A DNA stretch of 64,000 nucleotides from Mizuhopecten yessoensis (GCF_002113885.1 NW_018407563.1:507187-571186), one strand, 5' to 3'. Numbered from the stretch's first letter, positions 1 through 64,000 are shown. Program-made: numbers and translations. Notes: generated from the sequence alone by a model not told the origin.

Positions 1-413
1 TATTTTAGGTAAGTTTACCTGGTGGTCTATCACATATTTTAGGTAGGTTTACCTGGTGATCTATTACATATTTTAGGTAGGTTTACCTGGTGATCTATTA
101 CATATTTCAGGTAAGTTAACCTGGTGATCTATTACATATTTTAGGTAAGTTTACCTGTTGATCTATTACATATTTTAGGTAAGTTTACCTGGTGATCTAT
201 TACATACTTTAGGTAAGTTTACCTGGTGATCTATTACATACTTTGGGTAAGTTTACCTGGTGATATATTACATATTTTTGGTAAGTTTACCTGGTGATCT
301 ATTACATACTTTAGGTAAGTTTACCTGGTGATCTATTACATATTTTAGGTAAGTTTACCTGGTGTTCTATTATATATGTTAGGTAAGTTTACCTGGTGAT
401 CTATTACATATTT
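1..413. repeat. 34-bp minisatellite, about 12 copies (TATTACATATTTTAGGTAAGTTTACCTGGTGATC), runs off left edge
   Basis: Period 34 read directly; unit spans the SPTLC1 exon 10 donor. Confidence 0.95.
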
Positions 414-488
414 TTTCCCACAGCAGAAGCCTCCACATGTTCCCATGGAATTTTCAAGTGTTGCAGCAATCAAGTCTACCTCATCTCG
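393..488 (-). CDS. SPTLC1: SPTLC1 exon 10 (RDEVDLIAATLENSMGTCGGFCCGKKYVIDHQ); gene continues beyond left edge
   Basis: GGFCCG...VIDHQ; EN in place of the PLP-binding Lys, as expected for the LCB1 subunit. Confidence 0.96.
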
Positions 489-715
489 CTGAAATTCAAG
501 GAAATGTCTTAGTATTGCTGATGATGGTGGACTAAAAAGTGTCTCGTGAAAAATATTCCATAGATAATTTACAACTTTCTTTCATACTGATAATATGCAC
601 AAAGTTTCATTGGAGTCTATGCTTAACTTTGCATGGAAGCTATAATTTTTTTGTTTTATTCAAGAATGAGGAAGGGTCATATTTCAGAGTTCGTGTCTTA
701 CACCATTTTACTTAC

Positions 716-823
716 TGAAATATCATAGTACTCTGTGACACCTTTGCCATTCGCCCCTAGGACACCAAAGGATAGGCTTTCCTCCATAAACAGTCGCAGC
801 TTGTATTTCCACTTCAGTGCGAC
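716..823 (-). CDS. SPTLC1: SPTLC1 exon 9 ([36 protein letters not shown])
   Basis: [15 protein letters not shown] motif; AG/GT bounded. Confidence 0.97.
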
Positions 824-1007
824 CTGAAAACAATTTGATCAATAATTGGCTTTCATTACAAGTCCTTAAATCTAAAATCATTTCCAAATCCCTTCAACAT
901 TGACTTCCTTAGTTTGGGATAACATTTTACTTCTATATTGTCTTAGAGCTGGAATAATACAAAACTTTGATATTAACAAGTGATCCTAGTCTAGGTTGCT
1001 GTCTCGT

Positions 1008-1195
1008 GGTCAGGTGGCGCAGTGGATCGGACGTGAAAAGGTATGGGGTTACCTGCCTGACCACTTGGGTTTAATCTGGGTACTCCAGTTTCCTCCCACA
1101 TTAAGAACCCCTCCCCCCTTGTTAATATAAGTTGATATAACTTGTTTTATAATTGTTGTACACTTAATAAAGTTTATTATTATTATTATTATTAT
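1008..1195 (+). mobile_element. tRNA-derived SINE, internally deleted, with (TTA)n tail
   Basis: A-box-like GTGGCGCAGTGG, GGGTACTCCAGTTTCCTCCCAC core typical of metazoan SINEs, AATAAA plus TTA tail. Confidence 0.6.
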
Positions 1196-1483
1196 TCTGT
1201 CTTGTATGGAGTCAAATTCAATTTTGCATTTATTTGTGCATTAAAACTCATTCTGACATTCAGCAATTGTATGTTCAGGGAGCAGGTGGGGCTTTCTAAC
1301 AAGATCTTACAAAAATAATATCTATGAAATTCTCGTTAAAAAAGATGGTATATCATATGAATTGTTTTTCAGTGGTTTTCAACAACAAGAAAACTTAAGA
1401 TTATGTGCATGTTAAAAAGTACAATATCAGGTATTATATAACAACACATTCCCCCCTACTTCAATACTACGAGTACAGCTTAC

Positions 1484-1573
1484 CAGTTGAGGGAGCGGAC
1501 AAATGTCAGCATAGTTCATGTATAGTCCCTCCACCACTAGAAAGCGCCGAGTGACTTTGGCTTTCTTGGGAAT
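1484..1573 (-). CDS. SPTLC1: SPTLC1 exon 8 ([30 protein letters not shown])
   Basis: [14 protein letters not shown] motif; AG/GT bounded. Confidence 0.97.
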
Positions 1574-2413
1574 CTGACAAACAAATAATATTCACATTAT
1601 ATGTACAGTATAACTAGCAAAAATAACTACACCTCTTTCCCAGTTCTCCTTTAATATCACAAATGTTTCAAATATCAAATAAACTGTCGCTCTGGGAAAT
1701 GAAAGTAACCATCAATATCCCATTTGTATTAAGAAATGTGTTACCTTCGATGTTATTGTGAATTAAACATTACTAAATAACCTGGAGAGTATGATATATT
1801 AGATTATCAAACAATTATTGTGTTGAGATCTAGATGAGGTTAGTCCGAACAAGGGCTACTTTCCTTTCCTGTACCACGACATGCAGACAAATGATATACC
1901 TGTACTACCTTGAATGGATATCATAAATAGCGTGCCATATGAATAATGTCTGATGGTACAAAGGGTTTGTACTAAACATAAAATCATTGATTACTTTGAC
2001 ATTTTTGAATAAGATTTCACTGGTTGTAAACTTTTCTGATACTGGAAAAACAACCATATTTTTTCCATTTTTCCAATGTGATTACTGCCAAAAGAATAGT
2101 GGGAACCCATCTTTAGTAAACATGTGCTATAATGAGACAAATGTTATTGTCTATACCCTGTACATATGTCAAAGGAACTGGTTAAAAAAACTGAAGAACC
2201 TATGGGACAAAAAATCCACGAATAATTACAATCAGGTTTTTTTTCATTTTCTCTTTTTTTCATGGTGCATACACTACTATCATATAAACTGAATAGATTG
2301 TATGTATGTATATTTGCGTGTGTGACATAATTTGTTTGATCCAGACATCGCAATATCTTTTCAATTATTACAATGATCACCAGGACCCCTCTGACAGATG
2401 CCTGCCCGTTTAC

Positions 2414-2543
2414 CTTTTTGTCCTCCTCCTGTTGGATCTTCAGCAGCCTCTCCAAGTCCTCCATGTCGTTGTGTTTGAACCACTTGATGGCACTACGAGA
2501 TGCCACCAGGCCTTTCTGTATGGCGAAACACACTCCGTCGTCT
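2414..2543 (-). CDS. SPTLC1: SPTLC1 exon 7 ([34 protein letters not shown]..)
   Basis: FAIQKGL..FKHNDM.DLERLL; lies inside ORF 2144..2533; AG/GT bounded. Confidence 0.97.
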
Positions 2544-2910
2544 CTGTTGACAGAAATGGGTTGTACCGGGGGTATATACCATTTTTTTCTCTCTCACAAT
2601 TCCAACCAAAAATAAAATAATTGTTTTTTTAATATTTGTTTTAGTTATCATAAGAATTTGAGTACGTAGTACTTTTAAGAATTAAAGCCTATTACAGGTT
2701 GGTAGTGACATGCTTAGAAAATCAGTTAACAGGAAGGCTAAGAAACAATTTTCAACAATATTATTGTAACATAGAATCAAATATTTGAGTAAAAACAAAA
2801 AACTCAGATCCGTAGTACATAATTTACTACAACATGCATACCATTTTTATAAAGACCTGATGCAAGTCAAGACATAAGTTGTTAAACAATATTTACAGAA
2901 GTGAACCTAC

Positions 2911-3043
2911 ACAAATATGACATCCCCTCGTTTGGAGTAGGCTGGGATGGCACTGGCTATGGTGGCGAAACCGTAAGAGTACAGGATGCTTTCCTCACAA
3001 TCCATAAACTTGGCAAACTTTTCCTCCAGGTCGAGATGTACAT
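2911..3043 (-). CDS. SPTLC1: SPTLC1 exon 6 ([45 protein letters not shown])
   Basis: Near-identical to human [20 protein letters not shown]; AG/GT bounded. Confidence 0.97.
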
Positions 3044-3046
3044 CTG

Positions 3047-4206
3047 TACAAACAAGGTCACACTATCACTGGTTGTCACCTCCATACACTGGTGTATCGA
3101 ACCATGTACATACAAACAATGTCACACTATCACTGGTTGTCACCTCCATACACTGGTGTATCAAACCATGTACATACAAACAATGTCACACTATCACTGG
3201 TTGTCACCTCCATACACTGGTGTATCAAACCATGTACATACAAACAATGTCACACTATCACTGGTTGTCACCTCCATACACTGGTGTATCAAACCATGTA
3301 CATACAAACAATGTCACACTATCACTGGTTGTCACCTCCATACACTGGTGTATCAAACCATGTACATACAAACAATGTCACACTATCACTGGTTGTCACC
3401 TCCATACACTGGTGTATCAAACCATGTACATACAAACAATGTCACACTATCACTGGTTGTCACCTCCATACACTGGTGTATCAAACCATGTACATACAAA
3501 CAATGTCACACTATCACTGGTTGTCACCTCCATACACTGGTGTATCAAACCATGTACATACAAACAATGTCACACTATCACTGGTTGTCACCTCCATACA
3601 CTGGTGTATCAAACCATGTACATACAAACAATGTCACACTATCACTGGTTGTCACCTCCATACACTGGTGTATCAAACCATGTACATACAAACAATGTCA
3701 CACTATCACTGGTTGTCACCTCCATACACTGGTGTATCAAACCATGTACATACAAACAATGTCACACTATCACTGGTTGTCACCTCCATACACTGGTGTA
3801 TCAAACCATGTACATACAAACAATGTCACACTATCACTGGTTGTCACCTCCATACACTGGTGTATCAAACCATGTACATACAAACAATGTCACACTATCA
3901 CTGGTTGTCACCTCCATACACTGGTGTATCAAACCATGTACATACAAACAATGTCACACTATCACTGGTTGTCACCTCCATACACTGGTGTATCAAACCA
4001 TGTACATACAAACAACGTCACACTATCACTGGTTGTCACCTCCATACACTGGTGTATCAAACCATGTACATACAAACAAGGTCACACTATCACTGGTTGT
4101 CACCTCCATACACTGGTGTATCAAACCATGTACATACAAACAATGTCACACTATCACTGGTTGTCACCTCCATAAACTGGTGTATCAAACCATGTACATA
4201 TAAACC
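3047..4206. repeat. 64-bp minisatellite, about 18 near-identical copies, abutting the SPTLC1 exon 6 acceptor
   Basis: Unit TACATACAAACAATGTCACACTATCACTGGTTGTCACCTCCATACACTGGTGTATCAAACCATG; explains the three overlapping plus-strand ORFs. Confidence 0.97.
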
Positions 4207-4255
4207 AATTTAACTTTAAAGGGTAAGTTTTGATCAACAACTCTAGTGTACTAAT

Positions 4256-4541
4256 TAGTTTGTTTAGATGGCGAGTTGGTGACCAACATTGGATATTTCA
4301 AATGAAGTAGTTTGTTTAGATGGTGACCCACACTGGGTATTTCAAATTTAGTAGTTTGTTTAGATGGTGACCCACACTGGGTTTTTCAATTTTAGTAGTT
4401 TGTTTAGATGGTGAACCACACTGGGTTTTTCAAATTTAGTAGTTTGTTTAGATGGTGACCCACACTGGATTTTTCAATTTTAGTAGTTTGTTCAGATGGC
4501 GACCCACACTGGGTATTTCAAATTTAGTAGTTTGTTTAGAT
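4256..4541. repeat. 44-bp tandem repeat, about 6 copies
   Basis: AGTAGTTTGTTTAGATGGTGACCCACACTGGGTATTTCAAATTT, period 44. Confidence 0.9.
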
Positions 4542-4733
4542 ATACATGTATTAGGTGTTATATGTTTAATTTGACTACTAAAACAATTAATCTATTTTTA
4601 CATTTGTTGTAAGTACGGGTATGAATCTGAATGCTAGTGAATTTTCATTGCATTTACATCCCTATCAAATTTATCTTATGTAAATGATAATCAAATTGGT
4701 TGCTAACTTAATACCTTGTCATGTTATCCTACT

Positions 4734-5836
4734 ACAAGAGATCCCAGAGAGATCTTGGCGCCCACCTTTGTACCATCTTCATTAGTTCTTTGTCAGTTCG
4801 ATCTTTTCTCTTCTTTCCTCTAATCTGTTTGATCGAGTCATGTTAACAGTAAATGCACCTTGAGGTAACTTTTGATCTAAACTTAATACTGATGTGTATG
4901 AAAGCCAACCTTCAAAGTGAGTTTGTCATTTCACATATTTACTAGTACAGTACTTAATGTGAAAGAAATAGAATCGATCATTGCAATATGAGAAAGATCT
5001 GTTTAGTTCTTCTTTTAATCCATTTTGTTTTTATGATCAGTCTCAAAATATAACATACACAACGAGGGATCAAGGGGAACCTACATTTAAAATTTGAGAA
5101 AGANNNNNNNNNNNNNNNNNNNNNNNNNNNNNNNNNNNNNNNNNNNNNNNNNNNNNNNNNNNNNNNNNNNNNNNNNNNNNNNNNNNNNNNNNNNNNNNNN
5201 NNNNNNNNNNNNNNNNNNNNNNNNNNNNNNNNNNNNNNNNNNNNNNNNNNNNNNNNNNNNNNNNNNNNNNNNNNNNNNNNNNNNNNNNNNNNNNNNNNNN
5301 NNNNNNNNNNNNNNNNNNNNNNNNNNNNNNNNNNNNNNNNNNNNNNNNNNNNNNNNNNNNNNNNNNNNNNNNNNNNNNNNNNNNNNNNNNNNNNNNNNNN
5401 NNNNNNNNNNNNNNNNNNNNNNNNNNNNNNNNNNNNNNNNNNNNNNNNNNNNNNNNNNNNNNNNNNNNNNNNNNNNNNNNNNNNNNNNNNNNNNNNNNNN
5501 NNNNNNNNNNNNNNNNNNNNNNNNNNNNNNNNNNNNNNNNNNNNNNNNNNNNNNNNNNNNNNNNNNNNNNNNNNNNNGTACTTCTTGAGAAATAGCGATA
5601 ACAAACTTTCAATATCAAAATCCAAGATGGCTGCCTGTCGGCCATGTTGTTTATCCGATCAGTCTCAAAAGTTGCCCTGCACAGCGAAGGACCAAGGGGA
5701 ACCTACATATAAAATTTGAGAAAGATCCCTCTTGTACTTCTTGAGAAATAGCGATAACAAGAATTGTTTACGGATGGACGACGGACAACGGACGCAGCGT
5801 GATTTGAATAGCCCACCATCAGATGATGGTGGGCTA
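4734..5836 (+). mobile_element. Helentron-associated non-autonomous element (HINE/DINE-1-like), family A, spanning an N gap
   Basis: ACAAGAGATCCCAGAGAGATCTTGG start, internal 156-bp unit, terminal hairpin TAGCCCACCATCA/TGATGGTGGGCTA followed by an A run; inverted homologue at 30361-32342. Confidence 0.75.
5104..5577. other. Assembly gap (474 N)
   Basis: N run. Confidence 1.
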
Positions 5837-5910
5837 AAAAACCAATTCAATATTTCTACCTCTCAGCTGATGTGTTCAGCAAATAAACCCGAGTACGAGA
5901 CCAGCCTTAC

Positions 5911-5983
5911 CCATTGTTCCATAGAAACCTCTCGGACCACAAGATCCAACACCATACTTTCTCATAGTCTTGACTGCAGCATC
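5911..5983 (-). CDS. SPTLC1: SPTLC1 exon 5 ([24 protein letters not shown])
   Basis: [15 protein letters not shown] signature, including the Cys equivalent to human C133. Confidence 0.97.
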
Positions 5984-6160
5984 CTACAACAAAAACAATT
6001 TAAGAATATCAATTCTTGGACAAACGACAGATCATTTATCAAGAAGTTGAAATTACATTCCGAGATCGTCTTCAGAAAGCACATAAAGTGGCTGCTTTCT
6101 TGTCGGTAATCTCTTAATATTGGTTCTGTTAACATGATGAAATATCAGCAGCAGAGCATT

Positions 6161-6268
6161 TAACAGTGGTCTTAACACAGTTGGGTCTCATAACAGAAGT
6201 GGTCTTAACACAGTTGGGTCTCATAACAGAAGTGGTCTTAACACAGTTGGGTCTCATAACAGTGGTCA
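6161..6268. repeat. About 33-bp tandem repeat, 3 copies
   Basis: AACAGAAGTGGTCTTAACACAGTTGGGTCTCAT. Confidence 0.8.
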
Positions 6269-6589
6269 CTCGAGCAGGTCTTACAACAAACTGGAAGTAT
6301 TTTAAGCAAGCAAAGTGCCTTTAAAATCTGTCCAAATTTTGTTTGATGTTTCAGGCCATTCATGAATGTCCTAACCTCATTTCATTATTGATAGAGATTT
6401 CAATGTAATTATGGATCTTCTTGGTTAATAATACAGCAACATCACCTGGTATTTTACTATACAATATATACTACTGATTATTGTTTGCATAATTTGGTAA
6501 TATTGTACACAGCATAACATTGCTTAAGTATTTTTTAAGGAATTGTTTAACATAAACTTTAAATCTTACTCAATGCATCAATATATCTT

Positions 6590-6815
6590 TGGTTTTGTTT
6601 GTTTGTGTTTTACGTCCTATTAACAACAGTTATGGTCGTTTAAGGACGTGCCAGGTTTTGGTGGTGGAGAGAAAGTCAGACTACCCGGAGAAAAAACACA
6701 GACCTACGGCTAGTACCTGAGGACTGCCCCACGTAGGTCTTAAACCCACGACCCAGTGGTGGAGGGCTAGTGGTAGCAGATGTCAGATGCCTTAACCACT
6801 TGGCCTCCCTCCCCC
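6590..6815 (-). mobile_element. tRNA-derived SINE, with further copies at 11275-11400 (partial) and 40918-41078
   Basis: tRNA-like head (GGCCAAGTGGTTAAGGCATCTGAC..) on minus strand, (AAAC)n tail; three homologous copies in window. Confidence 0.75.
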
Positions 6816-6833
6816 ATCAATATATCACTACTT

Positions 6834-7856
6834 CATACCTGCTAAATGACCCTATCACCCGTGACGATCTTATGACCCGCGCGGGTCATACGTGCGGGTC
6901 ATACGTATCTCCCGCATTCCGTAAATATGACCCGCAATCCCCCCCATCCGCGTCTTTTATTAGGATCTCCGTACTTCCGGAAATGTTCCGTTCGTGTCTC
7001 TCGGAAGTTTAGCTTTCAGTTATAGGTTAAGTCTGTATACATGTACTAAGTGATTTGTTTTCACAATGGTGTCCCTGTTTCGGAACCAGCATGACAAAAT
7101 CAAAAGGTGAGTACTGTTCACTGTTACTACAATGCATATAATCCCGATCGTAGCGCTTGTCACTTCACTTTCACAAATGGCTTCTAACCCAAGAAAACGT
7201 TCGTTATTTTATTGTTCATCGTCAAAAAAGAAAAAGTATGCCTATAATTACAATGATTCGTGGGAAAAAGATTATGACTGGCTTCAGAAGAGTAATATTG
7301 GACCCGATATGTAAACCTATTGCCTATTGTAAACTGTGTACCAATCATTTTTCGGTAGCTTCGGGTGCTACGAACAATATCAAAAGGCATGCAGTTAAAG
7401 AACCCTTTAAGAATGATCTTAGTTTTTGTGTGTTGTGTAGGCTGATGAAGACATGTTTGGTACGTATACTTTCAGTGATCATCATGAGTAAATGCTGACC
7501 CTGAGAGAACATTTTCCATGTTGAAGAAGATCCAGACAGAAGGGAGATCTGAATAAGGAAATGATACAAATGTGCTTTGTTATGTGCAAAACTAAATCAA
7601 CATGGTTCATGCTTTCAGTATGCACCTAGGAAAAGAAAAACATGTATATTGATTACGAATACGTAATAAAACAATGAAGGTGTGATAAAATGTTTTGTTA
7701 ATTTTTAGAAGACAAAACATAATACGCCTTAAAGCCGAGACCCCGCGAAATTATTAAATTTCCACACAAATTTTCGTTCGCGCGTTATCACCCCCCACAG
7801 AATTTCACAATGGGGGTCATGACCCCCATTGGGAGATTCGAAGCTTAGCAGGTCTG
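6834..7856 (+). mobile_element. Internally deleted hAT-type DNA transposon with zinc-finger remnant
   Basis: TIRs CATACCTGCTAA / TTAGCAGGTCTG, flanking duplication CTACTT; broken ORF KKKKYAYNYNDSWEKDYDWL..AYCKLCTNHFSVASGATNNIKRH (BED-like finger). Confidence 0.8.
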
Positions 7857-8206
7857 CTACTTAGATAAGTCATCAAAAATAATATGGCACTAAACACAAT
7901 TTTGTTAAATGTGTAAAAGCCTCTCTAACATGTCACAAAGATACCAGAAATTATCTATGACAATGTATAGATATCTGTAGTAGCTACAATCAGACAAAAA
8001 TGAAATAATAAACTACAAATATTTCTTACATGTTTCTATTCCCAAAAAGATATTTTTGCATGGTTCAATATAGAAGTTCCCTGATGATGAATGTAAATGA
8101 CAAAAAGAAAAAGATAAAACCATTGGCTCTACTGAAAACAATTGTAATACCTCTTGAATGGTTTTTTTATATCTGTGTCAACTCATTAACAGTGTGTGAT
8201 ACCTAC

Positions 8207-8300
8207 CACTATTTCCGGCCGACATGACATCCCCAGGAAGTTCAGAGTTGCCATGTTAACACATTTTTTCCCGTTGATTTCGACATATTTTCCTGGTGGT
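8207..8300 (-). CDS. SPTLC1: SPTLC1 exon 4 (PPGKYVEINGKKCVNMATLNFLGMSCRPEIV)
   Basis: AG/GT bounded; NGKxCxNxAxxNFLG motif. Confidence 0.94.
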
Positions 8301-8936
8301 CTAAAAAAAAATAAAAAAATCTTAATGTACTGGGTAACTTAGAGACAGGGCATCACAAGTGATACAAATCCCCGCCTTTATACATGCTGAGACCTATATT
8401 AAGAGGTGGACAATTCAATGACTGCTCTAACAATTGCATTCTTCAATAAACAATAGATTTCCCTAGACCCGGATGACACTTCACGTCAAATAATGCCGTG
8501 AAGTGGTCCAGTGTTGTAAACACTATTATATCGTGTGACTACAGTTCCTAGTGCAAGAACACGTTTTTAGTGTTTTAGGCAAAATAAAACAACCTCAAAG
8601 TGAGACTGTTCTCCTGTATCTATGAAATATACACGACACACTGGTAAAGCACTACCTACTGACTCGGCTACAGAGAAATTCTCTTTAGCAGCATTTTCTC
8701 CAGAAGGGGGGATTGTGAACATCAACCCCATAAACTTCTATATTCTGCCTATATCACACTATCAATGGAACCCCCACCCCCCATTTTTTTCAAACCTTGA
8801 TAAAACACTGCTTCATCTAATCTAGTGCTATATAGCGTTAGACTTGTTCCAGGTTCAATCTCAAAGAATAATTAATTCTGTTACATAAACATTACACAAA
8901 GAGGATTTTATTGATAAGATAAAATCAATATAATAT

Positions 8937-9464
8937 CAGGGTTTGAATTTAAGCTCGCATACTCGCGAAAAGCGAGTGCAAATTGCAAACTGCGAGTAGA
9001 GATTTCAGACACCAGCATTTTTTTGCGAGTGAAAATTTTGGGCTGAATAATCCTCATTTCTAATGGTCGGTCTTTACAAATTCTTTCTTTGACAACTCGC
9101 GGTCATTTAAGCGCATTCTTGTCATTCGCCAAATGAATGATTCAGCTTTTGTCATTAACGGAAGTTTACAATCGATACATGTCCCGTGCGCATGTCCGTT
9201 AGGAAGTACCTGCACAAATAATGATGACGTTTACCGCATGCATGATGTTTTTCGGTAATCTATTTTTAGTTACTATTTATAGCGCAAATACGATAGGCTT
9301 GACTAGTCACGTGGTTGTATTGGNTTTAGAATTGAATTCTAAGTTAACATGTCTAATAAAGTTGGAAAAATGCAAATTGCAAGTTGTTTTCTCATTTAGC
9401 AAGTAAGAAAAAATACCACTTGCGAAAAAATGCAAGTAGAAAATCTGGTTAAATTCGAACCCTG
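8937..9464. mobile_element. hAT-type MITE
   Basis: TIR CAGGG(G)TTTGAATTTAA / TTAAATTCGAACCCTG; perfect 8-bp TSD TATAATAT (8929-8936, 9465-9472). Confidence 0.88.
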
Positions 9465-9781
9465 TATAATATACCACACAAAAACTAAATTGAAGAAAAA
9501 GGGCCTTAGACAAAATAATAGAAGAAAATGGAGAACATTTTTCGATACATAAAAGATAGGGAGGGGAAGGGATTCTAGAAACTTTGAGAGATGACTCCTG
9601 TCAAAGCAAACATAAATTTCGGTGATATTATAATACCGGTATAACGTTCAAGAAGACAGCAGCGATCAAGGACTGTATCAAATTGACACCAGTCTGACAT
9701 ATCAATGTCACTTATAAACTTCCCTTGCACTTGTTCTTGGGAATATATCTAACTCGACAACTGACCAGATTTGAGTATTAC

Positions 9782-9885
9782 CCTGTGACAAGGTTTTTCT
9801 CCAAAGACTGTAGCACTGGGTGATCTGGGGGCACATCCTGTTCTAGGGGGTCTGGTGTCCACTCTGCTATCAGCCCTTCTTCCTC
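9782..9885 (-). CDS. SPTLC1: SPTLC1 exon 3 (EEEGLIAEWTPDPLEQDVPPDHPVL..)
   Basis: AG/GT bounded, phase consistent; matches EKEELIEEWQPEPL. Confidence 0.93.
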
Positions 9886-10358
9886 CTACACACAACAACA
9901 AAACCATCCTTGTCATAATAAATGTTTGATAACCACTTTTTTTTTTTTGCTTTATCATATCTAGGCAACAGCAGACACAAGAACACATGAACAAAACATT
10001 ATAAGGTACAATGTAGTGTTACTTTGGTATAACTCACTTACTTTACTGATTTTCTTTACCTGCCATCTTTAGTTTTACGAATTGTCAACTTGCACATAAT
10101 TTCAGTTGAAATTCTGTCAATGATTCTTCCTGCTGATATTTTTAAAGCAAACAATTATATATGTATGTTCAAAAGCTTGTCAAGAATGATGACAAAAGCA
10201 CTTTAAAATATGAAGAGTTAGATATTCAGGATATTGTAACCAGTGTATTTAACATGCCTGCTTAACTTATTCACCCCTGAAGACACATTTAACTTGAGCT
10301 CTTTCTTTTCAAAGGTTGGAACAGTTCATTATGAAATTTTGGGGGTGAAAGTACTTAC

Positions 10359-10466
10359 CTTCTTTGTTAGGATGGTTTCAGGAGCACCAGCGAAGGACTT
10401 GGAGAACACTAGCTTGATAATCAGTACAATCAGGCAAACTTCAAAGATCAAGTGATACACAGGGGC
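10359..10466 (-). CDS. SPTLC1: SPTLC1 exon 2 (APVYHLIFEVCLIVLIIKLVFSKSFAGAPETILTKK, transmembrane helix)
   Basis: tttacag acceptor, gtaagt donor; matches human [23 protein letters not shown]. Confidence 0.93.
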
Positions 10467-10524
10467 CTGTAAACATGTCAACAATTGGAATTACTGTACA
10501 CGTCTTTGATTAAGTTGATACAAA

Positions 10525-10621
10525 TGAACTCATTCACCCCTGAAATTTCACAATGAACAATCCAAGCTATTTTTGGAAGAGTTCAAATGTGTCTCCACTC
10601 TTCAGGGGTGAATGAGTTAAT
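10525..10621. mobile_element. About 90-bp hairpin MITE with TTAACTCATTCACCCCTGAA termini; other copies near 10262, 18765, 22363, 23337, 25118, 53545, 60658, 61543
   Basis: Nine recognisable copies with terminal inverted repeats ending in TTAA. Confidence 0.8.
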
Positions 10622-11711
10622 AATTTTCAATTATGGAAAATAAATTGTTTATGATACTATAACCCATCAGCATTCAACTGCCTAATTTTGAAAATAATCA
10701 TCTATTATAGTTAGTACAGATTTTTTTTTAGATAATGGTGAAATGCTCACTGTAACCATTATAGAAAGTATTAAGATTTACTAAATGTTAAGTTCGTTAA
10801 AATGATACTGTTAATATTGAATTTCCATTTTGTACGTTTCATTTTCTAATTTTCTGTCTTTTTCTTCATATAACCATTTGATTGATTGCCACCTTGCTTT
10901 GGTCAGGAGGTCTTGCACATTTTGATGTCCCGGGAGCTATGCTTGAAGGTAAAGACCTACACTAGACTTGTGGAGAGGGAGGAACCAGATGAACAGCAAT
11001 CTATTCATGATTCATTTTCTATCAGACATTTTTTCTACATGTCACTGCAGCACAGGAAGAGTGTATGCTGGCACATTTGCAACAAAGTGTGTAATGCAAC
11101 CAATTGCGACAGTTGGGATCTTATTTTATCCTATCCTAGCACAAATTCTTTTCTTGAAGTTTATTCTTTCTAAATCCCCCCTTGCCTGACACCACCTTAC
11201 TTTTGGCTTTTGCATAATGTTCACCCATGTGAGGCATCAATGAGTTATATCTATCCCAAGGCCTGGGCATACCCCTTGGTTTGTGTTTTACATCCTTTTA
11301 ACAGCAATGGTCATTTAATTTATATATATAAGCCAATAAGGACATGCCAGGTTTTGGTGGTGGAGGATCAGGTTTTGGTGGTGGAGGATAGCCGGAGTTC
11401 CCAAATGAGGGATATGTGTTATATATGCATTTTCTAGATTTCCGCAGCTTTTCTTTAGAACACTGTCCTAATAAGCGTTATTATAAAAAGATGATTTAAT
11501 GAATAATATTATGATCAATAGAAAACCAAAGAAACACTTTCACAAATAGAATATTCACGCTATTGCTGTACTGTAGTTGTCTGCATTTTACATAATAACG
11601 TTTAGGCCCTACAGCACTTGTTAACCAATTTCTGACCCACACTTGAACCTGTAAAGCCCACCAGGATTGTCCCTGCCTAGACCAGAGACGATGGAAGGGT
11701 TGAGGGGGATT

Positions 11712-11999
11712 CAGGGGTTTATCTAGGATTTAGGGGAAACTACCTTTTTTTTAAATTGAGCGGAAAATTAAATCCCATGAGGGATTTTTTTCTTCACCAA
11801 AAACCTGCTTTTGAAAAAAAAAAATGTAAAATAGAACCCAAAATCTAAGAGGTATAAATATTTGATTATTTCACAAAGTTTTAACAAAACCTAGGGAAAA
11901 TTTTAACAATTTACTAAAATTCAGGGAAAATAAGCACAAATTTCCTGAGGGGAAAATACCCAATACCGGTAGAAAAAAAAGGACTAGATAAACCCCTTG
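11712..11999. mobile_element. MITE with hAT-like CAGGGG termini
   Basis: TIR CAGGGGTTTATCTAG / CTAGATAAACCCCT; TSD unclear. Confidence 0.65.
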
Positions 12000-12384
12000 G
12001 ATTATCCATCAACTTGGTTCGTTTACAATCTGTTATATGCATTTTCTAGATTTCCTCCCAACTATTTCTCCTCTTTTCTTTAGAACACTGTCCTAATAAG
12101 TAAGCGATATTTAAACATTTGATGAATGATAGTTTGATAAAGATCCAAAGAAAGTTTCACAAATTAAGTATTCACGATATTGCTGGACTGTAAAGTAGTC
12201 TGTGTTTTACGTAATAACGTAAGCTTAGCACTTGTCAATTTCTGACCCATATATTAGGTAATGTCAACATTTCTGGCAGTAGTGTGATAAAGATATTTCA
12301 GTCATCATGAAATGTTAGAAGACGTATATAAAGTTATATAATGAACCCATCTCCATATTATCGTCGAGTACATTAATCACATGC

Positions 12385-12450
12385 CTGTAGGAACGCCTCA
12401 ATCATCTCATACAAGTCGGAGACAGGCGGAATCAACTGTACGGACGCCAT
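12385..12450 (-). CDS. SPTLC1: Serine palmitoyltransferase 1, coding exon 1 (MASVQLIPPVSDLYEMIEAFLQ)
   Basis: ATG at 12450; resembles human N-terminus (..LVEMVQALYE|APAY); joins exon 2 in phase 0 only through a GC donor (CAG|GCATGT). Confidence 0.8.
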
Positions 12451-12509
12451 GTTGGATACCTGTATGAAGGGACGTAACTCTATCAGACGTTTGGACCTAC
12501 CTTAATCTG

Positions 12510-12838
12510 ATTCATGAAACCGTTCTCATATATATATATATTATATATGCTCAAGCAAGGCGGATTTTGCGCTCAAACCAACTTTCTTGTTGCTCTCTTA
12601 AATCGTGTCAAATGATCAGAAATTCAAATGTAAACTTTGAAAACAGTATTTGGCTTTAAGTCTCTTATAGTCCCCCAAAAATCATTGACAAAATACAATT
12701 TGTTTTTTTTCAATGTTTTCAATGTTTACAATTGACTTTTTGATTGTTGACATAATTGAGGTGAGATTAAAGAAACCTGGCTTGAGCACAAAATCCATGC
12801 TTGAGCACGAGAACGGTTTCATGAATTCATACGGGCCC
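12510..12838. mobile_element. TIR MITE (PIF/Harbinger-like GGGCCCGTAT end) immediately upstream of the SPTLC1 ATG
   Basis: ATTCATGAAACCGTTCTC..GCTCAAGCA inverted at both ends; related fragment at about 44119-44157. Confidence 0.7.
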
Positions 12839-13465
12839 AGAGCTTAACTACGATATGGCCCCGCCGACATGCCAGCTGATCATTTTGTTATTGCAATTTG
12901 CTGATCCCATTTTGTTTTTGCCGATTTTCAAACTTATCGCATTTGTAGTTGTTATTATCGATATGCTAAATGCTTCTGGTCATTTACTCGCTTTTGCTAA
13001 TGCTCAGTTATTGCTCAAACAGGTCAGTGATAAGGCACTAAAACTGATATCTTGGTGAAAATAGCTTACGATCATTATGATTTGTCAATATATTGCAACC
13101 CGGGCCAACTGAATTTAGACGAAATTATTTATAATAGGGAAAAAAAGGCATTATAATCGTCATAGTTCAGCGGAATTTTATATGATGTGCTTAAGCCAGT
13201 TTTCCTGTAATGAAAAGCTACGTAAGACTATAGCTACATTATAGATGTAGGATTGAAATACTCCACCTGACGGTCCTGAAATTGGGGCAAAAAAAACCAA
13301 AGTTGTCTGGGGTTTAAAAAAAAAAATAACGAGCGTACCAGAGGGAGTTCGGGATATTTCTACATAATTTACATATGGTAGAGTTATTTTCTTTCATAGC
13401 GTGGCGATTCTTTGTTTCTTCCTTCGACCTCGTGACACGTGATTAATCTTGGAGAAACAAGCTTA

Positions 13466-13782
13466 AGGTATTTCATACAGGCTCATGTCAGTGTATATAG
13501 TTTGAGACTGGCTCATAACTTTTCCTCAAAATGATAAAAATGTGGAAGTTGGTTGGTATACCCATGTCAGGAAAAATGTCAACAATGACCTTTGCAGAAA
13601 TTATTTGTTGAAAATATTGTTGACTTTGTCTGAAAAGTAACATTTGAATGCAAAATTTTAGTGGCGCAAAATTGCATTGAATATTATAATTCATGAAAAC
13701 ACTTACCTGTGCATGCATTTCTGGAAAAGTTATGATCCAGTCTCATACTATATACAATGACATGCGCCTGTATGAAATACCT
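13466..13782. mobile_element. Kolobok-like MITE
   Basis: About 60-bp TIRs AGGTATTTCATACAGG.. / ..CCTGTATGAAATACCT with TTAA at both flanks. Confidence 0.75.
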
Positions 13783-14443
13783 TTAAGAAATCACGTGGCA
13801 ACCAAATAGAATACCGAAATAAAACAATGACGCGCTAGTAAAGGTGTTCAGGTTGATTGCTGTCGTCTGCTTTTAACAGATTGATTGATAGGTTTTACGT
13901 CCGCCTCACTACCGAGTAGTTCGGTTATCCAGCAGACGACTTTAACAGTTGCACTCAGAGCTCATTTGTAGTGTTTTTGCCTTTTTTCTAGATAATCCGA
14001 ACAAGGGGATCATGACCAGAGAAACTCGAGCGCGTGTGGTGGACACGATGTTTTGTTGCACCGTCTTTTGATCAATATAATCAATAATATAATAATACAG
14101 CAACGCCTTTATATACCAGAGACCTAAAGTAAGGTCTTTGTATATACATAGGAAGTATAAAAATAGATCATATATATACCTGTGAAACATTTTTCCGGGG
14201 CATTTTACTATGATTTTTGTGCATTCTCATAGTCCCAACCATCTTGATTTGAGACCGGTAGGCTACGCCTATCGAACAGCTAACAAATAACTAAATGAAA
14301 TTTGGCCGCACGACCTTACTTAAAATAACTTATGTTATTATGTAGCATTCATACAGTTGGGTTGCAAAATAGATTGATATGTTACAAGTCAAGTGACTAT
14401 TTGTTATGAAGACATCAGTCTTAATGCCTTTATTATCTTTGCT

Positions 14444-14504
14444 AACGTCGCTTTGTACAATTTTAACGTCGCTTTGTACAATTTTAACGTCGCTTTGTAC
14501 AATT
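14444..14504. repeat. 21-bp tandem repeat, 3 copies
   Basis: AACGTCGCTTTGTACAATTTT. Confidence 0.85.
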
Positions 14505-16752
14505 CACCTATCTGAATTCCGATGTTTAATAGGGGTCTTTAAATATGGCTTATCAGAGTTAAACTTTCGATGATTATATTATCTTTTAGAGGGCTTGTTG
14601 AACTTAAATTGTCATTTCCTTTTTGCCAATTGCTATGAGAGAACGGTATATATATGACTTTAACGGTTACACTCCGTAATTGCCAGGTGTCAATAATCAA
14701 ATTTATCATACAAACAACAAGCAAAGTAACAAGTGAGAATAACCGATTGGCAATAATAAGCAAGTGAAAAATGCCAATGAGCAATTGTGAATTAACAAAC
14801 GGCAATTAACATTCACAAAAAAATGGCAATTGGTAAATTGCAGTAATAAAATAAGAGAAATCAACGACTGGTAAGTTGGTGCTGAGACTCTATATATCAC
14901 ATGGACAGCACGCATAGAGGTTTCGAGTGCAACGTTATAATCGCCGTTATAACGTCAACATTCGCCATTATTCCAATGTAATGTGTAACGTAAACGGAAT
15001 GCGCGTTTATGGGCCCATTCCGCAGATGTTTGAATTTTAAAGCTACATAACAATGTTTTCTTGAACTATATGACACTTGAAAGTCGATATCAATTTTGAA
15101 AGTTGCAAAAAATACAGGAAACCCACATGCATCATTAGTGTTTTAGTTTTTCAAAATGTCCGTTCATTCGCAATATGATTTCTAGATTAATATGTTATGT
15201 CGTTTGCCTGTATTCGGTTTGGTGCAAGTCCAAATGGGGAAAAATTGAGGAAAATTGTGAAAAGCGTGATCTTTAAAGAAAATTCTCAGGGTGGGGGAGG
15301 GTTCTTGAAGCCCAGAAAAACCCGCTGGATCCGCCACTGCCTATTCAAACGATATACAAAAGTTTATTGAAATTGGAGCGACAGTATTTGGGGAATTTAG
15401 ATATTAGTGGGTCTAGCCGTTATGTAACGGTCCGTAAAATGCGTCCTTTTGATATATTGTGTGTCCTAACACTGCCGCTGCACAGCATTGATTCACCCAG
15501 GTCTAGCCGTTATGTAACGCTACGCTGTTTTGCGTCGGAAACGTTAATTCGAACGTCATTACCTTGTTTTGTGCTTATGAACATTTAACGTTTTTCGTGA
15601 ATGTTTTATGCATGGTTGTATTTTACACGCAATAACAGCTTACGTAACATGCATACGTATTAATAATATCTCAGGTTTTCATTTTATGTACATTTTCTAA
15701 TTATCAGTTTTCAAATTTCCTGTGAAGGATGTCGCATTTATTTAACAATTTAGTTTTTCATAATTCTTGCATAAACTGAGTGAACGAAATAACTGGTTTA
15801 AGCGGGAAAAGGTGATCTTTTCTTAAGGGAGAGATAAAAATATGTATACTATCGTTACTTTAAATTTGAAAACATCCCACAACATTGAGTTTAATTTGAT
15901 GTCGATGGCTTTAATAATAACATGTGAAATTTATTTCATTTGCACATATTTGTATGAAAAATATTACTACGTGCACGTGGTGAATGATGACGTTACGTCA
16001 ATCACTTTTAAGGAAAACGCAAGGCGACATATACGGTATTACTTGTCGGTTGCGTCGTCCGAAACAAAGTTTCTGTGCGATAACTTGAGTTCCCTTGGGT
16101 TGATTGAGCTTAAACTTGGTACACATATTGCATACCAATATAGCTCGGTGCGCATTTTAGAAGTTTACGTGCATTTTTGATGGAGTTATGCCCCTTTTAT
16201 TGTCAAATGGACATTGTGTAGTAAATGCAAGACATTTTTATTTTTTAATTAATTCCTTTCAAAATTTGTACGGTAACGATAGAAGCAATTATGTTCAACA
16301 TGTATTATGTTTTTTTTGTCGAGGTTCAACTTTCCGCGTTTTGGCATATCTGAGCAGGCGACACATCAAGTTCCGTGGAATTCTTGTTTAATATAAAATT
16401 GTTAAGGAAATGGTTGAATCTTTGCAATAGTTTTCCTCATCATCTTAAGGTGCACAAAATAAGAAATTGACCCTGTAAGACACATCCTTTTTGCACATAT
16501 TTCTAAACATAACAAAAACAAATTGTCTACAACTTCCACATACAGAAAACTGGTACAAATTCGACACAAGTCCTTTTAGCTACAGCAGTCTGGAAAAAAA
16601 TCAGGATCAGGCATTAATGCTGGTGAACAAATCCTTCAATTCTGATCTAGAGATATGTATTTGTGAACCTTAACTTGTTGAACCTTCCATGATAAAATGC
16701 CACATGTATGACCACAGCCACTGCCTACAGTGATTGAATACAAGATATATTG

Positions 16753-18395
16753 AAAACAAGACAATTCGGCGAATTATAGTCCCCAACCAAATGTGAAATG
16801 CATAAATGACAAATTGCAGGAACTTATTCTATATATGAATGTTTGACGGACCCACCATATTTAATAAGGAAAAGTGTCAGTGAACTGGTCAAAAACAGTG
16901 CCCTACTTTGATATACGACACACTGCCTCACCAAGATGAACCCATACTCCAAGTATAAAATTCCAACGACTAGTAGTGTAGGAGATAGAGCCCGGACAAA
17001 GTTTTTCTTTGATGCAGGTCAAAGGTCAAAAAGTAGTTCAGAGTGACCTACTTTTAATACACGACACACCGACTCACAAAGGTGAACCCATACCCCAAGT
17101 ATGAAATTCCAGTGACTAGTAGTGTAGGAGATAGAGCCTGGACAATGTCTTTCTTTGATGTAGGTCAAAGGTCAAAATGTAGGTCAGAGTGACCTACTTT
17201 CGATATATGACACACTGTCTCCCCAAGGTGAACCCATACACCAAGTATGAAGTTCCAGTGTCATAATGGCTGTTTATGCGTGGTGTTGTGGTCTGTTAGA
17301 GTGCACTGTATGGCCCAACACCGCGGTCTTCAGCACTCAAGGTTTTCTGTCGGGACTACCTCACCCTTAACTTCGGAACAAATGTTCTGATCCTTGAAGT
17401 ACAGGAAGGATGTTACAGATTCCTAGTTCTGGATTTTCCTCGAGGTTGTCACCTGAAGCCTTTCCCTGGTGAAGGGTGTGGCCGCAAGGCAGCGGAGGTT
17501 TTGAGTCCCGAGTTTTCCTTCTCCAAGGTTGACGAGCCCCATCTGCCCGAGGCTATCTGGTTTTGAGGTGCCAGTGGCTCGCCTTCGTCCCTTCTCCAGT
17601 CAGTTGAAACAGTTCCACCGGGTTTACCGATGATAAACCACTCGTGAAGGTTGGAGTTGGACTTTGGTTGTCAGAGGCTGTTTGGGACGCATGCCGAAAG
17701 GAGCATTTTCATGGAATTTGGAGCCTATTTCCCACCTCCACCCCTTGGCTTAACAACTTTTGGAACCTGAAGTTCCAGTGACTAGTAGTGTAAGAGATAG
17801 AGCCCGGACAAGATAGCGGAAGGACGGTTGGACACAGCGCAAAACTCTAGTCCCCCCCCCCCGGNNNNNNNNNNNNNNNNNNNNNNNNGGAACAAATGTT
17901 CTGATCCTGGAAGTACAGGAAGGATGTTACAGATTCCTAGTTCTGGATTTTCCTCGAGGTTGTCACCTGAAGCCTTTCCCTGGCGAAGGGTGTGGCCGCA
18001 AGGCAGCGGAGGTTTTGAGTCCCGAGTTTTCCTTCTCCAAGGTTGACGAGCCCCATCTGCCCGAGGCTATCTGGTTTTGAGGTGCCAGTGGCTCGCCTTC
18101 GCCCCTTCTCCAGTCAGTTGAAACAGTTCCACCGGGTTTACCGATGATAAACCACCCGTGAAGGTTGGAGTTGGACTTTGGTTGTCAGAGGCTGTTTGGG
18201 ACGCATGCCGAAAGAAGCATTTTCATGGAATTTGGAGCCTATTTCTCACCTCCACCCCTTGGCTTAACAACTTTTGGAACCTGATGTTCCAGTGACTAGT
18301 AGTGTAAGAGATAGAGCCCGGACAAGATAGCGGAAGGATGGTTGGACACAGCGCAAAACTCTAGTCCCCCCCCCGGTTCCGGAGGGGGACTAATA
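16753..18395 (+). mobile_element. HINE-type element with 146-bp internal units, interrupted by an RTE-derived insert
   Basis: AAACAAGACAATTCGGCGAATT start; terminal hairpin TAGTCCCCC..GGGGGACTA. Confidence 0.65.
17261..17767 (-). mobile_element. Non-autonomous RTE-derived retroposon (5' UTR plus short 3' end)
   Basis: 13-bp TSD TGAAGTTCCAGTG (17248-17260, 17768-17780); minus strand GGGCAGATGGGGCTCGTCAACC..GGAGAAGGAAAACTC..AAACCTCCGCTGCCTTG resembles RTE-clade 5' UTRs. Confidence 0.75.
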
Positions 18396-21300
18396 ATAAC
18401 AACAACAAAGATATTTCTGGAGAAAACCTCTTTATCTCTAATAATAAAATGATGACTTTCAAAATACTTCCAAGTGACATGATCAATTATGATACTTGCG
18501 TAATTACACAATCAATATTTAACATTTGGCAGTAGTTCAATCTATAATTACACAGAACAATAATGATAAATGATCAGGCATTTCATTTGTCTGCCCCCAG
18601 GTAACATGCCTAGCCAGTAGGAACATACATCGAAAAAACAAAATATTTCTAAGTACACATTCACGTGTAGCACACAAGAAGCTAATAAACAAAGTTTTCT
18701 AAGGCTAACACATAGTTTACAGTGTCAAGGTACGGAGAAGAAAACCAAAGTTGCTTTGCCTTTCAACTCAGCTACCCCTGAAGACACATTTGAACTATTC
18801 CAATTCAAAGGTTGGAATAGTCCATTATGAAATTTCAGGGATGAATGAGTAACTTATTAAAAATATTTGTACTAAAGTTCAAATTTCTAGAAGAAATAAA
18901 TTTTGGAACATGGATAAAAATTGTGTGGAGCAAAGGAATTTTATGCTAGCAACATTTAAGTATACAACCTCATCCACATAATGGTTCTTCTTTGGTCAAT
19001 ATTCCTGTACCATGTACAATGCATAATGAAGACAGTAATCTCACCAAATATCACACAGTGGACTCATCTCGTATTGTCTTGGAACAGTTCACCAAGGTTG
19101 ACAGTGGGGAGAGACAGCTATTTACAGAAAACAGATGTAAAGTCAATGTAACAACAGATGTAGGTATAGAGTTTGATATATATATAAAGATCATATTAAT
19201 ACTGAGAGCATACGATGTAGTCCACTTTATAAATATACACAAGAGTGAAACATGACCAATAGAATATATACATTTATCAACAATGAAACAACTAAGATCA
19301 CATGTGGAACTTGTTAGGCATCCGATGGGTACATGTATTTATATATATATCTGTAACATTATTATATACAACAGTGATTTCATAGGAAAATAACCTTTAA
19401 CTACTGGTACAGTAGGACCACAGTACTGCACTATCGTGGTTTGTATCAGTCAGTGTTAAAACTGCAGTGAGTTTACATAATTTAGCCACCTATGTTCTCA
19501 GCAAAATTTCTTAGATGCCTGCACTATTTTGGGGGTTGGGGAATATTTTTGTTCCCTTAGACACTGGCTGGACAGGGGGACAACTGGCTTAGTGGTGATT
19601 GGTTTAATACCGACTGCAAAGTAGCTGACTTTCCATATAGTCGCCATGCTTTTCACTGCCAGCTGCTATCAGGTTTCCAGTACCAAAATTTGGGTGGACT
19701 GTTTCGTAAGATATTGCACCGCAATAACCACAAATATGGCACAGTTGGTATTGTTTACATCAACAAAGTCTGCATCGTATTTTACATTAAATAGCACTTC
19801 AGTCTTTTTACCTCGTGTTGTGTAGATTACACTCTCAATTTAATAGAATTTGCAGTAAGTGTCATACATAATGTATGTTGGACATTTGAAAAGAAAGTCT
19901 TTTTGGAAAATGTTTTAATAGGTTAAACAGGTATCTGTATCTGTATCAGTATGACATCCAAAGTTAATACCCCTCTTTAATATTGATGGCGTACACCATT
20001 AAACATTTATTTCATAACAAGTAGTCTTAAATAAATATACCCCACAAGGAACAACATATTAACAGGCTACATATATATTATGATAACTTCTCGTGAACAT
20101 CTGTGAACCCTCAAAAATATATTCTGCTAATCATATTGGAGAAGGTGAAACATCGACAAACTGATTCACAAAAATTTATATAAATTGATTTCATATCATT
20201 TTGTTTCATTAAATTATTATACATTTTGCAAACAACTCAAAAAAAGATTATGTCTTACAAATTTGAACCCTTCTATAAATGGCAATGAATTTGTAATCAC
20301 TTAAAAATCATAAAACATGATTCACTCGTTTCAAAATCCATTAAACAACAATTAAAAGCAAAATCTAAATTACAACGCACCTATTTTCCTAAGAAATGTG
20401 GCTGCCATTTACAAATTCAATCATAATTTAACTACAAAATCTTCACAATTTATTTCTCTCCAATATGGTTTGAGTAACATGCACAATACATCAACTACTG
20501 TAAGCATTATCAGGACAGGGCTGTCCCAGGTCGGGGTTCTTCATCATCAGTGACGAAATATTACATTTCAATTTTAACGACAAACATTTCATGTCAACTT
20601 AAAAATAAAAGGACCTCTATAAGAAACACGTACAACATGAACTAGATGAAACTCCAAACAAGGGGCTTTGTGGTACACCTGCTTTGCGGCTAAAGTAGGT
20701 CGGACTTGAAAATTTGGATGATCCTACATGAAAAAGTTAATAAGACATGCCCCAGAAAATGTATTCTCTTGATTAAGCTCAAACAAAGGTTGCGGTAACC
20801 TAATTTTGATTTTCTACACTATGACTTCCCCAGATAGTATCACATAGTTTTACTTCAGTATAATACCCTATGTTATATTGTAAAGAGGGGCTCCTCAAAT
20901 TGTTTTCCCTGGTTTGAATGCAAAAGGCTTAAATCAATATTTTTGTACACTTTTCCTCCTTTACATATACCTAAGTATCTACCGAATATGACCTTGCATG
21001 CACTTTACCTTAGAATTGTTAAAGATTTGTTATTCTTCTTTATTCAGCGAGTGATTTAATTTCATTCTCTGCACTTTCCCTTCTCTAGAATAGATGCTAT
21101 GTACCAATTTGACTGATCCTATATATAAGAGAAAAGCATGTGAAAACATCTGGACGGACACGCACATGGGAAATTCTGTATAATCCTACTTCATTTATTT
21201 TTTGGGGGTTTAGATCTTAATTTGTTTTTTTCCAATGAAATATTACTCCTGCATCTGTCGAATTGAAACCCCCCCGATATAAATTGGTCATGATCCTGAG

Positions 21301-22761
21301 AAGATATGGGACCTGAGAAAAATAAAGCTATGATTACCTTACGCCACATTATGATTATGATCTCAAATTGTCTTTTCCACTTATACATGTGACCAATGCT
21401 TGGTAACCGTATACAACAAAGGCAAACAATATAAATGAGCATGGCGATGTGTATGTACCTAAACAAACTAGGCATAAACTCCGCCTTATTTTTTATTCTT
21501 CATTTCCCTAGATGTGTTAAGTGTACAACATATGGCCTATACAGAACCTAAGGTTTAGATCACAACGTTAGACAGCATTTTAACACTGGTGTGCTAGAAT
21601 GAACGAGTAGCACTTTTGCCGTGGAGCAATTTGTGTTGCATTATACTGGGCCTCTAAACATGGTCTTCTGAAAATTGTATACCTGTAGTGGTAAATAACA
21701 TCTGTTAGTAGCTCTTGGTGAGATTTTTGAATTGATTTATTAAACGTTTCAGATTTGTTTGCAAAGATTATCCTACCTTTCTGTATCAATAACCTTTTTT
21801 TTTTATTATTATAGGGAGAAATATTCAAATGAGCAGTTTAAAAATAGCATATCTAGTGGTAAATTGGGTATTTATATAGTTTTCTTCCATTAATTAATAC
21901 TGGTCAGAACAAGAAAGTGCAAAAACACTCAATTGTCTGATTGGTTTATAAATGTTCAGGAGAGTGAGGTTACTTTCCGGGATTGGTTAATTTTTTTTCG
22001 GTGGTTAATTCTTACAAAAAGGCAGAAAGAAAATTACCTTAATTTCAGAGGGGAGTTGAACCATTTTCCGTCCCAAACTCACTTGTATAATAGTGCAGCA
22101 TATAGGAAATTACAGTTTAGGATGTACCACAAGAACTTACCATTATTCGGAGATTATTCTTTTTAATATATATCCCTATTCCTACAAAGTTGTATTAAAA
22201 CAAAATGGAAACAAAAAGACTGGAAATAAGTATATTGATCCAACTTCTAACAAAATTAGCACCAAAGTACTTTTTAATTAAACTCATGCAATCCCAAAAA
22301 TATTGGTTTCTTAACTACACCCAAGTTATTCTTCATCCCTGCATGTAAGTACATGTATTAATTTAACTCATTCATCCCTGAAATTTCATAATGTACTATT
22401 ATTCTAACCTTTGAACTGGAAGAGTTCAAATGTGTTTTTTTGGGGTGATGCAATGGGGTGATGTTAATGCAATAATGATAAGAGAGTAAGATGTCCTTAA
22501 CATTTCATTTTAACCATGAATAAAATTTCCTACTTTTAGGGTCCCTTCAAATTGATACGGAACCGAATCAAAAGTAACAGGTACAAGGAGATTTTGTTAT
22601 CAGTGAGTAGGACCATACAGCTTTTAACCACAGGAGAAAAATCATTTCAGGGAGAGCCTTGCAGCAATTAACCACAGGGACAGATAACAGCAAACATGTA
22701 TATTTTTTGTGCATCACAAAGACAAGAAAATGGGTCAATTCCAGAAAAAAATCTGTCGACT

Positions 22762-23007
22762 GAGGCCAAAAAGAAGCAAAAAAATATGTGTTTCCGCTAC
22801 CATCCTCAGAAAAAATAGGGTAGGTAGGTAGGCAGGCATTTTTGTTTTATTTTGCAAAATCCTTTTACTATGCTTATATAGATTATAGAGTAAGAGTTCT
22901 GACTTTCACAGTGCACATCACTAAACGCCAATACAAACTTAAGGGTAGACACAAAACTCTAGGGTAGGTAGGGTTAGCGGAAACACAAGATTTGTTTTAT
23001 TTGGCCC
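22762..23007. mobile_element. TIR MITE
   Basis: GGCCAAA..TGTGTTTCCGCTA / TAGCGGAAACACA..TTTGGCC inverted termini. Confidence 0.6.
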
Positions 23008-25231
23008 GATACACTTCCATACAGTATTCACATAGTTAACATTGCTTTTCGTTTTTAACACAGTATTTACATGTAACAGGTATCACATTGTAACAACTTA
23101 ACAGAGAGGAGGGGACAAACATAACTGCATCAATAATTAAGTATTCTGGCCTATTTCATAGGCACTCTCTTAAATCTGTCGACTGTACACTAACAAACGG
23201 TTCTACGATGTACGTGTAACGTACTATAAGACCATGGTCAAATATCTAATATTTACTTCAAATATACATGAGTGTGTATTTCAGAAGTTGTCTTGTTGGT
23301 GAGAATTTCAGTTGACATAAACAAATATTATATTATTAACTCATGATCATTCACCCCTGAATTTTCATAATAAACTATTCCAACCTTTGAATTGGAAGAG
23401 TTCAAATGTGTCTTCAGGGGTGGATCATGAGTTAACCTTAGACATGCCAATGTATTGACCACACTGGTTGGTCTACTGTTAATAATTACCGGTATGTAAC
23501 ATAAAACTATAAGAAATAATATTTTAATTTCCACTCAAATTGTTTAACCACCCTTCAATTTATAATGACTGAAATGGAGGGTGCACTAGACAATCAAGGT
23601 AAACAACAGGTACATCATTTTTGTTTAACGCTCAATATTGTTTAAACCTCAGTTTTAATTTATAATTTGTTTTGAAAACTCAACTTTAGAATTCACAATA
23701 TTTTTTAGACTTCAAAAGTAATAAATAATCTATCATTACATATACTGAACAAATACTTAACATATAATGAAATACATTTGAAGTACTTTCAACAAAAACA
23801 TAACAAACAGTAACATGTTGATACATAATTTGAATAAAAATTGGTAAGATCCATTCATTCAATTTTGCATTTTGTCTATAAATCCTCTCAAATTGTTTCC
23901 ATTTAAATCCTAATTTATTTTTAATCATCATCATTTGCAATGCTTTTGTACAAAAATACATATTATTTACTCCGATATTAGAAAAAAAACCTCTCAGCAT
24001 GAATTGCCATGACAAAACTGAAAGTAGACATTCTGTTTTATTTTGTTAATGAATGGATTGAATTTTAGCAGTTTGAAAAACTAAACCGATACATGGATGG
24101 TTATTTGAATTATATAGACATAAATCAAATGCCAAATTGTGCATGTACTTACACATGTAAGCTACAAGGAATTCCAGATTAAGTGGAAAATAAAGAATAA
24201 CAAAACTGAAACTATATAACATTGAACAATTTAACAGATTTTTGTAAAAAAGGATGCTCTGTAATGGGTAAAGTAGAACCATGTTTTTTTTCTAATTTCA
24301 GTCTTCTATATTTAGTCTGGTTTTTATTGTTTAACACCAGACTCTATAACTGAGAGGAATATTGCTACCAGTACGTATCTTCTGTTCAATCTGTAGATAA
24401 CTACTGGGTACCGAGCTGCCACGAGATTACTAAAACTGGAAAATACAGAAATATCAAAAGGGATAAAAGTGTATTTTAAACTACAAAATAGTAATATAGT
24501 ACCTTTTAGGTTTGATGAAATTCTGAAACAATCCTAAAACTAAAATTTTGAACTACATCTGAATATTATCAGCAACACAAGGGGGAGAAACACTAATAAA
24601 ATTTACTGTAGTAGACAAAATTTAACTATTCCTGTGACATAGCCCCGATCAGGTAGCTGTATATTTATAAATATCACATGTACAGCGCATATCACGTTTA
24701 CTGTATAGTGCCACTTAATTACTTATTCAACATGGTCTGGATAATACTTGCAAAAATCATTGGTTTTTATACAGATGAATTTAATAAAAAAAAATACTGA
24801 AATGAAATTAGGAAGTTAGAAACAGCAACAATATGTTGATAAATAACTTCTACTATACCGGGTAAATGTTGTCTGCATCATGCATTCAAAAAATGTAACA
24901 TGCAAAAATGAAGTACATGCATACGGAAGGAAAAACCCTGCATTGACCTTAACATAATTACTTGTGGCCTGCATGTATCGATACCTACATGTAGTATACA
25001 AAATTATTTCACAAATCATTGACAAGACTATTGCAAATAAACGTCCAGTCAGACTGGATCCGTGACAACGTAACATTTATGATCACATGCATCAAACAAA
25101 AAATTTCTCTCGCAACCTTAACTCATTTACCCCTGAAGTTTCATATTGAACTATTCCAACCTTTGAACAGGGAGAGTTCAAATGTGACTTCAGGGGTGAA
25201 TGATGTTTAGTTGTGAGAAAAAATGGTTACT

Positions 25232-27760
25232 TTACAATATATCTTTAACATGAGAATCTGTGTCATCTGTCACAGTGTTCGAATAGATTAGAACGTCTAG
25301 CAAATATTCAAGATTGTCAAAACTCTTGAAATACACACCGCCTAAATTTGCATTAGGCAACATCCATGTTAGCAGTGCATTGAGTCTATGTTTGAGGGCT
25401 TTTAAACAAATTTTTGGTTTCCTACAGGTTTCAACATATGATTCATATATCTTAATTGTTTTTGTCTGTCCCTTAGCTGTTTCTGACTGAACACACGGCA
25501 AAGACAAGTCCTGCTGACAGTCTGTCCCTGATAAAGTTGCGGCTCCGCTGGCTGCCCCATCAGCATCACCTAAAGGTAGATCATTGTCACAGGGTTTGCT
25601 GTCTGGCTGGGAGGCCTGAGATTCTGCTTTGTGAAGGAAACTGTACTTGGACTCCGGTTTACCAAATAGAGGCGAGTCTGCACCCCCTGTCCAATCAAAG
25701 GGCGAGCTGCTGGACAATCTGCTTGCTTCTGAAATGTCTGAATAGGCAGGTAGATGTATAGGCTGATGAGAATTGATGCTGGTAAACGAGGTCAGTTTGT
25801 TTTCATTTTCCTCCAATTCCTCACAACTAAAATCATGTATATCATGGTCACTCTCATTACTATCATCCGAGTCTTCATTCCTGTTAGAATTTAGAAACTC
25901 TTGAAAAGATCCCTGAAATTTATCTTTAACATTTGATAATTCTGGGGTCTTTCTTTCACTAGTTTGCCTCAAAAGCACACTTGGCCCAGTTTTATGATTA
26001 GTATTGCACTTTGAATTACATATGTCCCCTAAATCAGTATTTGGCCCCTGTTGATTTAAAAGTTCGGGACAACAATATCCCCCATCCCTGACATCATGAT
26101 CCTTGATCATGAGAATACCTGAATCTCCTTCTGAAAAAGCACTACTGCAATTTTTCAAACCATAATCACTGCTGTCTGATTTTTCTAAAGACTTTGGTGG
26201 ATCTGACTCCAAAAGAATTGAATTAGCCCCTAGATCTAATGTACATTTTTGTTGCTGATTATTTCTGGTCTTTCCCAAAAACGCTAAAAAGTCTTCAGAA
26301 TAACTAGGGCCCTTTGAGACAGATTCACCTTCGTCTTGTGTCTTGTCATCGGCACTGTAATCATCAAGTACCGGCATGTCATCAGAATCTTTGTCTGCAA
26401 AGAAAAACTCATCAGGTTTTTCCAGACTAGGATATTCCGACAGGTCCACAGGGTCGGTGCCACTATCAGAGTATGTCGCAACTGACTTGACGTCATCTTT
26501 CTCATCCTCCAGATGGGCAATGTCAAAAGGTTCTGGCGTCTGTAGGATGTCCACCACTTGATCTATGAGCAAATCAACTTTCTCACTGTCTGGATTCATC
26601 GCACGAATGAAATCCTGGCATTGAGGAAATATGCTGCAGAATAATGTCACAACTTTGTTTCTTAGAGACACAAGTTGAACCATGTCCCGAATGAAATGTT
26701 TGTGTTCTTTTGACAGACTGTGTTTACGTGAATGTCCACTGTGATGTTTTTGCCTCTTTCCATGAATGGAATGAGGTGATGTCCCTACACAGCACGGACA
26801 CATGCTAATTCGAACTTTCCGTGATCGTTTCTTTCGCGAGGAATGTGATGGGCTCTTGTGTGAGGACAGATGCATGGGTGCATCCTGTACCGAGGTGGGT
26901 TCTGGAGTGGTGGACAGGAAGGACATAAATTGCTGCTGCCAGTTGATGGGGGAGACGGATGACCTGGACGATGATCGTTGATTAACTTTACATGGTGATG
27001 GCACACTAGAGAGCTGCTCAGCCATGGTAACGTCCACAGAAAGAGGTTTTCTCTTGTCTAGGCACTCTTCCGGATCAAAGGCATTGGAGACATGATTTAT
27101 ATTATCTTGACTGACCGAGTCTTCCTCATCTACAACACTCTCCTCCTCATCCAGAGACACCACATCAATGATGCTTTCTTCTATATCCCTGACAGGTGTA
27201 CCATCATTCCTGGTGGGACATCCACATCCACTCGCTAAACCAAGGTTGTTGTTCTGTTCTGGATGCAAGATACACTTGTCACAGTCATTCATGTTGTTAA
27301 ATTTGGGCCCTTCGGTACCCGACCCTTGACCTTGCTTTGGACATCTTTGGAGATAGCTATTCTGTATCACAGCACTTTCTGGTGAACCACAACTATTACT
27401 ACTGTTAAATGGAGAATTTCCGTTGCCTCTGTTTCCTGATAACTCACTCCCAATCTCTGAAATAGGAAATTCTGAACACACATTGGTGTGTGATAGACTA
27501 GAAGTGACCAACTGAGATAAAGTGAAAGTTTCGTCTTCCATTCGGGTTGAGCTACTAAAAGTCTCATGTGATTGCATTCTGCTGACTTGCTGCCTTTGAA
27601 GTTTGAACTTTGTGTTAACAGTTTCGGGGTCGAGAACATGTTGTAATGATGGTAGGCATTTCTTTCTTACGCCAAATCTTTGTTTTCTGTATTTTTTCAG
27701 CACCATTTTCTTAGCACAAAGATACTGATGACCTGTCTTCGCCATTTTCTTTTGGTTCAT
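25232..27760 (-). CDS. Uncharacterised 842-aa, largely disordered, probably nuclear protein with two MORC3-C-terminal-like helical modules
   Basis: 2.5-kb uninterrupted ORF in AT-rich DNA, preceded by a splice acceptor (tctttcag|27910) and in-frame upstream stops; basic NLS-like stretches; no TE motifs. Confidence 0.88.
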   Translation of the reverse strand: MNQKKMAKTGHQYLCAKKMVLKKYRKQRFGVRKKCLPSLQHVLDPETVNTKFKLQRQQVSRMQSHETFSSSTRMEDETFTLSQLVTSSLSHTNVCSEFPISEIGSELSGNRGNGNSPFNSSNSCGSPESAVIQNSYLQRCPKQGQGSGTEGPKFNNMNDCDKCILHPEQNNNLGLASGCGCPTRNDGTPVRDIEESIIDVVSLDEEESVVDEEDSVSQDNINHVSNAFDPEECLDKRKPLSVDVTMAEQLSSVPSPCKVNQRSSSRSSVSPINWQQQFMSFLSTTPEPTSVQDAPMHLSSHKSPSHSSRKKRSRKVRISMCPCCVGTSPHSIHGKRQKHHSGHSRKHSLSKEHKHFIRDMVQLVSLRNKVVTLFCSIFPQCQDFIRAMNPDSEKVDLLIDQVVDILQTPEPFDIAHLEDEKDDVKSVATYSDSGTDPVDLSEYPSLEKPDEFFFADKDSDDMPVLDDYSADDKTQDEGESVSKGPSYSEDFLAFLGKTRNNQQQKCTLDLGANSILLESDPPKSLEKSDSSDYGLKNCSSAFSEGDSGILMIKDHDVRDGGYCCPELLNQQGPNTDLGDICNSKCNTNHKTGPSVLLRQTSERKTPELSNVKDKFQGSFQEFLNSNRNEDSDDSNESDHDIHDFSCEELEENENKLTSFTSINSHQPIHLPAYSDISEASRLSSSSPFDWTGGADSPLFGKPESKYSFLHKAESQASQPDSKPCDNDLPLGDADGAASGAATLSGTDCQQDLSLPCVQSETAKGQTKTIKIYESYVETCRKPKICLKALKHRLNALLTWMLPNANLGGVYFKSFDNLEYLLDVLIYSNTVTDDTDSHVKDIL

Positions 27761-29686
27761 GACTAGATTTATTGGTAGCTTATGTTTTTCTGTAAAATCT
27801 CACTAAATCCCATGCTCAGCTAAAGCCAGGTACATTCATTACGTGAGCAGATTATTATCTAGGTCAACATAACAATGGTCTGGTGTCATCTGCCAACTGA
27901 CGATATATATCTGAAAGAAAAAAGATGAAAAATCTTTGTAAAATTTACTTCCATTATTTGTATACAAATATACAAATCATAGTTTAGTATTAAATACCAG
28001 TAAAAAAGTAATATTGGTCTGGTCTTTATGAGACCGCCGGCTCAGGTGTCTCTCTCAAGTCTAGTGATAAGGAAACATATAAAAAGTATGTTGCTAGATT
28101 GTGCATACATAGACGGGCATACAGTAATGGAGTTAATTTGTGGAGAGATTTTTCGACAGTCTATCACAGGGGCATGCACCTTTTGTATTGGGAAAAGTTT
28201 GCTGTGTTTTCACAGAAATGGGAAAATATGTATATTTCATAACATAATACATGAAAATCAGAACATTTGTACATACAATATTTATAAAACTCAAATTGTT
28301 TTGTTCTTGTTCAAATAAATTATATTGATGATCATAACACTGATTTTTTTTTAATTTGGGAAAAAAATACAGTTTAAATTCTCTAGAGGAAGGGCCTTTG
28401 AGTCCAAAAGCTGTACATGTGACCCCTAAAATCACTGTTGTGTGATGCCTGTGTGTAAAAGTGGGGCAATTCAATAGACAAAAAATGTGTTTTAATCTTA
28501 AGGTAATAATTCAGTTTCAATTAAAAGTTAAAATACTACTGCAGACTAGTACTACTCTAGTTCTGTGATGGTACAGATAAAATTACCCTACATACAAATT
28601 ATGACTGCTCCATCATTTTTCACCAGACTATTACATTTGTGTTTGTGTATATGGAAGCTATATAATTTGTCCAAAGCAAGAGCCTCCTCGGACTCACCCG
28701 GGTATTTAATAGATTCCATGCTTGTAGACATTGCTACCTACTAGGAGATTATATAACCTGTTGGTTCCTTATATATGTGAAAGAAGAAGAAATGAAGCAA
28801 GCCTGGTATGAATCACACCAGAATTATTTTCGCATTTCTTGTGTGCACATAGTTCACATCTACACACAGGTTTGTAATAAAACCTATCTTTGTTCATAAA
28901 CTGTTTGCCTAAGATGTGTTAAAATTATCAAGTTTATGTAGCGAAGGCAATTGATATATGAATTGACTGCAATGATGGAAACTTCATCTCTCTTTCGATT
29001 AGGTCAAATGTTTAAGTATGGATGTCAGGACCCAATATGGAATTACTTGATTTGGTCGTGAAGGCCATATTTAGAACCGGATAGTTGAAATAACATCAAG
29101 CGTGACTTTGTCATGTCATGGGGCATTGGGGGTTGTTTCTTATTTTTTCAAGACAGACATGGCTAATTTCGTGAATGATTTATTTTAATACAGTAAGGAC
29201 CTGACATTTGTTATTTCAACAATCATGCACTATTTTGATAACATTATGCTATATATGAGGTGCTAATTATATGTAAACTTACAGATGGAACACTTTTGAA
29301 TTAGCTCCATTAACTGGAATAGGACCAATTTGTAGCTCTGCCGATGCAATACCTATAAAAATTGTCTCATCATCAGGAGCTTCGTTATATTGCAGCTAAT
29401 GTAGAATCCACTCCTTTTACACATCTAATTATTGAGTATTGTAAGTGAACTTGACCAGAATTGAACTATTATACAATATATAGACTAGTACTTATGCATT
29501 GTATATATGACGTTTTAGACTGGTTAACAGGGTTATCTAATAACGCATTAAGGTGCTGGCTATAAACTGAACTGTACTAAATAGGCCTTGTATGATCTTG
29601 AACTGATCGTCTGACATGACACTTTCGTATGCTGCTCGCTTACTATGGTTACACGTAACTGCAGAAAATGAAGCAGAAATGCCTAC

Positions 29687-29820
29687 GTTCACATATATTC
29701 CTCAGAAAACATCATAAAAACGACTGGCTATAGGGTTGTTAACGGGATTGGTATGCTGTTACACACCGCCTTGAAATCATTCCGACGAAACCATAACGAA
29801 ATTGAAAACATGGCGGCCAT
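29687..29820 (-). other. Probable non-coding first exon of the 842-aa gene
   Basis: YY1-type GCCGCCATGTT at about 29807-29817, donor AAC|GTAGGC at 29686, CpG-richer region; TSS approximate. Confidence 0.5.
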
Positions 29821-30101
29821 AGATGTAAACATGCCAACTGTCAAACTTGTATACGCATTTGAATGTCATAATAATACTTGATTCTAGTCGACAGTAGATT
29901 ACATGCGATAATGACGTAATAAAATAATCGTATACCTTAAAGATAAGATGTAGTTTTCTGTTTAATCCTGTTTCCGTGATGGTTTTCAACTGGAAACTCT
30001 TGCTACTTGATTATTCTGGCGCGAAACGCCCTCTGCTGGGAATATTAGAAATTATTTCCGCTACGCATGCGGAATCTCACTTCCGACATGAATTGGTCAT
30101 C
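29820..30101. promoter_or_regulatory. Bidirectional promoter between the 842-aa gene and COA7
   Basis: About 290 bp between divergent 5' ends; ATGGCGGCC (YY1-like) on both sides, CACTTCCG (ETS-like), GGCGCGAAA (E2F-like), TGACGTAA (CRE-like). Confidence 0.55.
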
Positions 30102-30189
30102 ATGGCGGCCTCTAGCAATCCGGGAATTCCTGTTGATGAAATGAAAATGACTAACCGTATCATGTGTTTCCAAAGGAAACAAGCAGATG
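30102..30189 (+). CDS. COA7: Cytochrome c oxidase assembly factor 7-like, exon 1 (MAASSNPGIPVDEMKMTNRIMCFQRKQAD-G)
   Basis: ATG in CATCATGG, G|gtaaat phase-1 donor at the same position as human ..CYHEKDPD-G. Confidence 0.8.
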
Positions 30190-30360
30190 GTAAATTATGT
30201 GAATGTTATTAGTATCTTGAAGTCGGGATTCCATTAAACATGACATAAAGTACTAAGAGTCGGTTATGTAAACAGGAGCCTGAGGCTGAAGTTCTGTCAA
30301 TAATGAATAATAACAGTATCGATATACACAAAAATGCCTAAGTTATAATATGCTTTTTTT

Positions 30361-32342
30361 TAGCCAACCATCATCTGATGGTGGGCTATTGAAATCATCC
30401 TACGTCCGTGGTCCGTCGTTCGTCCTTAAAAAAATTCGTGTTATCAGTATTTCTCACGAAGTACCAGACGGATCTTTCTCAAATTTTATATGTAGGTTCC
30501 CCTTGGCCCTTAGCTGTGCAGGGCGATTTTTGAGACTGATCGGATAACAACATGGCCGACAGGCAGCCATCTTGGATTTTGATAGTGAAAGTTTGTTATC
30601 GCTATTTCCCAAGAAGTACGAGAGGGATCTTTCTCAAATTTTATATGTAGGTTCCCCTTGGACCTTAGCTGTGCAGGGCAATTTTTGAGACTGATCGGAT
30701 AAACAACATGGCCGACAGGCAACCATCTTGGATTTTGATAGTGAAAATTTGTTATCGCTATTTCTCAAGAAGTACCAGAAGGATCTTTCTCAAATTTTAT
30801 TTGTAGGTTCCTCTTGGTCCCTAGCTGTGCAGGGCAACTTTTGAGACTGATCGGATAACAACATGGCTGACAGGCAGCCATCTTGGATTTTGATAGTGAA
30901 AGTTTCTTATCGCTATTTCTCAGGAAAGTCCCAAAGGGATCTTTCTCAAATTTTATATGTAGGTTTCCCTTGGTCCTTAGCTGTGCAGGGCAACTTTTGA
31001 GACTGATCGGATAAACAATATGGCCGACAGGAAGCCATCTTGGATTTTAATAGTGAAGGTTTGTTACCGCTATTTCTCAGGAAAGTCCCAAAGGGACATT
31101 CTTTCTTAAATTTTATATGTAGGTTCCCTGTGGTCCTTAGCTGCGCTGGGCAACTTTTGAGACTGATCGGATAAACAACATGTCCGACAGGCAGCCATCT
31201 TGGATTTTGATAGTGAAAGTTTGTTATCGCTATTTCTCGGGAAGTAAGGGAGGGATCTTTTTCAAATTTTATATGTAGGTTCCCCTTGTCTCTTGTTGTG
31301 CAGCAGTGCCTGAAATGGACAGTCTCTGGCTTGCCAATGGCAATTAAAGTCTTGCTCGGGCGACCAAAAGTGAAGTAGTCACGGGCCCAACAATAATAGT
31401 TTAGGCTGTTGAAAAATTTATGAATAAAAGAAATGATAGTCCATTCCACATTAAATAGAGGGCAGTACATTTTTCAGTTGTCATTACTTCGATTTGAATC
31501 GAACTGTCTGTGATTTAGAAAATGTGATGATTTTTTTTCAGACTTTCTATATAAATACTGCCAGGGTGTCTTCTTTGAGGTGCAAGTTTTGTGTATTTCT
31601 TTTTGGGAAGACCTGAATGGAGTGGATCCTATCAGGTTTTAACTAGGGTTGAAGAATTAAATATATGATGTTGTATTCTGTTTTACATATATATCAAACA
31701 TTGTCATGTTAAATGCTGTGGAAATATTTCTTGCCAAAATTATTTGGGCCACCAATATGGGCCGCACCAATATGTCATTTGGGCCAGTGCTTCAAATTCT
31801 ATTCTCGCCCCAAAATTTGTTTTTGGGCCAACCAATGCAGGTTCCCCACTATCCTTTATTATTCATGTTTACTTTTGAAACTGATCAGTTAAACAAAATG
31901 GCCTACCGACAGCAATCTTCGATTTTTGACATTGAAGGTTTGTTAGTATTATTTCTTGGAATAACTTCAGGGATCTTTCTCAAATCTAATATGTAGGTTG
32001 CCTTTGATCAATTGTTTTCCATGTTATATTTTGAGACTGATCATAAACACAAAATGGCTAAAGGAAGAACTAAACAGATCTTTCTCATATTGCAATGATC
32101 AATTCTATTTCTTTCACATTAAGTACTGTACTAGTAAATATGTGAAATGACAAACTCACTTTGAAGGTTGGCTTTCATACACATCAGTATTAACTTTAGA
32201 TCAAAAGTTACCTGAATATGCATTTACTCTTAACATGACTCGATCAAACAGATTAGAGGGAAGAAGAGAAAAGATCGAACTGACAAAGAACTAATGAAGA
32301 TGGTACAATGGTGGGTGCCAAGATCCCTCTGGGATCTCTTGT
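30361..32342 (-). mobile_element. HINE-type element family A with about 5 tandem 156-bp units (30430-31290), in COA7 intron 1
   Basis: Inverted homologue of 4734-5836; terminal hairpin and GGGATCTCTTGTT end; unrelated insert at about 31290-31835. Confidence 0.8.
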
Positions 32343-32493
32343 TTTTTTTGTAGTAAGGAGGCAGTACCCAAATCAGATCACTTTTTGCAAAAATACTTAT
32401 AAATAAATGTGTCAACAGATCAGTTATAACAATGATGTAGTCTTAGAATAGATAGCCATGCACCATTTTTTATATATGAACATATATTATATA

Positions 32494-35440
32494 CTTCTTC
32501 TTCTTCTTCACAATCATGTGCATCATTCATAAGAATATTGTCGCACAGTTTGCGCTTAGCTTGATGTAAAAACTATCCACGATAGCCAATGTACAATTAA
32601 AACGAGTTAAAAACAGATCTATCATCTTCTGTCTTGTTGAGAGTGGATGTCAGCGGGATCTTGCTGATGGTGCTGTCACAACTGACGATGGTAGTTGATT
32701 CATTGTCCTCACTGCAGTTGGAAAAAATGAATGTTGGTACGTCTGTGTTCTTGATGTAGGTTGGACGTAACGGTTGTCGTGTCCTCTGGTCCTTGCTGTT
32801 GCCTGTTGATGCAGGCAGAAGGTATGGTTCTGGGGGGATGTCGATAGGGCTGTGGACGATTTTAAACAGCATCACCTGCTAAGCCTGAATTCTCCGCTCC
32901 TGCAGGGTGTGCCAGCTGAGTGTCTGCAGCATGGTTGTAACACGGCTGTATTTGCTGAAATCGCCCTGCATAGCATACCTGGCTGCCTTTCGCTGGACCT
33001 GTTCTAGCTTGCTGATGTTGGAATGAGTATGTGGACTCCAGATGACAGATCCATACTCGATGATAGGGCGTTCCAAGTTGGTGTAGCAGGCCGCCTTCCC
33101 ATCAGCTGGGCATTTTTTCAGTGTCCTCTGCACGAAAGCGTTGGTGGAAGTGGCTTTCTTGCTGGCAGATGCGATGTGTTTGTTCCAAGAGAGGTTATTT
33201 TGGAGGTGGATTCCTTAATACTTGGCCGACGGGACTGTCTCTAAATCTTGACCGTGGATGGAATAGGTCGTGACCAAGGGATTCCTCTTTCTGGTTATCC
33301 GGATGGCTTCACATTTCTCTGGGTTGAAGCTCATCTGCCATCTATCCTCCCATTCCTGTAGTCTGTCCACATCTTGTTGTAGTTGTGCAGAGTCGTCATG
33401 AGTGGAAATAACTCTGTACAACAAGCAGTCATCAGCAAACAAGTGAGGAGTGGATGTTACACATAAGGGTAGATCATTGATGAAGACCAGGAATAATAGA
33501 GGTCCGAGGACAGTTCCTTAAGGGACTCCTGATGTTACTGAATATGCTGATGACTGTTGGCCCTCAAGGATAACCTTCTGAGTACAGTTGGATAGGAAGC
33601 TTTCAGTCCACTTGAGCGTGTTCCCTCGAATACCATAGTAGTGGAGCTTGCGCAGAAGTCTTTGGTGCGGGACCTTGTAGAAAGCCTTCGAGAAGTCGAG
33701 GAGGACTGCATCGACTTGATCACCTTTGTCGAGGCTCCTGGCAATGCCGTCTATGGTCAGGATCAGCTGGCTCTCGCAGGATCTCTTCTTCCTGAATCCA
33801 TGTTGGTAGTCAGATAGGATGCCGTGTTGTTCTAGGTGGTCCATTAGACTGCTGTGGATGATGTGCTCCATCAGCTTACTGCATATTGAAGTCAGTGACA
33901 CCGGTCGATAGTTGCCTGCCTTTGCCTTGTCTCCTTTCTTGAAGATGGGGGTGATATGAGCTTTCTTCCAGTCGTCAGGGACAGTTCCAGCATCTATGGA
34001 AGACTGAAACACTCTGGTGAGCATGGGAGAGATGGAATTGGCACACATCTTGAGTAGCCTTGGTGGGACTTCATCTGGACATGTTGCTTTGCTCCCTATG
34101 ACATTAAGAAGAAGCTTTGTCACTCGTGTCTGACTGATGGTGATAGTTGGGGCATCCCTGACAGTTGATAGTTCTTCCCTGGTGTATGCAGAACAAAACT
34201 GCTGGTTGAGTATCTCAGCTTTCGCTCTGGGCTCACTCACAAGAAGTCCGTCCTTCCTCAGTGGGTATACTCCAGAGGAGTCTGTTCGCTGACTCTTCAT
34301 GTACGTCCACAGCTTTTTGTATGTACCTGTATCAATGTCTAGGAGCTTGTTGACATAGCTGCTGTGAGCTACTCGGCACTCCTTTTGGGCTGCAGACTTC
34401 AGTCTCTTGTAGCGGTGCCAGTCCCTAGTTCTTGCTGAAGTCCTTTCTTTTTTGAATGCGCAATGTTTGCGACGTGATAATTTCTTAACACTGCGCAAAA
34501 TCCATGGTTGATTAAATCTCCCTGAAGTCATCTTAGATGGTACAAGCTCCATGAGTTGGTTGCAGCACAGTTTAAAAGCGGTCCAGGTCTTGTTGACGCT
34601 ATTGTTTGGAGAATAATCCTCAATGAAATCCATGGCAAGTCAATCGGCTGTTTCCTGGATGAGTGTTTCGTTAACTTTGGACCATAGGTAGAACTTATGC
34701 TTGATGGGACGACGATACGGTGCTCGAATGTTGGATTTGGTCATCACAATGTGGTGGTCCCCTAAGCCTGGTATAGGCCTACATAGGTTTATCTGTGATG
34801 GACAGTTCGTGAGGAAGATGTCGAGGATGTTAGCAACCCGAGTTGGAAAATCAACAATCTGTTCTAAGCCACAGTCATTTATGGTCGAGATGAAGAGTTA
34901 AATCCAACTGTTTTGAGTAGGTGTGGGTACAAGTGGACATAGATTCCCAGTTCACGTCAGGTAGGTTGGTGTCCCCTGTGATCCAGATTGTCAAATTGGG
35001 GTTGGAACAGACAAATTCCTCTATGGTCTTAAACATGTTGGTTGCATAATCAATGTTGTTGTCGGTAGGTCTGTACAATGCCAAGATCGCCAGTTTGTTT
35101 ACTTTGTTGTAGGTTATACTTATCGCCACGGATTCTGTCCCATGGTCATCTATAGTAATGTTACTACAAGGTATGGTCATCCTAGCAGCTATAAGTACCC
35201 CGCCATGACCAGATGGACGATCTCTTCTGGCAATAATGTGATGGCTACATGGGAGGAGTTCTGAGTATGTTACTCTTCAGCCATGTTTCAGTCCCAACGA
35301 CAATGTCTGGGTCCGAGCTGTCGATTAGGTTACCCAGGGCTTCCTTCTTGTTACATATGCTCTGGAAGTTTATTGTCAGTACTCCAGGGTTGTACTTAGG
35401 CTGGGGCGTCTCCCTGTTCCAATAGGAGAAGAACTGAATG
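32494..35440 (-). mobile_element. Degenerate CR1/L2-group LINE (APE endonuclease plus reverse transcriptase)
   Basis: DIVVGTETWL, ITGDTNLPDVNW, ILDIFLTN, GLGDHH; NYRPVSLTS, QHGFRKKRSCESQL, LDFSKAF, SGVP*GTVLGP, LFADD; stops and frameshifts; (GAA)n tail. Confidence 0.93.
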
Positions 35441-35924
35441 TGGGCCGGGATTCAATTGGCAATCTGATGATTGTATGATAACCAAGATGGTAAGGTATAA
35501 AAGATACAATTTGCTTGCACGTTTGGATGGAATAAACATGAATGGGCAGTGGCCGTGATGTTTCTGGAGTTTATATGCAGCAATAAGTTACATGGGCTGG
35601 TCAAAATTGCATATGCTGCTACCAATGTCAAAGATCTTTGGGGGATGGTGGTGTATGATGGGTTTTACCTGAAAAACTGTACATAATCCATTGAAAAAGA
35701 TCACAAGGGCGAATGGGAATTTGCAATTTCCGATACCGAAAGTAAACAAACCAAATCGGAGTGTCTCGTTGGCATGTGCCCGGAGTCTCTCGGGTGTTAC
35801 TGTGGGTGGCTTGTTACATAAAATAATGAAGAAGATACGTCTTTTTCTCCATCTTATAAATTGATATCTAGATCGGATCATGATGGAGGGGTCCGAGATG
35901 AATCATACGGCAAAGATCTTTTGA

Positions 35925-37165
35925 CAGTGGCAAACAAGTGGACATGGCAATACTTGACTTCTCCAAGGTCTTTGACACAGTTCCCCATGACAGACTACTG
36001 TACAAGCTGGATTCATATGGGATCAGAAGACCTCTGCACCAATGGCTAAAAACCTTCCTAACACGCAGGAAGATGCGGGTAGCCATAGAGGGAGAACTCT
36101 GAAGTGGCAGCGGTTGAGTCAGGAGTACCACAAGGAACAGTACTAGGACCCCTGCTCTTCCTTTGCCATATAAATGACTTGCCAGACTCTGTGAAATCAA
36201 CAGTTAGACTTTTCGCAGATGACTGCCTACTCTATCGAGAAATAAACTCAAACAAGGACCACGAAAACACTTCAAGACGACCTTAAACAGCTCGAAACTT
36301 GGGCTGCAAACTGGGGGATGAAATTTAATGCCAAAAATGTTACATTCTTTGTATTAAGAAGAAAAAGCAAAACACATACCAACTTAATGGACATAACTTA
36401 GATCACGTACAGACAAACCCATACCTAGAATTAAAACTATCGGGGGATATGAAGTGGAAAGAACATATTACAAGTACCACAAAAAAGGCCAGTTCTACCT
36501 TATAGGCTTCCTACGATGCAACCTACAACACTGCCCCAGAGAATGTAGAAAGACTGCACACATTGCTCTTGTCAGATCCATCTTAGAATATGGAGCAATA
36601 ATCTGGGACCCGTACATAAAGACGAACATTAATAAATTGGAAAGCATCTGACGGAGAGGGGCGCGTTTCATCCAGAAGGATTACAGAACAAGGGTAGAGG
36701 GATTCATGACAAAACTAACCGGGTACTCAAAGAGCTACAACTTCCACCACTAGCATCAAAATGAAAACAACAGAGACTAACATTCTATTATAAAATAGAA
36801 GCGAACAAATTCCATCAATGCCTAGGCAAGACTTTCTTAATTTCCAACATGAAAAAAGGAAAACACAAGGGCGTATATTCCAGGACTGCGAGACATCAAG
36901 ACCAATTCCAAATTCAATCGGGAACAATAACAGAGCAGTCATAATACCCAACAGCAACACGGAACAATACAGAAACTCATTCTTTCCACAGATTGGAACC
37001 ACCTGGATGACATCACAGTTGGGGCGCAAGGAATAGAGGCAATTAAAACATCAATCACTACCAACCGGGATTAAACAAAGATAAGTATCGCACGCGTACT
37101 TAACCCCCTCCGCCTTAAAGTCATTTTGGTCTCTGTGGAGTATAACATATAGATAGATACATAGA
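35925..37165 (+). mobile_element. 5'-truncated CR1/L2-group LINE (RT C-terminal half)
   Basis: [53 protein letters not shown]; frameshifted; (AGAT)n tail. Confidence 0.92.
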
Positions 37166-38187
37166 ATTCAAACTCAAATGTCTGTTTTGATCATGTTTTA
37201 AAAGATGGCGCGTGCGACAACTATGAATTCTGTTATGGACTAGAGGAATAAATTCACACTATAAAAATACTTCTTATCATACAAATTCTAAAGGTCATCA
37301 GAAAATGTTAATATGCTGACAAAAAAATATTCATTTGAAGCGTAAGATACTGCAAAATTCAAGTCTTGATCCGATTTGGGTCCTGACATTCGCAAAAACC
37401 AGAGACGCTGATTGGTGACCTCAGAGCATTCTATAAATATCTCGAGTGAGCCCCGGGTGCTAATTTCGTTTGTAAGAACACCCATCGATATTCTTCCTTT
37501 GATGCAACCATAAATGAACATAATTCCTCATCAGATTTTTCAATGATTTAATAAAATGATGGTTTGGTGATCCAATTTTGGTACTGTCACCTTAAGCTGT
37601 GCAGACAGAGTCTCGGTCCTGCATTTATAGCGTACAAAGACTTAGTAGGCCTAGTACTAGTCAGGATGACCCTATACTGCCACACGTGGTAACAGCTAGG
37701 TCTAGGTTGAATACAAAACTTATTGCAGATAGTAAAACCAGCCCCTGGTAAAGACCGACCTTTCGTTACATAAGCTTAAGCATCAAGCTAACAATGCTGC
37801 ACCAAACGTCGATGAATCATTTGAAGACCTGTTTCGGTTGCCAGACTATTTGCAAATCGCTGAAAGTATATCACCGTTAGCTGACTGATTAGTGAACATA
37901 AACACTTAAGTTAACATCTATGAGGATATTGAAGAACTGACAATTAATACCAAACCATTTTACATTAGGAGGCTTCATACAAAATGTACTTTCTATATCT
38001 AACTGTCTTTGTATACTGCAGCGCCCTCTCTCGAGTACTCTGCAGCATGCAGGTTGCAGGTTGTTAAAGGTTTCCAAACAGTGCCTCAGTGATTGGCTAA
38101 TGGGCTGGTAGTAGCAATGGGATTAAAAGAAGGGAGTTGTGTGCATAATATTATGGCTATTTTTGGACATTGGTGTAAACAGAAAAT

Positions 38188-38462
38188 TAACAAGTGTAGA
38201 AGAAAAATGCACTGCCAGACTTGCGTGTGAACCCGGGACCCTTTAAACTCAAGACAGACACTAACCAATTGATTGAGCTGGCAACTGAACCAGTCCTTTT
38301 CTGCGATAGTCCTCCCGCCTTTAACAAAGTCTTCAACCCAGGAGACACACAAGACCACATACCACCTTCCGTGGATATATTTTGTTGGGTGTCATATGAA
38401 TTAGGAGAAGAAAAATGCATGGCCAGACCGGGGTTCGAACCTGGGACCCTCCAACTCTTAGA
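38188..38462 (-). mobile_element. tRNA-LTR TRIM (Helenus-like), degraded
   Basis: Two direct repeats with B-box GGTTCGAACC, PBS-like TGACACCCAAC (38384-38394), PPT AAAGGCGGGAGG (38311-38322). Confidence 0.55.
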
Positions 38463-38570
38463 TTGAATTCTGACGCTATATTTGAAAAAAAAGATGGAAT
38501 GTTAACATCATGGGATTATGATCATGAGAGTTCAGAGGGTCACCAGTTCAAATCCCAGTGTGGCTTTGCA

Positions 38571-39720
38571 TTTTAAGGTCACCTGAGCTTTGCGTCGTCC
38601 ATCCTGCGTACACTTTTTATTTTTTCGACTTCTAAGAACCAGCAGATGGAATTTTTCAAATTTGGTCAGAATCATTCTTGGTAGATGGATGTGGCTACAA
38701 AATTGTAAAATTGGGAAACCCCAGGGGCCAGGGCGGGAGGGGTTAAAATTTACTATAGTTTATATAGGGAAATAACACTTTTGGGTATATTTTGTTCATT
38801 TTCAGTAGGAAATTATTCTTGCTTGGTAAGAATCATCCTTGGAGGAAAATGGTATCAAATTTTAAAATTGGAATTCCTGCCCCAACCCCAGGGGCCAGAA
38901 GGGGGCCCAAAGGGAAAGTTAACCAATATTTCAAAAAAGTATCTTCTCCAGTCTCAGAGGTACTACAGTCAATTTCTCTGCATGGATGAAAAGATCATCA
39001 GGGTCTTTGTTTAAATTGTAAATTTCAGTACCCACAGGCCATCCATTCTCCTTTTGGGAGGGGGTAAAATTTACTATAGTTTATATAGGGAAATAACACT
39101 TTTGGGTATATTTTGGCAATGTTCAGTAGGAAATTATTCTTGCTTGTAGTGCAATCAAATTCTGTGCATGGATGAAAATTCTGTCGGGTGCTTAATCTAT
39201 TTTATTTTATTACCCCTGGGCCAAGCATTCTCCTTTGGGGAGGGGGAAAAGTTTATATAGGGAAATTATACTTTTGGGTATATTTTGTCCATTTTCAGCA
39301 GGGAATTATTCAAACATGGTTGGAATGTTTTTGATGCCAGATGGCAGTTAGATTTTATGAGAAAATAAGATCCTGCCCCATCCCCAGGGGCTGGAGGGGT
39401 GGGCCGAATGGGGATTATGGTTAAAATTTAAAAAATCTTCATCATCAGACTCCGATGTTTTACTGTTCATGGATAGAAAGGTCCCTACTAAAATTACCAT
39501 TACCTAAATTGTAAATTTCATAATCCCCCAGGTCATCTGGTATAATTCTCAATAGCAAAAAAAAATGTTTGAATAGTTTTTTAAAGTTCTTATCCTTTGG
39601 TGACATGACAAGTATTGTTTTTCACATGTTGCTTTCCACATCACATCTCAACAATGAAATTGAGCTGCTGGTACCTATACTATAACTCAGGTGATCGCTA
39701 AGGCCCTTGGGCCTCTTGTT
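38571..39720 (-). mobile_element. HINE-type element family C, with an inverted partial copy at 46894-47505
   Basis: GGTCACCTGAG sub-terminal repeat and GGCCCTTGGGCCTCTTGTT end; internal repeats. Confidence 0.75.
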
Positions 39721-40390
39721 ATATATGGCAGGTACATCACATGTAACCAGAGGCTGTTGCATGGTACCAGGTATTCTATTCTCGGGGGCACCTATAAAGG
39801 CTTTTTCATAGGGATCTTTATATTTTATGAAAAACCTTATTTTCACAGAGTTGGCGTACTTCACTTTGCAGAATGATTTATTCGACAGCGCATAATGTGC
39901 TAGACAGGAAAAAATCGTGATAGCCTCATGTACTTGTTCATATATGTGATAAGTACATGTGAAGCCGGTTCAAAGACGCATCGGTCTCCATTCCATATAC
40001 GCTCCATGTATAACCTCCTCAAAGTCACCTGGTCTCGTGTCGCTGCCGCTGGGCTAGTCCATTTTCATTTTGATGATGGGAAGCTTTATTTCTGAAGTAC
40101 ATATGATATTTGCAAAATGCATTTCTCATAAATTCACTACATACACATTTCTCAGTACTGTGTACTATTGTTTACTGGGTGTCAACTATATTGTACGCTA
40201 CTGCATTGTAATGACGACTTACTATAAACAAAGCATTGCATTCCGCACCACACAAATACCTCAGAAAATATCAAACCATGTCATTCCTTGATGTCAACAT
40301 CCATTCATGTTGATAAACGATACATTGTTCTTATACTTTTGCTTCATTGAAATCCATGTTTTTCAAATTTGGTCATTATTTATTTTGCAG

Positions 40391-40531
40391 GTTGCTTCGC
40401 CCTGGGTAACATGTTCAGTCAAATCGATGACCGTGGAGACAAAGCTGCTAAGTTATACCAGCACACCTGCGAAACATACAACCATGGGCCTAGTTGTTTT
40501 TACCTTAGCAACTATTTCTTTTTTGCAAGAG
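40391..40531 (+). CDS. COA7: COA7 exon 2 (GCFALGNMFSQIDDRGDKAAKLYQHTCETYNHGPSCFYLSNYFFFAR-G)
   Basis: ttttgcag / gttagt, 141 nt, phase 1-1; Sel1-like repeat aligning to GCYRL..AAKVLKFNCEENQHSDSCYKL. Confidence 0.88.
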
Positions 40532-40609
40532 GTTAGTTTTTTGCTTATCTGTCAGAAGGGCAATTTAGTGAGCTTATGCCATAGTGTGGTGTTTTTCTTT
40601 GAACACAAT

Positions 40610-42390
40610 TTTAGGTCACCTGAGCTTTGCTGTTAAAGATATCTTGATGATACTTTAGGTATAGGGAAATGTCACTTTTGTGTATATTTTGACAATTTTC
40701 TGTAGGAAATTATTCTTACTTGTTTGAGAATCATCCTTGGAGGAAGATGGTTTTCAAATTATAAAATTGGGATTCCAACCCAACCCTAGGGGCCAGGGTG
40801 GGCAAATGTCAATTTCTAGACCCCCCGAGCCATCCGTTTCCCCTTGGGGAGGGGAAAAAGTTTACTATACCAGGTAGTTAATATAGGGAAATAACACTTT
40901 GAGTATATTTTATCCATTAACGTGCCAGGTTTTGTTGGTGGAGGAAAGCCAGAGTTCCAGGAGAAATAACACCGACCTACGACCAGTACCTGGCGACTGC
41001 CCCATGAAGGTCTCAAAGCTGCGACACAGTGATGGAGGGCTAGTGGTAGCAGGATGTCAGACGCCTTAACCACTTGGCTAAGGCGTCTGACATTCTGAAT
41101 AACTAAGAGGCCTGGGATATTGATTTAGTGACATGCTGGGATGAAGATCAACCACAATTGCTCAAATAAATTACCTGACCCACTTTCAAATATGTTAAAA
41201 TACTTTTAGCATCTTCTTCCAAATAAATAGGTGGCCAAGAGTCACAGAATTAGGCAGGTAGCATACTGGGATAGTGAGCAAAGTTGTTCATTCATTCAAA
41301 CATATTTTATTGACATTTAACAGTCAAAGAGATTGGGCACAATTTCTTACAACTTATAATTACTAGGCCCTGTCCCTAGTGATGGGCTGATGATCCATTA
41401 TAATCTAAAATTGACCGGTTTGTCTTCCATGTAAAGTATGCTTTGAAAGTCATATTTTTAAGATTTATACTATATGATTGATAAAAATGTGCAAAAGTTG
41501 CTTGATATCCATTCATTATAAAAGAATGAAACCTAATGTACAGTGAACAACTCTGTCTATTGATGTGATGGTAGTGTTCTCACTTTATATGAGTATTCAG
41601 TCACGAAAAATTATAAACCGATTGTTGACCTACTTTCAAGGTCACAGCGGTCAAATATGTCAAACTCTTTAAACAACTTCTTCTGAAGAACTGAAAAGTA
41701 CAGAGTCTTTGTATTTGGCTGGTGACTTCCTGGAATAGAGCCCAACAAAGTTTGAGAATTAAAATGAACTTTACCTACTTTCAAGGTTACAGCGGTCAAA
41801 TATGTCAAACGCTTCAAACAACTTCTTCTGAAGAACTAAAAGGTATTGAATCTTCATATGTGGCTGGTTGCTTCCTGGGAAATAGCCCGACAAATTTTGA
41901 GAATGAAAATGATCTTGACTTACTTTCAAGGTCATATGGGTCAAATATGTTATAATCGAAAGGCATAAAATTATAATATTTGGCTGGTGGATTCCTGGGA
42001 TAGCGCTCACCAAAGTTTGCAAATGAAAATGACCTCAACCTAATTTATAGGTCGCAGAGGTCAACAACATTTCAAGGAATTTGTTCAGAAGAACCAAAAG
42101 GAAGATTTGGCTGGTAGCTTTTTAGGATAGAGCTAACAAAGTTTGAGAAAGAAAAAGACATTGACCTACTTACAAAGTCACAGGGAAAAATATGTCAAAC
42201 AACTTCTGAAGAAGAACCAAAAAGCATAGAATCTTATAATAATATTTGGCTGGTAGTTTCAACAGATGGAGCGGACAAAGTTTGGGAGGGAAATATTTGT
42301 AGTGCATTATAATATTTAATGAGAATATTTTGCTATGATCGACTGCTTAAATATTCGGGTGAGCAATACAGGCCCTCTGGGCCTCTTGTT
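40610..42390 (-). mobile_element. HINE-type element(s) with degenerate internal repeats and a nested SINE, in COA7 intron 2
   Basis: TTTTAGGTCACCTGAG start, GGCCCTCTGGGCCTCTTGTT end. Confidence 0.6.
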
Positions 42391-43199
42391 GTGTTTCAGG
42401 GTTTCAAGGTCAAGGCCAAGGTCACTGTTGCTATATATAGAAAATCATCAACTGATTCAATTTAAACACTTAGCAACTTCATTCTTTCACAGATTTTTGT
42501 CCAACTTAATATAAAGGTCAAATATGGGTTTGCCTCTGACATCCTTGTGTTTCAGGATGGTAATAACATACAGATTTTTTTTTTATTAAAATCAACTTAT
42601 CAACTTTAAGTGTAGTACCTTGTGTTTGTGCATGTTTCAGGGTATCAAGAACACTGAAACTAATTTCACATGGCAGCGGGGGCATGTATGTCTTACAGAC
42701 ATTTTCTAGTTTTTAGAAAAATGTTGTCATCGCTCTAGCGACTCAATTCCTCAACCGAATTTTAGGTCACTGTTACTATCTTTTAGAAAAATCTTTGTCA
42801 TTACTGTCATCACTCTAACGACTTCATTACTGAATGGAATTTCGTGAAACTTCATAAAAGTGTTCGCTATGTCGGTATTTCCTTGAACAATTGTTTTGTT
42901 TCAGGTTTCTAAGTTGAAGGTCAAGGTCACTGTTACTATTTATTTTTTTAAAGTTTGTCAACACTCTAGCAACTTAATTTTCTCTTTCATATGTCACAAT
43001 GTGTGAATGCTGGGGTGGGGTGGGGGGTTGTTAAATTTTATATTTCATTGCACATTTTGTCTATATTATTATTATGTTCTATGTATTGTATGATTTTGAG
43101 TCCGGTGAAGAATCCTGTACCAGAACAAAAATGATTAGCAACCCATCTTTAATAATGTGCCAACATCATTCTTATCACAATCTTATTGTTATTGTACAG

Positions 43200-43645
43200 G
43201 TGAACTGCGTAAAGACACGAAGAAATTTCTAGAGTATGCAAAAAAGGGGTGCCAATACCAGTGTGCCGGTGCTTGCATGCTACTCGCAGCTTTTTTTCAC
43301 CCAGCGCATACCAGAATCCCGTTCCGGGATGACAGTGATATGAAAATGAAAGACTTCAGCAAAACAGTGGACTACTATGAAAAAGCCTGCCAAATGAACA
43401 ATTCAGAAGGCTGTGTGAAGGCTGGATCAGCGTACTTATACGGAGCCACAAATTTAAACTTTGACAAAAATGAGGCGAAAGCTTTACCTTATTTCATTAA
43501 GGCGTGTGAGAACGGAGAAGGGCTAGGTTGTGCTCTTGCCTATCGTCAGTACAAAGATGGTCTAGGAGTTCAAGCTGACCAGAAACTTGCAGAGCTCTAT
43601 TCAGCTAAGTATGAAAATATAAATCGTGAAAAAAAGAGACAATAA
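43200..43645 (+). CDS. COA7: COA7 exon 3 (Sel1-like repeats to stop; full protein 224 aa)
   Basis: DYYEKAC..GC, FIKAC..GC..YKDGLGV..D.K.A repeats; AATAAA at 43760. Confidence 0.9.
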
Positions 43646-44156
43646 ATGTAATCACAAAGGATGATATATTTTTAAGAATGGAATTGTTTTGATACATTAA
43701 ATCTGATTTTTGTGCGGCAGGTCGTGTTTGTTTTGTTTTGTCCAGCTTTAGTAACAGACAATAAAATATTAAATCATGCAGCATTTCTCTGTTGACTTAT
43801 TATCAACAGTTATATAGAGCCCAATGTCATTAATAGCATTACTTAACGATGCTTTGTATTACATGTGTAACGATTATTCTAGAAACACAAAAAGATAGGT
43901 TTACCAATACAAACATACATTGCATCTACTAGAGAATGTTCATAGAGGTCATCGATCTTCGTGTGCATATAGGGTGACATGGTGTTTACCCAGATGGTTA
44001 TGAAAATTATGCTAACTACCGACTTAAAAACGGGAGTTCAATTTTATTTTTTATGTTAAAACAGTGCCAATAGCTTACTTATGTATGTAACTTCTAGATG
44101 TTTTTTATAGCACTCCTCGGCCCATACTCATGAAACCGTTCTCATGCTCAAGCAAG

Positions 44157-44925
44157 GTCATACCCACTGTTTATACAAAATTGAGTCCCCTTGGCCCAAG
44201 GATGCTCCAGACTCAATTAGGATAAAATCCCTTAATCCCTATGGTAGAAGAAGGATTTAAAAGGATTTACCTCTAGTTCCCCTATTGGGCCCTGCCTCCA
44301 GGGGGTTAGACACACCGTTTATACAAAATTGGTTCCCCTTCACCCAAGGAGGCTTCATACCAAATTTGGACAAAATCCTGTCATTCGTACAGAAGAAGGT
44401 ATTTGAAGAATTTGCTGTTTCCCCTATTGGGCCCCGCCTATTTGCCCCCAGGGGGGCCACACTCGCTGTTTATACAAAATTGCATCCCTTTTGCCCAAGA
44501 TCCTCCAGACCAAATTGGGAAGATATCCCTTCATCCCTATGGTAGAAGAACGATTTTAAAGATTAACCTCTATTTCCCCTATTGGGCCCCGTCCCCTTGG
44601 AGACCACACCTACTACCTATACAAAATTGGTTCCCCTTTACCCAAGGATGATTCAGACCAAACATGGAACAAATGCTTTGATTCCTACAGAAGAAGAAGG
44701 ATTTTAAAGAATTCGTTATATATCCCCTATTGGGCCCCGCCCCCAGGGAGGCCACACCCACCATTTATTAGTACCTCTGAGTCCTTTACCCAAGAATGCT
44801 TCAGACCAAATTTAGTCTAAATCTACTGGGCCGTTCAGGACAAGTAGCGTTTTGAAGGAAAAGTTGACCGACGGACACTGCGCCATGGCATAAGCTCACT
44901 TACCCCTTCGAGCAGGTGAGCTAAT
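44157..44925 (+). mobile_element. HINE-type element 3' part with about 150-bp internal units
   Basis: Repeated CCCTATTGGGCCC blocks; terminal hairpin AGCTCAC..GTGAGCT. Confidence 0.65.
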
Positions 44926-45729
44926 TATAATAAAAAGATCCGAGCCCAGAAGCTATGGTTCCCGCAGCTAACTCAGATGCACTCCATTCGATGTTGGGGT
45001 AAATTATCCAAATATGATAAATTATAATGTTGACGACGGCAGGCCAGAGATGTTGCACTACAGCATAATCTCATTTGGTCCTGCAGGCCAAGTGAGGTTA
45101 AAAAAAAAACTTAAACAGAAAATTGCACATTTGTGTTTTATTTACATAATAATCATTAATCAGGATACTTTATCAAAGTAATGCATAAATAATCATAATC
45201 AAAGTACATGACATCAAAACTAAAACAAAAACAATATATAGGAATCGATGCATTTGTGCATTTGATTCAGTGCGGTTAGCTAGACAATGTGTGAGACATG
45301 GAGTTCTATGCCACAACAGGACCCTGAAACATGAACTCTTGATTTGACTTAGTACTGAAAATCTAGTTTAGTTTCATCAAAATCTTACTCTAAATGAGGA
45401 GGGTGTTGACATGACAAACATCTTCATTCAAAAGTTGCATTGACTTTGGCTTCAGGACCCCGAGATATTGTCGGATATAACGGTAACCATTTCCTTTTTT
45501 TTTTTAAATGATGAGGCAGTTATACTGGTAGTCTATCTGTCCCATCAAATAGTTTGAAAATGAGAAATTTTTTGGATACAAAGTTTCCACTTGTCATCAC
45601 CCTCCTCCAGAAATACGATTAAGCTACAATAGTTCTAAAACTATCACACCATCTACCTAACGTGCCATATTCCAAGCAAAGTCAATGCTGATTAAAAGCA
45701 CACACTGGACATCAAGGTAAATGGCAAAA

Positions 45730-46080
45730 TTCTGGAACAGTCCACAGCTTCAAGTACATGTGTAACAGATGGGGTCAAAGCATGGCATACTCTCTAGGAT
45801 TGAACGGACTACAACACCTAACACGAAGACTGTTTTGAGTGACGGAAACATTATACAAGGCTCAAAGATAAGACTGATGTGCTCTTTTATCATCTCAGTA
45901 TGATTATGAGATGTGGACACAGACAGTGGACATAAAGAAGACACAGGAGACCATGGAGGTTAGGTGTTTTCCAAACCTCCTTGGCATCTGGGACAAGGAT
46001 CACATCACCAATGACGAGGTGAGGAGGCAGGTCTGTAAAAGTGAAGATGTCATTCATAACTACAATTATTGAGACTCCTA
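45730..46080 (+). mobile_element. Degenerate RTE-clade LINE fragment
   Basis: ..NIIQGSKIRLM.., MEVRCFPNLLGIWDKDHITNDEV typical of the RTE ORF C-terminus. Confidence 0.65.
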
Positions 46081-46893
46081 TGGGAGAGGGAGAGAACCAA
46101 GGTCCTGTTGGTAGGTAGTAGTATGAATCAAAGTTGGATGTAACCATCGGTATTCAGAAGAGCCTCATCAAGGAAGGTAAATACAAAGGATTTAAGATGG
46201 AGCTTCATCTGGATTCTGTAGGTTTTTTTTATCACTTTCCATGTTTCATCTAGCTAGGCTAGCCAGATGACAGCTAGGCTAGCTAGTTGAAACCTGTAAA
46301 CTGATCATAAAACTACGAAATCTAGATGTTGAAGCTCCAGCTTACATCTCATTTGTATTTTAATTCCCGATAATAAGCGTCTGGAAAGCAAGACTAAATC
46401 ATCCAGGCCCCGTCATTACTCTACTTTGATCATACACAAATTTGTGTGAAGTCGACAAACTTTGTTCATTACCTGTTTGCAAGATTTCTTGCTAGGGAAA
46501 TAAAATCATCACTTTGTTATTATCACAATTTGGTATAAGTGTGTTCATAGTAATTGTGTTTTACTGTATTGTTAAATGCATTCGTCCTATCAGATTTAAA
46601 TGTGACCCAACAACAGTGCACTGTACATCGTCTGTGGGTGATGCAGATATACACCTTGGCATACACCTTTAAATGTTTGCAACAATGAGACTTTTTGACC
46701 TTTGACCCTGGGGTTAAGGTCACAATTACATAATAAAAGAACCCTGCACATCATCTATGCAGACCTGCTAACCTTTGAATCTCCCAATGCATCACCCATA
46801 GACTATGGGTGATGCAGGTATACTTCAAGATTGATAAAGATAACTCTAAGGGTTTGGAAGTTATGCCGTGGACAAACTTTGATATAAAAAATA

Positions 46894-47505
46894 AACAAGA
46901 GGCCCAAGGGCCTTAGCGGTCACCTGAGTTATAGTATAGGTACTATATATAGCTTGTAGCTCATTTTCATTGTTGAGATGTACAAAATGTGGAAAACAAC
47001 ATGTAAACTAAGTGAAATACAATACTTGTTATGTCACCAAAGGATAAGAACTTTAAAAACTATTCAAAATAATTGTTTTGCTATTGAAAAATATACCCTG
47101 AAATTTACAATTTAGGTAAGGGTAATTTAGGTAAGGACCTTCCTATCCACGAACAGTAAAACATCTGAGTCTGATGAAGAAGATTTTTTAACACTTAACC
47201 ATAATTTGAATTTGGGCCCCACCCCTCCAGCCCCTAGGGATGGGGCAGGATCTTATTTTCTCATAAAATCTAATAGCCATATGGCATCATAATCATTCCA
47301 ACCAAGTTTGAATAATTTCCTGCTGAAAATGAATAAAATACACCCAAAAGTATTATTTCCCTATATAAACTAAAGTCAACTTTACCCCTCCCAAAAGGAG
47401 AATGGATGGCCCGGGGGTCCTGAAATTTACAATTTCGATAAAGCCCCTGATGATCTTTCCATCCATGCAGAGAAATTGACTGTAGTACCTCTGAGTCTGG
47501 AGAGG
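46894..47505 (+). mobile_element. HINE-type element family C, partial
   Basis: AAACAAGAGGCCCAAGGGCCTTAGCGGTCACCTGAG; reverse complement of 39240-39720. Confidence 0.75.
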
Positions 47506-49048
47506 AAGATTGTTGAAATATACCAACATCATACAATTTTTTTTCAAAATATCATTATTACACAAAAATGTCAGTAACACTAAGCTAATATTCAGATTAT
47601 CAGGACACAATCACATCGCCACAGATATCAATTTAAACAATAAGAAGAAAAAGATAAAATAAAACAAAAAAAAGATATTTTACAGATAATAATGATATGG
47701 TTCGGGTTGGGTATTTCAGTTTATGCTCTGTAATATTCAGGAGTTATGGCACTGTAAATGAGTAGTTGGAAATATGGACCCTTAACAAAACGGACACCTA
47801 CACCACCTCCAGCATACAAAAACACCAACAATTATAGAAGTACGAGAGATCATGTGGTAAGGCGTGTGTGAGTACGACTGTTCCCACACTCACTGGATTG
47901 TGTTGAATAATATATATATGTATTATATATGTATGTGTCATCCCTCAAATGTTTGGATAATTATCGTGCACTATGTAATAAAATATAATATTATCTAATT
48001 GTCACAGTAATAACAGAAACCAATAGCATACCATAAGCTAATAACTATTTTGGTAAATACTGTATTGAATAAAACAAGAATGATAAAAGTTTGTTAATAA
48101 CATTACTTCAAAAAAGTCCAACAAGAAATCAAATGACATACCAAAATTTGTAAGTAATAAAAACCGACGCTTCAAAGTATTCAGGATAGATAAGTTGTTG
48201 AAGGATGTAGCTTCCCAGTGACATATCTACTGCAATGTAATGGTCCTTCGAGCTTGCTGGCATTTAACTATTGTAATAAATCTAGTACTGAGTGTCAAAT
48301 GTATAGATATGTTTGATGAAGCTCTTACATTCACATACTCGTGAAGGTAAAAGTAAAATTTATACTCAAACTTTCCTGAGTGTTAAAAAGCTCCTGCAAT
48401 GTCTTAAGCATAAGAAATGAAAGGTGATAGGTATTTTTTGTGGTAAATAATATTGTATTAAAAAAAAGAAATTGTGATCGGTATCTAATAGTCAGATAGC
48501 CTCATTATCCTGTGGTACTTCTACTATACATAAAGAATTTGATAATGACCTGGTACCTAATTTTATTGACAAATACATGTATCTTGAGATTTTCACAGCA
48601 AATTAGGAGCTTTAAATTTTACTTTAATTCATGAGACTGTACGAGTAATAGAGAAAATTTATTGAGACTAAAAATCAAGATATATCTAAGTTATCCCATT
48701 CAGACTGTAAAAATTAGGCTATATTATTCAGGCATATTAAGGCATTTATTGACAAAATTAATTATATCGCCATTTATTAGAAACTTGTTGCACTTTTCTG
48801 ATTGAAACACTGACAAGACTTAAGGTACAGTGAGAGATTAATGAAATAACTTTGTTTACTGTCATTTTACTTGGTTAGGTGGACATAGCCTTTATTTCAT
48901 ACAGACACCAAGATAAGTAGGCTCTGTGTCTCCCTCACCTGGCTACCTTTACTGAAATGAGAAAACAAGATTACAAACATGATGTGCAGAGCAAGCTTCC
49001 TTTTTTCCCATTGCCTTTAGATGCCCTTACATTAGTACATTGTAATAT

Positions 49049-49361
49049 CATCCTCGATACTCCAGGGGTTAAACTCACTTTCACTATCTGCCCCCCAGGA
49101 ATATGTGATGGAGAAGACGAGGAGACTAGTTTGACCCTTTGATGTAACATTAAAATATCTGTCAGTCGTGTAACGGTAAAATGACTGGCTTTGATTTCGG
49201 GTGTTGCTCCTCTGTAATCTTCAAAAGATTCAAGTGATTGGTCAGTTGTTTTTTACTCGAGACCAATCAAATAGCTAGTAGTGTGCCTTCAATTTTGTTA
49301 TGACAATATTTCAGGGGTGCAGAGAGCAAAAGTGAACATAACCCCTGGAGTTTCGAGGATG
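49049..49361. mobile_element. Mutator-like MITE downstream of the CMPK1 stop
   Basis: TIR CATCCTCGATACTCCAGGGGTTA / TAACCCCTGGAGTTTCGAGGATG; 9-bp TSD TTGTAATAT / TAGTAATAT. Confidence 0.8.
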
Positions 49362-49961
49362 TAGTAATATGTGCCCTGCACTCCGTGCAGAAGGCACTGA
49401 AAAAAAGACAATCCAAAAAACTGGAAAGAAAGAATTACATTGAGTACTTATACAGTAAAACACATTTATACTGAACCACTACAGCTCTATAAAGTTCCCT
49501 ATAGAGTGTCATATTCATGACAATTCCTTGCCTGGAAACACAAATACAGGCAAGATTTATAAGAGACCCTATGTCACTGTACATCATACAGTAACTCCGC
49601 AATATAACGCCCTTCGCTTCATTTGCGCCTTCATTTACCACCAATATATTTCAATGTGACTTTTTTCTTGTTTTCTTAAGAATTCTTTGATAAACTTTCC
49701 TCAATATATTGCCATACCCCATTATAATGCCAAAATTTATCTTGACAAATGGTGGCAGTATAGCTAGGTTTTACTGTATGCTAATTAATTGTTTACCAAA
49801 AATATTGTACAATTCCACATACTAGAGTGCTATATTAGAAATAGTATTAATGTTCACTAGTATCTCATCTACATAACTAATAATGATCCCTCACTGCCAT
49901 GGCTTGAAAGCTTTGTAGGCAAAGCAACAACTTTAATTCTTCTTAAACATAACGCCTGTTA

Positions 49962-50000
49962 TTATAATCCTGATATGATTTTTTCCACATCTTCAAAAAC
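49962..50000 (-). CDS. CMPK1: CMPK1 exon 6 (VFEDVEKIISGL*); total 198 aa
   Basis: tttcag acceptor; matches VFDEVVQIF-type terminus. Confidence 0.93.
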   Translation of the reverse strand, partial: VFEDVEKIISGL

Positions 50001-50192
50001 CTGAAAGTACAAATGAAATACAGTCAGTTGAAATATAATGAAATAATATTCACTTTAAAAGTTTATGTTAGAACATTACATTTAAGGAAATTGAAGTAAA
50101 TTCTTTTTATAGCATTAAAAGAATGTATGTGACTATTTCTAAGTAAAAAATGTTCTATCTGAGAAAAAGATTCATCGTATGGGCATTATTTC

Positions 50193-50602
50193 TGTAACAG
50201 AGGTCATTATTATTCAATGCCTCCGCTAGGAGTCGAACCCGGTACCTCTGGCTGACTAGTCTTATGCTCTTCTGAATGAGCTAAAGAGAAACTCTCCCTA
50301 GCCGAGTCAGTAGGAAGCGGCTAGTATTTTACCAGGGTGATATACTCCCCCTCCAGGAAAGAACTCGTCCCAAGTTTTCCAAGGGTCTTGGTGATTCCTG
50401 TGAAAGTATCGCTAGGTATTTTGTCAATACTTCTAAGGTCCCTATGTGAGTACCAATGTAACAGAGGTCAATATATTTCTCAATGCCTCTGCTAGGAGTT
50501 GAACCTGGGACCTCTGGTTTACTAGTCTCACACACAACTATTTTAGCAAAAGAGAAATTCTCCCTAGCCAAGTCGGTAGGAAACAGCTAGTATTTTACCA
50601 GG
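50193..50602 (-). mobile_element. tRNA-LTR TRIM (Helenus-like) in CMPK1 intron 5
   Basis: Two about 150-bp direct repeats ending TGTTACA, with a tRNA-Thr(AGT)-like A/B box segment; PBS-like 50438-50455; PPT GGAGGGGGAG 50345-50354. Confidence 0.7.
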
Positions 50603-50898
50603 CTTGTGTGAATCCTGACAACACAAGGACTATCAGTACACATTTAGTCATGTGATTTTCATAACATGTTAAAGTCACTTTACATATATCACATAACATG
50701 GTCATCATGTAATAAATACTACATATAACTATAGTTGTGTAATGTATAGAACACAACACATTAGTTCTATCATAAATTTATCATATTTCATCGCAGCCCT
50801 AATAAATTGAGCATTCACATACGAATACTCTCTATATAAACACTAATGACCAAGTATTACAGTCATCACTACCCCCCAGCAGATTTTAATATACCTAC

Positions 50899-50995
50899 CT
50901 CCTCCGCTGATCTTTTTGCACATACTTCGCTGACCAAGTTCATACTTCTGTAGTGCTCTATAATTGGCATCGTGCATTCTGTATATGTCTGTAAC
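50899..50995 (-). CDS. CMPK1: CMPK1 exon 5 (LQTYTECTMPIIEHYRSMNLVSEVCAKRSAEE)
   Basis: AG/GT, phase consistent. Confidence 0.95.
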
Positions 50996-51110
50996 CTGTA
51001 GGAGAAAACACATCATTCATGAATTAGGTCATATCTATCCTTATATTAACAACATTGAGGAAGGGATTTTAATACACATCCTGTCAAAATTACAAACATT
51101 ACCACTATCA

Positions 51111-51163
51111 AATTGGCTGTGTGACAGAATTGGCTGTGTGACAGAATTGGCTGTGTGACAGAA
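51111..51163. repeat. 17-bp tandem repeat, 3 copies
   Basis: AATTGGCTGTGTGACAG. Confidence 0.85.
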
Positions 51164-51641
51164 TAGTGACTGCGTAAAGAAGGTGCTTGTACGGTTCGTT
51201 TAAGCCGTCATGTTTTTGCATTGCGATTCATTGTGCATCCATGTCGCTACTGTGTATTAAATTTGAAAACTTTGTGAATTATTGACTTTTGGCCAATACT
51301 TCATTCATTAGTGTGACAGTGCTTAGGGTCACCCCTCGGATATCACTGTCAGACTCTAATGAAAGAAGTATTTATGTCAATCAATGAGGTCAAAATAACA
51401 GATTTCAATGTATTCTTTGGCAGATATTTCTTTCTCAAATGTAAGACCCTCTCCAGACTTATCATCAGTCTGTTATTGTTGGGTCTAGAAACATTTTTGA
51501 GGTAAATATATCCATGGGTTACTAGTAATGTACATCAATGATTTCCAAGAGCTTAAATTACTCCAGAATATGTTACTGCAATGATACTTTCTGAGTTAAA
51601 CTAGTGACATATCGTTTTGTATCTCTGTACATATAACATAC

Positions 51642-51718
51642 CGTTTTTTTAGGCTTTCCCTGTTGTCGTCTGAGCGTCCACTTGTTTTACCTCGTTCTAT
51701 GCATCGGTCGACACAAAT
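51642..51718 (-). CDS. CMPK1: CMPK1 exon 4 (ICVDRCIERGKTSGRSDDNRESLKKR)
   Basis: LID motif RGKxSGRSDDN. Confidence 0.97.
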
Positions 51719-51974
51719 CTTAAACAGAGTAACATCGGGATATTAATAGACTGATCAGTTAGTATCTTTACCCCTTAACTTTCAAGTTTTTTTTTACAGC
51801 ATGTTTATGTAGTCACTAGTGATAGAATATATCATCATGTTACTGTCAAATCAATTTGGAGAAAGAAAAATAATCTTCTGCTTTGTATTTTGTCAGTTAT
51901 AAATTTCTGAAAAGATTATCATTCATATTTTTCAAGAAATGAAATCAGTATTTTATTTTGATCCTAATACCTAC

Positions 51975-52124
51975 ATCTTCTGGACAATTGAAGAAAAGGA
52001 CTGTTTTCAGGTTTACTTTTTCGGACATTTCCTTATTCCAGCCATCTAGATTGTCCTTGTTTCTAGGAAAACCATCTATTAAGAAACTGTCTTTGTTATC
52101 ATTTTCCTTTGCCTTTTTCATTTC
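51975..52124 (-). CDS. CMPK1: CMPK1 exon 3 (..[25 protein letters not shown])
   Basis: FLIDGFPRN signature. Confidence 0.97.
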
Positions 52125-53827
52125 CTGTAACCATAAAAAAATCATTGTTTACACGTGATGTTGTATACCAAGAAACTTCTACACCTCCTTATGTATACTA
52201 TAAAAAATATTTACAAACTCTGTACACAGGTAAATGTTCACAATTACATAGGTGTCAAACTCTGAAACCTCCAATGAGGGAGATCTCCCTTATTCCATAT
52301 CTCAAATGAGGGGTAAAGCATGTGAAAATCTTTTGTGGTGTTTTGGCCAGGGAGGAAGTGTTCACTGCACAAAGCTCACATTGTTGATCATATAGTAACA
52401 AGGCATCACACGTGATACAAATCCCCTCCCATTCACACATTGTGTGCCAAATGTATGAGGAAATCAATAGAAAATTCAATGACGTAACAACTCTAGCAAC
52501 TGCATCTGTTGAAGGTATTGTCATGGCAAACAATTGTACCAAGTTTCACAAAATTCTGTTGAAGAATGAAGTCGATAGAGTGATGACAAAGTTTTTCTAA
52601 AAATATTAAGTGACCTTGACCTTCAACGCAGTAACCTGGAATACAAATTGTTCAAGGTATTGTCATACCAAACACTTGTATTGAGTCTTAAGAAATTTCT
52701 ATGCGAAATGAAGTCGCTAGAGCGTTGACAAAGAGTGTAACATATGTACGGGCGGAATCCTATATCCCCTCAAACTTGTTGCGAGGGGATAATAATGGCG
52801 GCATCAAAGACCCATCAGAATAGATGTTATCGCGACCATCCACGAGTTACTCCCCTTCGAAGAGTTCTTGCCGGAAAATGCACAAGTCTCGCGAGAGAAT
52901 GCGAGGATACGGGGGCAAAACAATCTGCCATGTGTAAACAATATGCCCCACCTTCACTGTATTGAACCAACAAAATAACTCACAAGAATAGAGGTCACAT
53001 CAAATGCATTAAGTAATGACATTCCAATCATATTGTTCGTCCAAAACAAGCTTTCTGACATTTCATTTGACATAAAGTTAACACACGATACTCTGTACGC
53101 CGCTGACGGTCCGTCACAAATGTGACGCTTTAGCTTTGTCCTCTTTTTAAATATCTGGCCAATTTAACATGTCTGCTTGCTATCATAGGTGTACTAGCCC
53201 CCCCTTTTTCTTATTTGGAGTAGGTGATACCTGTTGACTTCAAAATATTACCCAATTCATTACATGGAAGTTCGTGGAAATTCGTATCTGAATGTTTTGG
53301 CGCGGCCATGTTGTTTATATATATATCCGTTGCCCCAGCGAGTACAGTTAAATCCCCTCCTATTTGAAGAGTTCCACTGGTTGCGATATCATCTATTGAT
53401 TAAGGACAAATAGACGACAGATGCTATGCCACTGCCTAAGCTCATAGGTACTTTATGCTATGTGACCTAACAATGAAAAGTTACATTATTTTTTAAATCA
53501 TTATTTAATATACACAAACTATGAATACTGGAATGTAATAATATTAACCCACTCACCCCTTAAGTTACATGTGTACCTTCCAAAATCAAAGACAGAGCAA
53601 GTCCAGTTTGAAATGAAGGGATGAATGAGATAACATATATGTAATTATGATGGATTGTGAGGGTAACAGTGTTACATGTTACCCTGATCATGAACCAATA
53701 GAATTACATGCAATTGTTTCCATTTCATTTTAGCACATTATAAGTTTTGACTGTCAGTTACCATTTAAGATTTAAGACATACTGTAATTTAACTTGACTA
53801 CGACTATAATGCAGGTCAAACATTCAC

Positions 53828-53974
53828 CCTTTGAAGTAATGCACACGTTATAGCCACTGGTACAATGGATCCAACTTCGATGTGACGTGCAATTTCTTCA
53901 CCAAGCTCAGATTGTTTATCTTTCCTCTCCGCTCGTAGAAGGTCACCGGCTGATAGATGTACATAGCCAAACTT
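53828..53974 (-). CDS. CMPK1: CMPK1 exon 2 ([32 protein letters not shown])
   Basis: HLSAGDLLR; 147 nt, AG/GT. Confidence 0.97.
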
Positions 53975-54681
53975 CTGTAAACAGGAAGATAACATTACAT
54001 AAAAGTGTGTATCAACAAAATAAAGAGTTAAAGTGACTTCACCCCGATCCAATTCTTTTCCCTTTATCCTAGTTAATACTAGGCAACCTTGCCTTCCCCC
54101 ACACCCAGGCAAACACCATAGTATCCTGTCCTACTATAAATACATGTAGCTAGGTGACCTTGACCCATCCCTATAAATAGCTTGATTGTTACATCATATT
54201 CTGTGGCAATGTTCTAACCTATCATGACTTACTGACTTTCACATTTGGTCGACATTATCCTTTACCATACCTTGTTATTACCTCAACTATTATGTCACAC
54301 TATGTGACCTTGACCTTCCTCTAGGCCACTGTATGACCTTGACCTAACCTATCATGAAGTTGTTCATCAGTCACACATGGCGACCTTGACCTTCCTTATA
54401 GGCCACTGTGCGACCTTGACCTAACCTATAATGTCGTGTCCAGCAAAAATGAACATTCACACATGGTGACCTTGTCTTCCCAAGTGGGTGCCTTCTCTAT
54501 TGGTGACCTTGACCTTCCTTATCATTACCTTCATTAGCTTTCACACTTGGTTATCTTGCTCTCCCAAATGGGTGGCCTTGCTCTTCCTTACATATTACCT
54601 TAACTAATTTTTACATGTGGGTACCTTACCCACCCAAGAACTAACGCTACCTTATAATTACCTTAACTATAGATCCTGTTA

Positions 54682-55235
54682 GGTTTCAATGACAACACGC
54701 TCAAGCGTTACCAATGAGTGGGTGTTTATTACGGTCAACTAGTTTCGACTCTATGTGCGAGTCTTCATCAGGACATTTTTTCAAGATATTTCAGCCCCTG
54801 AAGTACTAAAAATGGGGTGCAGTTTTACATTGTTAGTTATTACATGACGTCATCAATAGATAGATAATACACAATAGTGAAAGGCGGGTAAGCCCTTCTT
54901 AGATGTTCTAACTTTATAAATGTGCTGTGATTATTAAAATGTCTTTCTCTGGAATTTAAAATAATTGTTTACATGTAGTTGTATGTATATTGTCATTTCC
55001 GTAGTTGATCGTATGATATTTATGAAACAATAAACAATAAACATTCATCATATTATATAGTGTCTTTGTTATATATTCGCAGAGTGTTTGTTTGATTAAT
55101 TTAGTTCATCCTGTGTCTGCGCTGCATATTTTTCCGATACGTAATGCCTGGGAGTACGGGATGTTTTCTGGTGTTTAGGGTGGCTCCTTTGAAAGTGCAG
55201 ATATTGGATAGCATTAGTGGGTTTGTTCTCCCTTG
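54682..55235 (-). mobile_element. Penelope-like element relic in CMPK1 intron
   Basis: KPTNAIQYLHFQRSHPKH / NIPYSQALRIGKICS thumb motif (about 55120-55225), terminal hammerhead, imperfect 19-bp flanking duplication (54663-54681, 55236-55254). Confidence 0.8.
54734..54774 (-). ncRNA. Minimal type I hammerhead ribozyme (Penelope type)
   Basis: GUC CUGAUGA A GACUC-gcacaua-GAGUC GAAA CUAG UU GAC: intact core, 5-bp stem II, palindromic stem III, 3-bp stem I. Confidence 0.8.
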
Positions 55236-55608
55236 TTAACTGTATATCCTGTTACACTGATTTATCTGCACATCCTGGTCCAACTAAACGACCTTGCCCT
55301 TTCTATGGTTACCTTGACTAAAGTTCATACTTTGTTACCCTGTCCTTCTCAATAGGTAAACTTACCAATTTGTATAATTACGATTGACTAACCTACCACA
55401 ATTTGTGATCTTTCCCTTCCCTATGACCATCTTTACTAACATTCACACCTAACAACCTAGTCCTTCTCAGTTTGTGACCTTGCCCTTCATATGTTTTAAT
55501 TACCCTGACTTACTTTTACACTTGGTCACTCAGCCCTCCCCAGTGAGTAACCTATACCTTTCACTCTCGGTAACCTTGCCAATACCACTGGGAAATAACC
55601 CTTCCTTA

Positions 55609-55953
<345 letters not shown>

Positions 55954-57319
55954 TCATCACCTGCACTGGTTTTGATTGCATACAGTACAGGTTATATCAC
56001 TACCAATGAAATGCATATAGTTCACCATCACATGTACGTTAGGCGAAATAAAAATATACCGTGTTTCCCGTTTCCCGACCGACCCTTTTTTGTCATGCCG
56101 ACCCTAATACAATTGATTGCATGGTTTTTCACAGTCACTGTTATGCATTTATTAGCCGTTTAATTGTTTTCAATTTTATACGCCTTGGCTGGTGGTCATT
56201 GTCAGCATTTTATTTGAAGATAGTGGCTTTTAAAGTAGCCATAGATAATTGTGGTTATGATATAGGTTGGGATCTGCAGAAAAGTGTGACCATCTGTAGT
56301 CTAGGAGGGGGGAGTCAAGTCTGTGATGTCAGTGTCAGTTGATACTGACAGATTAAAAAACTTGTGTTGTAAATATAGTATAAATATAAATGTACTTATT
56401 TTGTTGTTCAATTAGTTTAAACTGGAGGCACTGGAAATTGAGAACAGAAAGCTTCAGTAATACAAAAGAGAACATAACACTTGTGACCATCAGTGGAGTT
56501 TGGATTACTAAAAACTAGTGTCAAACAGTAGGAAAACTACATAATTTTTTTATGTAAAAAGAATATATATCCGAGCAGACAATTGAATTGGCATATTGCT
56601 TTTAGCTTAAGTTTTGTTTAGTACCTATATAGTCATAGATATATGCCAGCATTTATATTTACCCTCTGCAGCATCTCAATGAAAGTGTATAATTATAGAA
56701 TACATATATATATTAGTTTACACATGTTTTAAAGCTAAATTATCCTATTATCGTTTGCTGGATAACCGAACTACTCGGTAGAGAAGCGGACGTAAAACCT
56801 ATCAAATTGAATCAATCAATCATCAAGCCAAATTTGTTTTGCAATGGTTTTTTTTAACAAAACAGTGTGTTTTATGGTCACAATCTCTAAAAAGTGAACA
56901 ATTATTTGGTCCACACTGTCACTTATCACTATGAGAATTAATGTAAATATTGTCCTTCATTTAACCATTGCTACCTTGGAAATATTTGGTGCTGTACTTT
57001 TATTTAGTCTTCATATAAGGAAGACATACGATGTGAATCCGTTGGTATTTCTAAAGATGCTGACTTGTCTGATTGAGGTGCCAATTTCGTATCAGAGGCC
57101 GAGTTGTCTCTATCACATTCGATTGGTCGAAATGACTTTTTACTATAGTATAAGCGAGGGCGAAATGTCTCGGCACCGGGTTAAACGTGACCGAGTTGAC
57201 GGATTCAAAATTTATCAAAACAACAGGTAAATTTGTCTTATACAGTCTGTCAGTTAAATAAGTATCACATCAAAATAGTGTACGTACTAACTGAAATTTA
57301 ACTACACATTTCAACTTAC

Positions 57320-57460
57320 CAAGCACCCACTAAAAAACTTGTTGACGTGTTACTGTAAATCAACGTGCCCTGACCTAACCAACCGGAAATGGATAATTCA
57401 ACATGCGCAATGAATTAAAAAATTTGAGTACGAAGCGCCAATGTTTTCCTACCAAAGGTA
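57320..57460. promoter_or_regulatory. Bidirectional CMPK1/STIL promoter with short non-coding first exons
   Basis: Minus-strand donor TTG|GTAAGT at 57319 and plus-strand donor AAG|GTAAGT at 57458; CCGGAAAT (ETS-like) and CCAAT between them. Confidence 0.55.
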
Positions 57461-59132
57461 AGTGAACTATGACATTTAAAAAATTATTTTAACGAAAATG
57501 AAGATCGACGATACTAATAGGTACAATACATATATGTCTTACTCGATTTGTTTACCAGAATGATCCAGGAAACATAAAAACATAAGAATTCCTTACACGT
57601 GAATATTCTTGCTGCAACGGCTTTAGAATAAGCCGACTTCCGGTTGTAAACAAACATGTTTTTGACAGTTTCTGTTAAAATTGCACTTCATTTGGAATAT
57701 CTGTGTTTCTAAAACACATTTTTAGGAGATAATGATTATATCTGTCCATGTTGTTCACACAGAAAATTTAATTTTACTTTATTTTGAAAGAATCTGAAGT
57801 TCGCGGATGACTGTAAACATGCCGGGGCGTGTTTGATACGGGCTTCGATTTAGTGTGTATTAGTGCAGTTCACATGAGTAATAGGGCAATCAAGGCAAGC
57901 GAAAAGTAATATGATGAGGGTTTATTCATTGAAATGTGTGACCAAACAGTTACCAATCTAAATGCAAATTTCTATGCCAGGGTGAAGTATTTTTTCTGTG
58001 GTTTCAACTTACAAAAAGCTCATAACATGCAAAACTATTTCATTGCGGATTACAATATGTGCGCTGTTTTGAGGTATGTATATTTCATTTTGGAATGTCA
58101 TTGCTAAAGAATTTGCATTCGACTGTTTAATCAACATAAAATGGTTTCCAAGAATGTTAAATTACACTGATGTTTCTCAAATCATATTATAATATTCCAG
58201 TTGTTACTTTAACAAGTCTCATGTGTTCACACTATTAGCTTTGAAAACATTACTTAGGGCAATGAATGAGCAAGTTCATGTCATGATCAGTTCGTGAGAT
58301 GTTATGGTCTTGAGGGGCTATGCGTAATGTTGATAAGATTTAAATTTTGACCTTCATTTGCTCAGTACATGTTATAGATTGAATTCAATGAAAAACATCA
58401 GTATGATAATATTGTGTTCAACGTAATGCATTTTGAAGTGCAGTAGAAAATTATTCTTAATATATATGTTGCTAATCAGTTTTCCTTATAAAGAATCTTG
58501 AATATATTTTTGAAGGATCTTTTTAGTGCCACACAAACCCAAATATAATTACTGATGAAAAACCACCATTAATACACACATGTACATTGTACATTAAATA
58601 ACCAGTAAGAAGAAAGGTTCCTAATCAGATGTGTATGAATAATAGATCAGTTTTCACAAAATTACTTGTTTTATTCACAATATTTTTGAATAACATCAGA
58701 AAAAGCATATCAGCGATTACTAAAAATATGTTGTTGAGTTGCTGGTCAGGAATTGTTCGTTTGATGCATATAAAGATATGTAATTGCAAAATTTAAGCTG
58801 TGATCCTTGGGAAAATCAAGGAGGGTGCCCCTGAAAAATGCAAAACCTGCTAATGATGTCGGGGCTAATAGCCCTCAAGTGATATTAACAGTTTCTTTTT
58901 TATTTATTTAGAATAAGCAGTCATATTTTTGCTTTGATCTAACCATCAATAAATCAATGTACAGTTTTCTATTCCAAGTGCTATATAGATAATTTCTGAT
59001 TGCAGGTAATTTTGCAGAATTCTACAATTATGCACTGTTTTTTTATAGTGACTGACTTAATATTGACAGACTGAAATAAATCTACTGGCAGGAAGTCAGC
59101 CTAATGGAATTGCACGCCTCTGATTAATATAT

Positions 59133-60022
59133 ACAAGAGGCCGATGGGCCTCAACGGTCACCTGACATCCAATTCAAATTAGGACTGTCATCCAGGGGCC
59201 AGTTCATATTTTCGTCTGTCCGAGTGACCTTGCTGCAATGTCCATTAATTTTTCCTTGTGAACACAATAACTTCAGTAAATATGAACCGATTTTGATGAA
59301 ACTTTGTATGCAGCTTTGTATCAATGATATCTTGGATGAGTTTGAATACCGGACCAATTTGACCATAACTTACATAGTTATTCCCCTTGGTAATTCTAAT
59401 ATTGTTGGACCCTGTGAACACGATAACTGAAATAAATGGGTGTGACTCCAATTTTGACCCAAGGGGTCTGTTTTGAACAAACTTGGTAACTGTTTGTCTT
59501 CTGTCCTTGGTTAAAAGAAACAAGTAAAAGCGTAAATCAATGATTTATTAAATAAGGCACAAATTTTTAATAGCACCTTGTTAGTAGCAAAAATGCGTCT
59601 TGAATAAAAAAAAAAGCCGTACCACATGAATTTACATCTATTCTTGTGTAATGTCAATCAACATCACAGGGACAAATAATACTATAATGACAAAGGGCAA
59701 TAACTCTGCAGGTTACCGTCAAATAATTATCGGACAAAGTTTCATTGAACTACGTCAACATTTATTCAAGTTATCGTGTTTACAAGGTTCTTATAATAAT
59801 ATTATTACAAAGGGCAATAACTCTGTAAGTTACCATCAAATAATTCCCATTTGCGAACTCCTCCGAGATCTTATTGATATATGGCTGCATACAAAGTTTC
59901 ATCAAACTCGGTTTACATTTACTAAAGTTATCGTGTTCACTAGGAAAAGTTAACGCATGACGACAGACAAAAGGCTATCACAATATAGGTTACCATGACC
60001 TATGGTCAGGTAATATAACCTA
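59133..60022 (+). mobile_element. HINE-type element, composite
   Basis: ACAAGAGGCCGATGGGCCTCAACGGTCACCTGA start, AAGGGCAATAACTCT units in both orientations, terminal hairpin. Confidence 0.6.
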
Positions 60023-61221
60023 ATAATTCATCCTCTAAATTTTCAATATGCTTGATTTAAATGATGGTTTGGTGATCCATTTGTAATACCTGGCTGTAGC
60101 TGATTTATGGACACTATATAATTTACGTATACATAATTATATATACAGTTCATATTATACAATACACATGCATATATACAGGACAAATGATGTTACCCTC
60201 AGACAGTCTATTGATTGAGCAGGATGGATGATAAAATAAATTGTTATTCATGATGATGTGCCAGCTAAATAGAAGGCCAAGGGATCCGGATGTTTCAGGA
60301 TATTGTCACAAATCCATATTATATATGACTGTATATATGTGCCAGTGTGTCCTAGCCTGTAGCCAGAAGTAATGAGTCCTTCATCAAATCCAACTATTAA
60401 TGGAAAGTGTGTATGCCACATGAACAAATTGTCTTGATGTTCATGTGAACTACTAGTAGTAAAACCTTGCAATATGTTGTGGACAAAATATGTTTCCGGT
60501 ATATATATAAGACATGTCTTATCCCTAAACATCCTCCTTTTTTCTCTCTTTTTAAATCTATGCACATCTTGTGTTTATCTTAAAATGAAGAAAAAACACC
60601 TTTCTTGAATTTTCAATCTTCAAAATATTTAATTTCTGACAACATTATGTATCATTATTAACTCATTCACCCCTGAAATTTCATAATGAACTATTCCAAC
60701 CTTTGAATTGGAAGAGTTCAAATACTAGTGGCAAAATGATTATAATCATCCTTGGTGAAATTTGGTGAAATTTAGACATACCTTTAACCACCTAAATCAT
60801 CGAACACTTGGAACTCCTAACTGACTTTTAAAACCACCCAGTCTGCACAACCAAGGAAATCCCTGCACCAGTAGTCATGTATTGTGTCTGAATTAACATT
60901 TGGAAGAGAGAAAAACAAATTTCAGCCATAAAGAAATATTTTTCGTCAGATTCTGTACTGGAAAATTTGTAATTAGCTTGTTTTTGTTTTCCCTTAAACT
61001 ACTTTAAGTTTCCATATTCTATAAAATCCCAAGAGTATAATGAAAGTCTTCTTTTTCACTTTATATGAAATATAAAAAAAAAAGTGAAAGCCATTTTCAG
61101 AGTTAAAATCTTTAATACTGAGTATTTATTATTTGTTACAAATATGTTTGCAGTCAGTGATATCAAAACTTCTTGAATATATTGTACATGTAATTTCTTT
61201 TTCTTTCAGATCTAATTTCCA

Positions 61222-61352
61222 ATGGCAATGCCAGGGAAGGTGAAAGGCCTACCCAGCAACTTTCAGATGCATCCACATGTGCACCTTGAATCATTACCTG
61301 TAACCTCAATAGAATCTAATCAAAATGGTGAAATACAAAGACAGAAGAAAAG
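61222..61352 (+). CDS. STIL: SCL/TAL1-interrupting locus protein, coding exon 1 (MAMPGKVKGLPSNF..QKK)
   Basis: Acceptor at 61210, ATG 61222, AG|gtaatg phase 2 matching the next exon. Confidence 0.75.
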
Positions 61353-62017
61353 GTAATGTCAATCTGAACTAAAACAGAAATACAGAAACAGAATGCATTT
61401 GGCTTTGGCTGTCTGTTGTTGATACAAACAATGAAGCAAATATTGAAAACATAATTCATTCAGATGGATAAATCTTTATTAAAGATATCTCACTTATGAA
61501 TTTTAAATGGCAGATTGGGAAAAATACACATGTTTTCAGTTTTTAACTCATTCACCCCTCTGAACACATTTACACTCTTCCAATTCAACGGTTGGAATGC
61601 TTCATTATGAAATTTCAGGGGTGAATGAGGTTTTGAGTCCTTCTAAATGTATTTAAAGTGCCCTGATATTGATAACCCCCAGACAGCTATATATTGGGCA
61701 TTGTAGAGCTATAACATCAATTTTGTTGGAGTTCCAAGTATCAGAAATAATTTTGAGTAAAAGTTTAAGTACATAATAATACCTGTATGCAGAGATTTTG
61801 AAATTGAAAGTAATATAAACTCTAGTAAGAGAAGTTTGTAATTCTGTTCTGTAGAATTCTGTGGCATTTATAAAATAATACTCTTAAAAGATCAACATCT
61901 ATCTAGTAAATTCAGTCTCCAACATTATTGCTTGATAACGTATAAACTTTCAGTTTCATTGATATTTTAGAAAAATCAAATCATATGTCCTATAACACAT
62001 ACTTGCTTTATTTTCAG

Positions 62018-62122
62018 TTCTTCAGATGAAAATCAAATGTTAAAGTTTCCAAACACTCGGGCAGTTCTTTGGGATCACAAATGTATAGACACTCCGGTCC
62101 AATTACACATATCCTACTACAG
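62018..62122 (+). CDS. STIL: STIL exon 2 (..LKFPNTRAVLWDHKCIDTPVQLHISYYR)
   Basis: Matches human [28 protein letters not shown]. Confidence 0.92.
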
Positions 62123-63201
62123 GTAAGTAAATCAGTTGAACTAAAAGTCTATATAGTACACAGTGTTCATTATATGTGGTATTAGTACCGACTGTTACCA
62201 CTATTGATAGTAGACTGGATAAGCATTGGGAGAGCCAGGAACGCCTGTATAATTATAGATCTGAGATACGTTATAATGATCCAAGTAACGTCACATTAAT
62301 TTAACGATAAGTATTTCAATTGGTTGATTTTGAGTTCGGTGAAGAGAATCTTTATAGATATAATCTGAACTTAACTTTAATAAACTTATGACATGTGAAA
62401 AAAATATGTACACAAAATACCAGAAAAAACACCTTCAAATGATTAAGAAGATGTCTTATTGTAGGGATAATTGTGTCTATGAATACAAGCTGTACGGCAC
62501 ATGTACCATGCTTCGGTTTCACTAACATTTTTATCCTTTACTTAAATTTTCGTGTGGGGAAAGCATTGCTTATAAATAAGGTATGATCTCAACTTAAAAC
62601 AGGAAATTGAAGAATACTGTACTTAATAAATGATTTCTCACTCTGTATAATGTTCAGATGTTTTTTTCTCTTAAGGAATAGAATTTATAGAGTACTATAA
62701 GGTGACAGTTCATCAGGGTTCGACACTATCATCTAGTCCTCTCGTCTGAAACAAGTAAATTTCAGCAAGGCCTAGTGAATCAACTAACCTAACTGGTCAC
62801 ATCATTACATCTTTGATAGATTGAATACTATGAATAAGAATATTCCTTTTGAAAAAGTGCTTAAAATTACACATATATTGCATAATAATTGTCAAAATGT
62901 ACCTAAACCTTCACCATATCTTTATGGTGGTGATGGTTTTATGTCCCCTTCAGTCGTTTACTTTTGTGAATAAAACATTTCCTTGAGGAAATCTTGGACT
63001 ACTTATTTTGATGTAGGACTAGCAAAATAATCTACTCAATGAGTCCTATATGGATTACCAAGCAAAAAGAGTTATTGTCGAACCCTGGGCGTCAATCAGG
63101 AGAGTGGGTTAAATCTGAATTTCCAGTCTAACTTGATCATTATCTGGATGGTTTATGGATCAGAAATATCTTTTGTGGTGAACAGTAACAAATGTGTACC
63201 C

Positions 63202-63303
63202 AGCCCGAGTTTCCTCTGGCTCTGACACCAGACAGTTTGACAGATATATGTCTATCTGTCAAAATGTCTAAGTCTGGTGTCGGGGACAATGGAAATTGAG
63301 GCT
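63202..63303. mobile_element. About 100-bp fold-back MITE
   Basis: Nested inverted arms GACACCAGAC..TTTGACAGAT / ATCTGTCAAA..GTCTGGTGTC; flanks AATGTGTAC / AATGTGTGC. Confidence 0.6.
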
Positions 63304-63399
63304 AATGTGTGCAATGCTTGCTCTAATATAATAACTGGTCTTAATTTACATGTGAAATGATTTAAAATCAAACAAGGAAGATTTTTTTTTTGTCCACAG

Positions 63400-63515
63400 A
63401 AAACCTAAGTTATGTGTACTGGAACGTGTGATTCGTTTTGCTCAGCGCCATTTACAGAGCACAGGACAGCAGGAATGTCTGTGTTCATTAGTGGGATCCC
63501 TCTCCATTGATGAAG
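63400..63515 (+). CDS. STIL: STIL exon 3 (KPKLCVLERVIRFAQRH..LVGSLSIDE)
   Basis: Matches NPKLVVTEKTIRLAYRH..LLGSLTADE. Confidence 0.93.
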
Positions 63516-63906
63516 GTGAGTTGTGGTAGGCTGCATACAAATTCATCATCTTATACTGTATAGATTATTTGATAAATCCTGTAATTTTAAGTGTATTGTT
63601 TAAAAGGGCAGCAGAGTATGATCCAAATTCTTAGTAATTGTTTTAATGTTATAATGACTTGACATGGTGACTTCTGCCTCCCGTTGTTACGATGCTATAT
63701 AGAACATGGTAATGGTAACATATTAAATTCACAGTGCATGTAGTTAGATCATTTGACTACATGCATGGTGACTTTCTCACTTACATTTGTTTTGTATTTG
63801 AGTCTTGATCACTTGGTTCACTTTTTCGCCTACCAATATTGTTAGAATGTTAAATAACAAACCTTTTTATTTTCAATCACTGTCAACTCTATTTGATTTC
63901 TTGAAG

Positions 63907-64000
63907 ATGGAGAGGGTGTCAAATTTACCCTGGACCGATTTGACCCGGGTGGCGGGCTAACATCCAGTGTGGGCGCCTTGACCCCTGGGGATATGGCGGT
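63907..64000 (+). CDS. STIL: STIL exon 4, truncated by window end (DGEGVKFTLDRFDPG..TPGD)
   Basis: EGVxxTxDRFDPG STIL N-domain signature. Confidence 0.93.

What the first reader, a model, noticed from the sequence alone, without database searches (positions are those of the whole stretch)
25277..26680. Orphan 842-aa protein with two MORC3-C-terminus-like modules and no ATPase: candidate MORC adaptor or decoy
Seen: the only two clearly helical blocks, aa361-406 (VQLVSLRNKVVTLFCSIFPQCQDFIRAMNPDSEKVDLLIDQVVDIL, nt 26680-26543) and aa785-828 (CLKALKHRLNALLTWMLPNANLGGVYFKSFDNLEYLLDVLIYSN, nt 25408-25277), share the pattern LxxL+xxxxxLhxxhhP-x(11-14)-hD/ExLh(D)xhh. From memory, the C-terminal oligomerisation segment of human MORC3 is [43 protein letters not shown], which aligns with both blocks, block 1 strikingly so (L.SLR..V..L...I.P....N.D...VD....QVV). 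No GHKL ATPase or CW domain is present. Inference: two copies in one chain could co-assemble with a true MORC tail, giving a lineage-specific recruiter or inhibitor of MORC chromatin and transposon silencing.
Basis: partly seen in the sequence, partly recalled or inferred. Interest (0 to 1): 0.8.

Follow-up and report, generated by a model that had tools for sequence, protein, structure and literature searches.

The report
MORC-tail-like split helical domain protein
This scallop gene encodes a mostly disordered protein, conserved across molluscs, whose only folded part is built from two copies of a short helical module that also ends the animal's own MORC chromatin ATPases, so the MORC "tail" is an undescribed, reusable protein module.

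Summary
The protein is not an orphan. Orthologues occur in scallops, oysters, mussels, clams, unionids, gastropods, a cephalopod and a chiton; all are unnamed and none has a Pfam domain.

The two blocks are true homologous repeats (hhalign 97.8%, E 1e-12; shuffled controls score far lower). In many relatives they lie 16-30 aa apart at the C-terminus. AlphaFold2 folds that version into a compact four-helix domain (pLDDT 86, pTM 0.79). In pteriomorph bivalves (scallops, oysters, mussels) about 270-400 disordered residues split the domain (356 here), yet the full-length scallop model gives the same best structural match across both blocks.

The MORC link holds, and I tested it on scallop sequence only. 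A block-2 profile finds the terminal exon of a scallop MORC gene, downstream of its S5 and CW exons. MORC tails versus the module give hhalign 96%, E 2e-9. A shape search ranks a chordate MORC3-like cluster first.

The module also ends a C2H2 zinc-finger gene. A basic patch plus CxCC before block 1 and Cx5C before block 2 are conserved and may bind zinc.

Binding to MORC remains untested; the one complex prediction gave no answer. The scan has one other note on this same stretch (s1-508085), none on other DNA.

The parts
25232..27760 (-). Complete single-exon ORF of 842 aa (P0001); stop codon at 25232-25234
   Evidence: NCBI orthologues in Pecten, Ylistrum and Argopecten cover 99-100% of it at 68-76% identity. 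No upstream exon with the mussel/oyster N-terminal motif was found within 5 kb.
27674..27748 (-). N-terminal basic helix, aa5-29, including the conserved KKYRKQ; NLS-like
   Evidence: Predicted helix, pLDDT about 55. K23 and Y24 are nearly invariant in A1.
27377..27478 (-). Conserved Ser/Pro-rich linear motif, aa95-128 (C..FPISEIG...NGNSPFNSSNSCGSPE)
   Evidence: 14 invariant columns across 20 pteriomorph orthologues. Not found outside scallops, oysters and mussels.
27116..27175 (-). Acidic SUMO-interaction-like motif, aa196-215 (IIDVVSLDEEE...)
   Evidence: Conserved in scallops and mussels but not in oysters. Its function is inferred from the motif only.
26912..26941 (-). Invariant WQQQFMSFLS short helix, aa274-283
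   Evidence: W274, Q275, Q277, F278, M279, S280 and F281 are invariant. Predicted helix 274-282.
26789..26836 (-). Basic patch plus CPCC cysteine cluster, aa309-324; candidate NLS and zinc ligands
   Evidence: R312, S313, R314, C321, C323 and C324 are invariant. CxCC lies 22-59 aa (mostly 22-47) upstream of block 1 in 48 of 59 family members.
26528..26716 (-). Module 1 (block 1), aa349-411: first helix-loop-helix half of the split domain
   Evidence: A2/A5 alignments. pLDDT 72-88. Homologous to module 2.
25466..26527 (-). Disordered spacer of about 354 aa between the two modules, with the DDMPVL and SEGDSGI motifs
   Evidence: pLDDT below 50. The spacer is 16-30 aa in many relatives and 270-400 aa in pteriomorph bivalves.
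25268..25465 (-). Module 2 (block 2), aa766-831: C-x5-C followed by the second helix-loop-helix; the MORC-tail-like half
   Evidence: A3/A4 alignments. pLDDT 70-86. hhalign against scallop MORC tails gives 96.2%.

Best explanation
This is a real, intronless, protein-coding gene. It belongs to an undescribed family found across molluscs.

The protein is a long disordered chain carrying short conserved motifs: basic NLS-like patches, an acidic SIM-like motif, and Ser/Pro-rich and aromatic motifs. It has one folded unit.

That unit is made of two homologous helix-loop-helix modules of about 47 aa (consensus h.L..LR.KV..L...L.P.L......VD.L...VI). Conserved cysteines precede each module: CxCC, and Cx5C.

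In the likely ancestral form the modules are adjacent and fold into a compact four-helix domain. In scallops, oysters and mussels a disordered insert of about 270-400 aa splits the domain (356 aa here), but the halves still pack together.

The module is homologous to the last 40 aa or so of the scallop's own MORC (GHKL-S5-CW-coiled coil) proteins, and to the C-terminus of a C2H2 zinc-finger gene. In both of those it occurs once.

Inferred mechanism: in MORC, two single tails brought together by the preceding coiled coil would pair into the same kind of bundle. The two-module proteins would be a single-chain version of that tail dimer. I infer that the bundle is a nuclear assembly or docking surface, shared with MORC-type chromatin proteins, that anchors the motif-rich disordered scaffold.

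Shown: gene reality, conservation, repeat homology and MORC-tail homology. Predicted only: the fold and the packing of the halves. Inferred only: nuclear localisation, zinc binding, and what the bundle binds.
For: - ORF and orthologues. Many orthologues come from short Logan assemblies of public sequencing runs, one cluster with 747 member sequences. If those runs are RNA-seq, which I did not check, that would point to transcription.
- Repeat homology: the block-1 HMM hits block 2 of distant members (iE 3e-6). hhalign A5 vs A4 gives 97.8%, E 1.3e-12, and controls are.
- The two modules co-occur in fixed order in every one of the 59 members that carries a block 2; fragments and C-terminally truncated entries lack block 2.
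- Fold: the tandem homologue P0072:572-702 has pLDDT 86.2, pTM 0.79 and four helices.
- Packing in the scallop protein: the full-length scallop model and the tandem model share the same best PDB analogue and chain range. This is 7cra_A 113-210, Z 6.1, 85 residues spanning model residues 351-834, against Z 5.4 for the tandem model.
- MORC link.
- C2H2 tail: (E 6e-6), and (70% against the MORC tails).
- Cysteine conservation.
- MORC C-terminal coiled coils mediate dimerisation (PMC8627505). MORC3 carries a SIM and a SUMOylated C-terminal coiled coil (bioRxiv 10.1101/2025.03.05.641591).
Against: - The module is short (about 40 aligned columns) and amphipathic, and the MORC-tail alignment holds only two distinct sequence types (Neff 1.6).
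- The genome-wide E-value of the MORC hit is only 0.235; its weight comes from where it lies.
- MORC tails match block 1 only weakly (41%), and three of the four lack the conserved proline.
- I never examined vertebrate MORC3 tails by sequence.
- The packing of the two halves rests on AlphaFold2 models and an indirect structural-match argument; no contacts were read out.
- No solved structure resembles the domain (best Z 5-6).
- There is no evidence at all on localisation, zinc or partners. The complex prediction was uninformative.
Confidence: 0.6

Rival explanations
1. MORC adaptor or decoy. One or both modules pair with the single tail of a MORC protomer. This would form a mixed bundle that recruits MORC to targets chosen by the disordered region, or caps MORC and blocks its tail-mediated assembly.
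For: - The module and the MORC tail are homologous, and homologous pairing modules often cross-pair.
- The protein has an acidic SIM-like motif, as does the scallop MORC tail exon.
- The long spacer in bivalves could allow the halves to open.
Against: - The two modules always co-occur and are predicted to satisfy each other within one chain.
- The complex prediction with the scallop MORC tail gave a score of 0.00, which is 'no answer' and not evidence either way.
- There are no co-expression or interaction data.
Confidence: 0.15
2. Convergent resemblance only. The modules are generic amphipathic helix-Pro-loop-helix hairpins. The likeness to MORC tails is analogy, and the family is an unrelated mollusc-specific scaffold.
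For: - The aligned length is short.
- Three of the four MORC tails lack the proline.
- The genome-wide E-value is weak (0.235).
- The narrow bivalve profiles found no MORC hit.
Against: - Shuffled and reversed controls score 8-13.5, against 36.7 for the real alignment.
- The hit lands on the terminal exon of a MORC gene: roughly 4 loci x 20 kb out of 2 x 988 Mb of search space.
- An independent shape search puts a chordate MORC3-like cluster first.
- The register is shared, including the terminal [VI]I..N and the C-terminal position.
Confidence: 0.15
3. Independent linear motifs. The two blocks are not a folded domain; they are separate helical ligands that each dock onto some other folded partner.
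For: The 356-aa spacer in the scallop, and the fact that the module functions singly in MORC and in the C2H2 gene.
Against: High-confidence compact prediction of the tandem form (pTM 0.79). The same structural analogue spans both blocks in the scallop model. Strict co-occurrence and fixed order.
Confidence: 0.1

Closest known systems
C-terminal tail of MORC3/4-type MORC ATPases (here the scallop paralogues on C5451 and C4757)
   Same: A terminal helix-loop-helix of about 40 aa with the same register (L..L.R.V..L......D....VE.l...I..N/Q, then stop). hhalign 96.2% against block 2. An acidic SIM-like motif lies nearby. In MORC the C-terminal region is the constitutive dimerisation end.
   Different: MORC has one copy, after a GHKL ATPase, S5, CW finger and long coiled coil. 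This protein has none of those domains. It has two copies in one chain, a longer loop, a conserved proline, and flanking CxCC and Cx5C cysteines.
Scallop C2H2 zinc-finger gene ending at G000:C5201:159187 (-)
   Same: It carries the module as its last 50 aa or so, preceded by cysteines. It is the second-best genome hit to the block-2 profile (E 6e-6, 36 bits).
   Different: It has a single copy, attached to a C2H2 finger and a Gln/His/Pro-rich region. Its upstream part is lost in an assembly gap, which I did not fill.
Helical sub-domain of the LonA N-terminal fragment (PDB 7cra_A, residues 113-210)
   Same: The best structural analogue of both models (Z 5.4 and 6.1; 85-86 residues; rmsd 4.2-4.9 A).
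   Different: Z is far below what is meaningful for helical bundles, and identity is 6-10%. This shows a common helix arrangement only; it is not evidence of kinship or function.

Membership tests
MORC family (Microrchidia ATPases) | GHKL-type ATPase domain (Pfam HATPase_c_3) | tested here: not met
   The Pfam scan of the 842-aa protein at E up to 10 returns only a chance POLQ_helical hit. None of the 15 family members scanned has any Pfam domain.
MORC family (Microrchidia ATPases) | S5-fold transducer domain (Morc6_S5) and CW-type zinc finger | tested here: not met
   Both are absent from the protein. Both are readily found at the four true MORC loci of this genome.
MORC family (Microrchidia ATPases) | C-terminal tail module after the coiled coil | tested here: met
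   The block-2 profile hits the MORC terminal exon. hhalign 96.2%, E 2.4e-9, with controls. The Atlas shape search ranks a MORC3-like cluster first.
Undescribed two-module family of molluscs (this report) | Module 1 followed by module 2, in that order, with module 2 at or near the C-terminus | tested here: met
   Module 1 at aa349-411 and module 2 at aa766-831 of 842. The same order holds in all 59 members that carry a block 2.
Undescribed two-module family of molluscs (this report) | Basic patch plus CxCC upstream of module 1, and C-x5-C at the start of module 2 | tested here: met
   RKKRSRKVR..CPCC at aa309-324 and CRKPKIC at aa779-785. CxCC is present in 48 of 59 members.
Undescribed two-module family of molluscs (this report) | The two modules fold into one compact four-helix domain | tested here: inconclusive
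   Predicted for a tandem homologue (pLDDT 86, pTM 0.79). Implied for the scallop model by the shared analogue spanning residues 351-834. There is no experimental structure and no contact read-out.
Zinc-binding domains | Four or more conserved Cys/His ligands positioned to bind Zn | not testable with these tools
   Five conserved Cys and a nearly invariant His330 exist. Their geometry and metal content could not be assessed.

The most novel reading that the evidence does not exclude
The MORC C-terminal tail is an autonomous, previously undescribed pairing module, possibly stapled by zinc. Molluscs have built a single-chain 'tail dimer' from it on a long motif-rich scaffold. Through mixed bundles, or a shared docking partner, this protein would tune MORC assembly and hence transposon and chromatin silencing. 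That would make it an ATPase-less regulator of MORC.
Probability: 0.15. Interest if true: 0.75.

Novelty: new variant of a known kind. Interest (0 to 1): 0.55.

Why it matters
MORC ATPases compact chromatin and silence transposons. How their C-terminal ends assemble is poorly defined, and neither Pfam nor the PDB, as searched here, describes the extreme tail.

This work shows three things about the tail. It is a discrete module. It recurs in other nuclear-looking proteins. It can be duplicated into a self-contained four-helix domain.

That gives a testable structural model for tail-mediated MORC dimerisation. It also gives a candidate set of proteins that could share partners with MORC, and it annotates a family present in every major mollusc class that currently has no name.

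Tried and rejected
- Pfam and PDB sequence searches found no family or solved relative.
- ESM Atlas search by features on the whole protein and on the MORC tail exon gave nothing usable.
- The narrow bivalve-only profiles A2 and A3 found no second locus in the genome. Only the broadened profile A4 did.
- The block-1 broad profile A5 found only this gene.
- A word search with the tandem domain of P0072 found only itself.
- Foldseek and VIA-align against the PDB gave no convincing fold match. The DAXX four-helix bundle appears at Z about 3.4-3.5 in both lists, tied with dozens of unrelated bundles, so I discarded it.
- Complex prediction (block 1 + block 2 + scallop MORC tail) scored 0.00, verdict 'no answer'. 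It is not evidence for or against binding.
- The '2482-aa open frame' on C5201 is an artefact of an N gap, and I left the gap unfilled.
- A search for an upstream coding exon carrying the mussel/oyster N-terminal F...F..HL motif found none within 5 kb.
- MORC exons were searched separately, and I built no joined gene model.

Full report
**Observation.** The minus-strand ORF 25232-27760 encodes 842 aa. Pfam at E up to 10 and a PDB sequence search find nothing meaningful. So there is no GHKL, S5 or CW domain. AlphaFold2 run with the orthologue alignment gives pLDDT 70-88 only for aa351-407 and aa782-832. Weaker helices appear at aa5-29, 274-282 and 489-501, and the rest is below 50.

**Not an orphan.**
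- The word search finds 21 relatives. Pecten, Ylistrum and Argopecten proteins are 68-76% identical over 99-100% of the length. Oyster (Saccostrea, Ostrea) and mussel (Mytilus) proteins are 32-36% identical.
- Alignment A1 shows islands of invariance in a sea of divergent, low-complexity sequence. The islands are: KKYRKQ; a Ser/Pro-rich block at aa95-128; EQNNN; WQQQFMSFLS at aa274-283; a basic patch with CPCC at aa309-324; block 1; DDMPVL; SE(A/G)DSGI; and block 2.
- A profile of A1 run against 1.84 billion representatives finds 59 proteins at E below 1e-3.
- The named hits are all molluscs: Potamilus, Pomacea, Liolophura (a chiton), Patella, Gigantopelta, Argonauta (a cephalopod), Mya, Dreissena and Mercenaria.
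- None of the 15 hits scanned has a Pfam domain.
- Many hits come from short Logan assemblies of public sequencing runs, one cluster with 747 member sequences. If those runs are RNA-seq, which I did not check, that would point to expression.

**The two blocks are homologous repeats of one module.**
- Bivalve-only profiles compare weakly (hhalign probability 8.5%, P 0.004).
- In the distant members the two blocks look much more alike, and the block-1 HMM cross-hits block 2 (iE 3e-6).
- Alignments of 41 block-2 modules (A4) and 41 block-1 modules (A5) give hhalign probability 97.8%, E 1.3e-12 over 42 columns.
- Reversing or shuffling alignment columns gives scores of at most 12.7, against 50.1 for the real pair.
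- Every one of the 59 members that carries a block 2 has block 1 then block 2. The spacer is 16-30 aa in many members, 24-87 aa in gastropods and cephalopods, and 270-400 aa in pteriomorph bivalves.

**One split domain.**
- The tandem form (P0072:572-702, with alignment A7) folds with mean pLDDT 86.2 and pTM 0.79 into four helices.
- It has no Pfam match and no convincing PDB match (best Z 5.4).
- The full-length scallop model returns the same best chain and range: 7cra_A 113-210, Z 6.1, 85 aligned residues spanning model residues 351-834.
- I read this as the two distant blocks being packed into the same arrangement. The argument is indirect and rests on predictions.

**Conserved cysteines.** A basic patch and CxCC lie 22-59 aa (mostly 22-47) upstream of block 1 in 48 of 59 members. 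C-x5-C opens block 2 in nearly all of them. In the scallop these are C321, C323, C324, C779 and C785, plus a nearly invariant H330. Zinc binding is an inference that I could not test.

**The MORC link, tested on this genome only.**
- Morc6_S5 and zf-CW searches locate four MORC loci.
- The broadened block-2 profile A4, run over all 988 Mb, hits three places: this gene; the C-terminus of a C2H2 zinc-finger frame on C5201 (E 6e-6); and C5451:114490-114606 (-) (E 0.235).
- The third hit lies in a 154-aa frame that ends in a stop. It is 7 kb downstream, on the same strand, of the CW exon (121470-121583) and the S5 exons (124222-126302).
- Among six-frame pieces of the 80 kb downstream of the four MORC loci it is the only clear hit (E 1.2e-5).
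- That frame also holds an acidic SIM-like stretch.
- Two other MORC paralogues end in a long coiled coil followed by a shorter version of the same hairpin.
- The four tails (A6) against A4 give hhalign probability 96.2%, E 2.4e-9. Controls reach at most 13.5, against 36.7 for the real alignment. Against block 1 the probability is only 41%.
- The C2H2 tail matches the MORC tails at 70%.
- Independently, a shape search of the ESM Atlas with the tandem model ranks first a chordate cluster named MORC3-like, carrying HATPase_c_3, Morc6_S5 and zf-CW (58 residues, rmsd 2.5 A).
- I searched the MORC exons separately and built no joined model.
- The N gap on C5201 was left as it is.

**Mechanism.**
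- Published work places constitutive dimerisation in MORC C-terminal coiled coils (PMC8627505). It describes MORC3 as carrying a SIM and a SUMOylated C-terminal coiled coil (bioRxiv 10.1101/2025.03.05.641591).
- I therefore propose that single tails pair across a MORC dimer into a four-helix bundle, and that the two-module family is a single-chain version of that bundle.
- On this view the bundle anchors a disordered, probably nuclear scaffold rich in linear motifs.
The single complex prediction allowed (blocks 1 and 2 with the scallop MORC tail as partner) returned 'no answer'.

**Verdict.** The MORC-tail resemblance is supported as homology. 'Orphan' is wrong, and the functional inference is untested. 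What is new is a Pfam-absent module shared by MORC tails, a C2H2 protein and a mollusc-wide family, in which it is duplicated and, in some bivalves, split.

Noticed in passing
G000:C5201:159187-160400 (-) (L032 about 5188-6400): A C2H2 zinc-finger frame with a Gln/His/Pro-rich region ends in a single copy of the module. Upstream it runs into an N gap flanked by short tandem coding repeats, so the '2482-aa open frame' reported by the genome search is an artefact.
   Followed up: partly
G000:C5451:24993-25346 and 27667-28113 (-) (L012 894-1247 and 3568-4014): Two nearly identical copies of a MORC terminal exon (coiled coil plus tail) lie 2.7 kb apart, downstream of the second MORC locus on this contig. 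This could be a tandem duplication of the last exon or of the gene's end.
   Followed up: no
P0029-P0049 (heterodont clams: Mya, Dreissena, Mercenaria) and P0023 (Potamilus): Orthologues in heterodont and unionid bivalves are 1300-2200 aa and carry 200-430 extra residues after module 2. UniRef labels two of them as C2H2-type domain-containing, although Pfam finds nothing.
   Followed up: partly
window 26100-26130 region (aa about 548-556) and the aligned positions in mussels and oysters: A conserved SE(A/G)DSGI / SDSGIV motif resembles a DSG-type phosphodegron. The long clam forms have DSGIE[VI]LSSSS.
   Followed up: no
window 26912-26941, 26270-26300 and 25880-25910 (-): Three [WYF]xxxFxxFL motifs, noted by another first-stage reader (s1-508085), each coincide with a short predicted helix (aa274-282, 489-501, 619-623). 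Only the first is invariant across bivalves. Mussels and oysters have a similar F...F..HL at their N-terminus, which the scallop ORF lacks.
   Followed up: partly
window 33518-34633 (-): A 371-aa ORF with a reverse-transcriptase domain (RVT_1, E 6e-16), in a GC-richer stretch just upstream of the gene. It is probably a retroelement fragment.
   Followed up: no
window 2901-4213 (+): Three overlapping long ORFs in different frames over a repetitive stretch give spurious low-complexity Pfam hits (HTH_49, Mann_GBD_bact). This looks like a minisatellite, not a gene.
   Followed up: no
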